DNA of 64,000 bases from Eledone cirrhosa (Eukaryota): contig OZ024744.1 in the NCBI GenBank assembly GCA_964016885.1, forward strand, positions 76,880,001 through 76,944,000, given 5' to 3'. Both the position numbers and the translations under genes were made by a program. The notes beneath the pieces are model-generated. The model ran no database searches and was not told the origin of the DNA. It worked only from the letters and a program-made list of their open reading frames with translations. Positions 1 through 64,000 of the stretch are shown piece after piece. Position 1 is the stretch's first letter, and each line of letters opens with the position of its first letter.

Positions 1-231
1 GCTGCTGCTGATGATGATGATGTTTTTGGTGATATTGTTTTTGTTGGTGGTGATAGTAGTGGTTGTGGTTTTGGTGGTGGTATGTTTTGAAGGTCGAAAG
101 AAAATAAATATTGCATGGACGTTTTAATTGAATTAAAAAATAAAGAAAACCAAAAAGATGTGTTTTGTGGTTTATGTAAATAATGAATATTGGTTTGTGT
201 TTTTGTGTGTGTGTATGTATGTGTGTGTGTA

Positions 232-245
232 CATATATATATGTG

Positions 246-338
<93 letters not shown>

Positions 339-418
339 CATACGTATATATATACATACATACGTATATATATATAAATACATACGTATATATATGTATA
401 TATATATACATACGTATG

Positions 419-453
<35 letters not shown>

Positions 454-481
454 ACATATATATATGCAAACATACCTTAAC

Positions 482-528
<47 letters not shown>

Positions 529-535
529 TATATAT
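232..535. repeat. (TA)n / (TACA)n compound microsatellite
   Basis: Direct reading; the source of the YI-repeat ORFs. Confidence 0.95.
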
Positions 536-995
536 GTTGTCTCTTATATGTTAAATAAGTTTATTATGTTTTGTTGTTGCTGGAACTTCTTTTTAATTAG
601 ATTTCCTCACATTTATTTATTACAAACCAAAAATTGCGTCTCTATATTGGCTGAACAGAGCCCAGTAGAAAGGCGGGAAAATTGCTTTGCAGTGTTTAGT
701 CATGTCACTTTACATTCGAACTCCAAATTCCAATAGAAATCGATTTTTTACCTTTCAATCTTCTGTGTTAGTGTTAATATAAAATAAGTATGTACCAGTC
801 AAGTATGGGAATCGATTTAATTAATAATCCTCTATAAATGCTGTATGTCTTTGTCACAAACAAGCTATTAGTATTACGAAACTGCGGAAAGTGTGAATAT
901 TAATCCGGACGAGTCTGTAAGCGTCTGGCTCTGTACTCTGCAGGGGTAAGTTCATGTCATCGGAGAGCATCGTGGGACACTGGATCGTTTGTCTG

Positions 996-1194
996 CGGTG
1001 TCGGATTGAGGATATATGAGGACCTGTGTTAGTTAAGTTATGAAATCCTTTTGAACGTTTTACATTTGAAAATCATTTGAAAAATTCCTATTAAAAAATG
1101 TTGTCTTGGGCAGAAAGATGCACCCCCTGCATACTCCTGGTCGACGGGGCCCTGTGTTTAAGCACACCTAAGCACAATGGTAAATCCGGCACGG
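996..1194. mobile_element. hAT-like MITE
   Basis: Imperfect TIRs CGGTGTCGGATT / AATCCGGCACGG and an 8-bp TSD-like pair TTTGTCTG (988-995) / TCTGTCTG (1195-1202). It splits the L1 remnant. Confidence 0.65.
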
Positions 1195-1399
1195 TCTGTC
1201 TGGTTAAGTTGTTCGGGGTCTTCTTTGGTCCTGACATCTAGGTGGATAGTAATAGTAACTAGGATAAGGTAAACAAGCTAGATATTCAGTCTCACCACAA
1301 CCCAGAAATAAGCTGAGAAAATGCTAATTCCGTTAAAATGTCGGGCAAAAGTGGTGGATGTTTACATCGCCTCCCTCAATACCAGGTCCTGACTGACCG

Positions 1400-1620
1400 C
1401 TTCTTCTTTGTACCGGTATCCATCAACACCTCTGGCTTCATTGGTCTCCGCACTGCTGGTTTCCTCCTTAAAGTCGGAAAATCGGCGGTCTGCGTGAGGA
1501 AGGAGCACCATGAGGAAGAAGGGGGGGAGTTGCAACAGGTGCCTCTGACCATTCTTCACGGTAACGCTCTTGCCGTTTTGTTGGTGGGGCGCGGCTGAGG
1601 TACCACTCAGACTGGGACGT
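1400..1620 (+). mobile_element. CRE-clade non-LTR retrotransposon RLE-domain fragment
   Basis: Peptide DRFFFVPVSINTSGFIG...LQQVPLTILHGNA matches the F-VP-AVETSG...FQRISL-I-RGNA pattern of CRE C-termini. Confidence 0.7.
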
Positions 1621-2471
1621 AGTGTGTGTTCCCCCCTCTCACTTTTTTTTTGCTTGATCCTTCTTTCTTTTTCTTCTTTTGATTTTCTTTTTCTTTTCTT
1701 CATTTTCTCTTCCCTTTAGTAGTGTTTTATTTTTATTAGTTACAGCCCAATTATTTTTATATAATGTCAATGGCTTTCCATGACATTGTAAGATTTTATA
1801 TGTTGAATAAATTGTATATTTACCGTTTGGTAATATAGATTTCGTCTTCAAGTTGGCTGATTGAGTTAATATAGAAAACTGTGGTTGCCTGTAGGACGGG
1901 CCCGGCCCGCCTGTTAACCGAATCTATCGTGAAGATTGCCCCCACCGCCCCTCTTTAACAAGGAAGTGCCAGTAGTTTTCCCATTAACTGGTAGCTGTGG
2001 TGAAATAAGCTGTTATGGTAGACAAGGCTGAAGAAACTAAAGACAGTCATTCCTCTTCGGTCAAAATATCATCGATTTTTTTTTTAAGTTTTACTCCCAA
2101 AAAATGAAGAGAGGTGGCCTTCTCCAGTAAATATGTTAAAAGGTCAGTGAAAACAACAGTGAATTAATCTATATTCAGCAGACAGTTGGGGGAGACGGTA
2201 CCCTTATTTGGTGGTCAGGGTAGTCGTGGCTCTATGGGGATCCTCGACTGGTCTTAATTACAGGTACACCTCTATTGGGAGGACTGAATGCCTTATATAT
2301 TTGTATACTATGAATATTTTTACCTCATTCTTATTTTTAATTCCATTTCTATATAAACCCTCACACTTTATGTAACCTGTTTTTTTTTTTTGTAATGAAC
2401 TCTTTCCCCAATACCCCTGACGTAAACAAAAGAAATCATCATCATCATCATCATCATTATTATTATTATTA

Positions 2472-3700
2472 TTGCAGTATCGGTAGAGGGTCGGACGCCA
2501 TGCTTTGCAGCATAGAGTTACGGCCCTTTATCGTCTGAGTTCAAATCCCGCCGAGGTTAACTTTACCTTTAATCCTTACGGGGTCGATAAAATAAAGTAC
2601 CAGTCACGCACTGGGGTCGATTTAATCGACTTTCCCCTCCCCCAAAATTACTGGCATTGTGCCTATATAAGAAACCAGTATTATTATTATTACTATTATT
2701 ATTATTATTCGAGGTTGACTTTGCCTTTCATCCTTACGGGGTCGATAAAATAAAGTACCAGTAATACACTGGATAATTGCTGGCCTTGTGCCAATAGTAG
2801 AAACAATTATTATTATTATTATTATTGTATCGGTAGAGGGTCAGACGTCATGCTTTGCAGCATAGAGTTGCGGGCCTTGCCATTATTGGGATGGGGCAGT
2901 GGGTTGGCAGTATCGGTAGAGCGTCGGACAACATTGTTTGTGGCATATAGTTACGTTCCTTTGCGTTCTAAGTTTAAATCCCGCCAAGGTTAACTTTGTC
3001 TTTCATATCTACAAGGTCAATAAAATAAAGTACCAGTTAAATACTGTGGGCGATACAATCGACAATCATCCACTTTCCTCCAAATATGCTGGTCTTGTGC
3101 CTATAGTAGAAATCATTGCTATTGCTATTATTATCATTAGGATAGGGTGGTGGGTTGGCAGTATCGGTAGAGCGTCGGACAACATTGTTTGTGGCATATA
3201 GTTACGGCCCTTTTATGTTCTGAGTTCAAATCCCGCCGAGGTTAACTTTGCCTTTCATCCTTACGGGGTCGATAAAATAAAGTACCAGTAATGCACTGGG
3301 TAATTTCTGGCCTTGTACCAAAAGTAGAAGCAATTATTATCACTAGGATAGGGTGGTGGGTTGGCAGTATCTGTAGAGCATCGACAGCAGGCTCTGTTGC
3401 ATATAGCTACGTCCCTTTACGTCCTGAGTTTGAATCCCGCCGGGGTTAGCTTTGCCTTTCATATTTACAGGATCGGTGGATTGGCAGTATCGGTAGAGCG
3501 TCAGACACCATGATTTGCAGCATAGAGTTATGGCCCTTTACGTTTTGCGTTCGAATCCCGCCGGGGTTAGCTTTGTCTTTTATATTTACAGCGTCAATAA
3601 AATAAAGTACCACTTAAGTACTGGGGCCGATACAATTGACAATCATCCTATTTCCTCCAAATTTGCTGGCCCTGTGCCAATGCTAGAAAGGATTATTAAC
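2472..3700 (+). mobile_element. Tandem cluster (about 7 full or partial copies) of the major tRNA-derived SINE
   Basis: Repeated A-box (TGGCAGTATCGG) and B-box (GTTCAAATCC) head, conserved core GCCTTTCATCCTTACGGGGTCGATAAAATAAAGTACCAG (resembles the Meta domain, from memory) and (ATT)n tail. Confidence 0.9.
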
Positions 3701-4168
3701 ACTGGTGTCGAGATTGCCGCCGACATTAGTTGAACGCCGAAGAAAATGTTTTTGTTGTTGTTTTTTGGGGATGATAATTAGACTCGCTCCTTTAAGCTCT
3801 AAATTTAAATTCCCACCATATCAACTTTGCCTTTTATCCTTCTGGCGTCACAAAAATAAGTTTCCAGTCAAGTAATAGACTCAATTTAATTGACTATTAT
3901 ACCCTTCCCGTAAACATTGTATCGTTGTGCCAATGTTACATCTCATTTATTACAACAAAAGCAACATGGTGTCCCAGTTAGACAACCTAAGTAAATAAGC
4001 TTTACTATTTTAGCTTGTTTTACAAATACACTTATTTGTCTCGTTGGATGATGATGCCTTTTAAATTTGTATTTATATTTTCTTTTATAAACAGTTCTGT
4101 ATTTCTACGTCAAAACAAATGCACAATCTTGTATATTTACTTAATGAAACATACATATATATACATAC

Positions 4169-4202
<34 letters not shown>

Positions 4203-4835
4203 ATACCTACATACATATATACATACATATATATGTACATATATACATACCTACATATATACATGAATATATACATACCTATATATATATATATATATAT
4301 ACCTATATACATACATCACTACACCGGCAAGTATGGTGAAGGGTATATTTCACTAATGAGGTCAGAATAAGACCGTACATGCCAGAAAATTGAAAATAGT
4401 ATTAGTTATTTACCAATATTGTTTTCTTCTTTTTTTTTGTCGTTGAATTGGTAATTAGCCTTATAATTAATGTTCGATGCATTCGATAATTAAGGCCTCT
4501 TAAATCATGTTAGGCCAGGAATCTACACATAGACGGTCCTTCTCTGTTGTGCAGGCTTGGACAGGGGATTTTATTTTCAATGGAATACCAGCGGTCGCTC
4601 CTCTATGCCAGTCTCCCACCTCCACGCCACCGATGTCGTCCAATGGGAAGGCAAGGATCAATACAATTTGGCACCGGTGGATGTCACAGGCGAACTCAGA
4701 ATGTAATGGGTCGAAACGGATACCGCAAAACATCAAATCCAACGCTCCAACGACTCTGCTAATTTGCCGTCTATATATACTGAAATATACATCCTCACAC
4801 ACACACATGCACACATATATGCTGCATGTATGTAC

Positions 4836-4882
<47 letters not shown>

Positions 4883-5100
4883 TAGATAGACAGATAGATA
4901 GATAGATAGATAAAGATATATGTGTGCATATATATATGTATATATATGTATATCAAAGGTATATATTGAGTTAGAAACTCAAAATAGTCTCTTACAATTA
5001 AATAGCTCAAGGAAAGAGATTTTTCCGAGCCGTGTAATATAATTGAATATAAAAGATACGTATATATATGTGTTTATCTCTCTTTTATATTCAATTATAC

Positions 5101-5149
<49 letters not shown>

Positions 5150-5180
5150 ACATGTATATACACATACATACATCCGTTAC

Positions 5181-5215
<35 letters not shown>

Positions 5216-5638
5216 AATTAATAAAAATAATGAATAAAAACAAAGAAACAGTTCCTTATATTAAAAAATTTATCATTTTACGATCGTTTCTAGGATATAT
5301 ATGTTTGTGTTGGTATGTATATCCCATAGATCTATGTAAAATTTTTACAAACTATCAGAGGGAATATACATACCTACACATATATATGCTGTCTTCAGAA
5401 ATAATGATATTTGTTTATTGAAAAAAACCAACAAAGATTTAATATAATAGGTCTGTTTGGGAACAGGTTTTGAATTGACCAATATAAAGGTAGTAAGTGG
5501 TCAAGAAGGTAGAATAGTAGTTTTCCTGTATTTTTCATCGAAAAAAAAATGTTTAATACATCTCTTTTCATGATATTCGGATTACATTGAGTTCTTCATA
5601 CGGATTGGACACTACCGTACATTTTGGTAGATTTATCT

Positions 5639-5700
<62 letters not shown>

Positions 5701-6080
5701 GTTTTAGACAAGTTGATAACACAACCATAAAATCAAAGAACAAATGTGATTGTATAGTCCACAACAAATCTTTTATAGATAGAGAGTGATATATCAATTT
5801 AATATATGTTTATATTCATTACATGTGTTTCACTCATAATTCTGCTCATAACCATTGACTCATGAATGTGCTTAACTGTTATTGTTTATAATGAGGAAAC
5901 TGCAATTTCGGTGTTCAAAACTATTGTTGCATAATAATTATATAATCTTAAATGGTTTTGAACCGAATTGCGGGCGAAGGATTGATCCTTTCCCATTTTA
6001 TATTCCTTTGTATATCTGTACACACATATTTCATGATTGACTAAACTTACTTTTCATATCAAGCTGCTAAATAATCTATG

Positions 6081-6640
6081 AATGGAAACGCCTTCTCCAT
6101 TCTGTCCGCCGGGGTTGTGGGGCGGCCAGTACGTGGGACCCCATTTGCTCACTATACAGAGAGATGGGAGACGATGGCAGTGGGAGTTCGGTTCTTCCGT
6201 GTTTGGTCACATTGCATCTGTCAAGAGTGTATATTGGTTCCTTCATTCTTTAATCCTCTCCAAGTACCGGTTGCTCTCAGAGAGGTTCGCGATCGTGCCC
6301 TTGGCAGTGGAGACTTCTGGTGTCCTTGGCCCTATGGCTACCTCACTGCTCACCACCATAGGCGCTGAGCTGCCCAGCCGCAGGTGTGAGCCTCGCAAGT
6401 TGGAATGGCTCTTCCAGCGCATCTCCCTTACCATCCTCCGGAGAAACGCCTTCTCCATTTTGTCCGCTGGGGCTGTGGGGTGGCCAGCACGTGGGACCCT
6501 ATTTTCTTACCATACAGAGAGATGGAGAGGGCGAGAGTGTCGGAGGCGTTAACGGTTCCCACCATTACCGCCTCCATCGGCTCTTCCGTGTTCGGACACA
6601 TTTCATCTGTATATTGATTCCTTCATTCTTTAAGTCTTTC
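6081..6640 (+). mobile_element. CRE-clade retrotransposon 3' ends (two tandem 3' fragments)
   Basis: KYRLLSERFAIVPLAVETSGVLGP...WLFQRISLTILRRNAFSILSAG; the 3' UTR is present twice (6085-6252 and 6443-6631). Confidence 0.8.
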
Positions 6641-6949
6641 AGTAAATGAGTACAAGAAGACAAGCAACAATTTAGAAAATTTAGAAAATAAAAACTTACT
6701 TCACATCTATTATAACTATAGTAATATATATTTGTAGTTGTATGGATGCACAGAAGTGCTAAGTTTTATTATACTACTTTTAAAACTGCTTCTGCTTACA
6801 CCTTGTAATTGCTTTTAAATGTACTCACTTTTTGCTTGTTGTTACCTCTTTTTAAAAGATATATATATGAATCTAATCTGTAATATGAAGTTACTTTTTG
6901 CATGTTATAAATATTAATCCTTCTTCCCATTCAAAGGAGGTAAATCCTT

Positions 6950-7320
6950 CATCTGGGACGCGACATGCTGTGACACGTTCTCCGCTTCCAGCTTAGTCGC
7001 CTCGGCCACAAACATCGGTACCGCGGAAGACAAGCAAATACGAGGGGCTTGTCCGGCCGCTTCCTCAGGCGTCTTCGGACCCCGGACAAAATTGGAACAT
7101 CAGCATCCTCTCTGAGGAAGAAGCCCCGCGAGGTGGGGTGGCTGTTACAGCAGGTGTCGCTGGCCATTTTCCGCGGAAAAGCCTTTCCAGTTTTGTCCGC
7201 GTGGAGCAACCAAAACACCGCACTGGCTTAGATGTAAAGTCTGTTACGCTCTCCCCTTCCCACTTCTCTTTCTTCCGTTGCCTAATAGTCCTTGCTCTTT
7301 CCCCCCTTTTCTTCTAATTT
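6950..7320 (+). mobile_element. CRE-clade RLE fragment
   Basis: GKSFIWDATCCDTF-like start and WLLQQVSLAIFRGKAFPVL end. Confidence 0.7.
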
Positions 7321-7328
7321 GTGGCATT

Positions 7329-7563
7329 TATAAAAGACAAAGCTAACCCCGGCGGGATTCGAACGCAAAACGTAAAGGGCCATAACTCTATGCTGCAAAT
7401 CATGGTGTCTGACGCTCTACCGATACTGCCAATCCACCGATCCTGTAAATATGAAAAGCAAAGCTAACCCCGGCGGGATTCAAACTCAGGGCGTAAAGGG
7501 ACGTAGCTATATGCAGCAGAGCCTGCTGTCGATGCTCTACAGATACTGCCAACCCACCACCCT
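7329..7563 (-). repeat. Inverted near-identical copy of the SINE-dimer segment 3350-3584
   Basis: Reverse complement shares private variants and the SINE/SINE junction (catatttacaggatcggtggattgg). Confidence 0.85.
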
Positions 7564-7619
7564 TTCCTTGGATCTCTAAATTTATCCTCTTTGATGTACA
7601 TAGGGTCAGCGCTAGACAT

Positions 7620-7820
7620 AGCTATAAGAAACATACTTATACACCAGGTTCGAACAGAAAGGAACCAAACTCCCACTGTCACTGCCTCCGTCTCTCCCTT
7701 TCTCCCAATCTCTCACTATTATAAGTAAATGGGGCCCCACGCGCTGGCCACGGCGCGCCCCCAGCCGACAGAATAGAGAAGGCGTTTCCCCAGAGAATGG
7801 TGAGGGAAACGCGCTGGAAG
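7620..7820 (-). mobile_element. CRE-clade 3' end fragment
   Basis: Reverse complement ttccagcgcgtttccctcaccattctctggggaaacgccttctct (FQRVSLTILWGNAFS) plus the 3' UTR shared with 6.1-6.6 kb. Confidence 0.75.
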
Positions 7821-7897
7821 CAAACTTTCCTGTACAACTTCCCTCTTTCATTACTTAATTTTTTTTTTATCCTTTTTTTTTTATATTTCCATCACTG

Positions 7898-8495
7898 TCT
7901 GTAAAATATAGTTGACATATGTTTATATTTAACAGATAACAAAATATTTCTAACATTGTATAACATCTGTAAAATATAGTTGACATAATATGTTTATGAC
8001 AGATAACAAAATATTTCTAACATTGTATAACATCTGTAAAATATAGTTGACATATGTTTATATTTAACAGATAACAAAATATTTCTAACATTGTATAACA
8101 TCTGTAAAATATAGTTGACATAATATCTTTATATTTAACAGATAACAAAATATTTCTAACATTGTATAACATCTGTAAAATATAGTTGACATATGTTTAT
8201 ATTTAACAGATAACAAAATATTTCTAACATTGTATAACATCTGTAAAATATAGTTGACATAATATGTTTATGACAGATAACAAAATATTTCTAACATTGT
8301 ATAACATCTGTAAAATATAGTTGACATAATATGTTTATATTTAACAGATAACAAAATATTTCTAACATTGTATAACATCTGTAAAATATAGTTGACATAA
8401 TATCTTTATGTATAACAGATAACAAAATATTTCTAACATTGTATAACATCTGTTTGTAAAATATAGTTGACATGTGTTTATATTTAACAGATAAA
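7898..8495. repeat. Minisatellite, 67-71 bp unit, about 8.7 copies
   Basis: Unit TCTGTAAAATATAGTTGACA(TAA)TATGTTTATATTTAACAGATAACAAAATATTTCTAACATTGTATAACA. Confidence 0.95.
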
Positions 8496-8571
8496 TTAAT
8501 ACAATCAAATAAACAATACAAACCGTAGAAAAAGCGTAATTGATTTCAATACATTTTTAAAATGTTAATTT

Positions 8572-8701
8572 AATTGTTTCTACTTTAGGCACAAGGCCAG
8601 CAATTAACCAGTGCAGGATTTGAACTCAGATCGTAAAGGGACGTAACTATGGTGGAAAGCATGGCGTCCGACCCTCTACCGATACTGCCAATCCACCGCC
8701 C
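8572..8701 (-). mobile_element. tRNA-SINE copy, internally deleted
   Basis: Reverse complement of the SINE head and tail. Confidence 0.8.
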
Positions 8702-9103
8702 AAAATGTTAATTTAATGCACGGAATTTAGCATATAATTCATAAAAAGTTACTATTTTAATGTTAGACAACCACATTTCCGCTGTGTAGTTGAAGACCTA
8801 TGAATCATAATAATACGTCATGTGTAACGGTTAACACTTAAGAATTTACGCACGCACGCTCACACACACACATACACACATGCGCGCGCGCACGCGCACA
8901 CATACACATACACACATGCATTTTCTCTCTATCAGTCATGTCATATTGCTACAAATAACAAGTTCGCTTTCCAGTCATGAAGTCCTGAGTCCTAACCCTA
9001 TATTTGTCCCTGTAAATAGTTATTTTTCCAAAGTTACTCGTATATTAAATAATCCTATATGACATGTGTACCTATATTCAGAATATTTATGTATATAAAT
9101 ATA

Positions 9104-9268
9104 CCGTATTTCCCGGCGCCGAAGACGCTTCGTCCTCGAGGTAGCACCCTAATTTTGACAACCAAAAATTTGAAAAAAAATAATAAACCTTCGGCCTCCA
9201 GAACGCATGGTAGATTTTTTAGACTTATGTTAGGCAAAAAGTAGCGTCTTTGACGCCGGAAAATACGT
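9104..9268 (+). mobile_element. Tc1/mariner-pogo-type MITE
   Basis: TIRs CCGTATTTCCCGGCG / CGCCGGAAAATACGT flanked by TA on both sides; second copy at 58400-58567. Confidence 0.85.
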
Positions 9269-9286
9269 TAGGTATTTTATATTGAA

Positions 9287-10312
9287 CTAGCAGAATGGCC
9301 CGGCGTTGCTTGGGATTTGCTCTAGGGTTCTTAAATATTTGATATATATTTATCCTTATCGAGCCTCGTGAAATAAATACGTTTGTTTATATTTTGTTAT
9401 TGTGTATGTAAAAATATCTGTACACGAATATATAATTAATTATATATATATATTAAAATAACAGATTAAAGTTTAAGCAAAGAATCACTGCTTTCACACT
9501 TAACGGGATCTTCTGAAACTAAAAAAATCAATATGTGAACGCAGAAAATGAATCGCTGCTTTCACCCTTAACGGAATCTTCTACCTAAAAGCAGTATGAA
9601 GTACACTAAGACTAACTGATGTAATCGTTGGCCTTGTTTGTTTATATTTTGTTTTTGTGTATGCAAAAATATCTGCCAGTGATGCATGTGATTATGTAAT
9701 CGCCAGCCTTGTTTGTTTATATTTTGTTTTTGTGGATGCAAAAATATCTGTACACGAATATCTATATTAAAATAATATATTAATGTTTAAGCAAAGAATC
9801 ACTGCTTTCAACCTTAACGGGATCTTCTGAAACTAAAAAAATCAATCTGTGAACGCAGATGTAAATATTTCGAAAAACGTTGCAACCAAAGGAAAACAGG
9901 AAGACGATACTTTGGTTCGTGAAGACGCTCCCTGGCATAAGAATATATATATATATATACACACACTATATATATATACATATATACACACACACACTGA
10001 TCGTGTCATAATGTCGTAATGCAGACAGCCAGGCATACAGACAGATATTATGAAGGCGCGACGTCATATCTATGTATCTATCTAAAAAGAGAAAGAGAAA
10101 GAGATCGCTAAATCGCCTAATAATTTGAATTTTTTGAATAATTTTTTTGAATAATTTTTTGAATAATTTTGAATAATTTGAATTTTTTGCTCAAAACACT
10201 TCCGGGGCCATACGGATTACATGTGTAAAGTTTGAAAAAAAACGGTTGGGTACTTCTCGAGTTTTAGGGAAACAGACACACAGACAGACATCCTCTGTTT
10301 TATATATATAGA
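9287..10312 (-). mobile_element. Non-autonomous Helitron with nested repeats
   Basis: On the minus strand it starts TCTATATATATAAAAC and ends with a CCCAAGCAACGCCGGG hairpin plus CTAG, like 13323-14235. Confidence 0.7.
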
Positions 10313-10780
10313 CTAGCAGAAAACCACCCGGTGGGTGGTTTTCTGCTAGTCGATATATATTTAACACACACACAAACACACAAACACAAATACAGACACA
10401 CACACACATATATATATATACACCCATGTTCATATTTTCAGATGCATTATTCTCAAATCAGATTATTATCTCTGACAGGAAGAACCAGTTTATAATTTTT
10501 AAGAAAAATTAAGCATACAGACATATTTTAGGAAACTTATGAATTCCTGTACACACACACACACACACACACAAACACTTACACAGATACACACAGACAC
10601 ACGCACAGACAGACACACACGCATACAGACACATACACTAACACACACATACCATACACACACTCATACATACGCACATATGCACACACGCTAACACACA
10701 CATACACACTTAAACCTATATATATGTATATATATAGAGAGACACACATAATATACATATATAATATATATACATATATA

Positions 10781-10831
<51 letters not shown>

Positions 10832-11370
10832 CACACACACACATATAACACACACCCATATATAAAATACACACACGCACACACATACACACACACATAT
10901 AACACACACACACATATATAACACACACACGCACACACATACACACACACATACACACACACATATAACACACACACATATAATACACACACACACACGC
11001 ATACACACACATATAACACACACACATATATATATATATATATATTATATGCTCAGCCCCAGTGAGTTGGTTAAAACACCAAAAGCCAGTCTTAAAGTTG
11101 TCGTCTGTAAATTCAAAGAACTCGACTGTGTCTGGCTAGATCTCCATGGTAACTACTCCAAGGTCGCGCGTGCCATGGCTGGGAACGCAGGTGTCACGTG
11201 CTGGCCTAGAACGCTGGTTGTTGGAATCAGTGGTCGACGACATAACATATATATTATATGTGTGTGGAATAGTATAAATATTTCTTCGTATTTACTAACA
11301 TATATATATATATATTATATATTATATATACATACATTATATATATATTATTAATATATTACTTACGTAC

Positions 11371-11417
<47 letters not shown>

Positions 11418-11421
<4 letters not shown>

Positions 11422-12358
11422 CATCATTTATGTAAGTGGAAAGTAAATGACTTATGGAGCCGCAGAAACCCCAACACTGGACTTTAGGGGTCCGGGTGAG
11501 TATAAAACATTTATGCTTTCATATATTTTTATATCTATATATCTGTTTGACCCGAAATAGGAGATCGAATCTTCGCTGTGTGGATAATTAGTTTAACTAC
11601 CATCTCAGTGTGTTTGGGCTTTAACGTAAGTTGTAAGCTCTAATTCTTTTGAATTATTGAGCGCTTGCCTCACAATTCGAAAGTGTTTTTTTAGTTATTT
11701 CATAAGCTGAAATTCGATTCTCGCTAATTTTTACTTGTATTAATCTCCAGAGTCTAGCTATTGGCCAGTTAATTTTATTGACTGGTTTTGGTCTACTCTA
11801 TTGACTGCCGAATAGCTTTGTTATATTTAACCACTCTGTCGAGAGCTTCATTCGATTTGTGATATTTTGCATTTTCGCAATATTATACACAGATGAATTC
11901 ATTCGCCTAATTTAGGTGTTGTCTCCCTTGCTGAACCCCACGTGGGGTCAGTTACAGACACATCTATGTGGTCTTTAGAACTGAATCCCGTTGATAACGC
12001 GTACTCCTAGTTCAGTCAGGATACGAGAAACTTAACATCCTTTATGTAAGTGGACAGTAAATGACTTATGGAGCCGCAGAAACCCCAACACTGGACTTTA
12101 CCATCATTCCAGGGGTCCGGTGAGTATAAAACATTTATGCTTTCATATATTTTATATCTATATATCTGTTTGACCCGAAATAGGAGATCGAATCTTCGCT
12201 GTGTGGATAATTAGTTTAACCACCATCACAGTGTGTTTGGGCTTTAACGTAAGTTGTAAGCTCTAATTCTTTTGAATTATTGAGCGCTTACCTCACAATT
12301 CGAAAGTGTTTTTCCGTTATTTCATAGGCTGAAATTCGATTCTCGCTAATTTTTACTT
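11418..12358 (+). mobile_element. Terminally redundant non-coding element (period ~614 bp) in (TA)n with an HHR-like motif
   Basis: 11418-11736 is repeated at 12032-12358; TTGATAA...stem...GAAA-stem motif at 11988-12057. Confidence 0.65.
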
Positions 12359-12509
12359 ATATATATATATATTTATTAAAATAAAAGATTAAAGTTTAAG
12401 CAAAGAATCGCTGCTTTCACCCTTAACGGGATCTTCTGAAACTAACCAATATATATATATATATATATATTCCTGGTGATTTCTCAAGAATGAAACAGTT
12501 CTAGTCTAT

Positions 12510-12722
12510 ATATATATATTACACACACAGAAATGTATATATATTTCTGTGTGTGTATATATATATATTACACACACAGAAATGTATATATATTTCTGTG
12601 TATATATATATATATATATTACACACACAGAAATGTATATATATTTCTGTGTGTATATATATATATTTCTGTGTGTATATATATATATATATTACACACA
12701 CACAGAAATGTATATATATTTC
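12510..12722. repeat. Quasi-palindromic minisatellite (ACACACAGAAATGTATATATATTTCTGTGTG units)
   Basis: Direct reading; about 4 units. Confidence 0.8.
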
Positions 12723-12842
12723 TTAGAACAAAATTATTATTAATGTTTTACTGTTCATAACAATTGGAATTGAAAAATTACTTTTGAAATTATTAGTTAT
12801 TTTACTAATGCTTAGATATGTAAAAATGAAGCAATGTTTCTA

Positions 12843-13035
12843 ATAATTGTTTCTTCTTTTGGCACAAGGCCAGCAATTACTCAGTACATTACTGGTACTT
12901 TATTTTATCGACCCCGTGAGGATGAAAGGCAAAGTTAACCTCAGCGGTATTTGAACTCAGACCGTAAAGGGACGTAACTCCATGCTATGAAGCATGGTGT
13001 CCGACTCTCTACAGATTCTGCCAATCCACCGCCCT
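12843..13035 (-). mobile_element. tRNA-SINE copy
   Basis: Full reverse complement of the major SINE. Confidence 0.9.
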
Positions 13036-13322
13036 AATGTCTGTACGTAATGAGGGAGTGAGAGGGAAGAGAAAGAAAGGCAGAGGTGAAATGACGAAGT
13101 GACTCTCTCCTCCTCCTCCTCCTCCTCCTCCTCCTCCTCCTCCATCTCCCCATTCGTCACAGCAATAGAGGGGAGGAATGTTAGTGTGTTACAAAGAGAA
13201 AGAGTGAGAGTGAGAGAAACAGACAGACTAAAAGAGAGGGATAACTGGAGAGAGAGAGAGATAGCAGCCACGCGCACACGTGTTTCCACTGTCGGACAGA
13301 CAGACAGAGAAATTGCTGGTTA

Positions 13323-14235
13323 TCTATATATATAAAACTGTGGTTGTCTGTCTGTCTATCGATTTTTGGCACACATCTCCTCTTAGAATCTCTCACGGAA
13401 TTGCACCGAAATTGCTAGACTTGTACATTGAGCCCTAGCGAAGACATCGGAAAAAAAAATTTCAAATTGACCCACCCTATGTGACGAAATCGAATATAAT
13501 GTATCGATTTTTGAGCGTAAGTTATCAGTTATTTCCCTTTGTTCTGTTTACATTGAGCGTCTTACGTAAAAAATTACGCTGGCTTTAACAGTTGTCGAGC
13601 CAGCAAAATATTGACCTGCAAAATTCATCAGTTCGAACACTAAGCTTCCGTTTTGCTTCATTTCCATTTAAAAGCATTTTAAAACAATATTTTTACTTGA
13701 AAACAAGTCTATTTAAAGACTACGTAAAACAAGCAAATATTTCGTCGTTAGGCGTGCAGACAGACAGTCGTGCAGACAGACAGTCGTGCAGAGAGGTGAT
13801 ATACGCGTGCAGACAGACAGTCGTGCAGAGAGGTGATATAGGCGTGCAGACAGACAGTCGTGCAGAGAGGTGATATAGGCGTGCAGACAGACAGTCGTGC
13901 AGAGAGGTGATATAGGCGTGCAGACAGACATAACTGATAATTTGGTTACGCTAATGTTTTTCTCTGCGTTGCAGTGTTTACATTTTCGATCTTTGTTAAT
14001 AAATAACCAGTGCAGTTTCTATCCCCAGCATCCTCTTTTGTTATAACATTCGGGTTATCGTTATGTTTTCTTAACTTCATAAGGCATATTGTTGGTTGAG
14101 GGAATATTAATCAAAAACACCACATGCAAGTCTGCACAGTAGACACTACAGTTTTTAAGCCAAGAAAGAAACTTAACATTGTAACTTTAACACAGCTACT
14201 GAGCGACCCCGAGCAACGCCGGGCTTTACTGCTAG
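13323..14235 (+). mobile_element. Non-autonomous Helitron with an internal 37-bp minisatellite (13750-13930)
   Basis: A|TC start, subterminal hairpin CCCGAGCAACGCCGGG, CTAG|T end, no TSD. Confidence 0.85.
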
Positions 14236-14488
14236 TATATTATAAGGAGATAATATACGGGAAGTTTATGAAAAACATTTGGAGGCCTTTCGCTATGAAT
14301 TTTTAAGGTTGAGAACATCTTCTGACATCCAGCCTCAGCAAAACACAGGGGAAAGTAGTCGACAAATGCCATCGTTTCTCACGTATTAGCTTTTATCAAG
14401 ACTACATACAATACGTATATATATATATGTATACCGCTATGTAGAAGCACCAATACAAAATCTATGTAGATATATCCTAGAAATTAAC

Positions 14489-15075
14489 TATTAAAATATC
14501 GTTATGCTTTGGGAGGGTCATGTTGCCAATAAGAAACACAAGCACCAGTTGCTTTCACTCCAATTTATTATAAATTAAATTTATAAATTTAAGAATTTAT
14601 AAATTTCCGGTTGGTTGGTTGGTTCCACAACCGGACGGTTGTTTATATATTGTCAAAGTTCTTTCGTCACACATTCTGTGACCTCTTCAGTGACTGGGGA
14701 TTCTTTTCTTTGTTTTTGTGCCTCTCCTTTGTTCTGTCCTACGCCATCTTGTTTGCGTAGGACAGAACAAAGGAGAGGCACAAAAACAAAGAAAAGAATC
14801 CCCAGTCACTGAAGAGATCCCAGAATGTGTGAAGAAAGAACTTTGACAATATATAAACAATCATCTGGTTGTGGAACCAACCAACCAACCGGAAATTTAT
14901 AAATTCTTAAATTTATAAATTTAATTTATAATAGATTGGAGTGAAAGCAACTGGTGCTTGTGTTTCTTAGTGGCAACATAACCCTCCCAAAGCATAACAA
15001 TATCGGTTTCAACACACGTTTTCAGATAAAGAATCTTGCTAAACAAATTCAGAAACGAAATATTAAAATATCGTT
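14489..15075. mobile_element. Fold-back (palindromic) HHR element with a 15-bp TSD
   Basis: Arms 14496-14744 and 14755-15003; TATTAAAATATCGTT at 14489-14503 and 15061-15075. Confidence 0.85.
14652..14694 (-). ncRNA. Minimal Type I hammerhead ribozyme
   Basis: GTCA-CTGAAGA-G-GTCACA gaatg TGTGAC-GAAA-GAAC-TT-TGAC. The partner copy at 14805-14847 (+) has a mutated stem II. Confidence 0.75.
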
Positions 15076-15185
15076 GTTATCTTTAAGCACTTGTACATGT
15101 TGGTTATGGACATAAATTAAAGAGCTTCTCTTATGCAAAACATTAATCTTCAAGGCGCAAATTTTACAGTTTATATGAATGTGAA

Positions 15186-15340
15186 GGCGCGTGGCTTTGA
15201 GGTTAGGGTATTCGGCTCGCGATCGTAAGGTCGTGAGTTCAGTTCCCAGTGGTGCGTTCTGTCCTTAAGCAAGACACTTTATTTCACGTTGCTCCAATCC
15301 ACTCAGCTGGCAAAAATGAGTTGTACCTGTAATTCAAAAG
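15186..15340 (+). mobile_element. Second tRNA-SINE family
   Basis: tRNA-like head (GGCGCGTGGC...GGTTAG...GAGTTC) plus core gtccttaagcaagacactttatttcacgttgctcc; relatives at 38701, 39100, 55630-55757(-) and 61345-61580(-). Confidence 0.75.
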
Positions 15341-15344
15341 TCCA

Positions 15345-15976
15345 GCCATAGCAGTAATCGGTAGAGCGTCGAACACCATGCTTTCCAACATATAGTTATG
15401 GCCCTTTACGTTCTGAGTTAACTTTACCTTTCATCTTTACGGGTCGATAAAATAAAGTACCAGTAATACACTGGCGTTGATTTAATCGACTTTCCCCTCC
15501 CCAAAATTGTTGGCCTTGTGCCTAAATCAGAGACCATTATTGTATGCGGAATATAGACGGTGAATTGGCAGTATCGGTAGAGCGTCAGACGCCATGCTTT
15601 GCAGCGTGGAGTTATGGCCCGTTACGGTCTGAGTTCAAATCCTGCCGAGGTTAAATTTGCCGTTCATCCTTACGGGTCGATAAACTAAAGTACCAGTAAT
15701 GCACTGAGGTAATTGCTGGCCTTGTACCAAATGTAGAAAAGCATGTGTTTGCTCCATTACTTTATGTGTGTGTATAGAATATTAATAATTGTTTCTACTT
15801 TTGGCACAAGGCCAGCAATTACCCCAGTGCATTACTGGTACTTTATTTTATGGACCCCGTAAGGATGAAAGGCAAAGTTAACCTCGGCGGGATTTGAAAT
15901 CAGAGTGCCAAAGGCCGTAACTCTATGCGTCAAACATGGCGTCCGACCCTCTACCGGTACTGCCAATCCACCGCCT
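15345..15976. mobile_element. Major tRNA-SINE copies (two plus-strand, one minus-strand)
   Basis: Same core and A/B boxes as the 2.5-3.7 kb cluster. Confidence 0.85.
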
Positions 15977-15989
15977 TCTATAGAATATT

Positions 15990-16142
15990 AATAATATGTA
16001 TGTGGTATGTGTGTGTATGGTGGCATGTTATTATGTATGTGGTATGTGTGTGTATGGTGGCATGTTAATATGTATGTGGTATGTGTGTGTGTGGTGGCAT
16101 GTTAATATGTATGTGGTATGTGTGTGTATGGCGGCATGTTAT
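15990..16142. repeat. ~37-bp minisatellite, 4 copies
   Basis: Unit TAATATGTATGTGGTATGTGTGTGTATGGTGGCATGT. Confidence 0.85.
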
Positions 16143-16288
16143 TTATGTGAATAAGTAGATGTATTTATACTAATATGTACCTACCTATCTAGACATGTAT
16201 GCATGTAATCATGCATACATATCTGTCTGTCTGTATATATGTATGTATATATATATGTATGTGTATATATATGTATATATATATATTT

Positions 16289-16553
16289 AGGGTGACTTTG
16301 GACATCCTGCAGGACTAAAAACAAAACCTGTCAAAGGGCAAAGGAGCTCTTAAGAGTCAATGGCCATCCAAAATCACCGGGAGAGATGACCCCTTAGCCT
16401 TTGTCAAGGCAGAATTCTAGGAGAAGGAAAACTCTGATATAACACCTGCAACCCTGATGGTATCCAATGATGTTGACTTGTTCTTCTTTTTGGTAAATAT
16501 CATCTTGGATAAGAGAGAGGGACTGGCTTTGTGCAATGCCTTTGCTCACTATA
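16289..16553 (+). mobile_element. RTE-derived bipartite non-autonomous element, partial
   Basis: Near-identical to part of 21016-21590. Confidence 0.75.
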
Positions 16554-16719
16554 CGTTCACATGTATGTAAGTATTTATATATATAACCTGTCGCATGTAT
16601 ATATGTACATACGCATGTATGTACATACGTACATATGGATGTATGTATGTATGTATGTATGTATGCATGTATGTATGCATGAATGTATGAATGTATATAT
16701 GTAAGTACAGACGTTCACA

Positions 16720-17010
16720 TGTAGGTTCTTCTAGTTTTATAATTTCACAAAGTTTTACCAACACAGAGAGAGTCGGTTTCTAACAGAGACACAAGACTCT
16801 CTCATTGGAATTTACACAACATCAACTAGGTAGATATGTCTGTATGTCTGCATGTGTAGATATGGATGTTAATGTATGTGTGGATGTGTACGTTTTGAGT
16901 TGTGCATGTGCATGTGCATATGCTTTGTATATGTACATGTGTATATGCAGTTATTAGATGCAACATTTTTGGAATGTTTTACATATTTTTACTGTTCCAT
17001 TAATAGATTG
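16720..17010 (-). mobile_element. R4/Dong-like retrotransposon 3' end (subfamily of 44508-45650)
   Basis: QSINGTVKICKTFQK and a 3' UTR matching 45350-45650. Confidence 0.75.
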
Positions 17011-17070
17011 TACTTTTAATTTTCTAACTAGTTGTGTTCTTTCTTTCTTTCTTTCTGTATGTATGTATAT

Positions 17071-17590
17071 AACCTGTCGCATGGTCGGGTCGTCGGCGAC
17101 TAAACCGGCAACACCATCAAGTTTACTTGCACACCCTGCAGGACAAAAAACAAAACCTGACAAAGGGCGGAAACAAAACCTGATAAATGGCCACCCAAAA
17201 GTGTGTAAATATGTATTATATACACATATGTATTTATATGCGTGAGGACATAGAAATAGTCGGGCTGGACACCGGATCGCGCGGTTAAACCATTGGGAGT
17301 GAAGGACCCCTAGCCTTTGTCAGGGCATTCTTCTAGGAGAAGACAACTCTGGAAACTGGGATAACTCCGATATAAAACCTGCAGCTCAGTAGTTACTGAT
17401 GATGTAGATCTTTTTTTCTTTTCGGGTTATAGCTACTGTTGCTCAGAGAGTGGGATTGGCTCAGTACAGTCTTTCCTCACTTTATAAAATATCTTCACGC
17501 ACAGGCATTGCACGATAGAATGAATTAATGATTATTAATAATGGTATATCATGCAATGGCCATACTCGATAACGAGGAGGCAGCCATCAT
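17071..17590 (+). mobile_element. RTE-derived bipartite element, subfamily B
   Basis: Shares the 5' motif, the ctaggagaagacaactctg block and the 3' end ggccatactcgataacgaggaggcagccatc. Confidence 0.7.
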
Positions 17591-18014
17591 ATATATATAT
17601 ATATATGTACATATGCATGTATGTATGTACGTACGCATGAATGTATGTATGAATGTATGTATACATATATATACATACGCATATATGCATGTACCTATGC
17701 ATGCATGTATGTATGCATCTATGCATGTATCTATCTATCTACATATATATCGAAAAAATGAAACGAAATTTCATTTCCCACTCTTAGTACGGCTGTTACT
17801 TAAATATAAGTATGTACACGTACATACATATATGTATACAGACGTACAGTAGTATGTATATATATATATACATACATGCACAGATATATATATATGTACG
17901 TATGGATTCACCGAACATTTATTATAATGCTTGATGTGTTTGTAAACAAACATCCCGTATTAAGCCGTAGTGTCTAGCAACCATCGTGCTCGTTTGTTCA
18001 ACACTGACAAAGGA

Positions 18015-18057
18015 ACGCTGTACTAGTTTCAAGCTTATTAGCTATCGTCAGCAACGT
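18015..18057 (-). ncRNA. Minimal Type I hammerhead ribozyme, intact core
   Basis: ACGTTG-CTGACGA-T-AGCT aata AGCT-T-GAAA-CTAG-TA-CAGCGT; palindromic stem III and GUA cleavage triplet. Confidence 0.85.
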
Positions 18058-18347
18058 ATACCTTCCTGCCAGATTGTTGAACGTCTGAAAGTATATACTT
18101 TCCTTATGCATATTAACGGCTGAGTAGCCCAATTTGCATATCGAGTGGGTTAATCGGCCGGGTGCACCGAAAACGATAAACGGAAAAAATGAAACGAAAT
18201 TTCATTTCCCATACGTACATATATATATGTGTGCATGTATGTATATATATATACATACTACTGTACGTCTGTATACATATATGAATGTACGTGTACATAC
18301 TTTTTTCAGGGTATGTCAATATTTATTTATAAAACTAATCTGTATTG

Positions 18348-18413
18348 TATTTTATCTGATGAAAGCGCACTATAATTTTCCTTGGTGGCTCTTGAAATAT
18401 GTATAATAAAATA
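18348..18413 (+). ncRNA. Type I hammerhead motif with degenerate stem II
   Basis: TATTTTAT-CTGATGA...GAAA-TATGTA-TA-ATAAAATA; same family as 24116-24176. Confidence 0.6.
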
Positions 18414-18590
18414 AATATGGTTTTATAAATATAGTTTCCATTTGTTAATATATTGTATATTTACTCCACTACTCTGTTGAGTGCTTTATATCAGTTATAA
18501 AAATGTTTAAGCTTGTTGAATCCCAACAAATTAAATATAACCTCTGCATATATATATATATATATCTACATACCTACATACCTACATACA

Positions 18591-18632
<42 letters not shown>

Positions 18633-19006
18633 TGTATGTAGGTATGTAGATACAATTGTATAGAAAATAATAAAAATATATGTATTTACCATGTTGAATA
18701 AGCCATCAACAATATAATTGCCTGAGTGTATTTATATATTTAGTGTCACGCAAAGCATCCAGACAAATTCTGAATAGTTTTGTAAGTAACACTTAACCAT
18801 AGAATTTATGCAACCAAAGAAATGGTAAATGTTTTGAATTTTTCTGAAAGAGAATTCGACTTGCCAGCACATATAGTAAAAAGACATGACCCGACTAATT
18901 TGCCATCTCTGTTTGGCATAAAAAACAAACAAGCTGTATATGAATATTCGATAAACACAGAAATAATAGCCCAGTGTAGGTGTATAATTATGATCATTTT
19001 TGTATA

Positions 19007-19520
19007 TCTATATATAAATTTGAGTGACTTCCGCCCGTCCATCACACAAAATGTGTGTGTGTGTGTGAATATAGGGGTGTGTAAAAAGAAGAAGGGGGTG
19101 GTGAAAAAACTAGAGCAAAACAGCGGATGGCTTTCCCTTTGCCACGCTGTCTGTGAGTGTATGTGCATGTGTGTTTGTGTAAATGTATGTGTGTATGTTT
19201 GTGTAAATATATGTGTGCGTAAAAGGAGGGATGGTGAAAAAACTATAGCAAAACAGCGTTGTGTGTCAGTGTATGTGTGTGTGTGTTTGTGTAAATGTAT
19301 GTGTGTGTTTGTGTGAATATTTGTGTGTGTTTGTGTGAATGTATGTGTATTTGTGTGAATGTATGTCTGTGGGTGTGTATTTTTGTAAGTGTGTCTGTGT
19401 TTGCGCGTTTATATTTATATACTCATATATATAAATGTATACATATGCACATTCACACATGAACATACACACATGAACACATATATACACATACACGTCA
19501 GCGCGTTAAAAAAAATCCTA
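19007..19520 (+). mobile_element. Non-autonomous Helitron, second family
   Basis: A|TCTATATATAAATTTGAG start and CTAG|T end; partial relatives at 38920-39070 and 43540-43735. Confidence 0.65.
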
Positions 19521-19589
19521 GTACAAAAGAGTGTGTATGTTAGTGTATGTGTAGGATGGTGGGTTGAAACGTTCGTAGACTGAGCTGAC

Positions 19590-19800
19590 TATAAAGGAGT
19601 GATGATAGTGCTGTGAAATCTTTCAAGCATTAATTTTAACTCCTTTTTTTTAATAACTGCATTATTTCTTTCCAGCGGCTGGCTATGTTGAAAAATAAAC
19701 CTCATTTGGTCATTCCATGAGAGTATCTTGGTCAGCCTATGAAGGAGTGATGCTAAAGCTGTGAAATGTTGCATCCATTAATTTCAACTCTTCTTATTCA
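19590..19800. mobile_element. Mariner-like MITE fragment
   Basis: Reverse-complement similarity to 53231-53424. Confidence 0.55.
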
Positions 19801-19873
19801 GATATACTTTCTCATACACAGCCACACACAAACACACACATGTGTGTGTGTGTTTATGTATACTCTATATATG

Positions 19874-19906
<33 letters not shown>

Positions 19907-20179
19907 CTGTGTGTGTGTGTACGTGTGTGTGCAGTTTTTACAACTGCGTTTATGTCCAGCAGTAACGTAGCGGAACGATAAAAACGGGATCGATAAATCA
20001 GGTACGAGACTTTAAAAAATATGTTATGGGGACGATATGATTGGCTGAATAAACGCAGTGGCCCTGTATGGTCGTAGTTTAATGACTGAAGCCGATAAAA
20101 GACTAAAAGAACAAAAGAATAATATGTGTGTGAGTGAGTGTGCATGTGTATGTATGTATGATTTATGTATGTATGTATG

Positions 20180-20995
20180 TTATCTCTTTCTCTTAATTTC
20201 GAGTATATTTTTTTGACCTGCCACCTTCCTGGTGAAAAGGTTGTAAAAGAAAAAAAATTGTCATCCCTTGAATCGCAAGAATGTTTTGCAAATTTTGAAG
20301 GTGCCAGCTATCACAGCCATTTATAGACTATGAATTAGGGAGCTGCGCTCTTTGTCCGCAAATCCAAGTTCAGTCATACTTTGGTCCAAGCGGGTTGGTA
20401 TATAACCCGTAGCTCCAATAATGATGGGTATGAAGCTAAAGGTGTATCTTGGATACTGGATTTGTAAACTCCTCATCAATGGTCCGTAGATGTCCTCCTT
20501 CTCCTGTATTTTTCTGACAACGTTTACATCAAGTGGGCAGCTGATCTCCACAACAGAACACATTTTCAATGTGTGGTCCCAAGGCCGGTTGTGCTTTAAT
20601 TTGGTGGCAGTTTTTATTTTCAGGTTCCACCAGTATTCCTTAGTGCCATCTGTCTCAATATATTCTTCCTCGTTTGTTGTTAATTTTGTTTTCCGAAGTG
20701 CGTTCCAGATGGTTCTAGCTATCCCATCGTGTCTCATGGGGAGGTAGTAGCGAGATGACATTCTTTCGCAGCTGGCAACAATGTGGCTTACATCCTCGAT
20801 CTTTGTTTTACATAGCCTACATTTATTGTCAGCTGATGGCCCTCCTCTTTTGTGCAGCATATATTTGGTAGGGAGTTCTTGTTCCTGTATTGCATAGAGA
20901 TATCCCTCAAGGTGTGATGTCATAAACTTGTCGGAACTCCATGCCAGGCTTTTTGAGTAGTTTATCCCCTCTATGATCTTTGTTTTACGTCTCAA
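20180..20995 (-). mobile_element. 5'-truncated R4/Dong-like non-LTR retrotransposon (CCHC + RLE)
   Basis: CRLC...HIVASC zinc knuckle and RHD...KHNRP(D)...VVEISCP...K..KEDIY RLE motifs; (CATA)n on both sides. Confidence 0.9.
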
Positions 20996-21015
20996 TGTAT
21001 GTATGTATGTATGTA

Positions 21016-21590
21016 TCCCAGTACAACCTGTCCCATGGTCGGGTCGTTGGCGACTAAACTGGCAACCCCACCAAGGTTTCTTGGTAAGGAGGGTGACTTT
21101 GGACTTCCTGCAGGACTAAAAACAAAACCTGTCAAAGGGCAAAGGAGCTCTTAAGAGTCAGTGGCCATCCAAAATCACCGGGAGAGATGACCCCTTAGCC
21201 TTTATCAAGGCAGAATTCTTGGAGAAGGAAAACTCTGATATAACACCTGCAATTTTGATAGTATCCAATTATGTTGACTTGTTCTTCTTTTTGGTAAATA
21301 TCATCTTGGTTAAGAGAGTGGGACTGGCTTTGTGCAGTGCCTTTGCTCACTATAAAAGCTTCACGGCACAGGCATTGCTTTATATCTGGAGATCTCTCTG
21401 CACTTGTCGTCACATGGTACCATGGGCCCAGCACTATGTGTCAATAATTGTCACAAGTGTAGTGTTTTTACCAGAGTTTTCAAGTCGCTGGCTGGACTAA
21501 ATAATCACACGCGTTTAGCGCATCGGTAGGGGTTCTCCTACATGGATATAAAGTAGTGGCCGTACTCGAAAACGAGTTGGCAGCCACCAT
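21016..21590 (+). mobile_element. RTE-derived bipartite non-autonomous element (~575 bp)
   Basis: RTE-like 5' UTR block (ggagaaggaaaactctg), C2H2-like ORF-end remnant (CSVCTRVFKSLAGLKSH in sister copies) and a (GTAT)n tail. Confidence 0.75.
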
Positions 21591-21605
21591 GTATGTATGT
21601 ATGCG

Positions 21606-22170
21606 GGTGATTTTGGACACCCTGCAGGACAAAAAAACAAAACCTGACAAAGGGCGGAAGAACTCATAAGAGTCAACGGCCATCCAAAAGTGTGTAAATA
21701 TGTATAAACACATGCACCGCGCGGTTAAACCACTGGGAATGAAGGACCCCTAGCCTTTGTCAGGGCATTTTTCTAGGAGAAGGCAACTCTGGAAACTGGG
21801 ATAACTCCGATATAAAATCTGCAGTTCAGTAGTTACCAATGATGTTGATCTTTTCTTCTCTTCGCGTTATAGCTACTGTTGCTCAGTGGGATTGGCTCAG
21901 TGCACAGTCTTTCCTCACTTTAAAAAATATCTTCACGCACAGGCATTGCCTGATAGAATTAATTAATAATTATTAATAATGGTATATCGTGCAATGGCCA
22001 TACTCGATAACGAGGAGGCAGCCATCATGTATGCATGAATGTATGTATGTATGTATGAACTCCAACCACAGCGGGCTACTGCCAGTGAATGTTTTGGTTG
22101 CCAACTCTGTGCAAGACATTTTAAATCATTGGTTGGGCTAAAAAGCCACATTCGATCGCAGCACTATTAA
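21606..22170 (+). mobile_element. RTE-derived element subfamily B plus an RTE C-terminal C2H2 remnant
   Basis: Matches 17071-17590; 22095-22170 translates as FGCQLCARHFKSLVGLKSHIRSQHY*. Confidence 0.65.
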
Positions 22171-22249
22171 TTGTTATTGTGTGTGTGTATGTATATATAG
22201 ATATGTATATGTGTGTGTGTCTATATATATATATATATAACCAAAATAT

Positions 22250-22580
22250 ATGGTTCATTGATTAATCAATGAATATAGTTTTACAAAAGATTAAAAGCAC
22301 TCTCCAAAGAAGTTTTCTGGAGTTATTAATAATATTCAAAATATTAATAAATGAAGACGTTCACATCAACAAAATATATGTTTTATTATATATATTTCGG
22401 AAGTACTGCGCTGTTTTTTTCAGATAAAATACATGAATTGATGTATGACTTATGTTGAGGTATGTCATACATCAATTCATGTATTTTATCTGAAAAAACA
22501 GCACAGTACCTACGAAATATATATAATAAAACATATATTTTGAGTATGTGAAAGTCTTCAACTATTAATATTTTGAATAA
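22250..22580. mobile_element. Fold-back element with a degenerate HHR (family of 41070-41475)
   Basis: Arms about 22333-22449 and 22464-22579; TTTTAT-CTGAAAA...GAAA-TATATA-TA-ATAAAA. Confidence 0.7.
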
Positions 22581-22651
22581 TATATATATATATATTTGAA
22601 TAATATATATATATATAATTTTTTCTATTATTATTATTATTGTCGTTATTC

Positions 22652-22845
22652 GGCGGTGGATTGGCAGTATCGGTAAAGAGTCGGACGCCATGCTTTGAAG
22701 CATAGAGTTACGTCTCTTTATGATCTGAGTTCAAATCCCGCCGAGGTTAACTTTGCCTTTTATCCTTACGGGGATCGATAAAATAAAGTACCAGTAATGT
22801 ACTGGATAATTGCTGGCCTTGTGCCAAAAGTAGAAACAATTATTA
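22652..22845 (+). mobile_element. tRNA-SINE copy
   Basis: Full-length match to the major SINE. Confidence 0.9.
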
Positions 22846-23257
22846 TTGTCGGTATTCTTTTATGTTGTTTTTTTCGTGCAGTGGCCATACTCGATAACGA
22901 GGAGGCAGCCATCGTGTATGTATGATGTATGCTTGTGTGTATGTATGATTTATGTATATATGTATGCATGATTCATGTATACTCTTTTACTCTTTTACCT
23001 GTTTCAGCCATCCGGCTGAGGCCATGCTGGGGCACCGCCCTTGTATATATATGTATATATGTATATGAGTATGTATATATGTATATGTGCATGTATGTGA
23101 ATGTATGATGTATGTGTGTATGATATATGCATATATGAGTGTATACATACATACATATTTTCTGCGTGTATGTATGTATATATGTGTGTGTCTCTGTGTG
23201 TGTGCGCGTGCGTGAGTACGTACGTATATACATATAAACGTGTGTGCTTACGTGTAC

Positions 23258-23320
<63 letters not shown>

Positions 23321-23328
<8 letters not shown>

Positions 23329-23473
23329 TAAGAGGAATTCCAACTTTGTCTGATTTACTCGTTTTATTTACAATCCTTTAAAATATATATAATGGTAACC
23401 ATTATATATATTTTAAAGGATTGTAAATAAAACGAGTAAATCAGACAAAGTTGGAATTCCTCTTATTAATATA
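23321..23473. repeat. Perfect palindrome, 76-bp arms, 1-nt spacer
   Basis: Centre at A23397 (ATGGT-A-ACCAT); adjoins (TA)n. Confidence 0.95.
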
Positions 23474-23521
23474 ATCTTCTATACACAATCATACACACCC
23501 GTGTATATTTACCTATCTATA

Positions 23522-23765
<244 letters not shown>

Positions 23766-23851
23766 ATAATAATAAATGTGAAGACTAAAATCCAAAGAGG
23801 GCTCGATAAGGATAAATATATATTAGATATATGAACCCTAGAGCAAATATT

Positions 23852-23978
23852 TATTAAAATAACAGATTAAAGTTTAAGCAAAGAATCGCTGCTTTCACCC
23901 TTAACTGGATCTTCTGAAGATCCCGTTAAGGGTGAAAGCACGGATTCTTTGCTTAAACTTTAATCTGTTATTTTAATA
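23852..23978. repeat. Palindrome built from a dispersed repeat (copies at 9450-9545, 9765-9860, 12375-12445)
   Basis: Centre GGATCTTC-T-GAAGATCC at 23915. Confidence 0.85.
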
Positions 23979-23993
23979 TATATATATATATTA

Positions 23994-24215
23994 GTACGCA
24001 CACATCAGATAAAATACAAAGTTTTTTTAATAAATATTAACATAATCAGGAAGAAGATCTTAAAGATTCAAGGATCTTCTTCCTGGATATGTCAAAATTT
24101 ATAAAACAAACTTTGTATTTTATCTGATGAGTGCGTACCAAAGTTTTGGTACCATTGAAATATATATAATAGAATAAATATGGTTTTATAAATATAATTT
24201 CTATTTATTTAATAT

Positions 24216-24225
<10 letters not shown>
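23994..24225. mobile_element. Fold-back HHR element
   Basis: Imperfect arms about 23994-24060 and 24073-24138, then extension through the HHR; (TA)n on both sides. Confidence 0.75.
24116..24176 (+). ncRNA. Type I hammerhead ribozyme
   Basis: TATTTTAT-CTGATGA-gtgc-GTACCAAA gt TTTGGTAC-catt-GAAA-TATATA-TA-ATAGAATA. Confidence 0.75.
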
Positions 24226-24260
<35 letters not shown>

Positions 24261-24476
24261 TAAACGGAATAGAAAATGCTGACAAATTTTTCACAGTTGA
24301 AAAATGGTTTAATTAGGAATAAAAGAGTATTAGTGATTGTATGGGTTAGTATTCAGTTGTGGTTTTAGGTTTTTAAGTTGTTACCGGTTGCGCATTTCTA
24401 AATGCTTTTCAAAAATAATTTTGAGATGGTGTGTCCGTGTTGTTTGCATTGATCTGATTAGTTTTGGGAATTCTAC

Positions 24477-24722
24477 CTGTTTTTATGTTAAAAAAGTGGC
24501 TCCAGCGTTACTTTTGTGTTGCAAAAATTCTTGTGGTCAAAACAATTTTGATTGGTCGGTAGAGGTGATGTGAATGTAAAAAATTGATTTTGCGCCAAGA
24601 CTGTTTTTATGTTAAAAAACTGGCTCCAGCGTTATTTGGTGTTTGCAAAAATTCTTGTGGTCAAAACAATTTTGATTGGTCGGTAGAGGTCATGTGAATA
24701 TAAAATTGGTTTTGCGCCAAGA
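24477..24722. repeat. Tandem duplication, ~124-bp unit x2
   Basis: ctgtttttatgttaaaaaa...ttttgcgccaaga occurs twice. Confidence 0.85.
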
Positions 24723-25265
24723 TTGAGAAATGACTCTTTCACAACAAATATGTGTGTGTGTGTGTGTGTAGTAGTAGTAGTAAGGTGTTCGATGTTGTGA
24801 TAATGGTTAGCAGGGATGTGTGTCAAATGGCTATTAAGATAAATGTTTGTGTGTGTGTGGGGGGGGTGTATAGCAGAGTAATTCGTGGTAGCAGGGATGG
24901 TCAGTAAGAATGTGTCTGAAAGCAATGGGGGGTATTTTAGCATGTCAAAAGATATTTTTCAGCTTTTGTCTTATACGGAGAAGTGCGTGTGTGTGTGTAT
25001 AAGTCTCTTTGTATGTTAATGTACACGTGTGTATGTGTGTGTGTATATATGTGTGTGTGTGGGTGGACCAGTATTTTTTTCCCCTGGTAAAATGGTGTAC
25101 ATTATTCGATTTTTTCAGTAAAATCGGTTCTCTTAATAGAACATCAAAAATCTTAACAATAAAAGGTGTGAAATGATATTCACTACATATATATACACAT
25201 ACATATATTCACTATATATATACACATATATATACACATATATATATATATATATACATACATAC

Positions 25266-25365
<100 letters not shown>

Positions 25366-25619
25366 GTATGTGTATATGTGTGTGTGTGTGTATGTGTGTG
25401 CATGTGGATGTATGTATTGTGTGTGCGTGTGTGTGTGTGTGTGTATGTATGTGTGTATCTGGATGTATGCGTATGTGTATATATATATATGCGTGTGTGT
25501 GTGTGTATATATATATGTGTGTGTATGCGTATATATATGTGTGTGTATGTATGTTTGTATGTGTGTATGTATATATATGTGTGTGTGTGTGTGTATGTAT
25601 GTGTGGGGGTGTGTGTGTG

Positions 25620-25704
<85 letters not shown>

Positions 25705-25892
25705 GTGTATATATATATATGTGTGTGTGTGTGTGTATGTATGTGTGTATCTGGATGTATGTGTATGTATATATATATGTGTGTGTGTGTGTATATATAT
25801 ATATATGTGTGTGTATGTGTATATATGTGTGTGTGTGTATGTGTGTATGTATATGTATGTGTGTGTGTGTATGTATGTGTGTATATTTATAT

Positions 25893-27063
25893 AGTACAAC
25901 CTGTCCCATGGTCGGGTCGTTGGCGACTAAACTGGCAACCCCACCAAGGTTTCTTGGTGAGGAGGGTGACTTTGGACATCCTGCAGGACTAAAAACAAAA
26001 CCTGTCAAAGGAGCTCTTAAGAGCCAATTGCCATCCAAAATCACCGGGAGAGATGACCCCTTAGCCTTTGTCAGGGCAGAATTCTAGGAGAAGGAAAACT
26101 CTGATATAACACCTGCAACCCTGATGGTATCCAATGATGTTGACTTGTTCTTCTTTTTGGTAAATATCATCTTGGTTAAGAGAGTGGGACTGGTTTTGTG
26201 CAGTGCCTTTGCTCACTATAAAAGCTTCACGGCACAGGCATTGCTTTATATCTGGAGATCTCTCTGCACTTGTTGTCACATGGTACCATGGGCCCAGCAC
26301 TGTGTCAATAATTGTCACAAGTGTAGTGTTTGTACCAGAGTGCATCGGTAGGGGTTCTCTCCTACATGGATGTAAAGTGGTGGCCGTACTCGAAAACGAG
26401 TTGGCAGCCACCACCATGTATGTATGTACATGTATGCATATGTATGTATGTATGTGCGTGTATATGTATGTATGTATGTATATGTGTATGTATGTATGTA
26501 TGCATGTGCATGTGTATGTATGTATGTACGTATATATGTATGTATGTATGTGGGTATCTACGTATATATGTGTGTGTATGTATGTATATATATGTGTATG
26601 TATATATATCAAAGGGCAAAGGAGCTCTTAAGAGTCAATGGCCATCCAAAATCACCGGGAGACATGACCCCCTTAGCCTTTGTCAAGGCAGAATTCTAGG
26701 AGAAGGAAAACTCTGATATAACACCTGCAACCCTGATGATATCCAATGATGTTGACTTGTTCTTCTTTTTGGTAAATATCATCTTGGTTAAAGAGTGGGA
26801 CTGGCCTTGTGCAGTGCCTTTGCTCACTATAAAAGCTTCACGGCACAGGCATTGCTTTATATCTGGAGATCTCTCTGCACTTGTCGTCACATGGTACCAT
26901 GGGCACAGCACCATGTGTCAATAATTGTCACAAGTGTAGTGTTTGTACCAGAGTTTTCAAGCTGGCTGGACTAAAAAGTCACACTCGTTCAGCGCATCGG
27001 TAGGGGTTCTCCTACATGGATATAAAGTAGTGGCCGTACTCGAAAACGAGTTGGCAGCCACCA

Positions 27064-27064
<1 letters not shown>
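25893..27064 (+). mobile_element. Two RTE-derived bipartite elements (25893-26417, 26589-27064) separated by (TATG)n
   Basis: Near-identical to 21016-21590. Confidence 0.8.
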
Positions 27065-27104
<40 letters not shown>

Positions 27105-27466
27105 GTATATGTATATGTATGTATGTGTGGATGAAGGTATGTGTGTATATATAGGTGTAAGTGCACTAAATCCCTTTCTATCACGCTCCACTCACCTACC
27201 CACCACAGGAAGATATGTGTATGTATATTGCTTCCACCCCCTCACTGACCAGCAGCTGGCCAGTTGGCGATTGCTTAATCTGACCTTTATAAAATAACCC
27301 ACACCCCAAATAACTTCTCATTCACTACCAGAAAGGGACACAGCAGTCAACCTGTTGTTGCTACCTAGATGAAAACTGCTATGAAATCCCACAATGAATT
27401 TTATACTTGAATTTTCAAATCTCAAATTTTAACTCTTCGTATTATTAATTTTTCTTAATATTAATC

Positions 27467-27514
27467 AACATTTGAAAAGATGGCTTTTGCAGACCCATCG
27501 AAACCGGTCATTTT
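27467..27514 (+). ncRNA. Minimal Type I hammerhead with U3:A8 core variant
   Basis: AACAT-TTGAAAA-GATGG cttttgcagac CCATC-GAAA-CCGG-TC-ATTTT. Confidence 0.6.
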
Positions 27515-27652
27515 TTATACCCTTTATTATTTCCTTACCTTATAAAATTATATGTTTTTTCACAAAAAAGTATTCTGTCTCTTATATATTCCATGTGCCA
27601 TTACCAACCTAAATTTTCTCTATAACCTTCGTTTTGTGTAGAAAATTACACT

Positions 27653-27723
<71 letters not shown>

Positions 27724-27935
27724 TAAATTCAGCGAGAATCGCAATTCGGCGGGTAGAAAAAGCGAAACGAAACGCAAAATCAGAGTTATGCTGGCAAGCG
27801 CTCCATAGTTAAAAAACCAGAGCTAAACATATGTGTTAAAACGCCATACAAACTGAAAAAGTGGTCAAGAAGACATTAACCACCTAAGTCAAAAAACAAG
27901 TCAATCTAAACAGGTCAAACAAAATAAATGATACA

Positions 27936-27993
<58 letters not shown>

Positions 27994-28058
27994 ACGTAAA
28001 ATAAGAAAATTTCTTTTAAAAAAATTTTTTTTGAAAAATTAACTTACTTAAATTTTCA

Positions 28059-28138
28059 CTCCAACTAATTAGTTTCTGCAATGGGATAAAGACAGTTACG
28101 TAATGAACTGTTGAGAATTTCATTGCGTCATCAGGGAG
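28059..28138 (-). ncRNA. Type I hammerhead ribozyme (inverted-arm copy)
   Basis: Reverse complement of 28726-28805. Confidence 0.8.
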
Positions 28139-28725
28139 GTCATTTTCAGCCGAGTCTCCAGGCGATGCGCGGACACTGGGGACTCATATAAAAATAATAA
28201 TAATTCGGCAACTGGAACAGCTATCGAGGACTGGATTCCAGCCACTGAAAATTCTCACTGCCACTGATCATATGGCCGATTCTAAAGAATCAATCACGTG
28301 ACACAGAGGCTAGTCAGTATATTATTGTTCTGCATCCTCCTGCATTGAACCACCTAGGTACTATGACATAACCTGTGTATTTGCTGGAATTAGCGTACAT
28401 CTGTGCGCTTATGTTAGTAGATATATTAAATTATCTATATTTATCTCCAAATCACTGATTTGTCGAGCAAACCTGCCAAAACCACTTCTAAAAATTTTTT
28501 TTGGGGGGTGTTAGTAGGCGTCTGTCATCTTACCATCCCATTCCTACTGACTAGCCTCTGTGTCACGTGATTGATTCTTTAGAATCGGCCATATGATCAG
28601 TGGCAGTGAGAATTTTCAGTGGCTGGAATCCAGTCCTAGATAGCTGTTCCAGTTGCCGAATTATTAATATTTTTATATGAGTCCCCAGTGTCCGCGCATC
28701 GCCTGAAGACTCGGCTGAGAATGAC

Positions 28726-28805
28726 CTCCCTGATGACGCAATGAAATTCTCAACAGTTCATTACGTAACTGTCTTTATCCCATTGCAGAAACTAATTAGT
28801 TGGAG
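28726..28805 (+). ncRNA. Type I hammerhead ribozyme with a long stem II insertion
   Basis: CTCC-CTGATGA-c-GCAATG...CATTGC-a-GAAA-CTAATTAG-TT-GGAG; palindromic stem III and GUU triplet. Confidence 0.8.
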
Positions 28806-29002
28806 TGAAAATTTAAGTAAGTAAGTTAATTTTTCTAAAAAAATTTTTTTTTAAGAAATTTTCTTATTTTACGTCTTATATATTATTGTTCTGCATCCTC
28901 CTGCATTGAACCACCTAGGTACTATGACATAACCTGTGTATTTGCTGGCATTAGCGTACATCTGTGCGCTTATGTTAGTAGATATATTAAATTATCTATC
29001 TA

Positions 29003-29078
<76 letters not shown>

Positions 29079-29548
29079 CACATATATATACATATACACA
29101 TATATAACCGACCTGGACCCATTGGAATTGATGGTAAAATCCAAATGCACGGTTTCTATAACACCTAAATCAATAATACTGTCTACTTAAAACTATAAGC
29201 TTTTGGTATGATGATCGAACAAGGAATATCACGTTATCAACAGGTATTTTGCCATACGCCAACTTTGTGAATGACGCAGGGCTTTGTAAAAGCACATGCG
29301 TAACTCACAAGGGGAAAAACACCAGATTTTTGTATGTGTAAATCATGCAATAAATTGCATAAATAGCACAAATCGAATAAGCACTCAACCGGGTAGTTTT
29401 AAAAATAAACTTATGCAATTAATCTGTCAATAGAATTATTAACAGGTTAATTGTAATACTCGGGAGATTAATACAAATATAAATTCAGCGAGAATCGCAT
29501 TTCGGCGGGTAGAAAAAGCGAAACGAAACGCATATATATATATTTACG

Positions 29549-29606
<58 letters not shown>

Positions 29607-30164
29607 GGAGAGAGAGAGAGAGAGAGGGCGTGTATGTGTGTGATATATTCGCCGATAGAAAAAATAATGTCTAACTACAGTAACTTATGTCTAGAAAAAT
29701 GTCTGAAAATAATTCATTGACGTCGTCTGGTCGTCTGGAATGTCGACACATGCCACTAAAGTAACGTCTGCTTATGTTTGTAACGATATTATGCAATCTT
29801 CACCGACATCACTGTTATGCGTATATTATTCGAGTTTGTATGTGTTTGAGTGTGTGTGTGTGTGTGTGGGGGGGTGTGGGTGTGTGGGTGTGTGTGGGTG
29901 GGTGTGGGTGTGTCAGTCTGTCTGTTGTCTGTGTGTGTCTGTGTGTGTGCGTGTGCGTATATGTGTGTTAATCTATGTGTGTGTCTCTGTATGTGTGTGT
30001 GTGTGTATGTACGTGTGTGTGTGTATGTGTGTGTGTGGGGGGGGGGGCGTGTGTCAGTGTCTGTGTGTAATGTATCGTATATGGAACGTAAGTGTTTACG
30101 CGTGCCAACTGTGTACGCATTGGAGTACATAAATATGTGAACTGCGCGCGCGCGTGTGTGTATG

Positions 30165-30195
<31 letters not shown>

Positions 30196-30330
30196 TGGTG
30201 TGTGTGTGTATTTGTATATATATGTATATATATATATGTATATATATATATATTAGATATATATATATGCGCATATGCATATATATATATATATATACAC
30301 ACACACATATATATATGCATACACACACAC

Positions 30331-30361
<31 letters not shown>

Positions 30362-30644
30362 CAAAAGACAAACAAATATAACAAAGCAAATGACACAGTA
30401 CACACGCACACACACATACACACACACGCACACACACATATATGTGTGTGTGTTAAAGATTCAGCTCCGACGTAACTGTATACATATAAGTATGTGAATT
30501 TTGTATATCTAATGATATACGGTATGTTTACGAGTAAACATTTTGAAAGCCTTTACTTATGAATATTGAAAAGCTGACGACTACCGCCATCTAGCGGATT
30601 CCAGCAGAAGCAGTTAGGGATGATAACTATCGACGTGTTCCTAG

Positions 30645-30650
30645 AGATAA

Positions 30651-30723
<73 letters not shown>

Positions 30724-30730
30724 CAGATAG
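30645..30730. repeat. (GATA)n at the 3' end of the L1/Tx1 element
   Basis: Direct reading. Confidence 0.95.
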
Positions 30731-30984
30731 TTGTCTTTCTTTATTTGCCACAGGGGCATACAAAAATGGGACATTACAAGACGTGACGGCGGGGGTTTTA
30801 CATAAAAATAACTTTAACATTAATAAATAACAATAAACTATATATAATAAAATAACAATTGAAATCCCCAATAGGGGGGAACGTTACTGCAGGGTTGTTT
30901 TACACCCCGTGGATAGAACAGCCCTCAACACCAGGAACACGTTTTGTATGTGTTCCTGTCTTCCCTCTGTTTATCTTCCTCAAC

Positions 30985-32615
30985 CTACAGGTTTATATAC
31001 AGAGAAATATTCACTCGGGCCATTTTCGTCACATTCACCCACCTTTCAGCGAATTTACTGGGGTGTAGCAACTCTCTCACCACTCTCACCTTCCTTCTGA
31101 AGTGATACTTAAAGAAGGGGATAAGTTGTTGTCCGGAGAGAAAGGTGTTTGCCCTCAGTCCTTTTAACCTCGTCCATATTACCTCTTTCGCCATAGCCAC
31201 CAGACATAGGAAAACCGCCTCTCCTTTATTCGTAAATGAAGGCGGCGGGGTGATCGTCCCGATCGACTCGGCTGACAACTGGATGCGTCCCACACGTGAC
31301 AGTAGCTGTTCGACATAATTCCACAGGTCAGTCACCCTTGGGCACTGAACAATTGCGTGCAGGACGGTTTCAATGTCCTGATCGCATCTTGGACAGGTCC
31401 TTTTAGCAGGATCTCTGCCAGGGCATCAGTGCCTGTAGATTTTGTCTCGAACTGGTAGAGCTCCTCGGTAGCATTGCCAGGCCAGAGAACTCTGGAAATT
31501 ATCCATAGGCCCTGGACGGAAAGTCCTCCCGAACAGACTGGTCAGTTCCTCTTCCTCGATGCCTAGAGTTTCCCCGAGACCGTCGTCGCACTTATCTTCT
31601 ACTAATCCCCTATATAATGTCTAAGTTGAGTCTCCGCTTATTGCCGTTTCCGCTTGGTGCTAGGCACCCATTTTCGGTCTTCGCTTGACCCAGGACTGCA
31701 GCTCTGTTAGTGAGACGAGTTGTGGAAGAGCTTGTCTCACAAACGACAGCCACACCGGTTCACCGGTCAGAAATACCTGGAGATGGCGTAGCCTCAGCGC
31801 GTGTTTGCGCATCATCAGCCACGGCATGCCCATCCCTCCGTTAGAAGAGTGTTGACAGCAGATGGATCTCCTCACCAATGGAGCCTGTTTCTTCCAGAGG
31901 AACTTGAAGAGTAGGAGTTCCATTTTGGTAAGGTATTCGCGGGGGAAAAGCATGACTGTCAAGCGGTAGTAGATGACGGACGCTATGTAAGTGTTCGCCA
32001 CCTCCGCTCGACCTTTCAAGGAGAGTTTGCACTCAGCTGCACTCAGCTGCACTCAGCCCACTTCTGGGTGACTGCAAAAACCTTCGCCTTGACCTCGTTC
32101 CAGTTCTTGTCCACCTGGAGGTCTAGACCAAACCAGACCCTGAGGAATTTCACCGGTCCTTCCGTCCAGCGTCCAACAACACTGTCGGAATGCATGGGTT
32201 TGCCTCTCCATGTGCCGAGTTGCAAACCGACAGACTTGTTTGGGTTTAGTCTTGCTCCTGTCAACGTTACGTATTCCTGTAATAGGTTGCCGATTACCCC
32301 GATTTCTGAGATTTTCGACACTATTACGGTTATGTCGTCGGCATAAGCCGACGCTGCTTTCCGCAGTTCTGGTTCGATCGGGATGCCCTGCAACAGCTCC
32401 AACTTCCGCAGTAACGGCTCAAGAGTCAGTACATACAGAATGGAGGAGAGAGGGCATCCCTGGCGGATGGAACGCATGATTTTGAATGGCTCTGATAGGT
32501 AGCCATTCACCTTAATTGCCGAGCAGATGCTGGTGTGCATGGCAGCGATTCAGCCTCTAAAGACGAGACCGAAGCCGGCCGCCTTGAGAACTGCATCCAA
32601 GTATTGATGGTCGAC
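30985..32615 (-). pseudogene. Second, diverged copy of the ORF2 3' half (RT to C-terminus), frameshifted
   Basis: SIRQGCPLS, AYADDITV, LSLKGRAEVANTYIAS, GGMGMP, QLSAESI, SKFAERW. Confidence 0.85.
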
Positions 32616-35600
32616 CATTTTCGCTTCATTCACCCACCTTTCAGTAAATTTACTGGGGTGCAGTGCCTCTCTCTCCACTCTAATTCTCCTTCTAAAGTGA
32701 TACTTAAAGAAGGGAATCAATTGTTGTCCGGAGAGAAAGGCATCTGTCCTCAGTCCTCTCAAACTCGTTCACCATAGCCACCTTACAGAGGAAAACCCCC
32801 TCTCTTTCGTTTTTGAAAGAGGCTGGCGGTTTGATCCTTACTATGGACTCGGCAGACAACTGGATTTGTCCCATACGCGACAGCAGTTGTTCTGCATAGT
32901 TCCACAGGTCGGTTACGCCCGGGCAGTGTACAATTGCGTGTAGGACTGTTTCAATGTACTGCGCGCGTCTTGGACACGTCCTCTTGGAAGGATCCCTGCC
33001 GGAACGTCCGTGGCTGTAGATCTTGTCACGAACCGGTAAAGCTCCTCGGTAGCACTGCCAGGCCAGGGACCTCTGGAAGTTGTCCATAGGTCCCGGGCGG
33101 AAAGTCCTACCAAACAGACTGGTGAGCTCATCGTCGTCGACGCCTAGAGTCTCTCCGAGCACGCGTCGCCCTTGTAACGTACAATCCTTCTATAGAATGT
33201 CGAAGTGGAGTCTCCACTGATTGCTGTGCCCGCTTGCCAGAGGACTGTGAACGCCTGAGCCCTGAGCGCATTCAATGTGCCAGGCGCCCATCGTTTTCGG
33301 TCTTTTCTTGACCCAGGACTGCAGCTCCGTCAGCGAGACGAGCTGTGGGAGAGCCTCTCTCACAAACGGTGCTCACACCGGTTGGGGTTGGTGAGGAATA
33401 CCTGGAGATGCCGCAGCCTCAGCGCATGTTTGCGCATCATCAGCCACGGCATTCCCAGCCCTCCGTTGGAAGGGTGCTGACAGCAGACGGATCTCCTCAC
33501 CAGCAGAGCCTGCTTCTTCCACAGAAACTGGAAGAGCATGCGTTCCATCTTGGCGAGGTGTTCACGGGGACAAGGCATGACACTCAAGCGGTAGTAGATA
33601 ACGGACGCTATGAAAGTGTCGCCACCTCCGCTCGACCTTTCAAGGACAGTTTGCACTCTGCCCACTTCTGGGTGAGTGCAAACACCTTGGTCGTGACCTC
33701 GTTCCATTTTTTCTCCACCTGGAGGTCTGGACCGTACCAGACACCGAGCAATTTCACCGGTCCGTACGTCCAGCGTCCAACGACGCTGTCGGACGTCATC
33801 GGTTTGCCTCTCCACGTATCGAGTTGCAAACCGACAGACTTGTCTGGGTTTAGTTTTGTTCCCGTCAGCGTTTCGTATTCTTTCAGTAAGTTGCCGATCA
33901 CCCCGATTTCCGAGGTGCTCGACACCATTACCGTCATGTAGTCGGCAGAAGCCGACGCCTGTTTGCGCAGTCCCGGTTCTAGAGGGATGCCCTGCAACAG
34001 CTCCAATTTCCTCAGTAGTGGCTCTAGAGTCAATACATACAGAATGGAGGAGAGAGGGTATCCCTGTCGAATGGAACGCGTGATTGCGAACGGCTCCGAT
34101 AGTTAGCCGTTCACCTTGACCCTCGAGCAAGTGAAGGTGTGCATCGCCTCGATCCAGCCTCTGAAAACGGGACCGCAGCCGGCCTCCTTGAGAACCGCTT
34201 CCAAGTATCGATGGTCGATGCTATCGAATGCCTTAGACTGATCCAAATTGATCAGAGCCCCACCGGGTTTACTAATCCAAATTGATCAGAGCCCACCGGG
34301 TTTACTACCCACCCTCTCTATGATGTATCGCATGAGGTGGAGGTTGTCGTGCATGGACCTGGACGGGATTACACACGTTTGCGCTTTCCCTACCAGGTTC
34401 TCGACGCCAAGCGCCAACCTCGTCGCTAGTACCTTGGCCAAAATCTTTAACTCTGTGTTGAGCAGAGTTATGGGCCTGAAGTTGTTAATTTCGTCCCCCT
34501 TGTTCTCGTCTTTCCTGATCAGCGTTACTACGCCCTTGCCTGCAGAACTGGGAATTCTCCCGTTCTGCCGCCAATTGCAGTAGACGGCTTCGAGGACGCC
34601 AGAGAACAAGTCCGCCATGCCTATGTAAAACTCATAGGGTAGACCATCTAGACCGGGTGACTTGCGTTTCCCGCAGCGGCCCAGAGCGTCCCGTATCTCA
34701 GTGTCCGTGATCGGTCTTTCGCAGAACTCGGCGTCCGTGTTCGAGAGACGTGGCAGGCCGTCTAGGTATGAACTAAAGTCCATTGCCCCGTTCGGCTCAC
34801 CGTCGTTCTGCTCAAACAGTCGCTGAACAGTGCTGCTGAAAGGCCGCGCACATTTGCTTGGGGTCAAGTAGCACGCGTCCGTTTTGGTCTTTCAAAGACC
34901 GAATCGTGGACTTGTTGCCACTTTTTGCCTCCGCCACTCGGGCCCAGCTGAGAGCTTTCGTTCCTTCGTTTCCTAGAGCACGTGTTTTGCTTCTGACCCC
35001 GCAGCCTTCGTGTTTTGCATCGAAGAACTGGTCCAGTGCCGTTCTCGACGCTAACACTCTAGCCGCGTTGCCACTTCTAAGTGCCTCCTCTACCTTAGCT
35101 ACTAGTTTTCTTTCTATTTTGTTTTTCTCTAAGACTAACTCTCTGCTAAACCCTATCGATTCTATTCTAATTGCTTTCTTGAGAGAGTACCACCATTTAT
35201 TGTTGACGATGGCTCCCGTTAACTGTTGCTTGACTAGTCTACTTATCCGGTCACTGTAAGCTTTACGTGCCGGCAACGACACGTTCAGCTTCCAGTATCC
35301 GGGTCCTTGTTTATGTATTCTATCACGGTTGACTAAGCAGACGACTAATTTGTGATCTGAATAGGCAACCATGTGCATTCGTGGACAGCTTAACATCTTG
35401 TCCCTTTCTCTAATGAAGAACCTATCTAAATACGATCTAGATGTCCCGCTGCGGTTTGCCCACGTCCACTGTGGTGCAGTCGGGAAATCCAGTCGATACC
35501 TATCGGCCTGTTGGAATTGGCCGATTAAAGTTTTGAGGCTAGTGCGCGCCCCCTCCCCCCCCCCCCCTCTACTGAGACATGCTCCCACATAGTCCCATCG

Positions 35601-36050
35601 TGCATCTAGGATACCATTCCAGTCCCCCACTAAAAGTAAGGAGCGAGACGTTGCCAGAAAAGTCTCTAGACGCTTAAAGAAGTCTGGCCGTGATTGCGAT
35701 TGCCTGGTCGGGGCATAAACGGCCACCAGTCTGAAGACTCCACCTCCAATACTGTTCACGTCTAGGAATACCAGTCTACTCTGCGGGTCCAAGTGTACTT
35801 GCTGTACTTCGACGTCCAGGTTCTTCCGAAACATGACAGCCACTCCCCCTCCCCCTCCTGGCTGACTGAGAGATGCGTAGATCTCAAAGTCGTCGAAGAT
35901 GGGGGTTAGTTGCTGCCTGTTGTGGATCCTGGACTCGGTGATGGCTATCACATCCAAACCGTGTGACCTAAGGTCGTTTAAAAGTTGGCCCTGTTTCCAG
36001 GGCATCCCTAGGCCACGCATTTTCACGCTTCCAACTCGTAAACAAGCCAT
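32615..36050 (-). pseudogene. L1/Tx1 ORF2 (APE endonuclease, reverse transcriptase, C-terminal Zn motif), several frameshifts
   Basis: APE: VIAITES, LLVGDWNG, YLDRFF, SDHKLV. RT: SPGLDGLPYEFY, FRPITLLNTELKILAKVLATRL, SADYMTV (catalytic motif decayed). C-terminus: CPR...ETVLHAIVHC. Confidence 0.9.
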
Positions 36051-36439
36051 GTTGGTGAAGAAAATTTGGAGAAAAAGGACGAAAGGTGCACTTACCTTTT
36101 CGTTTCCTGGAGATCGGGTTGTTCAATCTCCATTTGGGTGCTGGATGGGGTGTCGCGTGAGGTGGGGAAACATTTTAACAGGATGCGTTTGATGGGTTTC
36201 TGGCAGGGGTTGCCCGTCCTGTGAAAATTTATTTTTCAGGTCATTATAGATTTCCATAGAAATCCTTAAAAGTTTAAGGTGTGGAGACGATTCTGCCTTG
36301 ACGAAAGTTTTGCCCTCCGTCTCCACCTTGGGGTTTTGGAAGATGACCTCCATCAAACTCTTGTTGTTTGTGTTGATGTATGCGTATTGTTGTTTGTGAT
36401 TTTGTTGCGTTGTTTTAGTTTGTTGTTCGTCCGGGAGTT

Positions 36440-37641
36440 TTATGGTGGGTGCTTGTGTTTGGGGTGGTGTTGGTTTTGCTGGTAGGGGGTGTTTGACTGT
36501 GGTGTTGTTTGTGTTGTTGTTTGTGTCTGTGGTTGTGTGTTGGTGTTGGTGATGGTGATTGGCGTTTTGGGGTTTTTTATGGTGTCTCTTTTTTGTTTTT
36601 TAGATTTCCGCGGTTCTCCCTCTTCTTCACTTAAAGAAGGAGAAGCAGCTTCATCCGTCGATGAATAATCATCGTCAGGAGTGTGGGGTAGGGGTATGTT
36701 TGCGGTGGTGGTGTTTCGGTGTGTGTGTTTGTGGTAGTGTATGATGGAGTGGGATGGGGTGGGGCTGTGTTCTTCAGGGGTGCTGTCTCTGTTTTTTTCA
36801 GTTGTTGTTGGTTGAGTGGCTGTTTGTTTTGGTATGGTTGCTCGTTTCGTCAGTCGTTGTACTTGTGGTGGTGGTGGTTGTTTTGGTGTTGGTGTTGGGA
36901 ATAGTGTTTTTTTAATGGTGTTGTTGTGGTGTGTTTGTGAAGGACAAGAGGCTTTTAGGTGTGCTGTGCTACCACAGCGAAAGCAATGAAATGTTCGTCC
37001 TTCTACCGAAATGTTTATTTTATTGTTATCATCGATGACGACTCTTTCGGGTATTTTGGAGATTCTCTCCGGCCTCATTTGCAACAGAATCTCCAAATCA
37101 GTACCCGTCCACTTTTGTCGAATAGACTTTCGTATCGAAAGTATCATATCAGTTTCTGGCTCTACGAAGCCAGCCAAGATCCACCAGGTGTTAATATTTG
37201 GTGGTATATTTTTTATTTTTATTTTTTGTGTCCTTTTTCCCATGTATGTAGGGAAAAAGGTGAATACTTTTGACACTATTGGTGTCACAGAATGTTTTGG
37301 GGAGAGTGCCTCGCTTTTAAATAGTACGGAAACACTTCCGTACTCTTTTCCTCGTTGGAGAAATTCGATATTTGCTAGAATTTCCTTCAATGTATCTTCT
37401 ATATCTCCTTGACTAACAAATATCGGCTTTTTCGTGGTATTGGATAGAGTCCTAAAGGTCACTGTCCTTCGAACTGTGTCTTCTTTTATTTCAAGGTGTG
37501 AGTTAATTCTAAACCCACCCTGCTCTTCGAAAGTTACAAATTTTCTCCCTTGCTGGAGCATATCTCTTGCATTGGAGATGTCAAGATTTGTAAAATCTTG
37601 TTTTTTGTTCACTGTTTCAGCGAAAGACATTTTTTGTGTGG

Positions 37642-37675
<34 letters not shown>

Positions 37676-37789
37676 ATCGTTGTTAGCCTCGGTGTTGGAA
37701 ATCTCAGTTCCTTGACGAGGTGAAACTTTATGTGTAGATGTATCTGTGGAGTTGTTGATGTTTTTTTCATGTGTATGTATGTTATTCAT
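36440..37789 (-). CDS. L1/Tx1 ORF1 protein with a CCHC zinc knuckle (may continue by frameshift toward 36123)
   Basis: 449-aa ORF containing CFRCGSTAHLKASC followed by a Pro/Thr/Lys low-complexity tail; lies upstream of ORF2. Confidence 0.8.
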
Positions 37790-37994
37790 GTTTTATAGTT
37801 GGCAAAATTTGATATTTCAAAATAATTTTTAAATTAAATTTTCGCCCCTAAAGGGGCGAAAAATGGCATTACCACCCAGCTGACAATTTAGCTTGGGGGT
37901 TAATCTGCAAAATAATATGTTTTTTCAAACAATTTGTTCTGTTTTTCGTATATAAATTTACAAAAAATCTTACCGGCGATGACGCGTCAGTCAT

Positions 37995-38098
<104 letters not shown>

Positions 38099-38238
38099 AG
38101 AGAGAGAGGGGAGAAATGACTTCTACAGAACTAGAACTGTTTCAATCGTATGAAATCATTCGAGACGCTTGCCTCTGAAATACCCACTGGAAGGAGTGTT
38201 AGTGTTCTCTGTTCTCACGACCCTCTCGGAGATAAGAG

Positions 38239-38239
<1 letters not shown>

Positions 38240-38279
<40 letters not shown>

Positions 38280-38413
38280 AGAAGAAGAAGAAGAAGAAGA
38301 AGAAGAAGAAGAAGAAGAAGAAGAAGAAGAAGAAGAAGAAGAAGAAGAAGAAGAAGAAGAAGAAGAAGAAGAAGAAGAAGAAGAAGAAGAAGAAGAAGAA
38401 GAAGAAGAAGAAG
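38240..38413. repeat. (GAC)n-(GAA)n trinucleotide tract
   Basis: Direct reading. Confidence 0.95.
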
Positions 38414-38700
38414 ATGTACAGCAAAATCTTATTAGATGAGCTTGTACCTGTTGTGTGGTGTGTGTCTGTGTGTGTATGTATGTATGTGTGGATTGGTGGG
38501 GAGAGGTAGACTAATGTGTCGCTTGATTAAATACAACACAGGTCTGAAAGTATTCCTAACAAGTCCCTTGAAGTGTTATTTCCTATAGATGCAACATGAG
38601 AGTCACAGGTTCTCCCTTCCTTTCTCCTTACCATTTAGCATTTTTTTTTTTCTCTTGAATAAAATTCGTCAAGTTAACCTCTTCCATATATAAATTGGTA

Positions 38701-39505
38701 GGCGCGTGGCTGAGTGGTTAGAGAATTGGATTCGCATATCGTGAGGTTATGAGTTCGATTCCCGGACCGGGTGATGCTATATGTTCTTGAGCAAGACACT
38801 TTATTTCACGTTGTTCCTTCTACCCGGAGTTTCGACCAATAGAAAGTATTAGCAATTGGAAAGACCAATGGAAACATTGTTTCCTCGGTCCGATTTGAGA
38901 AAAGTCGATCGACTGTTGATTGATATATAAATTTGAGCGACTTCCGCCCGTGCGTCCGTCACACAATTTGTGTGTGTGTGTGTGTGTGTGTGTTTGTGTG
39001 AATGTATGTATGTGTAAAATGATGGAAGGGGATGGTGAAAAAACTATAGCAAAACAGTGGCTGGGGTTCCATTTGTTGCGCTGTGTATGAGTGTATGTGT
39101 GTGGGTTGTGGGTTGTGTTCTTGAGCAAAAACCACTTCAATTTATGTTGCTCCAGTATACGCAGCCTAAAATGAGTACCATCAACAACTAGGGGTTTAAC
39201 TCTGAGATGGACTGTAGAAATGACTTGCCACATCACTGGTGCCAACATGTATCAGTCATTGCCTTTCCCCTGCCAATATCGGTGGCATAGAGAGGGGAGA
39301 CTGGCATGCATGGGCGACTACTGGTCTTCCACAAAACAAATTTTGCCCAGGCTTGTGCCTCGGAAGAGAACTTCCTAGGTGCAAAACCATGGCCATTCAT
39401 GACTGAGTGGGGCCTTCATATGGACTGGTGTACTGCCCAGGGGGTAGTTATGTACTCTCAGTCGCTTCACGTCATGGAAATCGGGGTAAGTATCAGCCTG
39501 ATGAG
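38701..39505 (+). mobile_element. Nested fragments of second-family tRNA-SINEs and a Helitron
   Basis: tRNA-like head at 38701, gttcttgagcaagacactttatttcacgttg core, and tail tactctcagtcgcttcacgtcatggaaatcggggtaag. Confidence 0.6.
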
Positions 39506-39769
39506 TCTTCGAGTTCGAGACACACTTTAGAGGCGAGACTTTTTTTAGTGAACCCGTGCCGTCAATATTTTGAGTCAAAGATTAGTATGCCATGCCATAT
39601 ATACCAGAATTACCAGAGATGTAAACAGTTATGCAAACTGGGAAATTTTGCTTTTAATAAATTTATGGTTTGCATTAGAGGAACCCTATAGTTTTATTGA
39701 TTACTAACACATGGAAGTAATTAATGAATATTGGGTAATGACCGAAAGAATACGATCGCGAATACAAGC

Positions 39770-40045
39770 AATAGAAATGGGTCCCTCCGAAAGGTCTTTG
39801 GAGAAACATTACTCGATAGAGTGCGTAGCTCTGAGATCAGAGTAACTCCAGGGAGAGCCACTACTTTTCCGAATTGAGAGATCACAGGTCCGATATTATG
39901 GAGGGTATGTGGTTAGTCTCAGGACAGAATCGTTGAACAGATCTTATGGGCAAAACCAGCTGGCAGGAGACCCAGGGGTAGACACCGAGCAAGATGGTTG
40001 GATAAAATCCATGAGCTTGGCTGGTCTCGCTTGGGCATCTATCTA
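39770..40045 (+). mobile_element. RTE-clade (Rex3/Expander-like) ORF C-terminal fragment
   Basis: Translates as ...LLDRVRSSEIR...EPLLFRIERSQVR...KPAGRRPRGRHRARWLDKIHELGWSRLGI. Confidence 0.75.
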
Positions 40046-40054
40046 GATCGGTAA

Positions 40055-40281
40055 AAGAAGAAGAAGAAGAAGAAGAAGAAGAAGAAGAAGAAGAAGAAGA
40101 AGAAGAAGAAGAAGAAGAAGAAGAAGAAGAAGAAGAAGGAGGAGGAGGAGGAGGAGGAGGAGGAGGAGGAGGCGGGGGGGAGAAGAAGAAGAAGAAGAAG
40201 AAGAAGAAGAAGAAGAAGAAGAAGAAGAAGAAGAAGAAGAAGAAGAAGAAGAAGAAGAAGAAGAAGAAGAAGAAGAAGAAG
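40055..40281. repeat. (GAA)n/(GGA)n tract
   Basis: Direct reading. Confidence 0.95.
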
Positions 40282-40585
40282 ATATAATTAGATAAATGTA
40301 ATGTTCAGCATATATGTACAATTGACATACAGGATTAAATGTGTGATTAACTTTCGAGAAATAACTTTATGTGGACAATTATAGGTGTAGAACCCTGGAC
40401 CGTGTGACTGGAAAGCGAACTTCTTATTGTAGCAATATAACGGAAATAGAAAATGGGTTGTATTGTGTGTGCGTCTATGTATACATTTTAAAGAGTTGCA
40501 GACCTGCTTTTTCTCAAATAATTTTTTTCGTTTCTACCACTGTTCCCTCTCCTCTATCTTTCTATTTCTTTTATTTCTCGTACTA

Positions 40586-40621
40586 TTTTCTGATGAAGGA
40601 CTAACGTGCGAAACGTTAAGA
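40586..40621 (+). ncRNA. Minimal hammerhead motif, slightly decayed
   Basis: TTTT-CTGATGA-a-GGAC taac GTGC-GAAA-CG-TT-AAGA. Confidence 0.55.
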
Positions 40622-41035
40622 CTATTTTCTTACTATATCAAGCGTAAAACTAATATATGTCTTCATTGTACTGTGTCGTTTTCTTTGTTAATCTGTGTGG
40701 TCATATCAAAAGATCAACTCGTGGTGTGAGTAAGTTATGTCTATAAGGAAAGTTAACCGATAAGAGAAGCAAAGGTCGACAGCAAAAAACGCTGGCTTGA
40801 TAATGTCAACTTATGGACTGAACTTTAAGCTGTTTAAATTCTGCTGTTGGTGATCGAACTTTTCGGAGAAAAATATATGATGTTGATGTGCAGTCTGCAA
40901 CTGGCGGAGAGAGCGCTCCATATATATATATATATATATATATGAACCAACCGGAAACTTATGATAAATTGAAGTGAAAACCAGCAGATGCATGTGTTTT
41001 TATTGGCAGCATGACCCTCCCAAAGTATAACAATG

Positions 41036-41069
<34 letters not shown>

Positions 41070-41072
<3 letters not shown>

Positions 41073-41475
41073 GGTTCGTTGATTACTCAACGAATACAAT
41101 TTTACAATAGATTAGAAGCACTCAACAGTGGTTTTACTGGAGTTTTTAATATTATTCAAAATGTTAACAAATGAAAAATATTCTTATAATCAAAATATAT
41201 ACTTTATTATACATATTTCAAAGGTACTGTGGTGTTTAAGTACGTTTTCATCAGACAAAATATAAGATTAGATATCTGACATACCGCTACGGTCTTGATG
41301 ATTCAATTCCACTATTGCCAATACTGGATTTGAATAAACAAGACTGTAGCGATATGTCGTATATCAAATCATATATTTTGTCTGATGAAAACGTACTTAA
41401 ACACCACAGTACCTTTGAAATATGTATAATAAAGTATATATTTTGATTATGAGAATATTTTTCATTTTGAATAAT
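41070..41475. mobile_element. Fold-back HHR element
   Basis: Arms about 41150-41317 / 41319-41475. HHR at 41376-41434 (+): TTTTGT-CTGATGA...GTAC...GTAC...GAAA-TATGTA-TA-ATAAAG. (TA)n on both sides. Confidence 0.8.
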
Positions 41476-42323
41476 ATATATATATATATGTATTTTTTTC
41501 CTTCCTCTCTCCTCAACCCCTCTCCTGTTCTTCCTCCTTTTCCTCTCCTTCCTTTTCTCTCTCCTTTTTTCTCTCTTTCTCTCTCCTTTTCCACCTGGCC
41601 TTTTGATTAATAAACGGCCTCGGGCGCACCCGAACTATACCGATGTCCTGTAATTCAGCGCCGAAACATCAGATCGGGAAACATCTACAACTGACGATGG
41701 AAACTCCTTTCTTCCTTTCTCCTCCTGTTCCGTCCTAACCACCACCCTAAACCTTGTTTTCAGTAACCACACAGCTCCTTTCGTTTCACATCATTTTGTG
41801 TATATATATATATATATAATAGATATAAATCGAAATTGTAGCCGCAGTATATCACAGATATCTATCGAATTGTTTGAAGCAATCACAAACACAAACACAA
41901 AGCGTATTATTTTGGTTCATATTTGCATATTCACGTTTAAGTATAAATGGGCAGGGTGTTTGGGCTCGGCCAACTCGGCAGTCTCAGAGGCGGACAACTC
42001 TGAGCATAAACCCTTACTAACTGGGAGTACCTCTGTGGAGGCGAAGGCTATGGCGGGAGTCAGTCAACCCTCGAATGTAAATTAGATCGGAAGAGAAGTC
42101 GATGCCTACTGAGCATATTCAACACGAAGATAACATGAAAGAAATAATGACCTTGGCCTTGAACCATGAGGATGGGATTTATTCATTTATTAATTCTGCT
42201 ATTCTGCTGATCGGATTCAACATCGTAACAACTGTTGTTTTGCTGGTATTCTCTTACAAGCAGTGTTGGTCACTGTATATATATATATATATACAGAAAG
42301 CAGAAAGAGACGTGTCAATAGAC

Positions 42324-42411
42324 GTGTCCGAGGAACCTGTGAATCCAGAGTCAGGTCGATCGACACACGGATCGCACCTCGAGCTGTTCGCCGGGGAAAC
42401 AATTGTAACAC
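42324..42411 (+). ncRNA. Degenerate Type I hammerhead motif
   Basis: GTGT-CCGAGGA (U4>C)...GAAA-CAATTG-TA-ACAC; palindromic stem III. Confidence 0.5.
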
Positions 42412-43044
42412 AATAAATTGAGTTCCGATGCATCACTGATTTTTCGTTTTCCATTCTATATATACATATATATACCTGTCTCTAATTCTCTATACGAGGA
42501 AATTAATTTTGGATTTCCAAGTTATTTTCATAAAAGTAGTCTTAATATAACCACATTATATTTAGACAATATAAATAAGTCGTTTATTTTGTTCATCTGA
42601 CCAAAATAATTACATCCAATAAATTACTAACAGAATCTCCAAACTCCTTTCAATTCTCATATTCTGTAAATTAGTAAAGAGTATCCAGAAATTGCGAAAA
42701 CGGTCGAAAATGGCCGAAAATGAACGAAAATGGTCAAAAATGGTCAAAAATGCCTGCCAGAGACAAATAAATCCGATATTTTTAGAATCCGGTTTAGTTA
42801 GATTATTACTATATCTAATGAACTTTTATGAAGCCAATATGTAATTATCAGACAAAGTAATTAAGTTTCCATTATATATTGATGTTGATAGAATACACAC
42901 CACAGAGAAAAGTATTTACAAATGGTATTTTCTTACAAATAAACAACTCCAGCGCAGCGAGCTTCGTAACAATTTCTTCATTTACTAATTTTAAATTTCC
43001 TGTGAATCAACTAAAGGAAAATGACTTCTTCATCCGATAGAAAT

Positions 43045-43511
43045 AATAATTGTTTCTATTTTTTTGGCACAAGGCCAGCAATTATCCAGTACATTACTGG
43101 TACTTTATTTTATCGACCCCGTAAGGATGAAAGGCAAAGTTGACCTCGGCGGGATTTGAACTCAGAATGGAAAGGGCCGTAATTCTATGCTTCAAAGCAT
43201 GGTGTGCGACTCTCTTCCGATACTGCCAATCCACCGCCCTAGAAATAATAATACCAATATAACATATAATATATAATTTAGATCACACCTACTTTACTGT
43301 CTTTCAATGAAATGGGGGACATATTAAATAATTGTTTCTACTTTAGGCACAAGGCCAGCAATTACCCAGTGTATTACTGGTACTTTATTTTATCGACCCC
43401 GTAAGGATGAAAGGCAAAGTCAACCTCGGCGGGATTTGAACTCAGATCGTAAAGGGACGTAACTATGCTGGAAAGCATGGCGTCCGACCCTCTACCGATA
43501 CTGCCAATCCA
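43045..43511 (-). mobile_element. Two tRNA-SINE copies
   Basis: Reverse complements of the major SINE at 43045-43240 and 43328-43511. Confidence 0.9.
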
Positions 43512-43820
43512 AATAATGCATATATATATATACATATATATCTGTATATAAATTTGAGCGATTTCCGTCCGTCTTTCACACAATGTGTGTGTGTGTTGTA
43601 TGTGTATGTGTATGTTGTATGTTGTTGTGTGTGTGTTTGTATGTGTGTGTGTGAATGCATGTGTGTGTAAAAGGAAGGAAGGAGATGGTGAAAACACTAT
43701 AGAAAAACAGAGACAAGCGTTCCATTTACTACGCTTTAAAAATGACCAAGACACATCGATGTATGTCTCGACAATGCTCGCATGACTTCAAGAGTTACGG
43801 TTCCATAGAAACATACATAC

Positions 43821-44387
43821 ATGGTGGCTCGTTTTCGAGTACGGCCACTACTTTATATCCATGTAGGAGAACCCCTACTGATGCGCTGAACGAGTGAGAT
43901 TTTAGTCCAGCCAGCGACTTGAAAACTCTGGTACAAACACTACACTTGTGACAATTACTAACACATAGTGCTGGGCCCATGGTACCATGTGATGACAAGT
44001 GCAGAGAGATCTCCAGATATAAAGCAATGCCTGTGCCGTGAAGCTTTTATAGTGAGCATAGGCGCTGCACAAAGCCAGTCCCACTCTCTTAATCAAGATG
44101 ATATTTACCAAAAAGAAGAACAAGTCAACATCATTGGATACCATCAGGGTTGCAGGTGTTATATCAGAGTTTTCCTTCTCCTAGAATTCTGCCTTGACAA
44201 AGGCTAAGGGGTTATCTCTCCCGGTGATTTGGGATGGCCATTGACTCTTAAGAGCTCCTTTACCCTTTGACAGGTTTTGTTTTTAGTCCTGCAGGATGTC
44301 CAAAGTCACCCTCCTCACCAAGAAACCTTGGTGGAGTTGCCAGTTTAGTCGCCAACGACCCGACCATGAGACAGGTTGTACTGGGAT
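43821..44387 (-). mobile_element. RTE-derived bipartite element
   Basis: Reverse complement of 21016-21590. Confidence 0.8.
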
Positions 44388-44507
44388 ACATGTTACCAGT
44401 AGCACAAATTGGTGCTACTGGTAACATACATACATACATACATACATACATACATACATACATACATACATACATACATACATACATACATACATACATA
44501 CATACAT

Positions 44508-45650
44508 TAAGATTATGAGAGTTGGAAGGGAACTCCTTGAAAGATACTCCCTGCATGATAATAAAAGCTCACACCCAGCAATACCGCAGCGATTCCATGG
44601 ATGAAAAACTGCATGCTTAGCAAAAATCCTGCATAGATATGTTGCCAGGAGGCTTCAGAGTAAAAGTAATATAGATAAGCAAAGTAGTCTATCTTGGACC
44701 AACAACCGCTATATTGGCTCCCACTTTGAAGGATACGCTTTTGCAATCCAAGAACGGGAAATCAACACGAAATACCTGATTCACAAAGAGATAGGGATGG
44801 AGGCAAAACACCTAGATGTGATAACGAGTGCAGACTCTTTAGAATTAACAGCGAAGATGTCACCCCTGTCATAAGCAGCTGTCCAAAGATGTCATTCGCG
44901 GTACTATCTACCTATGAGATATGATGTAGTGGCCAAAACACTGTACAATGCAATCCATAGAAAAGATAGCCCTGATAATAAACACATTAAAAGCTACAAC
45001 AATGTGGAAGACATCCATGTACATAATATGAAAGAGTACTGGTGGAATGTTCCAGTAAAAACCCCAATAAAATGCAGGCATAACAGACCAGATATTATGA
45101 TATGGGACAGGGAGAAGAAAACATGCACAGTAGTGGAAATTAGCTGCCCAGCAGATGCCAATATAATGTTAAAGATTAGCGAAAAGGAGAATATCTATGC
45201 AGAACTAATGAGAAATTTGCAGATACTCCACCCTGATTACACCTTCAGATTTATGCCTGTGATTATTGGGGCACTGGGATATGTTAGTAACTGCCTCAGT
45301 ACAAATCTTGAGAAGCTGGGCTTCACAGGAACAGAAAAAACACGACTAGTTACAATCCATTAATGGAACAGTAAAAATATGTAAAACATTCCAAAAATTG
45401 TGCATCTAATAACTACATATACGCATGTACATATACAAAGCATATACACATGCACACATACAACTCAAAACATACACATCCTCACATACAATAACATCCA
45501 TACCTGCACACACATGAAAGCAGACATGCATACATATCTACCTAGTTGGTGTTGTGTAAATTCCAATGAGAGAGTCTTGTATCTAAATTAGAAACCGACT
45601 CTCTCTCTCTATTGGTAAAAATTTGTGAAATTATAAAACCAGAAGAAAAT
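44508..45650 (+). mobile_element. 5'-truncated R4/Dong-like retrotransposon, subfamily 2
   Basis: EYWWNVPVKTPIKCRHNRPDIMIWDREKKTCTVVEISCP...EKENIY; (CATA)n on both sides. Confidence 0.85.
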
Positions 45651-45751
45651 ACATACATGAATACATACATACATACATACATACATACATACATACATAC
45701 ATACATACATACATACATACATACATACATACATACATACATACATACATA

Positions 45752-46232
45752 CATGGTGGCTCGTTTTCGAGTACGGCCACTACTTTATATCCATGTAGAG
45801 AACCCCGACTGATGCGCTGAACGAGTGTGACTTTTTAGTCCAGCCAGCGACTTGAAAACTCTGGTACAAACACTACACTTGTGACAATTATTGATACATA
45901 GTGCTGGGCCCATAGTACCATGTGACGACAAGTGCAGAGAGATCTCCAGATATAAAGCAATGCCTGTGCCGTGAAGCTATTATAGTGAGCAAAGGTACTG
46001 CACAAAGCCAGTCCCACTCTCTTAACCAAGATGATATTTACCAAAAAGAAGAACAAGTCAACATCATTGGATACCATCAGAGTTGCAGGTGTTATATCAG
46101 AGTTTTCCTTCTCCTAGAATTCTGCCTTGACAAAGGCTAAGGGGTCATCTCTCCCGGTGATTTTGGATGAACATTGACTCTTAAGAGCTCCTTTGAGGAG
46201 GGTGACTTTGGACATCCTGCAGGACTAAAAAC
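45752..46232 (-). mobile_element. RTE-derived bipartite element with a short 5' inversion
   Basis: 45752-46194 is on the minus strand; 46195-46232 is a plus-strand piece of the same element. Confidence 0.75.
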
Positions 46233-46294
46233 AATACATACATACATACATACATACATACATACATACATACATACATACATACATACATACA

Positions 46295-47110
46295 ATACAG
46301 ACCATAGAGGGGATAAACCACTCAAAAAGCCTGGCATGGAGTTCCGACAAGTTTATGACATCACACCTTGAGGGATATCTCTATACAATACAGGAACAGA
46401 ACTCCCTACCAAATATCTGTTGCACAAAAGAGGAGGGCCAGCAGCCAACAATAAATGTAGGCTATGTAAAACAAAGATCGAGGATGTAAGCCACATTGTT
46501 GCCAGCTGCAAAAGAATGTCATCTCGCTACTACCTCCCCATGAGACACGATGGGATAGCTAGAACCATCTGGAACGCACTTCGGAAAACAAAATTAACAA
46601 CAAACGAGGAAGAATATATTGAGACAGATGGCACTAAGGAATACTGGTGGAACCTGAAAATAAAAATTGCCACCAAATTAAAGCACAACGGGCTTGATAT
46701 TGTTGTTTGGGACCACACATTGAAAACGTGTTCTGTTGTGGAGATCAGCTGCCCACTTGATGTAATCGTTGTCAGAAAAATACAGGAGAAGGAGGACATC
46801 TACGGACCATTGATGAGGAGTTTACAAATCCAGTATCCAAGATACACCTTTAGCTTCATACCCATTATTATTGGAGCTACGGGTTATATACCAACCCGCT
46901 TGGACCAAAGTATGACTGAACTTGGATTTGCGGACAAAAAGCGCAGCTCCCTAATTCATATTCTACAAATGGCTGCGATAGCTGGCACCTTCAAAATATG
47001 CAAAACATTCTTGCGATTCAAGGGATGACAATTTCTTTTCTTTTACAACCTTGCCACCAGGAAGGTGGCCGGTCAAAAAAAATATACTCGAAATTAAGAG
47101 AAAGAGATAA
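46295..47110 (+). mobile_element. 5'-truncated R4/Dong-like retrotransposon
   Basis: 202-aa CCHC+RLE ORF 46420-47028; (CATA)n on both sides. Confidence 0.9.
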
Positions 47111-47194
47111 CATACATACATACATACATACATACATACATACATACATACATACATACATACATACATACATACATACATACATACATACATA

Positions 47195-49216
47195 GAACGT
47201 CTGACCAAGAACTGGTACACCAATTTGATCCATAGAGGTGAGAAGGAGCAAATTAAGACTGATACAATACACTACCAGAAAGGCATCTTTCAGGGTGATA
47301 GCTTATCAGTTTTGCTCTTCGTCCTCTCACTAAACTCACTATCATACCTGTTCACAAAACAAAGTGGTCATGGAAGTGGGTCCAGAAGTATCTCCCATCT
47401 TTTCTTTATTGATGATCTGAAGTTGTATGGGCCAAATATCAACTATATTAAAAAACAATTGGACCTCATTACACAATTTTCTGCAGACATCAGAATGAAA
47501 TTTGGTGAGTCCAAATGTGAATATTTGACAGTAAAACGTGGAAGGGCTGTGTCCTCCTCTGGAAATCTAGAGATGAACGGCCTGACAATACAACCTCTAC
47601 AGTCAGGTGACAACTACAGATATCTTGGACAAGATGAGAATGTCAGGTATGATGGACTCATATATAAGGAGAGAACCAGGACTGAATACCTCAGGAGAGT
47701 AAAGAAAATATGGTCATCAAAACTATTAGCGTACAACAAATACATTGCCCACAATACTTATGCTGTGCCAATCCTAACACCAACATTTGGCCTGCTGAAC
47801 TGGTCATTGCAAGAACTAAGTGAGATGGATGTTAGAACTCGCAAGCTTCTCAGTGTTACTGGAAAGTTTAACATCAATGGTGATGGGGATAGGCTATAAT
47901 TATCATACAAAGAAGGTGGCCGGGGTCTAGAATCTATATTAACATCATACGAGACCCGAATAATAACACTGAAGCAACATCTTAGGCAGAAGAAAAAGGT
48001 CAACAACTATTTTGCCTAGGTCTATGAACATGAAGGAAATAATTGTTTCCACTTTTGGCATAAGGCCAGCAATTACCCAGGGCAATTACTGGTACTTTAT
48101 TTTATCGACCCCCTAAGGATGAAAGGCAAAGTTAACCTCGGCGGGATTTGAACTCAGAATGGCAAAGGCCGTAACTCTATGCGCCAAAGCATAGCGCCCG
48201 ACCCTCTACCGATACAGCCAATCCACTCACCATCACGAAGGATATAATATCATTAGGATAGCCACTGATCTGGAGGAGAGATACGGAATAAGGCCTGCTA
48301 TAGATCTCTCCCAGAGAAATTGGAAGATCCTATTCAATGTTCGAACAGGATAAAAGAATAGACCAATTTACAGAGAGTTGTGCATGGGTATCTGAGACGA
48401 AAAGCACAGACCATAGAGGGGATAAATCATCCAAAGAGCCTGGCATGGAGTTCCGACAAGTTTACAACATCCCACCTTGAAGGATATCTCTATGCAATAC
48501 ACGAACAAGAAATCCCTACCAAATATCTGCTACACAAAAGAGAAGGGCCGTAAGTAGACAATAAATGTAGGCTTTGTAAAACAAAGATCGAAGATGTTAG
48601 CCACATTGTTGCCAACTGCAAAAGACTGTTGTCTCACTACAACCTCCCCATGAGACACGATGTGATAGCTAGAACCATCTGGAGCGCACTTAGGAAAACA
48701 ACATTAAAAACAAATGAGGAGGAATATGTTGAGACAGATGGCACTAAAGAATACTGGTGGAATCTGAAAGTAAAAACTACCACGAGATTAAAGCACAACA
48801 GGCCTGATATTGTTGTTTGGGACCACACATTGAAAACGTGTTCTGTTGTGGAGATCAGCTGCCCACTTGATGTCAACGTTGTAAGAAAAATACGAGAGAA
48901 GGAGGACATCTACGGGCCATTGATGAGGTGTTTGCAAATCCAGTATCCAAGATACACCTTTAGCTTCATACCCATTATTATTGGAGCTACGGGTTATATA
49001 CCAACCCACTTGGACCAAAGTATGACTGAACTTGGATTTGCGGACAAAAAGCGCAGCTCCCTAATCCATAGACTACAAATGGCTGCGATAGCTGGCACCT
49101 TCAAAATTTTCAAAATATTCTTGCGATTCAAGGGATGACAATTTCTATTCTTTTACAACCTTTTCACCAGGAAGGTGGTCGGTCAAAAATATACTCGAAA
49201 TTAAGAGAAAGAGAAA
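47195..49216 (+). mobile_element. R4/Dong-like retrotransposon (RT to RLE) with a SINE inserted at 48040-48232
   Basis: RT motifs GIFQGDSLSVLLF, SHLFFIDDLKLY, KFGESKC, YRYLG; RLE ORF 48629-49138. Confidence 0.92.
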
Positions 49217-49359
49217 CATATATATATATATACATACATACATCTATAGAAAGCAGCAGGAGTGTAACGTCTGGGGTGCCTTCCGCCATGTGTCTGCTCA
49301 ATTAGGGCTGCACTGGGATTAGACAACAACAGTAACAATACCAACCAAAATTATAAAGG

Positions 49360-49735
49360 AAATAATTTTAGGGCAGGGGAAAGTCGATCAAATCGACTCC
49401 AGTGTATTACTGGTACTTTATTTTATCGACTCCGTAAGGATGAAAGGCAAAGCTAACCTCGGCGGGATTTCAACTCAGAACGTATAGGGCCATAACTCTA
49501 TGGCGCAAAGCATGTCGTCCGACGCTACAACGATACTGCCACTCTGCCGTCCTAAAGGAAATAATTGTTTCTACTTTTGGAACAAGGCCAGCAATTACCC
49601 CCAGTATATTACTGGTACTTTATTTTATCGACCCCGAAAGGATGAAAGGCAAAGTTAACCTCGGCGGGATTTGAACTCAGAATGGCCGATGTTAACTTTG
49701 CCTTTCATCCTTACGGGGTTGATAAATAATACTAG
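49360..49735 (-). mobile_element. tRNA-SINE copies
   Basis: Reverse complements of the major SINE, with a small terminal inversion. Confidence 0.8.
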
Positions 49736-50698
49736 ATGTCATAAACAGAAAATGGAACCAGGTCCATCGGTCCATTGGAACCGCGTAACTACCGTATGAC
49801 GAATCACTGTACTATCGATTACACAACAGAATGCCTTACATTTTATCTTCTCAAGTTAAGTCCTAGAAATGCGTTTCTTCTATTTTAATTATAGTATTTA
49901 AAGCATGGGTTGAAGTATTGGTAAAGTATACGTATGTTGATCTCAAATTAGTACTTTATAATTTCTAATATCAAAATATCTCTAATATCAATCGTTCAAT
50001 CGATTAATCAATACAGTCGGTCAATCGATATATCTATGTAGTATAGGTATAGTATCTCTTGAAAAATCAAAAATCTCTACCTTGCAACAATTATTATTTG
50101 GAATTAATGAGAAGAGACATTTTGCAACGAAAGTGAATAGTTTTGTCTTCGAGATACTCACATATTTAAATCATCTCTCTAGAGCAAAAATATCTGAGAT
50201 TAATTTAAGTTGTTTGAACCAAACGACCATTAAGCTACACTTTCGTAACATATAAATTGAAAAAGGAAGCATCCTCGAAATCCCATTACCTCCTTTTCCC
50301 CCCACTCCTCCCTCTTCAACCCCTCACCCCAACCCTATTCTCCCCCACCCCCAACACACACACAGTCTCCTACCACAACCACCACCGCCGCTACCACCTA
50401 TACCACTACCACTACCATCACTAAACCACTAGCTTGTTGGTTGTTGGTTGTTGGTTGCCTCAAGTGAACTGAGATGATGTAGCAAAGCAGATGCGACTGA
50501 AAATACCTGAATCAAGTAAGTGTACTGATGCAAATATTATTAAAGCAGATACTGTTTCTTCTGCGCAAATACTTGGGTTTCGTGGCTAACATTTCTTGTT
50601 GTGTTAATATACAAGAGCCTAAGCTAAGCTATTCAAACGAATGCAATCGTAAGCACGCATGCTGCTTTAAACATACACACATACATAAATCATACATT

Positions 50699-50867
<169 letters not shown>

Positions 50868-50917
50868 ATATATATACGGATAAGTACAGAGACAAACGGA
50901 GAGAGAATGTGGCAGAA

Positions 50918-50949
<32 letters not shown>

Positions 50950-51145
50950 GGGTAAAGAGAGAGAGATGGAGACAGAGAGAGAGAGAGAGAGTGAGTGAGT
51001 GAGTGAGTGAGAGAGTGAGAGAGAGAGAGAGAGAGTGAGTGAGAGAGAGAGAGACGCTGGCAAACAGATTTTAATACAATAGTACATACAAACATAAATA
51101 TATATATATATATATATATAATTGAACAAAATAATTGTTCAATTA

Positions 51146-51762
51146 TATACAGCTCGGAAAAACCTTTTTCCTAGAGCTAATTTACTGTAATGAGACTATT
51201 TTGAGTTTCTAACTCAATACAAGCTTTTGATATATTTCGGCTCCGTTAATTCGTAGAGCTATTTCAAATGTCGTGTAGACCCGGCTGCTATTTTTAGTGG
51301 CGTAAGTCTGTGCGACACGCTAAGTTCGACAACCATGTGCGTTATATATATACCCACATTTTCCAGTTTTCTATTTGATTTAGAAGTGAGGAGGATACTA
51401 ATTTCTTCACCCTCTCATGAGCCTGGAATTTGGTATATCTCTTCGCAAATAATATTGCGAAACGGTTCTATCAAAGACCGTCTGGGTGATGGTAGGTACA
51501 ACAATACTGGTTTGTATTTATTTTTCTTAATTTATTCTTAAATTGAGTCTAGCAAACCCTATTGCCTGTAGTTAGTATTTTTTTCACCTTAGCGATTTTG
51601 GCCCATTACGATTTGAACACACATATAGATATGTCTGTCTGTGTTCGTTTTTCCTTTTTGTTCAGTTATACTATACGGCTCGGAAAAACCTTTTTTCCTG
51701 GAGCTAATTTACTTTAATGAGACTATTTTGAGTTTCTAACTCAATACATGCTTTTGATATAT
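51146..51762 (+). mobile_element. Terminally redundant element (period 526 bp) with an internal HHR motif
   Basis: Direct repeats 51146-51235 / 51672-51762 (solo inverted relative at 4950-5035). Motif 51407-51489: TCACCCT-CTCATGA...GAAA-CGGT..ACCG-TC-TGGGTGA. Confidence 0.7.
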
Positions 51763-51819
51763 ATATATATATATATTTATATATGTATACATATATGTGG
51801 TTGCATGTGTATAATTCTC

Positions 51820-51866
<47 letters not shown>

Positions 51867-52014
51867 CTGGATAACAAGTTATCTTTATAGGCAATCCACT
51901 TAGAGGTATTAACGTATGGTATTAACGTATGGCTTCGTTTGACTCAACAAGACGCTTCCATAGTGATGCAGCAAGTCCGCGATAATTTCTATGTAGGTTA
52001 TATTTGGAGTAATA

Positions 52015-52102
52015 ATAATTCAAGAAATAAGAGTAACATGGTTGGCTGTACAGTAAGCCCTTATTGTACAGCCAACCATGTTAATCTTATTTCTGGAATT
52101 AT
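52015..52102. repeat. Imperfect hairpin, ~42-bp arms
   Basis: AACATGGTTGGCTGTACAGTAAG cc CTTATTGTACAGCCAACCATGTT. Confidence 0.85.
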
Positions 52103-52103
52103 C

Positions 52104-52178
<75 letters not shown>

Positions 52179-52330
52179 ATATATAAATGTATATATATAT
52201 ATATATATAGAAACATATATACTTATATACATATATATATATATGAATGCATATATATATATATACATACATATATATATGTATGTATGTATATCTTTAT
52301 ATATACACACACATATATATATATGTATGC

Positions 52331-52363
<33 letters not shown>

Positions 52364-52384
52364 TATATTTATCTGTGTATACAT

Positions 52385-52434
<50 letters not shown>

Positions 52435-52439
<5 letters not shown>

Positions 52440-52623
52440 AGAAAGTATGACCCCGACGGCAGAACTCAAGCCGTTTCGACGGCTATTTCTGGACTAAAGT
52501 CGAAACGGCTTGAGCTCTGCCGTCGGGGTCATACTTTCTCCTATTACCCACTCTACTACCCTAAGTATTGAGTACTCTGGTGCGTTATGGTCCATCTGGT
52601 TCCTTACCACAACTCCTTCGTTA
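52435..52623. mobile_element. Fold-back element carrying the 3' half of an HHR
   Basis: Arms 52435-52480 / 52499-52544; GAAA-CGGC..GCCG-TC-GGGGTC; (TA)n on both sides. Confidence 0.7.
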
Positions 52624-52629
52624 TATATA

Positions 52630-52688
<59 letters not shown>

Positions 52689-52741
52689 ATGTATGTATGT
52701 TCTGACATCTTCAAACTGTGTCGTCGAAAGAGAGAGAGAGA

Positions 52742-52780
<39 letters not shown>

Positions 52781-52834
52781 AAGGAAGAGAGAGAGAGAGA
52801 GAGAGAGAGAAGAAAGAGAGAGAGGGAGAGAGAA

Positions 52835-52912
<78 letters not shown>

Positions 52913-53073
52913 AGTGGGTGGGGTGAAGATAACGACTGTTAGATGCTTCTGTCATTGAAACCTTTCGTAGCCTCCATCTAATGGAAGACCTTATTTATTA
53001 TTGGAACATCTTAGACAATATATTCCGCCTCGTATACTGGTAGTTTTTTTTAAAATATCCTCCCCTCACTCTT

Positions 53074-53155
<82 letters not shown>

Positions 53156-53175
53156 TCTCTCTCTTTCTTTCTTTC

Positions 53176-53223
<48 letters not shown>

Positions 53224-53230
53224 AGATTTG

Positions 53231-53424
53231 TACGAGCTGAAAATTCCATAGGCTGACCAAGATACACTCATGGAATGACCAAATAATATTTAATTTTCAA
53301 CACAGTCCCTGGAAAGAAACAATGTAGTTATTAATAAGAAGAGTTGAAATTAATGCATGCAAGATTTCACAGCTCTAGCATTACTTCTTTCTAACAAGCC
53401 TATGAACCTTTCACCGACCCTCGT
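53231..53424. mobile_element. Mariner-like MITE
   Basis: Ends TACGAG.../...CCCTCGTA; relative at 19590-19800. Confidence 0.55.
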
Positions 53425-54490
53425 AGTTTTTACACTGGAACAAATCTCGTCATAAATTTTCAAGATAGTCTTAATAAGAACATACATGGTTGGATTTTGA
53501 CCTGATGGGCAGGGGTGGCACTCCAGACTTGCCCACTTCCTTCCCATACACAAAAAATTAGAATATACAGCAAAACCCCAATTTTACATATCAAAGTTAG
53601 CTTCACGCAAGTAATTGGAATTGAAAAGTTATATATTCAGGTTTTGGCTGCCTAAATGATGGCTTGACAATGTCAACTTCTGGACTGGTCTTGATCTTTG
53701 ATATTTAAACTCTGCTATTGGTGATCAAACTTTGTGGAGAGAGATATCACATGTTAATGCGCAGTCTGCAACTGGTGGAGTTTACCGTCACATATTTAAA
53801 TAGTCTAGCAATCCTAAAACTAAAAAGCCGACCTGAGTGGGCACAAATAAATTGCTCGCCCGTCGCTGGAGGGGCCCTGGAGCAATTTCCTCCTTTGCCC
53901 TCACGCCCCCTACCCATTAAATCTGGCCCTGTACGTGGTGTTCTATTCGACATGTACTTGATAAAATATATTTTAAATGTATAATGGTTCGTTTGATGCC
54001 ATTTCTTTCCAATCTTCACATACTCTTCACATTCAAGGCCCAAATTCTACTACCATGCAACCTTACACTTCGTACATAAGCTTTCTACATTCTACATTCA
54101 GCATTCTGCCCCGAAATCTTCAAAAATAATCGCTTTTTGCTGCGAGCAGAGGTTATTCCTCTTTGAAATTTTACCGTTCTGTTCTTTCACTCGTTAATTA
54201 GTATTTTGGGAAATTCTATCTTCTTCTGTTAATTAGGTCATTTAGGTAATAGAAACTAAGAACTAATTCTAAGTGTTATTTGAAGGATTTATATATTTAT
54301 ATATATATATGTGTGTGTGTGTGTGGTTGTACGTGCGTGTGAGCGTCTATGTGTGTATTTGTGTATGTATGTGTATGTGTATGTGTCGGTGTGAGTGTGC
54401 GCGCGCCCAAGTACCTGTGAGTGAGTGTCCGTGTGTATATGAGTGTAGGCCTGTGTGTGGTGAGTGTGCGCTTCTGTGAGAATTCGTATG

Positions 54491-54578
<88 letters not shown>

Positions 54579-54647
54579 TGTCTGTCTGACAGTGCCACTG
54601 TATGAGTGTGAATTTATGTGTGTTGCCCTAGGTGAGTTTTGATTAAG

Positions 54648-55510
54648 AAAATCCCGCCGAGGTTAACTTTGCCTTTCATCCATACGGGGGTCGATAAAAT
54701 AATGTACCAGTAATGTACTGGGTAATTGCTGACCTTGTGCCAAAAGTAGAAACAATTATTATTATTTTCTGCAGGTATAGTGTATCTAAGATTGTTTCTT
54801 ATTTCCTTTCTTATTTGTGTAATTTGAAGGACAATGGAGTGGCTGTAATCGGTAGAACGTCGGACATCATGCTTTGTGACATAGAGTTACGGCCTTTTAC
54901 CTTCTGAATTCAAATCCCACCGAGGTTAGCTTTGCCTTTCAGCATTACGGAGTTGATAAGATAAAGTACCAGTAATAAACTACGGTCGATTTAGACGACT
55001 TTCCCCTCCCCAAAAATTGTTGGCCTTGTGCCTAAAACAGAAACCATTATATTATTAGTAGGCGATTGAGCGGTGGATTGGCAGTATCGTTAGAGCATCG
55101 GTCAAAATGCTTTGTAGCATAGAGTACCGGCCCTTTACGTTCTGAGTTCAAATTCCACTGAGGTTAGCTTTGCATCCTTATGAGGTCGATGAAATATAGT
55201 ACCAGTAATGTACTGGGGTCAATTTAATTGACTTTCCCCTCGCCACAAATTCGTTGGCCTTGTCTAAATCAGAAACCGTTATTTCCTAGTTGAGGACGGT
55301 GTATTAGCAGTATCTCTAGAATGTCGTACCCTAACCCTAACCCTAACCCGAATCCCACTGAAGATAGCTTTGCCTTTTATTTTTACAATAAAATAAAGTA
55401 CCAGTAACGTACTGGGTCGATTTAATCGACTTTCCCCTCCATTAAAAATTGTTGGCCTTATGTCTAATTCAGAAACCTAGTTTAGGGAGGTGGATTGGCA
55501 GTATCACTGG
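54648..55510 (+). mobile_element. Tandem cluster of major tRNA-SINE copies
   Basis: 4-5 copies of the head and core. Confidence 0.85.
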
Positions 55511-56002
55511 CATGGAGAGGGGAGACTGGTATGACTGTTGGTTTTCTACAAACCTTGCCTGGATTGTGCCGCGGAGGGGAACTTTCTAGGTACAAATCTC
55601 ATAGACATTTGTGACCGAAGGCGGTCTCTAACCTTACTGAGTATACTGGAGTAACATGAAAAGAAGTGTTTTGCTCAAGAACACAGCACATAACCCAGTC
55701 CAGAACACACAACGTTATGGTCATAAGTCCAACACCCTTAACACTAGGCCACGCGCTTCCATTTATCATAATTACCACAATTATAATCATTATATCATTG
55801 TTATATTTTAACACTGTTTGGTGGATCGTCAAAATCACTGTATTGGTGGATAAAATGCCTTGCAGTATTTATTTACATTCCTAATGTATGTTCCTGGTTC
55901 TTCATCTTTTATCCTTCGGAAGTCTTAGACTTTGCTTTTTTTATAGACGTTAGCAACAATACGTTTGTGTGTCTGTGTACGTTTGTATGTGTAGATAGAT
56001 TA

Positions 56003-56118
<116 letters not shown>

Positions 56119-56539
56119 CCTGTCTTATATCTATATACGATGTACATCATCTAATATATCCCCTATTTTGAAAGCTCAGTCAAGAGAAAGGACCTGTGTC
56201 AATGCATGTTCTTTGCCAATCCTCTTAGATTGGTTCGATCTATAGGATTAACTTGGATATCAGTAAGACAAAAACCCGTCGAAAGTACAATGGAAGATAA
56301 GAAGTAATTCCAAGGAGCTGGTGTCTTAGAAATGAAAGTATGGACCAGTCGTGGACAACCTGCGACCCGCGAAACTTTCTGAATGCTCGCCTAATTCACC
56401 TAAGTGAAATCTTTCTGATTTTTTTTTCACCTCAACTTTTCAGTCGTAATTTATCTTTCTATCATTTTTACGATCGAGGAAAACAACGTGTACGAATTCT
56501 GAAGAAACAAATCGAAACAACCTGAGCTACCACCCTTTT

Positions 56540-56626
56540 TTTTAATGTAAATTACCGCTTGCGGCCCGCCTGGTGATGAGCCATATCTCATGCGGCCCGC
56601 TTTTCAAAAAAGGTTGCCCATGTCTG
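56540..56626. mobile_element. hAT/Charlie-like transposon end fragment
   Basis: Two TGCGGCCC motifs and the terminus AAAAAGGTTGCCCATGTCTG. Confidence 0.45.
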
Positions 56627-57132
56627 GTTTAGACGAAGTGGCTAGTTTAGAATCTGAGGTAGAGGTGAATAGTGGAGACGAGAGGGTTATTACAAAGTGG
56701 GATCGATAAAGGTGATGTGAAAGTAGCTAGTGCGGAAGAACAGAGGCCAATGTAGTAGTGGTGGTAGAGTAAACAGAGAGAAAGAACAGCATGTGCTATG
56801 TGTTGGGTAAAATATGACTCATCCAGATGGCTTTCTTTTGGTTACTGTCTACGACGTTTGTGTGAGCACTACTCGTCGGTATAGTCCCCTAGGCGGGCAG
56901 GATCTTACTTGAACTCCCTCAGTGAGTTAGTGCTGAAGTGTCTTCTGACCCTTAGGCGCAAGGATAATGTTTTTGAAGTGATCTGTATAAGATAATTTTA
57001 TAATAGCAATCAATACCTACTTTTTTCTGAGGTCAATTTTGCCTTTCATCCATTTAAGGTCGATAAAAAAATATACCAGTTTAGTACTGGAGTCGATTCT
57101 TCCAGTATATCTCTTTCTCACCCCTCCCTCTC

Positions 57133-57213
<81 letters not shown>

Positions 57214-58399
57214 TTTTTCTCTCTCTCTATCTATCTTTCTCTGGAGGAAATCCGTGACCTGGAGAGGAGATGGGCTCCGCTGGGTTTTCAAATGCCCTTG
57301 AAACTCTGTATGTCAATACGGTGCCCCTATGACTCCCTCAGGAGTTACGAGACCATGCATGCACCTACTTTTTTAACGAGTCAGCAATAGACTAAGCTTG
57401 TATAATACTATGTTCTGGTCCTGAAAAGTAAGATTTTGTTTTTCGGTTGCAGTTTTAATCGTTATTTATGTGGATTTACAAAAAAAAAAAAAAAAAAAAA
57501 AATGTTTATTTGAGCTTGTGAAGTCTCCTCCGCCAAGGTTAACTTTGCCTTTCATCTTTACAAGGTCGATAAAATAAAGTACCAGTAATGTACTGGGTGA
57601 TTGCTGGCCTTGTGCCAAAAGTGGAAACAATTATAAGATCTGGGTTTTTATTATATGTTGATCAATACTAAAAAGAGTTTATTTTGAAATTAACAATGAG
57701 CGTGTCTTTTGTGTTGCTTTTTAAGTTTCTGTTCATGGAAAAATTTTACGTTTGTCGTTATGTCTCGAATGGATGACACCTGGGCGTGAAGGATTAACCC
57801 TTTAGCATTTACATTACTCTATATTTACTATTATATTTTCATGTTAAACACTTTATTTCACATAAATATCTCACATAATATCATATCTATGAGATTTTGT
57901 TATTATTTATTTTGAGAACAATACCTTAACATAAATATGAGCAGCCGGTTATGGCCAATTTGAACAGAAAGAAGTGAGAGAATTCTGGCCGGATATGGCC
58001 GGTTTAAATGCTAAATGGTTAATGAGGAATAGACACACTGGTATGATCAGAATAGAATTGAGTGTGTGCTAGAGGTGACTACAAGCAAGTAGTTAATGTG
58101 GAGATTTAAATGAACTTCGGGGGTAAACAAAAGTTAATAGATGCTATCTCTAGAGAGGACCCTGTCAGTGCATGATGCATTGGTATAATCTGACAAGAAA
58201 CTTCTAAGATAATAGGGTTGAATTTGAAAAAGATTTAGCTGGTATTTCTAAGAGGTCAAGTGACTACATATATTCTCCTTTGTCAGCTCTTTTAACTAAT
58301 GCTATGTAGAAAGCTGCTCAAATCCTTGTCATACATTAAGATAGTAGGGTTGAATTTTAAAAAAAATTTGGCTGCTATTTCTAACTGGTCAAGTGACCA

Positions 58400-58567
58400 C
58401 TGTATTTCCCGACGACGAGGACGCTACTCTTTTCCTAAAATGTGTCTAAAAAATCTACCATGCGTCCTGAAGGCCGAAGGTTATTTATTATCTTTTTTCA
58501 AAATTTTGGTTGTCAAAATTAGGGTGCGTTCTCGAGGACGAAGCGTCTTCGGCGCCGGGAAATACGA
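58400..58567 (-). mobile_element. Tc1/mariner-pogo-type MITE (copy of 9104-9268)
   Basis: Reverse-complement match; inserted in one unit of a local tandem duplication. Confidence 0.85.
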
Positions 58568-59282
58568 TATATATATTCTCCTTTGTCAGCTCTTACTACT
58601 AATGTTATGAAGAAAGCTGCTCAAATCCTAGTCATATATTTAATATACGTAGCTATATTCACTCTAGTGTGAAATGAAAGATCATTTACACTTATCAGAA
58701 TAAATATATTAAAGACAGTTCATGTTTAGATTCTTCAATATTCAACAAAATCTCTGCTGATATTTTAGCTGTTAGTATATTCGTGATGAAAATCAGTAAA
58801 AATAGAAGCAGTGAGAGATATTGCACCTTTTATCAATAGAGATTAAGTAAAGTCATTTTACTTGTGAAAAGTTTCGTGCTTCATAACCTGACGTGAGTTT
58901 CCATTTCAATGGAAAATTATAAAAGCTGCAAAAGAGAAATAGAGTAGAGATGGAGGCGAAAATAGCGAAATATATATCTCTGTGTAAAAGCAAGAAAGAC
59001 ATTAATCGATTTAAGGCAATAAATAGCATTGAGTAATTATTATTCTACTGACAGACTTTAGGAGAGAATTAACAGTCGTTACTGAATATATCCAGAGTTG
59101 TCATCATCCGCATGAAAAACAATAGGTCAGTTTCTGATAACATATTAAATAATGTAAGGAGTATTAAGACATCTAACTCAGGAATGAAAGAAAAAAACAT
59201 TTTTTTTTCATTAAGTAATATTATTTTTCCCTCGGTGGAAACTTTATTTCAAGTTAACATTTTAAACTTTTTAACTTCGCAG

Positions 59283-59349
<67 letters not shown>

Positions 59350-59354
<5 letters not shown>

Positions 59355-59567
59355 AAAAAGTATGACCCCGACGGCAGAGCTCAAGCCGTTTCGACGGCTA
59401 TTTCTGGACTAAATTCTGAACTGAATTTAGTCCAGAAATAGCCGTCGAAACGGCTGGAGCTCTGCCGTCGGGGGTCATACTATTTCCTATTACCCACTCT
59501 ACTACCCTAAGTATTGAGTACTCTGGTGCGTTATGGTCCATCTGGTTCCTTACCACAATTCCTTCGT

Positions 59568-59598
<31 letters not shown>

Positions 59599-59767
59599 TT
59601 CTGTGTGGGGGGGGGGGTATATGTATGTGAGTGTGTGTCTGTTATATATACATATATATATATAATGAAGGAAGTGTGGTAAGGAACCAGGTGGATCATA
59701 ACGCACCAGAGTCCAGACATAGCCGTCGAAACGGCTTGAGCTCTGCCGTCCGGGTCCTGAACCTTTT

Positions 59768-59772
<5 letters not shown>
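59350..59772. mobile_element. Compound fold-back element (family of 52435-52623)
   Basis: Palindrome 59350-59490 centred at 59417-59422, with a second rearranged piece at 59661-59772; (TA)n on both sides. Confidence 0.75.
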
Positions 59773-59813
<41 letters not shown>

Positions 59814-60098
59814 ATTTAGCTTCAGGCATAGCTGTATACAAATATGTATAGAAATTTCGTATTTCTAAAGAAACACGGTTTTAGGAAGCCGTAACTATGC
59901 AAACACCGGGGCTAATGCCCTCTGGTGGTGTCCATCAGAAGCGAGGGGGACAACCGTTTATGCATTATATATATATATATGAGTCACGGGTTCAATCAGC
60001 GGCAACCACAGTAAGTAAGGTACTCAATATATTAGTAGAGTGCATGCAACAAGTTTAATATTGAAATGATTTCTATATGACTAGAACTTTTTCAAGTC

Positions 60099-60238
<140 letters not shown>

Positions 60239-60257
60239 TTTTCTCTCTCTCTCTCTT

Positions 60258-60299
<42 letters not shown>

Positions 60300-60305
60300 A
60301 GAGTG

Positions 60306-60376
<71 letters not shown>

Positions 60377-61344
60377 GGTAAACAGAAACAACAACACAAT
60401 CGATACAGTATAAGGAAGGGATATATTAGGTTAACGCTTGATGTAGCAGGAAGCCGATTTAATGCTGATATACGATTTGCTAACGTTCCCAATATTAAAT
60501 ATGTTAACACACTAGGAAAAAAAATTAGAACGAATAGAGTTGGTCAGATACCGCAAGGTATCCCATCCCGTCTGATATGTTGACAATTTGGCCCGTACAA
60601 CCTCATCTCAGGTACGTGATTGACCATAGCGGGATTTGAACTCAGAGCACAGCAGAGATGAGGTAGATTGGCCAACCTCATCTCTGGGTCTGGTACTTTA
60701 TTTATCGAATCCGTGATTGACCATTACGAGATTTGAACTCAGAGTCCAGCTGAGAGGAGCTGGATTAGTCAGGACAACAACCTCATCTATGTGCCTGGTA
60801 CTTTATTTATCGAATTCGAGTTTGACCTTAGCGGGATTTGAACTCAGAGCGCAGCTGAGAGGAGTTGGAACAAATAGCGAAGCACTTAATCCTCCGACAC
60901 TCTAAGAACTATGCCAATTTGCAGCCTATGTTAATACTACTAATATAGTTACTAAAAATAGTTTGTTGTTAATCCACATTGGTGAATGAAGATACGAAGA
61001 TATCTCGTCTTTATGAAGAAATACCATCAAAAGAGCGGGGAAAGCAGAAGAAGAAGAAAAAAGAAAAAGAGAAATAATTACATTTGTTCGTAACTTAACT
61101 TGAAATGAATAATTATTTCGTTGACTGAACATAATGGTCTGATATCTCAAGTATCTTGCTAGCTACTTATGTGTCTCAAGCTTTCAGTCTATAGACCGAA
61201 ATAGTTGAACGTATCTATTTCATCAATTTGCTCTGTACTGTTTCCATTGGAAAACATATTTTCCTAGCTCAGTCCACTAAGCTATACATAGGTGCCATCA
61301 GGCAATTCTAAAGTCTCTAGTCTGTCATAAGTCATTTAATGCTC

Positions 61345-61580
61345 GTTAGGCCGGTACTTATCCCGGTTTCATGGCATGAAGCGACTGAGAGTACATGACA
61401 ACCCCCCTGGACAGGACGCCAGTCCATCACAGGATTAAACCCCCAGCTATTGCTGCTGATACTCATTTTCTGCTGAGTATACTGCAGCAACGTGAAATGA
61501 AGTGTTTTGCTGAAGAACACAGCACGTAACCCTGCCCAGGAATCGAACCCATTACATTGTGATCGTAAGTCCAACATATT
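61345..61580 (-). mobile_element. Second-family tRNA-SINE
   Basis: Core ttcagcaaaacacttcatttcacgttgc and tail cctgtgatggactggcgtcctgtccagggggg...tactctcagtcgcttcatg. Confidence 0.7.
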
Positions 61581-61779
61581 AAGGGAGGCATTGATTAACC
61601 CGGGCAAACCGGAAGGCCTGCAACGTGGGACATAGTGAGACAAGACTATACTGGTCGCATTTTGTTGCTGAATTAAGGATCTAATCAAAGAGACAAATCT
61701 TATTTAAAATGGGTTGAAGGGGAAATTCGAATGGAAATAGTGAATACCTCTTCATAATTACTATGACTTAACCTTGTAA

Positions 61780-61960
61780 TCCTCACCATCCTCCTGGAAA
61801 ATGCCTTCTCTATTCTGTCCACCGGGGCCGCGGGGTGGCCAGCGCGTGGACTTCCATTTGCTCATAATAGTGAGAGATGGCGAGAGCGGGGGATATGGAA
61901 GCATTGACAGTGGTAGTGGGAGTTTGGTTCCTTCATGTTCGGACCTGGTGTACGTGTATA
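61780..61960 (+). mobile_element. CRE-clade 3' end fragment
   Basis: Matches 6425-6620 and the reverse complement of 7620-7810. Confidence 0.7.
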
Positions 61961-62011
61961 CGTTTCATGGACACACAATCACACTGAGGCAGTTTAATTT
62001 GAGAGTTCTAT

Positions 62012-62098
<87 letters not shown>

Positions 62099-62099
62099 A

Positions 62100-62410
62100 A
62101 TAATATAACAAGGACGATTGGTTACTCCTTCATTGCGTTTATTGGTTGGTGACGTGTGTTTCGCCACTGATCAGCTCAAGGTTCGATCTGTATCAATCCG
62201 ACCCGACTCTGTAATCCGCGGCTCATCAGACTCCTTGTAATGCTAATGGAAAAAAATTACCATTACCATTACAAGGGGTCTGACGAGCCGCGGATTACAG
62301 AGTCGGGTCGAATCGATACAGATCGAACCTTGATCTGATCAGTGGGGAAACGCGCGTCACCAACCAATAAACGTAAAGAAGGAGTAACCAATCGTCCTTC
62401 TTATTTTATT
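62100..62410. mobile_element. Fold-back HHR element
   Basis: Arms about 62100-62248 / 62257-62410, between a (TA)n and a (CA)n tract. Confidence 0.85.
62277..62361 (+). ncRNA. Type I hammerhead ribozyme (partner at 62148-62232, minus strand)
   Basis: GGT-CTGACGA-GCCGC...GTGG(G/C)-GAAA-CGCGCG-TC-ACC; the minus copy has CTGATGA and an intact GCCGC/GTGGC stem II. Confidence 0.8.
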
Positions 62411-62445
62411 ACACTACACACACACTACACACACACACACACACA

Positions 62446-62556
<111 letters not shown>

Positions 62557-62954
62557 TCCAATACCGAACAGAAACATCCAGCTCGTTCGTCAGACAAAAC
62601 AATATAATTGAACGAACTAGACATTTCTGCAAGAATCATCTAGTTTCTCGAAATCTTCGGTAATGGAATAATTATATGTTGTTGTTTATTATGTAATTAA
62701 ATAGCTCTGTACAATACATAAAGCACTCTTTTTTCCTTGACAAAATATCTGACTCATTTTACCAATAATAATAATAATAGCAAAATTAGCAGAATTTTCT
62801 CTAATTTCTAGACTACATAATTGATACACAAGCAACAAAAATCGAAGCAACGGTTAGGGTTTTCAGAAAATACCCTAGCCTCATTACAGTAAGTTGGTTA
62901 TTGGATAAAATAAAGTAGAATTAAAGACCAATATTTCAAAAATCAACTAATAAT

Positions 62955-63380
62955 AATAATGATTTCTACTATAGCCACAAGGCCAGCAATTTTAGGGGAG
63001 GGGAAAGTCGATTAAATCGAACACAGTGCATTACTGATGCCTTATTTTATCGACCCCCGTAACGATGAAAGGCAAAGTTAACCTAGGCGGGTTTGAACTC
63101 AGAACCTAAAGGGCCATAACCCTATGCCGCAAAGCATAGCGTCCGACGCTCTACCGATATTGCCAATCCACCATTTTTAATCTACTGAAAATAATTGTTT
63201 CTACTTTAGGCACAAGGCCAGCAATTACCAGTACATTACTGGTACTTTATTTTATCGACCCCGTAAGGATGAAAGGCAAAGTTAACCTCTGCGGGATTTG
63301 AACTCAAACCGTAAAGGGACGTAACTATGCTAGAAAGTATGGCGTCCAACCCTCTACCGATACTGCCAATTCACCGCCCT
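62955..63380 (-). mobile_element. Two tRNA-SINE copies
   Basis: Reverse complements of the major SINE. Confidence 0.9.
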
Positions 63381-63529
63381 GAAAATAATGATAATCTAAT
63401 GGTTTCTCTTGATACTTTATTGTTGGTGCTTCATAATCCCGGCAGACAGAATGGATGGAAAATACGGTGATTGAGTATGATACACTGAAAGATTCAGTCC
63501 AAATCACGGGCTGTTTTTTGGTTTTTTTT

Positions 63530-63830
63530 TCTTTCCGGATGACCATCTCAATCCCGACCAAGGTAAGTAATAGGTTGTTCAGGAACCCAGAACGCCAGAT
63601 GTGTCCACCGCTCTGGGTTCGATGAGAATTATATCGGAAAGCGACCAGTACTTTGTCAGCTTGCGATCTTCATTCAGGCGGTCAAGTGACTGGACTTGGG
63701 TCTAACTCTGATTTTACCAGGTTGCTACTGGAGAGAAAATATAGCTGAATGCCACATTCCGGATAAGGAGTTTACCCACCCCAGAAAAGGAAGATTGTGA
63801 TGCCGTCTAGTCTTCTAGTGTTTTAAGCGC
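63530..63830 (-). mobile_element. Degenerate CRE-clade RLE fragment
   Basis: Minus-strand translation EDRKLTKYWSLSDIILIEPRAVDTSGVLGS. Confidence 0.6.
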
Positions 63831-64000
63831 AATGGGAAGCCAGCTGTATCCAAGCCATGTTTAACCCTTTTTTTTTTTTTTGTCGGACTGCCAGTAACCT
63901 CCCCTCGTTCAAAAATACTGTTTATTTAAAAAAAGCCCCCAACATAGTTTTTTGTAAGAACCTTTGTTGAGTTATGTTCCAAACACCAATTTAATGAGAA

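What the first reader, a model, noticed from the sequence alone, without database searches (positions are those of the whole stretch)
27991..29000. Best-preserved exemplar: inverted arm plus a 1.2-mer terminally redundant HHR monomer
Seen: (TA)n, a 330-bp inverted arm, a 561-bp monomer with an intact-core HHR (28726-28805), a 120-bp repeat of the monomer start, then (TA)n. The arms are nearly identical, so the insertion is young. No ORF. Inference: more-than-unit-length copying is expected from reverse transcription of a circular or tandem RNA, as in retrozymes and PLE partial tandems. Stem II carries an unusually long (~37 nt) loop.
Basis: partly seen in the sequence, partly recalled or inferred. 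Interest (0 to 1): 0.75.

Follow-up and report, generated by a model that had tools for sequence, protein, structure and literature searches.

The report
Two-armed Penelope-mobilised hammerhead retrozyme
This is one of thousands of copies of a non-coding repeat with a predicted self-cutting RNA motif, and its back-to-back insertions end at two fixed points like those of Penelope-type jumping genes, whose enzyme likely copied it from both sides of a DNA break, probably by running round a small RNA circle.

Summary
In detail: an inverted arm, a 561-bp unit with a type I hammerhead (HHR), a 121-bp repeat, and (TA)n on both sides. It is one of roughly 2,500 or more insertions (4,343 exact HHR-core matches, control 0). 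HHR helices covary across subfamilies. Copies are not randomly permuted. Their 5' ends vary, but 3' ends fall at two fixed sites, unit end (S) or ~122 nt further (T). The 121-bp 'redundancy' is therefore a long Penelope-like-element (PLE) tail. In 79 of 89 two-armed insertions one arm ends at S and the other at T; none was confirmed S/S or T/T; 10 were unresolved or short-tailed. Autonomous Hydra- and Neptune-type PLEs here show the same pattern. Both arms come from one template sequence, and arms reach 6.4 units. In one insertion two unit variants alternate perfectly in both arms, as expected from a dimeric RNA circle. Verdict: an animal non-LTR retrozyme mobilised by PLEs; circular template about 70% likely. 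Cleavage, circle and partner family are not shown. The scan found this architecture, probably this family too, on other DNA before.

The parts
27939..27991 (.). Left (TA)n target microsatellite; no target-site duplication can be read
   Evidence: 47 of 56 position-sampled insertions have a TA run on both sides, the other 9 on one side
27990..28319 (-). Inverted arm; outer end at the S site (unit end, no tail), 5'-truncated at unit position ~226
28059..28134 (-). Second HHR copy in the inverted arm; predicted cut 3' of 28063 on the minus strand
28318..28319 (.). Head-to-head junction of the two arms with a 2-nt (TA) overlap
28318..28878 (+). One full 561-bp unit of the direct arm; folds better than shuffles (z -5.1)
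28562..28569 (.). GTCACGTG motif kept in subfamilies about 70% identical; E-box-like (label recalled), inferred promoter element, untested
28726..28805 (+). Type I HHR: helix I 28726-29/28802-05; core 28730-36; C-A mismatch; helix II 28738-43/28781-86 with inner hairpin 28753-58/28767-72; GAAA 28788-91; palindromic helix III 28792-99; predicted cut after U28801
28874..28885 (+). S site: UA-rich unit junction, one of the two fixed 3' ends of the family
28879..28999 (+). PLE-type tail (~122 nt): an invariant 8-bp hairpin plus a long hairpin with compensatory changes; ends at the UA-rich T site, the second fixed 3' end
29000..29072 (.). Right (TA)n target microsatellite

Best explanation
This is one insertion of an abundant non-coding, hammerhead-bearing tandem element (an animal non-LTR retrozyme) that is likely mobilised in trans by Penelope-like RT/GIY-YIG proteins, which probably copied a self-cut, circularised RNA from both strands of a break in a (TA)n tract. 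Steps: (1) a multi-unit copy is transcribed on the HHR strand (inferred). (2) HHRs cut and the 561-nt monomer, or sometimes a dimer, is ligated to a circle (inferred; fold conserved, cleavage not shown). (3) A PLE protein, probably a dimer, binds the structured tail and nicks both strands of (TA)n (inferred from Frangieh et al. and the genomic pattern). (4) One RT starts at the T site and one at the S site, both UA-rich in the template (two fixed ends and their strict pairing shown; priming inferred). (5) Each RT runs a variable distance, up to 6.4 units, reading through HHR sites (shown). (6) The two cDNA ends are joined head-to-head, often over 1-3 nt of overlap (weakly shown). If only one side succeeds, a single-armed copy results.
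For: Copy number and (TA)n targeting. HHR covariation. Two fixed 3' ends with variable 5' ends. S+T in 79 of 89 two-armed insertions with no confirmed same-type pair. The same S+T pattern in ORF-bearing PLEs of this genome: 7 of 10 opposed-ORF loci of a young Hydra-type family (1 complex, 2 unresolved), 2 loci of another Hydra-type family and 1 Neptune-type locus. One template per insertion: arms differ by 1.4%, and only 12 of 157 differences are family polymorphisms, against 5,960 of 14,247 between separate insertions at most 3% apart. In 23 long arrays, units differ by 0.1-0.3% within against 0.79% between insertions, and alleles private in the sample are fixed in all units of both arms (for example 8 of 8 covering units in L199). 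Period-2 alternation in 2 of the 12 insertions with long arms tested; in L200 three linked sites alternate over six units of one arm and also in the opposite arm. In print: tail at one end only (PMC8557442 Fig. 2 legend, PMC3846280), two internal RT starts flanking the tail with a predicted dimer extending both strands (PMC11167929), and a circular template proposed (PMC4209133, PMC7229834).
Against: Self-cleavage is doubtful on several counts. The helix II base is C-A, helix I is only 4 bp in this subfamily, the active fold is 2.8 kcal/mol above the predicted minimum, the HHR region folds no better than shuffles, and Rfam has no hit. In the 2026 preprint 8 of 9 predicted retrozyme dimers did not cleave in vitro. 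In PAc uncleaved RNA was the dominant substrate and initiation was not homology-based. No A>G excess among insertion-fixed alleles (6 A>G, 6 T>C of 40). No sharp pile-up of 5' ends at the cut site (2 of 19 by eye). L046 is a chimera of two subfamilies. L199 shares one unit-specific variant at the same register in both arms, which fits a multimeric template. Four tail-side ends in the 523-nt subfamily stop inside the tail. No autonomous element homologous to the unit was found in 132 PLE-bearing or neighbouring loci (one search tested one further Hydra unit).
Confidence: 0.7

Rival explanations
1. Same PLE-driven double priming, but the template is an uncut linear multimeric transcript of a tandem source locus. 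The HHR is slow, protein-dependent or irrelevant, and no circle is needed.
For: PAc uses unprocessed RNA in vitro. Deviant HHR features. L199 same-register variant. No editing scar. Loci of 5-6 units exist and could be sources.
Against: Each long insertion has its own alleles fixed across all units and both arms, which needs a monomer bottleneck. Cross-arm divergence is not lower at the same register (0.29%) than at other registers (0.25%). No longer master array among the 39 candidates scored (not exhaustive). HHR helices are under compensatory selection.
Confidence: 0.2
2. The template is the HHR-cut linear monomer, and RT makes tandems by jumping from its 5' end back to a 3' end, sometimes of another molecule.
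For: Explains unit homogeneity without ligation. Mild excess of 5' ends just around the cut site (12 of 19 in positions 480-490 against 7 in 460-479, counted by eye).
Against: The HHR-core word spanning the cut site is exact in 4,343 places, so jumps would have to be seamless. Perfect A/B alternation in both arms of L200 is hard to get from random jumps. The L046 switch is not at the cut site.
Confidence: 0.07
3. A solo or ordinary pLTR of an autonomous PLE, or a foldback DNA element or local satellite shaped by recombination after insertion.
For: The ends look like ordinary PLE ends. A PLE ORF lies near some copies. Unequal crossover can make period-2 arrays in one arm.
Against: Units join head-to-tail with no ORF. 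Nearby ORFs are separate insertions, or in L062 joined mid-unit at the copy's truncated 5' end. Arm lengths are unequal and junctions variable, unlike fixed terminal inverted repeats. The alternation is present in both inverted arms of L200.
Confidence: 0.03

Closest known systems
Metazoan non-LTR retrozymes (Cervera and de la Pena 2020, PMC7229834, passages and Discussion read; Li, Clavereau and Pollet, bioRxiv 10.64898/2026.07.22.740005, parts 1-3 of 5 read, supplements closed)
   Same: Non-coding, AT-rich tandem units with one type I HHR each; dimers to multimers; co-occurrence with PLEs; a circle as RT template proposed; unit length within the 51-972 bp range of the preprint.
   Different: Oversized interrupted helix II with a C-A base. 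Dispersed insertions that are mostly two-armed with fixed S/T ends in (TA)n, a structure not described in the passages read. No sequence homology to an autonomous pLTR was found here, whereas the preprint found it for 24 of 57 Xenopus families. Expression and circles were shown there, not here.
EN+ Penelope-like elements, Hydra and Neptune clades (Craig et al. 2021, PMC8557442, passages and Hydra section read; Arkhipova et al. 2013, PMC3846280, passages read)
   Same: 5' truncation, partial tandems, adjacent inverted 5'-truncated copy, tail at only one end, (TA)n targeting, HHR with palindromic helix III.
   Different: No ORF. The tail is ~122 nt rather than 30-40 bp (local autonomous families have tails of about 40-135 nt). 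Up to 6.4 units per arm.
Poseidon PAc in vitro mechanism (Frangieh et al. 2024, PMC11167929, parts 1-2 of 4 read)
   Same: Two internal RT start sites bracketing the tail; both strands cut and extended; AT-rich target; predicted dimer.
   Different: PAc starts in an AC-rich stem-loop without homology to the target, and showed no strand difference in start site. Here both sites are UA-rich like the target, and the two arms strictly use different sites.
Non-autonomous Chlamys elements such as MRC1 (PMC8557442, passage read)
   Same: Non-autonomous PLE passengers forming pLTRs and multicopy head-to-tail insertions.
   Different: [quoted passage not shown]

Membership tests
Animal non-LTR retrozyme | Non-coding tandem unit | tested here: met
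   No ORF; head-to-tail arrays up to 6.4 units
Animal non-LTR retrozyme | One type I HHR per unit with conserved fold | tested here: met
   Motif and covariation; deviations: C-A at the helix II base, no Rfam hit
Animal non-LTR retrozyme | At least two consecutive HHR units (operational 'active' copy in the 2026 preprint) | tested here: met
   Met by the family; not met by this copy, whose two HHRs are on opposite strands
Animal non-LTR retrozyme | Self-cleavage and circular RNA in cells | not testable with these tools
   Needs a bench assay or raw RNA reads
Animal non-LTR retrozyme | Derivation from a PLE pLTR by sequence homology | tested here: inconclusive
   No homology in 132 PLE-bearing or neighbouring loci or one further Hydra unit; tens of thousands of PLE candidates unscored
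EN+ PLE insertion | 5' truncation, partial tandem, inverted 5' copy | tested here: met
   36 of 58 position-sampled insertions are two-armed
EN+ PLE insertion | Tail at one end only | tested here: met
   79 of 89 two-armed insertions S+T, none confirmed same-type
EN+ PLE insertion | (TA)n target preference (Hydra, Neptune, Naiad) | tested here: met
Autonomous EN+ PLE | RT plus GIY-YIG ORF | tested here: not met
LTR retrozyme or LTR element | Fixed LTR ends at both sides, type III HHR, short TSD | tested here: not met
   5' ends variable, HHR is type I; PBS/PPT not searched for specifically

The most novel reading that the evidence does not exclude
A dimeric Penelope-type enzyme loads on one small circular RNA, starts its two RTs at the two edges of the same structured tail, and rolls round the circle from both strands of a (TA)n break. 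Heterodimer alternation in both arms of one insertion is a genomic record of rolling-circle retrotransposition, and the strict S/T rule is the general explanation of the PLE tail and inverted pLTR.
Probability: 0.55. Interest if true: 0.75.

Novelty: new variant of a known kind. Interest (0 to 1): 0.55.

Why it matters
The element class and its link to PLEs are in print. How PLEs make their tail, inverted arm and tandems, and whether retrozyme circles really serve as RT templates, are stated as open in the papers read (PMC8557442, PMC11167929, PMC7229834). This family gives countable genomic footprints: strict S/T pairing, one template per insertion, and A/B alternation in both arms. It also gives a ready test system, a 561-nt RNA plus intact, very young PLE ORFs in the same genome. 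The unusual HHR (oversized helix II, C-A base) is a cheap biochemical test of what the fold tolerates.

Tried and rejected
No RNA holder listed; laying contigs of runs of unknown kind gave nothing on expression or ends. Rfam at gathering and E-value thresholds: no HHR. Pile-up of 5' ends at the HHR cut site: not sharp. Classical twin priming, where the arms abut on the template: rejected as the rule because arm ends overlap or are unrelated; 4 of the 45 tail arms in the first two sets end within about 15 nt around the S site, which is weak. A fixed one-unit register offset between arms: suggested by two single substitutions but contradicted by L199, L200 and L209. Junction microhomology: only 17 of 39 anchored junctions resolved cleanly (4 more could not be anchored), 14 with at least 1 nt (null 46%) and 8 with at least 2 nt (null 18%); weak. 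Partner search: five Neptune-type, one Penelope/Poseidon-like and several Hydra-type families inspected, none homologous. The Hydra-specific assignment in earlier notes could not be confirmed, since Neptune-type elements also show S/T ends. Uninformative calls: 54 (structure mis-indexed) and 76 (pattern out of register). Literature searches found no paper describing this family or the strict S/T rule; subscription papers and preprint supplements were not visible.

Full report
Observation. The stretch is as described: (TA)n, an inverted arm of about 330 bp, a 561-bp unit (28318-28878), a 121-bp repeat of the unit start, and (TA)n. It has no ORF. A type I HHR lies at 28726-28805 with a predicted cut after U28801, and a second copy lies in the inverted arm. 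The 37-nt loop is an extended helix II with an inner 6-bp hairpin. Helix III is a palindrome, which by PMC4209133 (passages) favours dimeric cleavage. The base of helix II is C-A in 387 of 388 copies counted. Rfam gives no HHR hit, and the isolated HHR does not fold better than shuffles. Across 18 hand-picked variants, however, helices I-III are 98.8% paired with compensatory changes at 4 of 14 pairs, and 0 of 500 shuffles or slid controls come near.

Family. The genome is 3.0 Gb. A 25-nt HHR word has 4,343 exact matches (control 0). The first 100 matches fall in 58 insertions, which extrapolates to about 2,500 insertions; this is a lower bound, since a 523-nt subfamily at about 70% identity has its own 2,563 candidates. 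A contig from a second coded organism carries the same unit junction. 47 of 56 position-sampled insertions have TA runs on both sides.

Ends. 5' ends vary widely. 3' ends fall at unit position ~561 (S) or ~122-127 of the next unit (T), both UA-rich in the template. I examined four sets. Position-sampled: 36 two-armed of 58, 34 S+T automatically, 1 more by eye, 1 cut by another element. Best hits: 26 kept of 30 (3 duplicates and 1 complex duplication left out), 12 two-armed, 10 S+T; one automatic S/S call (L013) is a broken 40-nt piece beyond a TA run, and one is truncated. 523-nt subfamily: 29 kept of 30, 22 two-armed, 17 S+T, 4 with the tail-side end inside the tail (including one automatic S/S call, L167), 1 unresolved. 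Longest arrays: 20, of which 19 two-armed, 17 S+T after fetching the cut ends, 2 running beyond the fetched DNA (including one automatic T/T call, L205). Total: 79 of 89 S+T and none confirmed same-type. Single-armed copies use S and T about equally (11 and 9 in the position sample), so about half would be same-type if the arms chose independently. The 121-bp repeat is thus the PLE tail. It folds into an invariant short hairpin and a long hairpin with compensatory changes at 3 of 28 predicted pairs.

PLE link. The genome holds many PLEs (10,596 GIY-YIG candidates; RT and GIY-YIG domains). I label them Neptune-type or Hydra-type by linker motifs compared with PMC8557442; no tree was built. They carry HHR-like motifs with palindromic helix III, often with a U3-A8 core (read by eye), and they end in (TA)n at two sites. 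A very young Hydra-type family (784-aa ORF, tandems of five 3.5-kb units) shows S+T in 7 of 10 opposed-ORF loci, with 1 complex and 2 unresolved. Another Hydra-type family has an oversized helix II and a ~135-nt tail, the closest architecture to this element. None is homologous to the unit, so the partner family is open.

Template. The two arms of an insertion differ by 1.4% (51 segment pairs), nearly all at private sites: 12 of 157 differences are shared polymorphisms, against 42% between close separate insertions. In 23 long arrays, units differ by 0.1-0.3% within and 0.79% between insertions; same-register cross-arm pairs are no closer than other pairs. Alleles private within the sample are fixed in all covering units of both arms in several insertions. 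This needs a monomer-length template read repeatedly. Arms reach 6.4 units, and no longer master array appeared among 39 scored candidates. In L200 three linked sites alternate A-B-A-B-A-B along one arm and also alternate in the inverted arm, in the same register. L209 also alternates. That is 2 of the 12 insertions with long arms tested. A dimeric circle explains this directly. Duplication after insertion does not explain both arms, though a linear (AB)n source would.

Against. No A>G excess (6 against 6 T>C). No sharp 5' pile-up at the cut site. L046 is chimeric, with the switch away from the cut site. L199 has one unit-specific variant at the same register in both arms. Published cleavage of predicted retrozymes often failed, and PAc used uncut RNA. 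Junction microhomology is only weakly supported.

Mechanism and status. Shown: non-coding tandem unit, conserved HHR fold, two fixed ends used one per arm, a single template sequence per insertion, and read-through of HHR sites. Inferred: transcription, cleavage, circularisation, a dimeric PLE enzyme, and priming from both target strands. I put mobilisation by a PLE at about 0.9 and a circular template at about 0.7.

Comparison and novelty. It works like, and meets the sequence-testable criteria of, animal non-LTR retrozymes (PMC7229834; bioRxiv 10.64898/2026.07.22.740005). Its insertion anatomy is that of EN+ PLEs (PMC8557442, PMC3846280), and the two ends match the two RT starts of PAc (PMC11167929). 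The one-sided tail and the circle hypothesis are in print. The strict S/T count, the long tail and the two-arm alternation were not found in searches; supplements of the preprint were closed and those of the other papers were not opened. Earlier notes of this scan report the same architecture for other families, and probably this one. They are unchecked AI notes and are not counted as support. Verdict: new variant of a known kind, interest 0.55.

Noticed in passing
window 27126-27657 (+): 3' end of a Neptune-type PLE (same family as L147) with an HHR-like motif with a U3-A8 core; an internal UA-rich site ~75 nt after the predicted cut resembles this element's S site.
   Followed up: partly
window 27715-27776 and 29471-29532: A 62-bp direct repeat (97%) brackets the finding, 1,756 bp apart; probably another repeat into which it inserted.
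   Followed up: no
window ~17720-18300 (-), HHR at 18051-18017: A different HHR-bearing repeat (U-U at the helix II base), also seen as tandem and inverted copies in L260 and L270.
   Followed up: partly
L130 6520-7420: A 459-nt HHR tandem family whose tail starts with a hairpin of the same shape as this element's but with different paired letters.
   Followed up: partly
L290-L295 (G000 C1:437.19-437.22 Mb and C1:91.47-91.49 Mb): A very young Hydra-type PLE in tandems of five 3.5-kb units, with an identical EN region in over 100 listed copies; autonomous elements also make long more-than-unit arms.
   Followed up: partly
L129-L148, L179-L198, L259-L274: Several autonomous PLE families carry HHR-like motifs with a U3-A8 core instead of C3-G8, which a standard CUGANGA search misses.
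   Followed up: partly
L062 ~3183: A copy's truncated 5' end joins directly to the 3' end of a Neptune-type PLE in the same orientation with no (TA)n between; nested insertion with a small deletion, or a template switch.
   Followed up: no
L046 1302-2182 (-): Chimeric arm: the 3' part is one subfamily and the 5' part another, switching mid-unit.
   Followed up: partly
window 24477-24722; 22973-23500: Pieces resembling the pLTR repeat and 3' end of two other Neptune-type families (compared by eye).
   Followed up: no
window 31660-37792 (-); 20321-21115, 44875-49138: Broken non-LTR retrotransposon ORFs (endonuclease/RT-like and REL-like C-termini, labels recalled).
   Followed up: no
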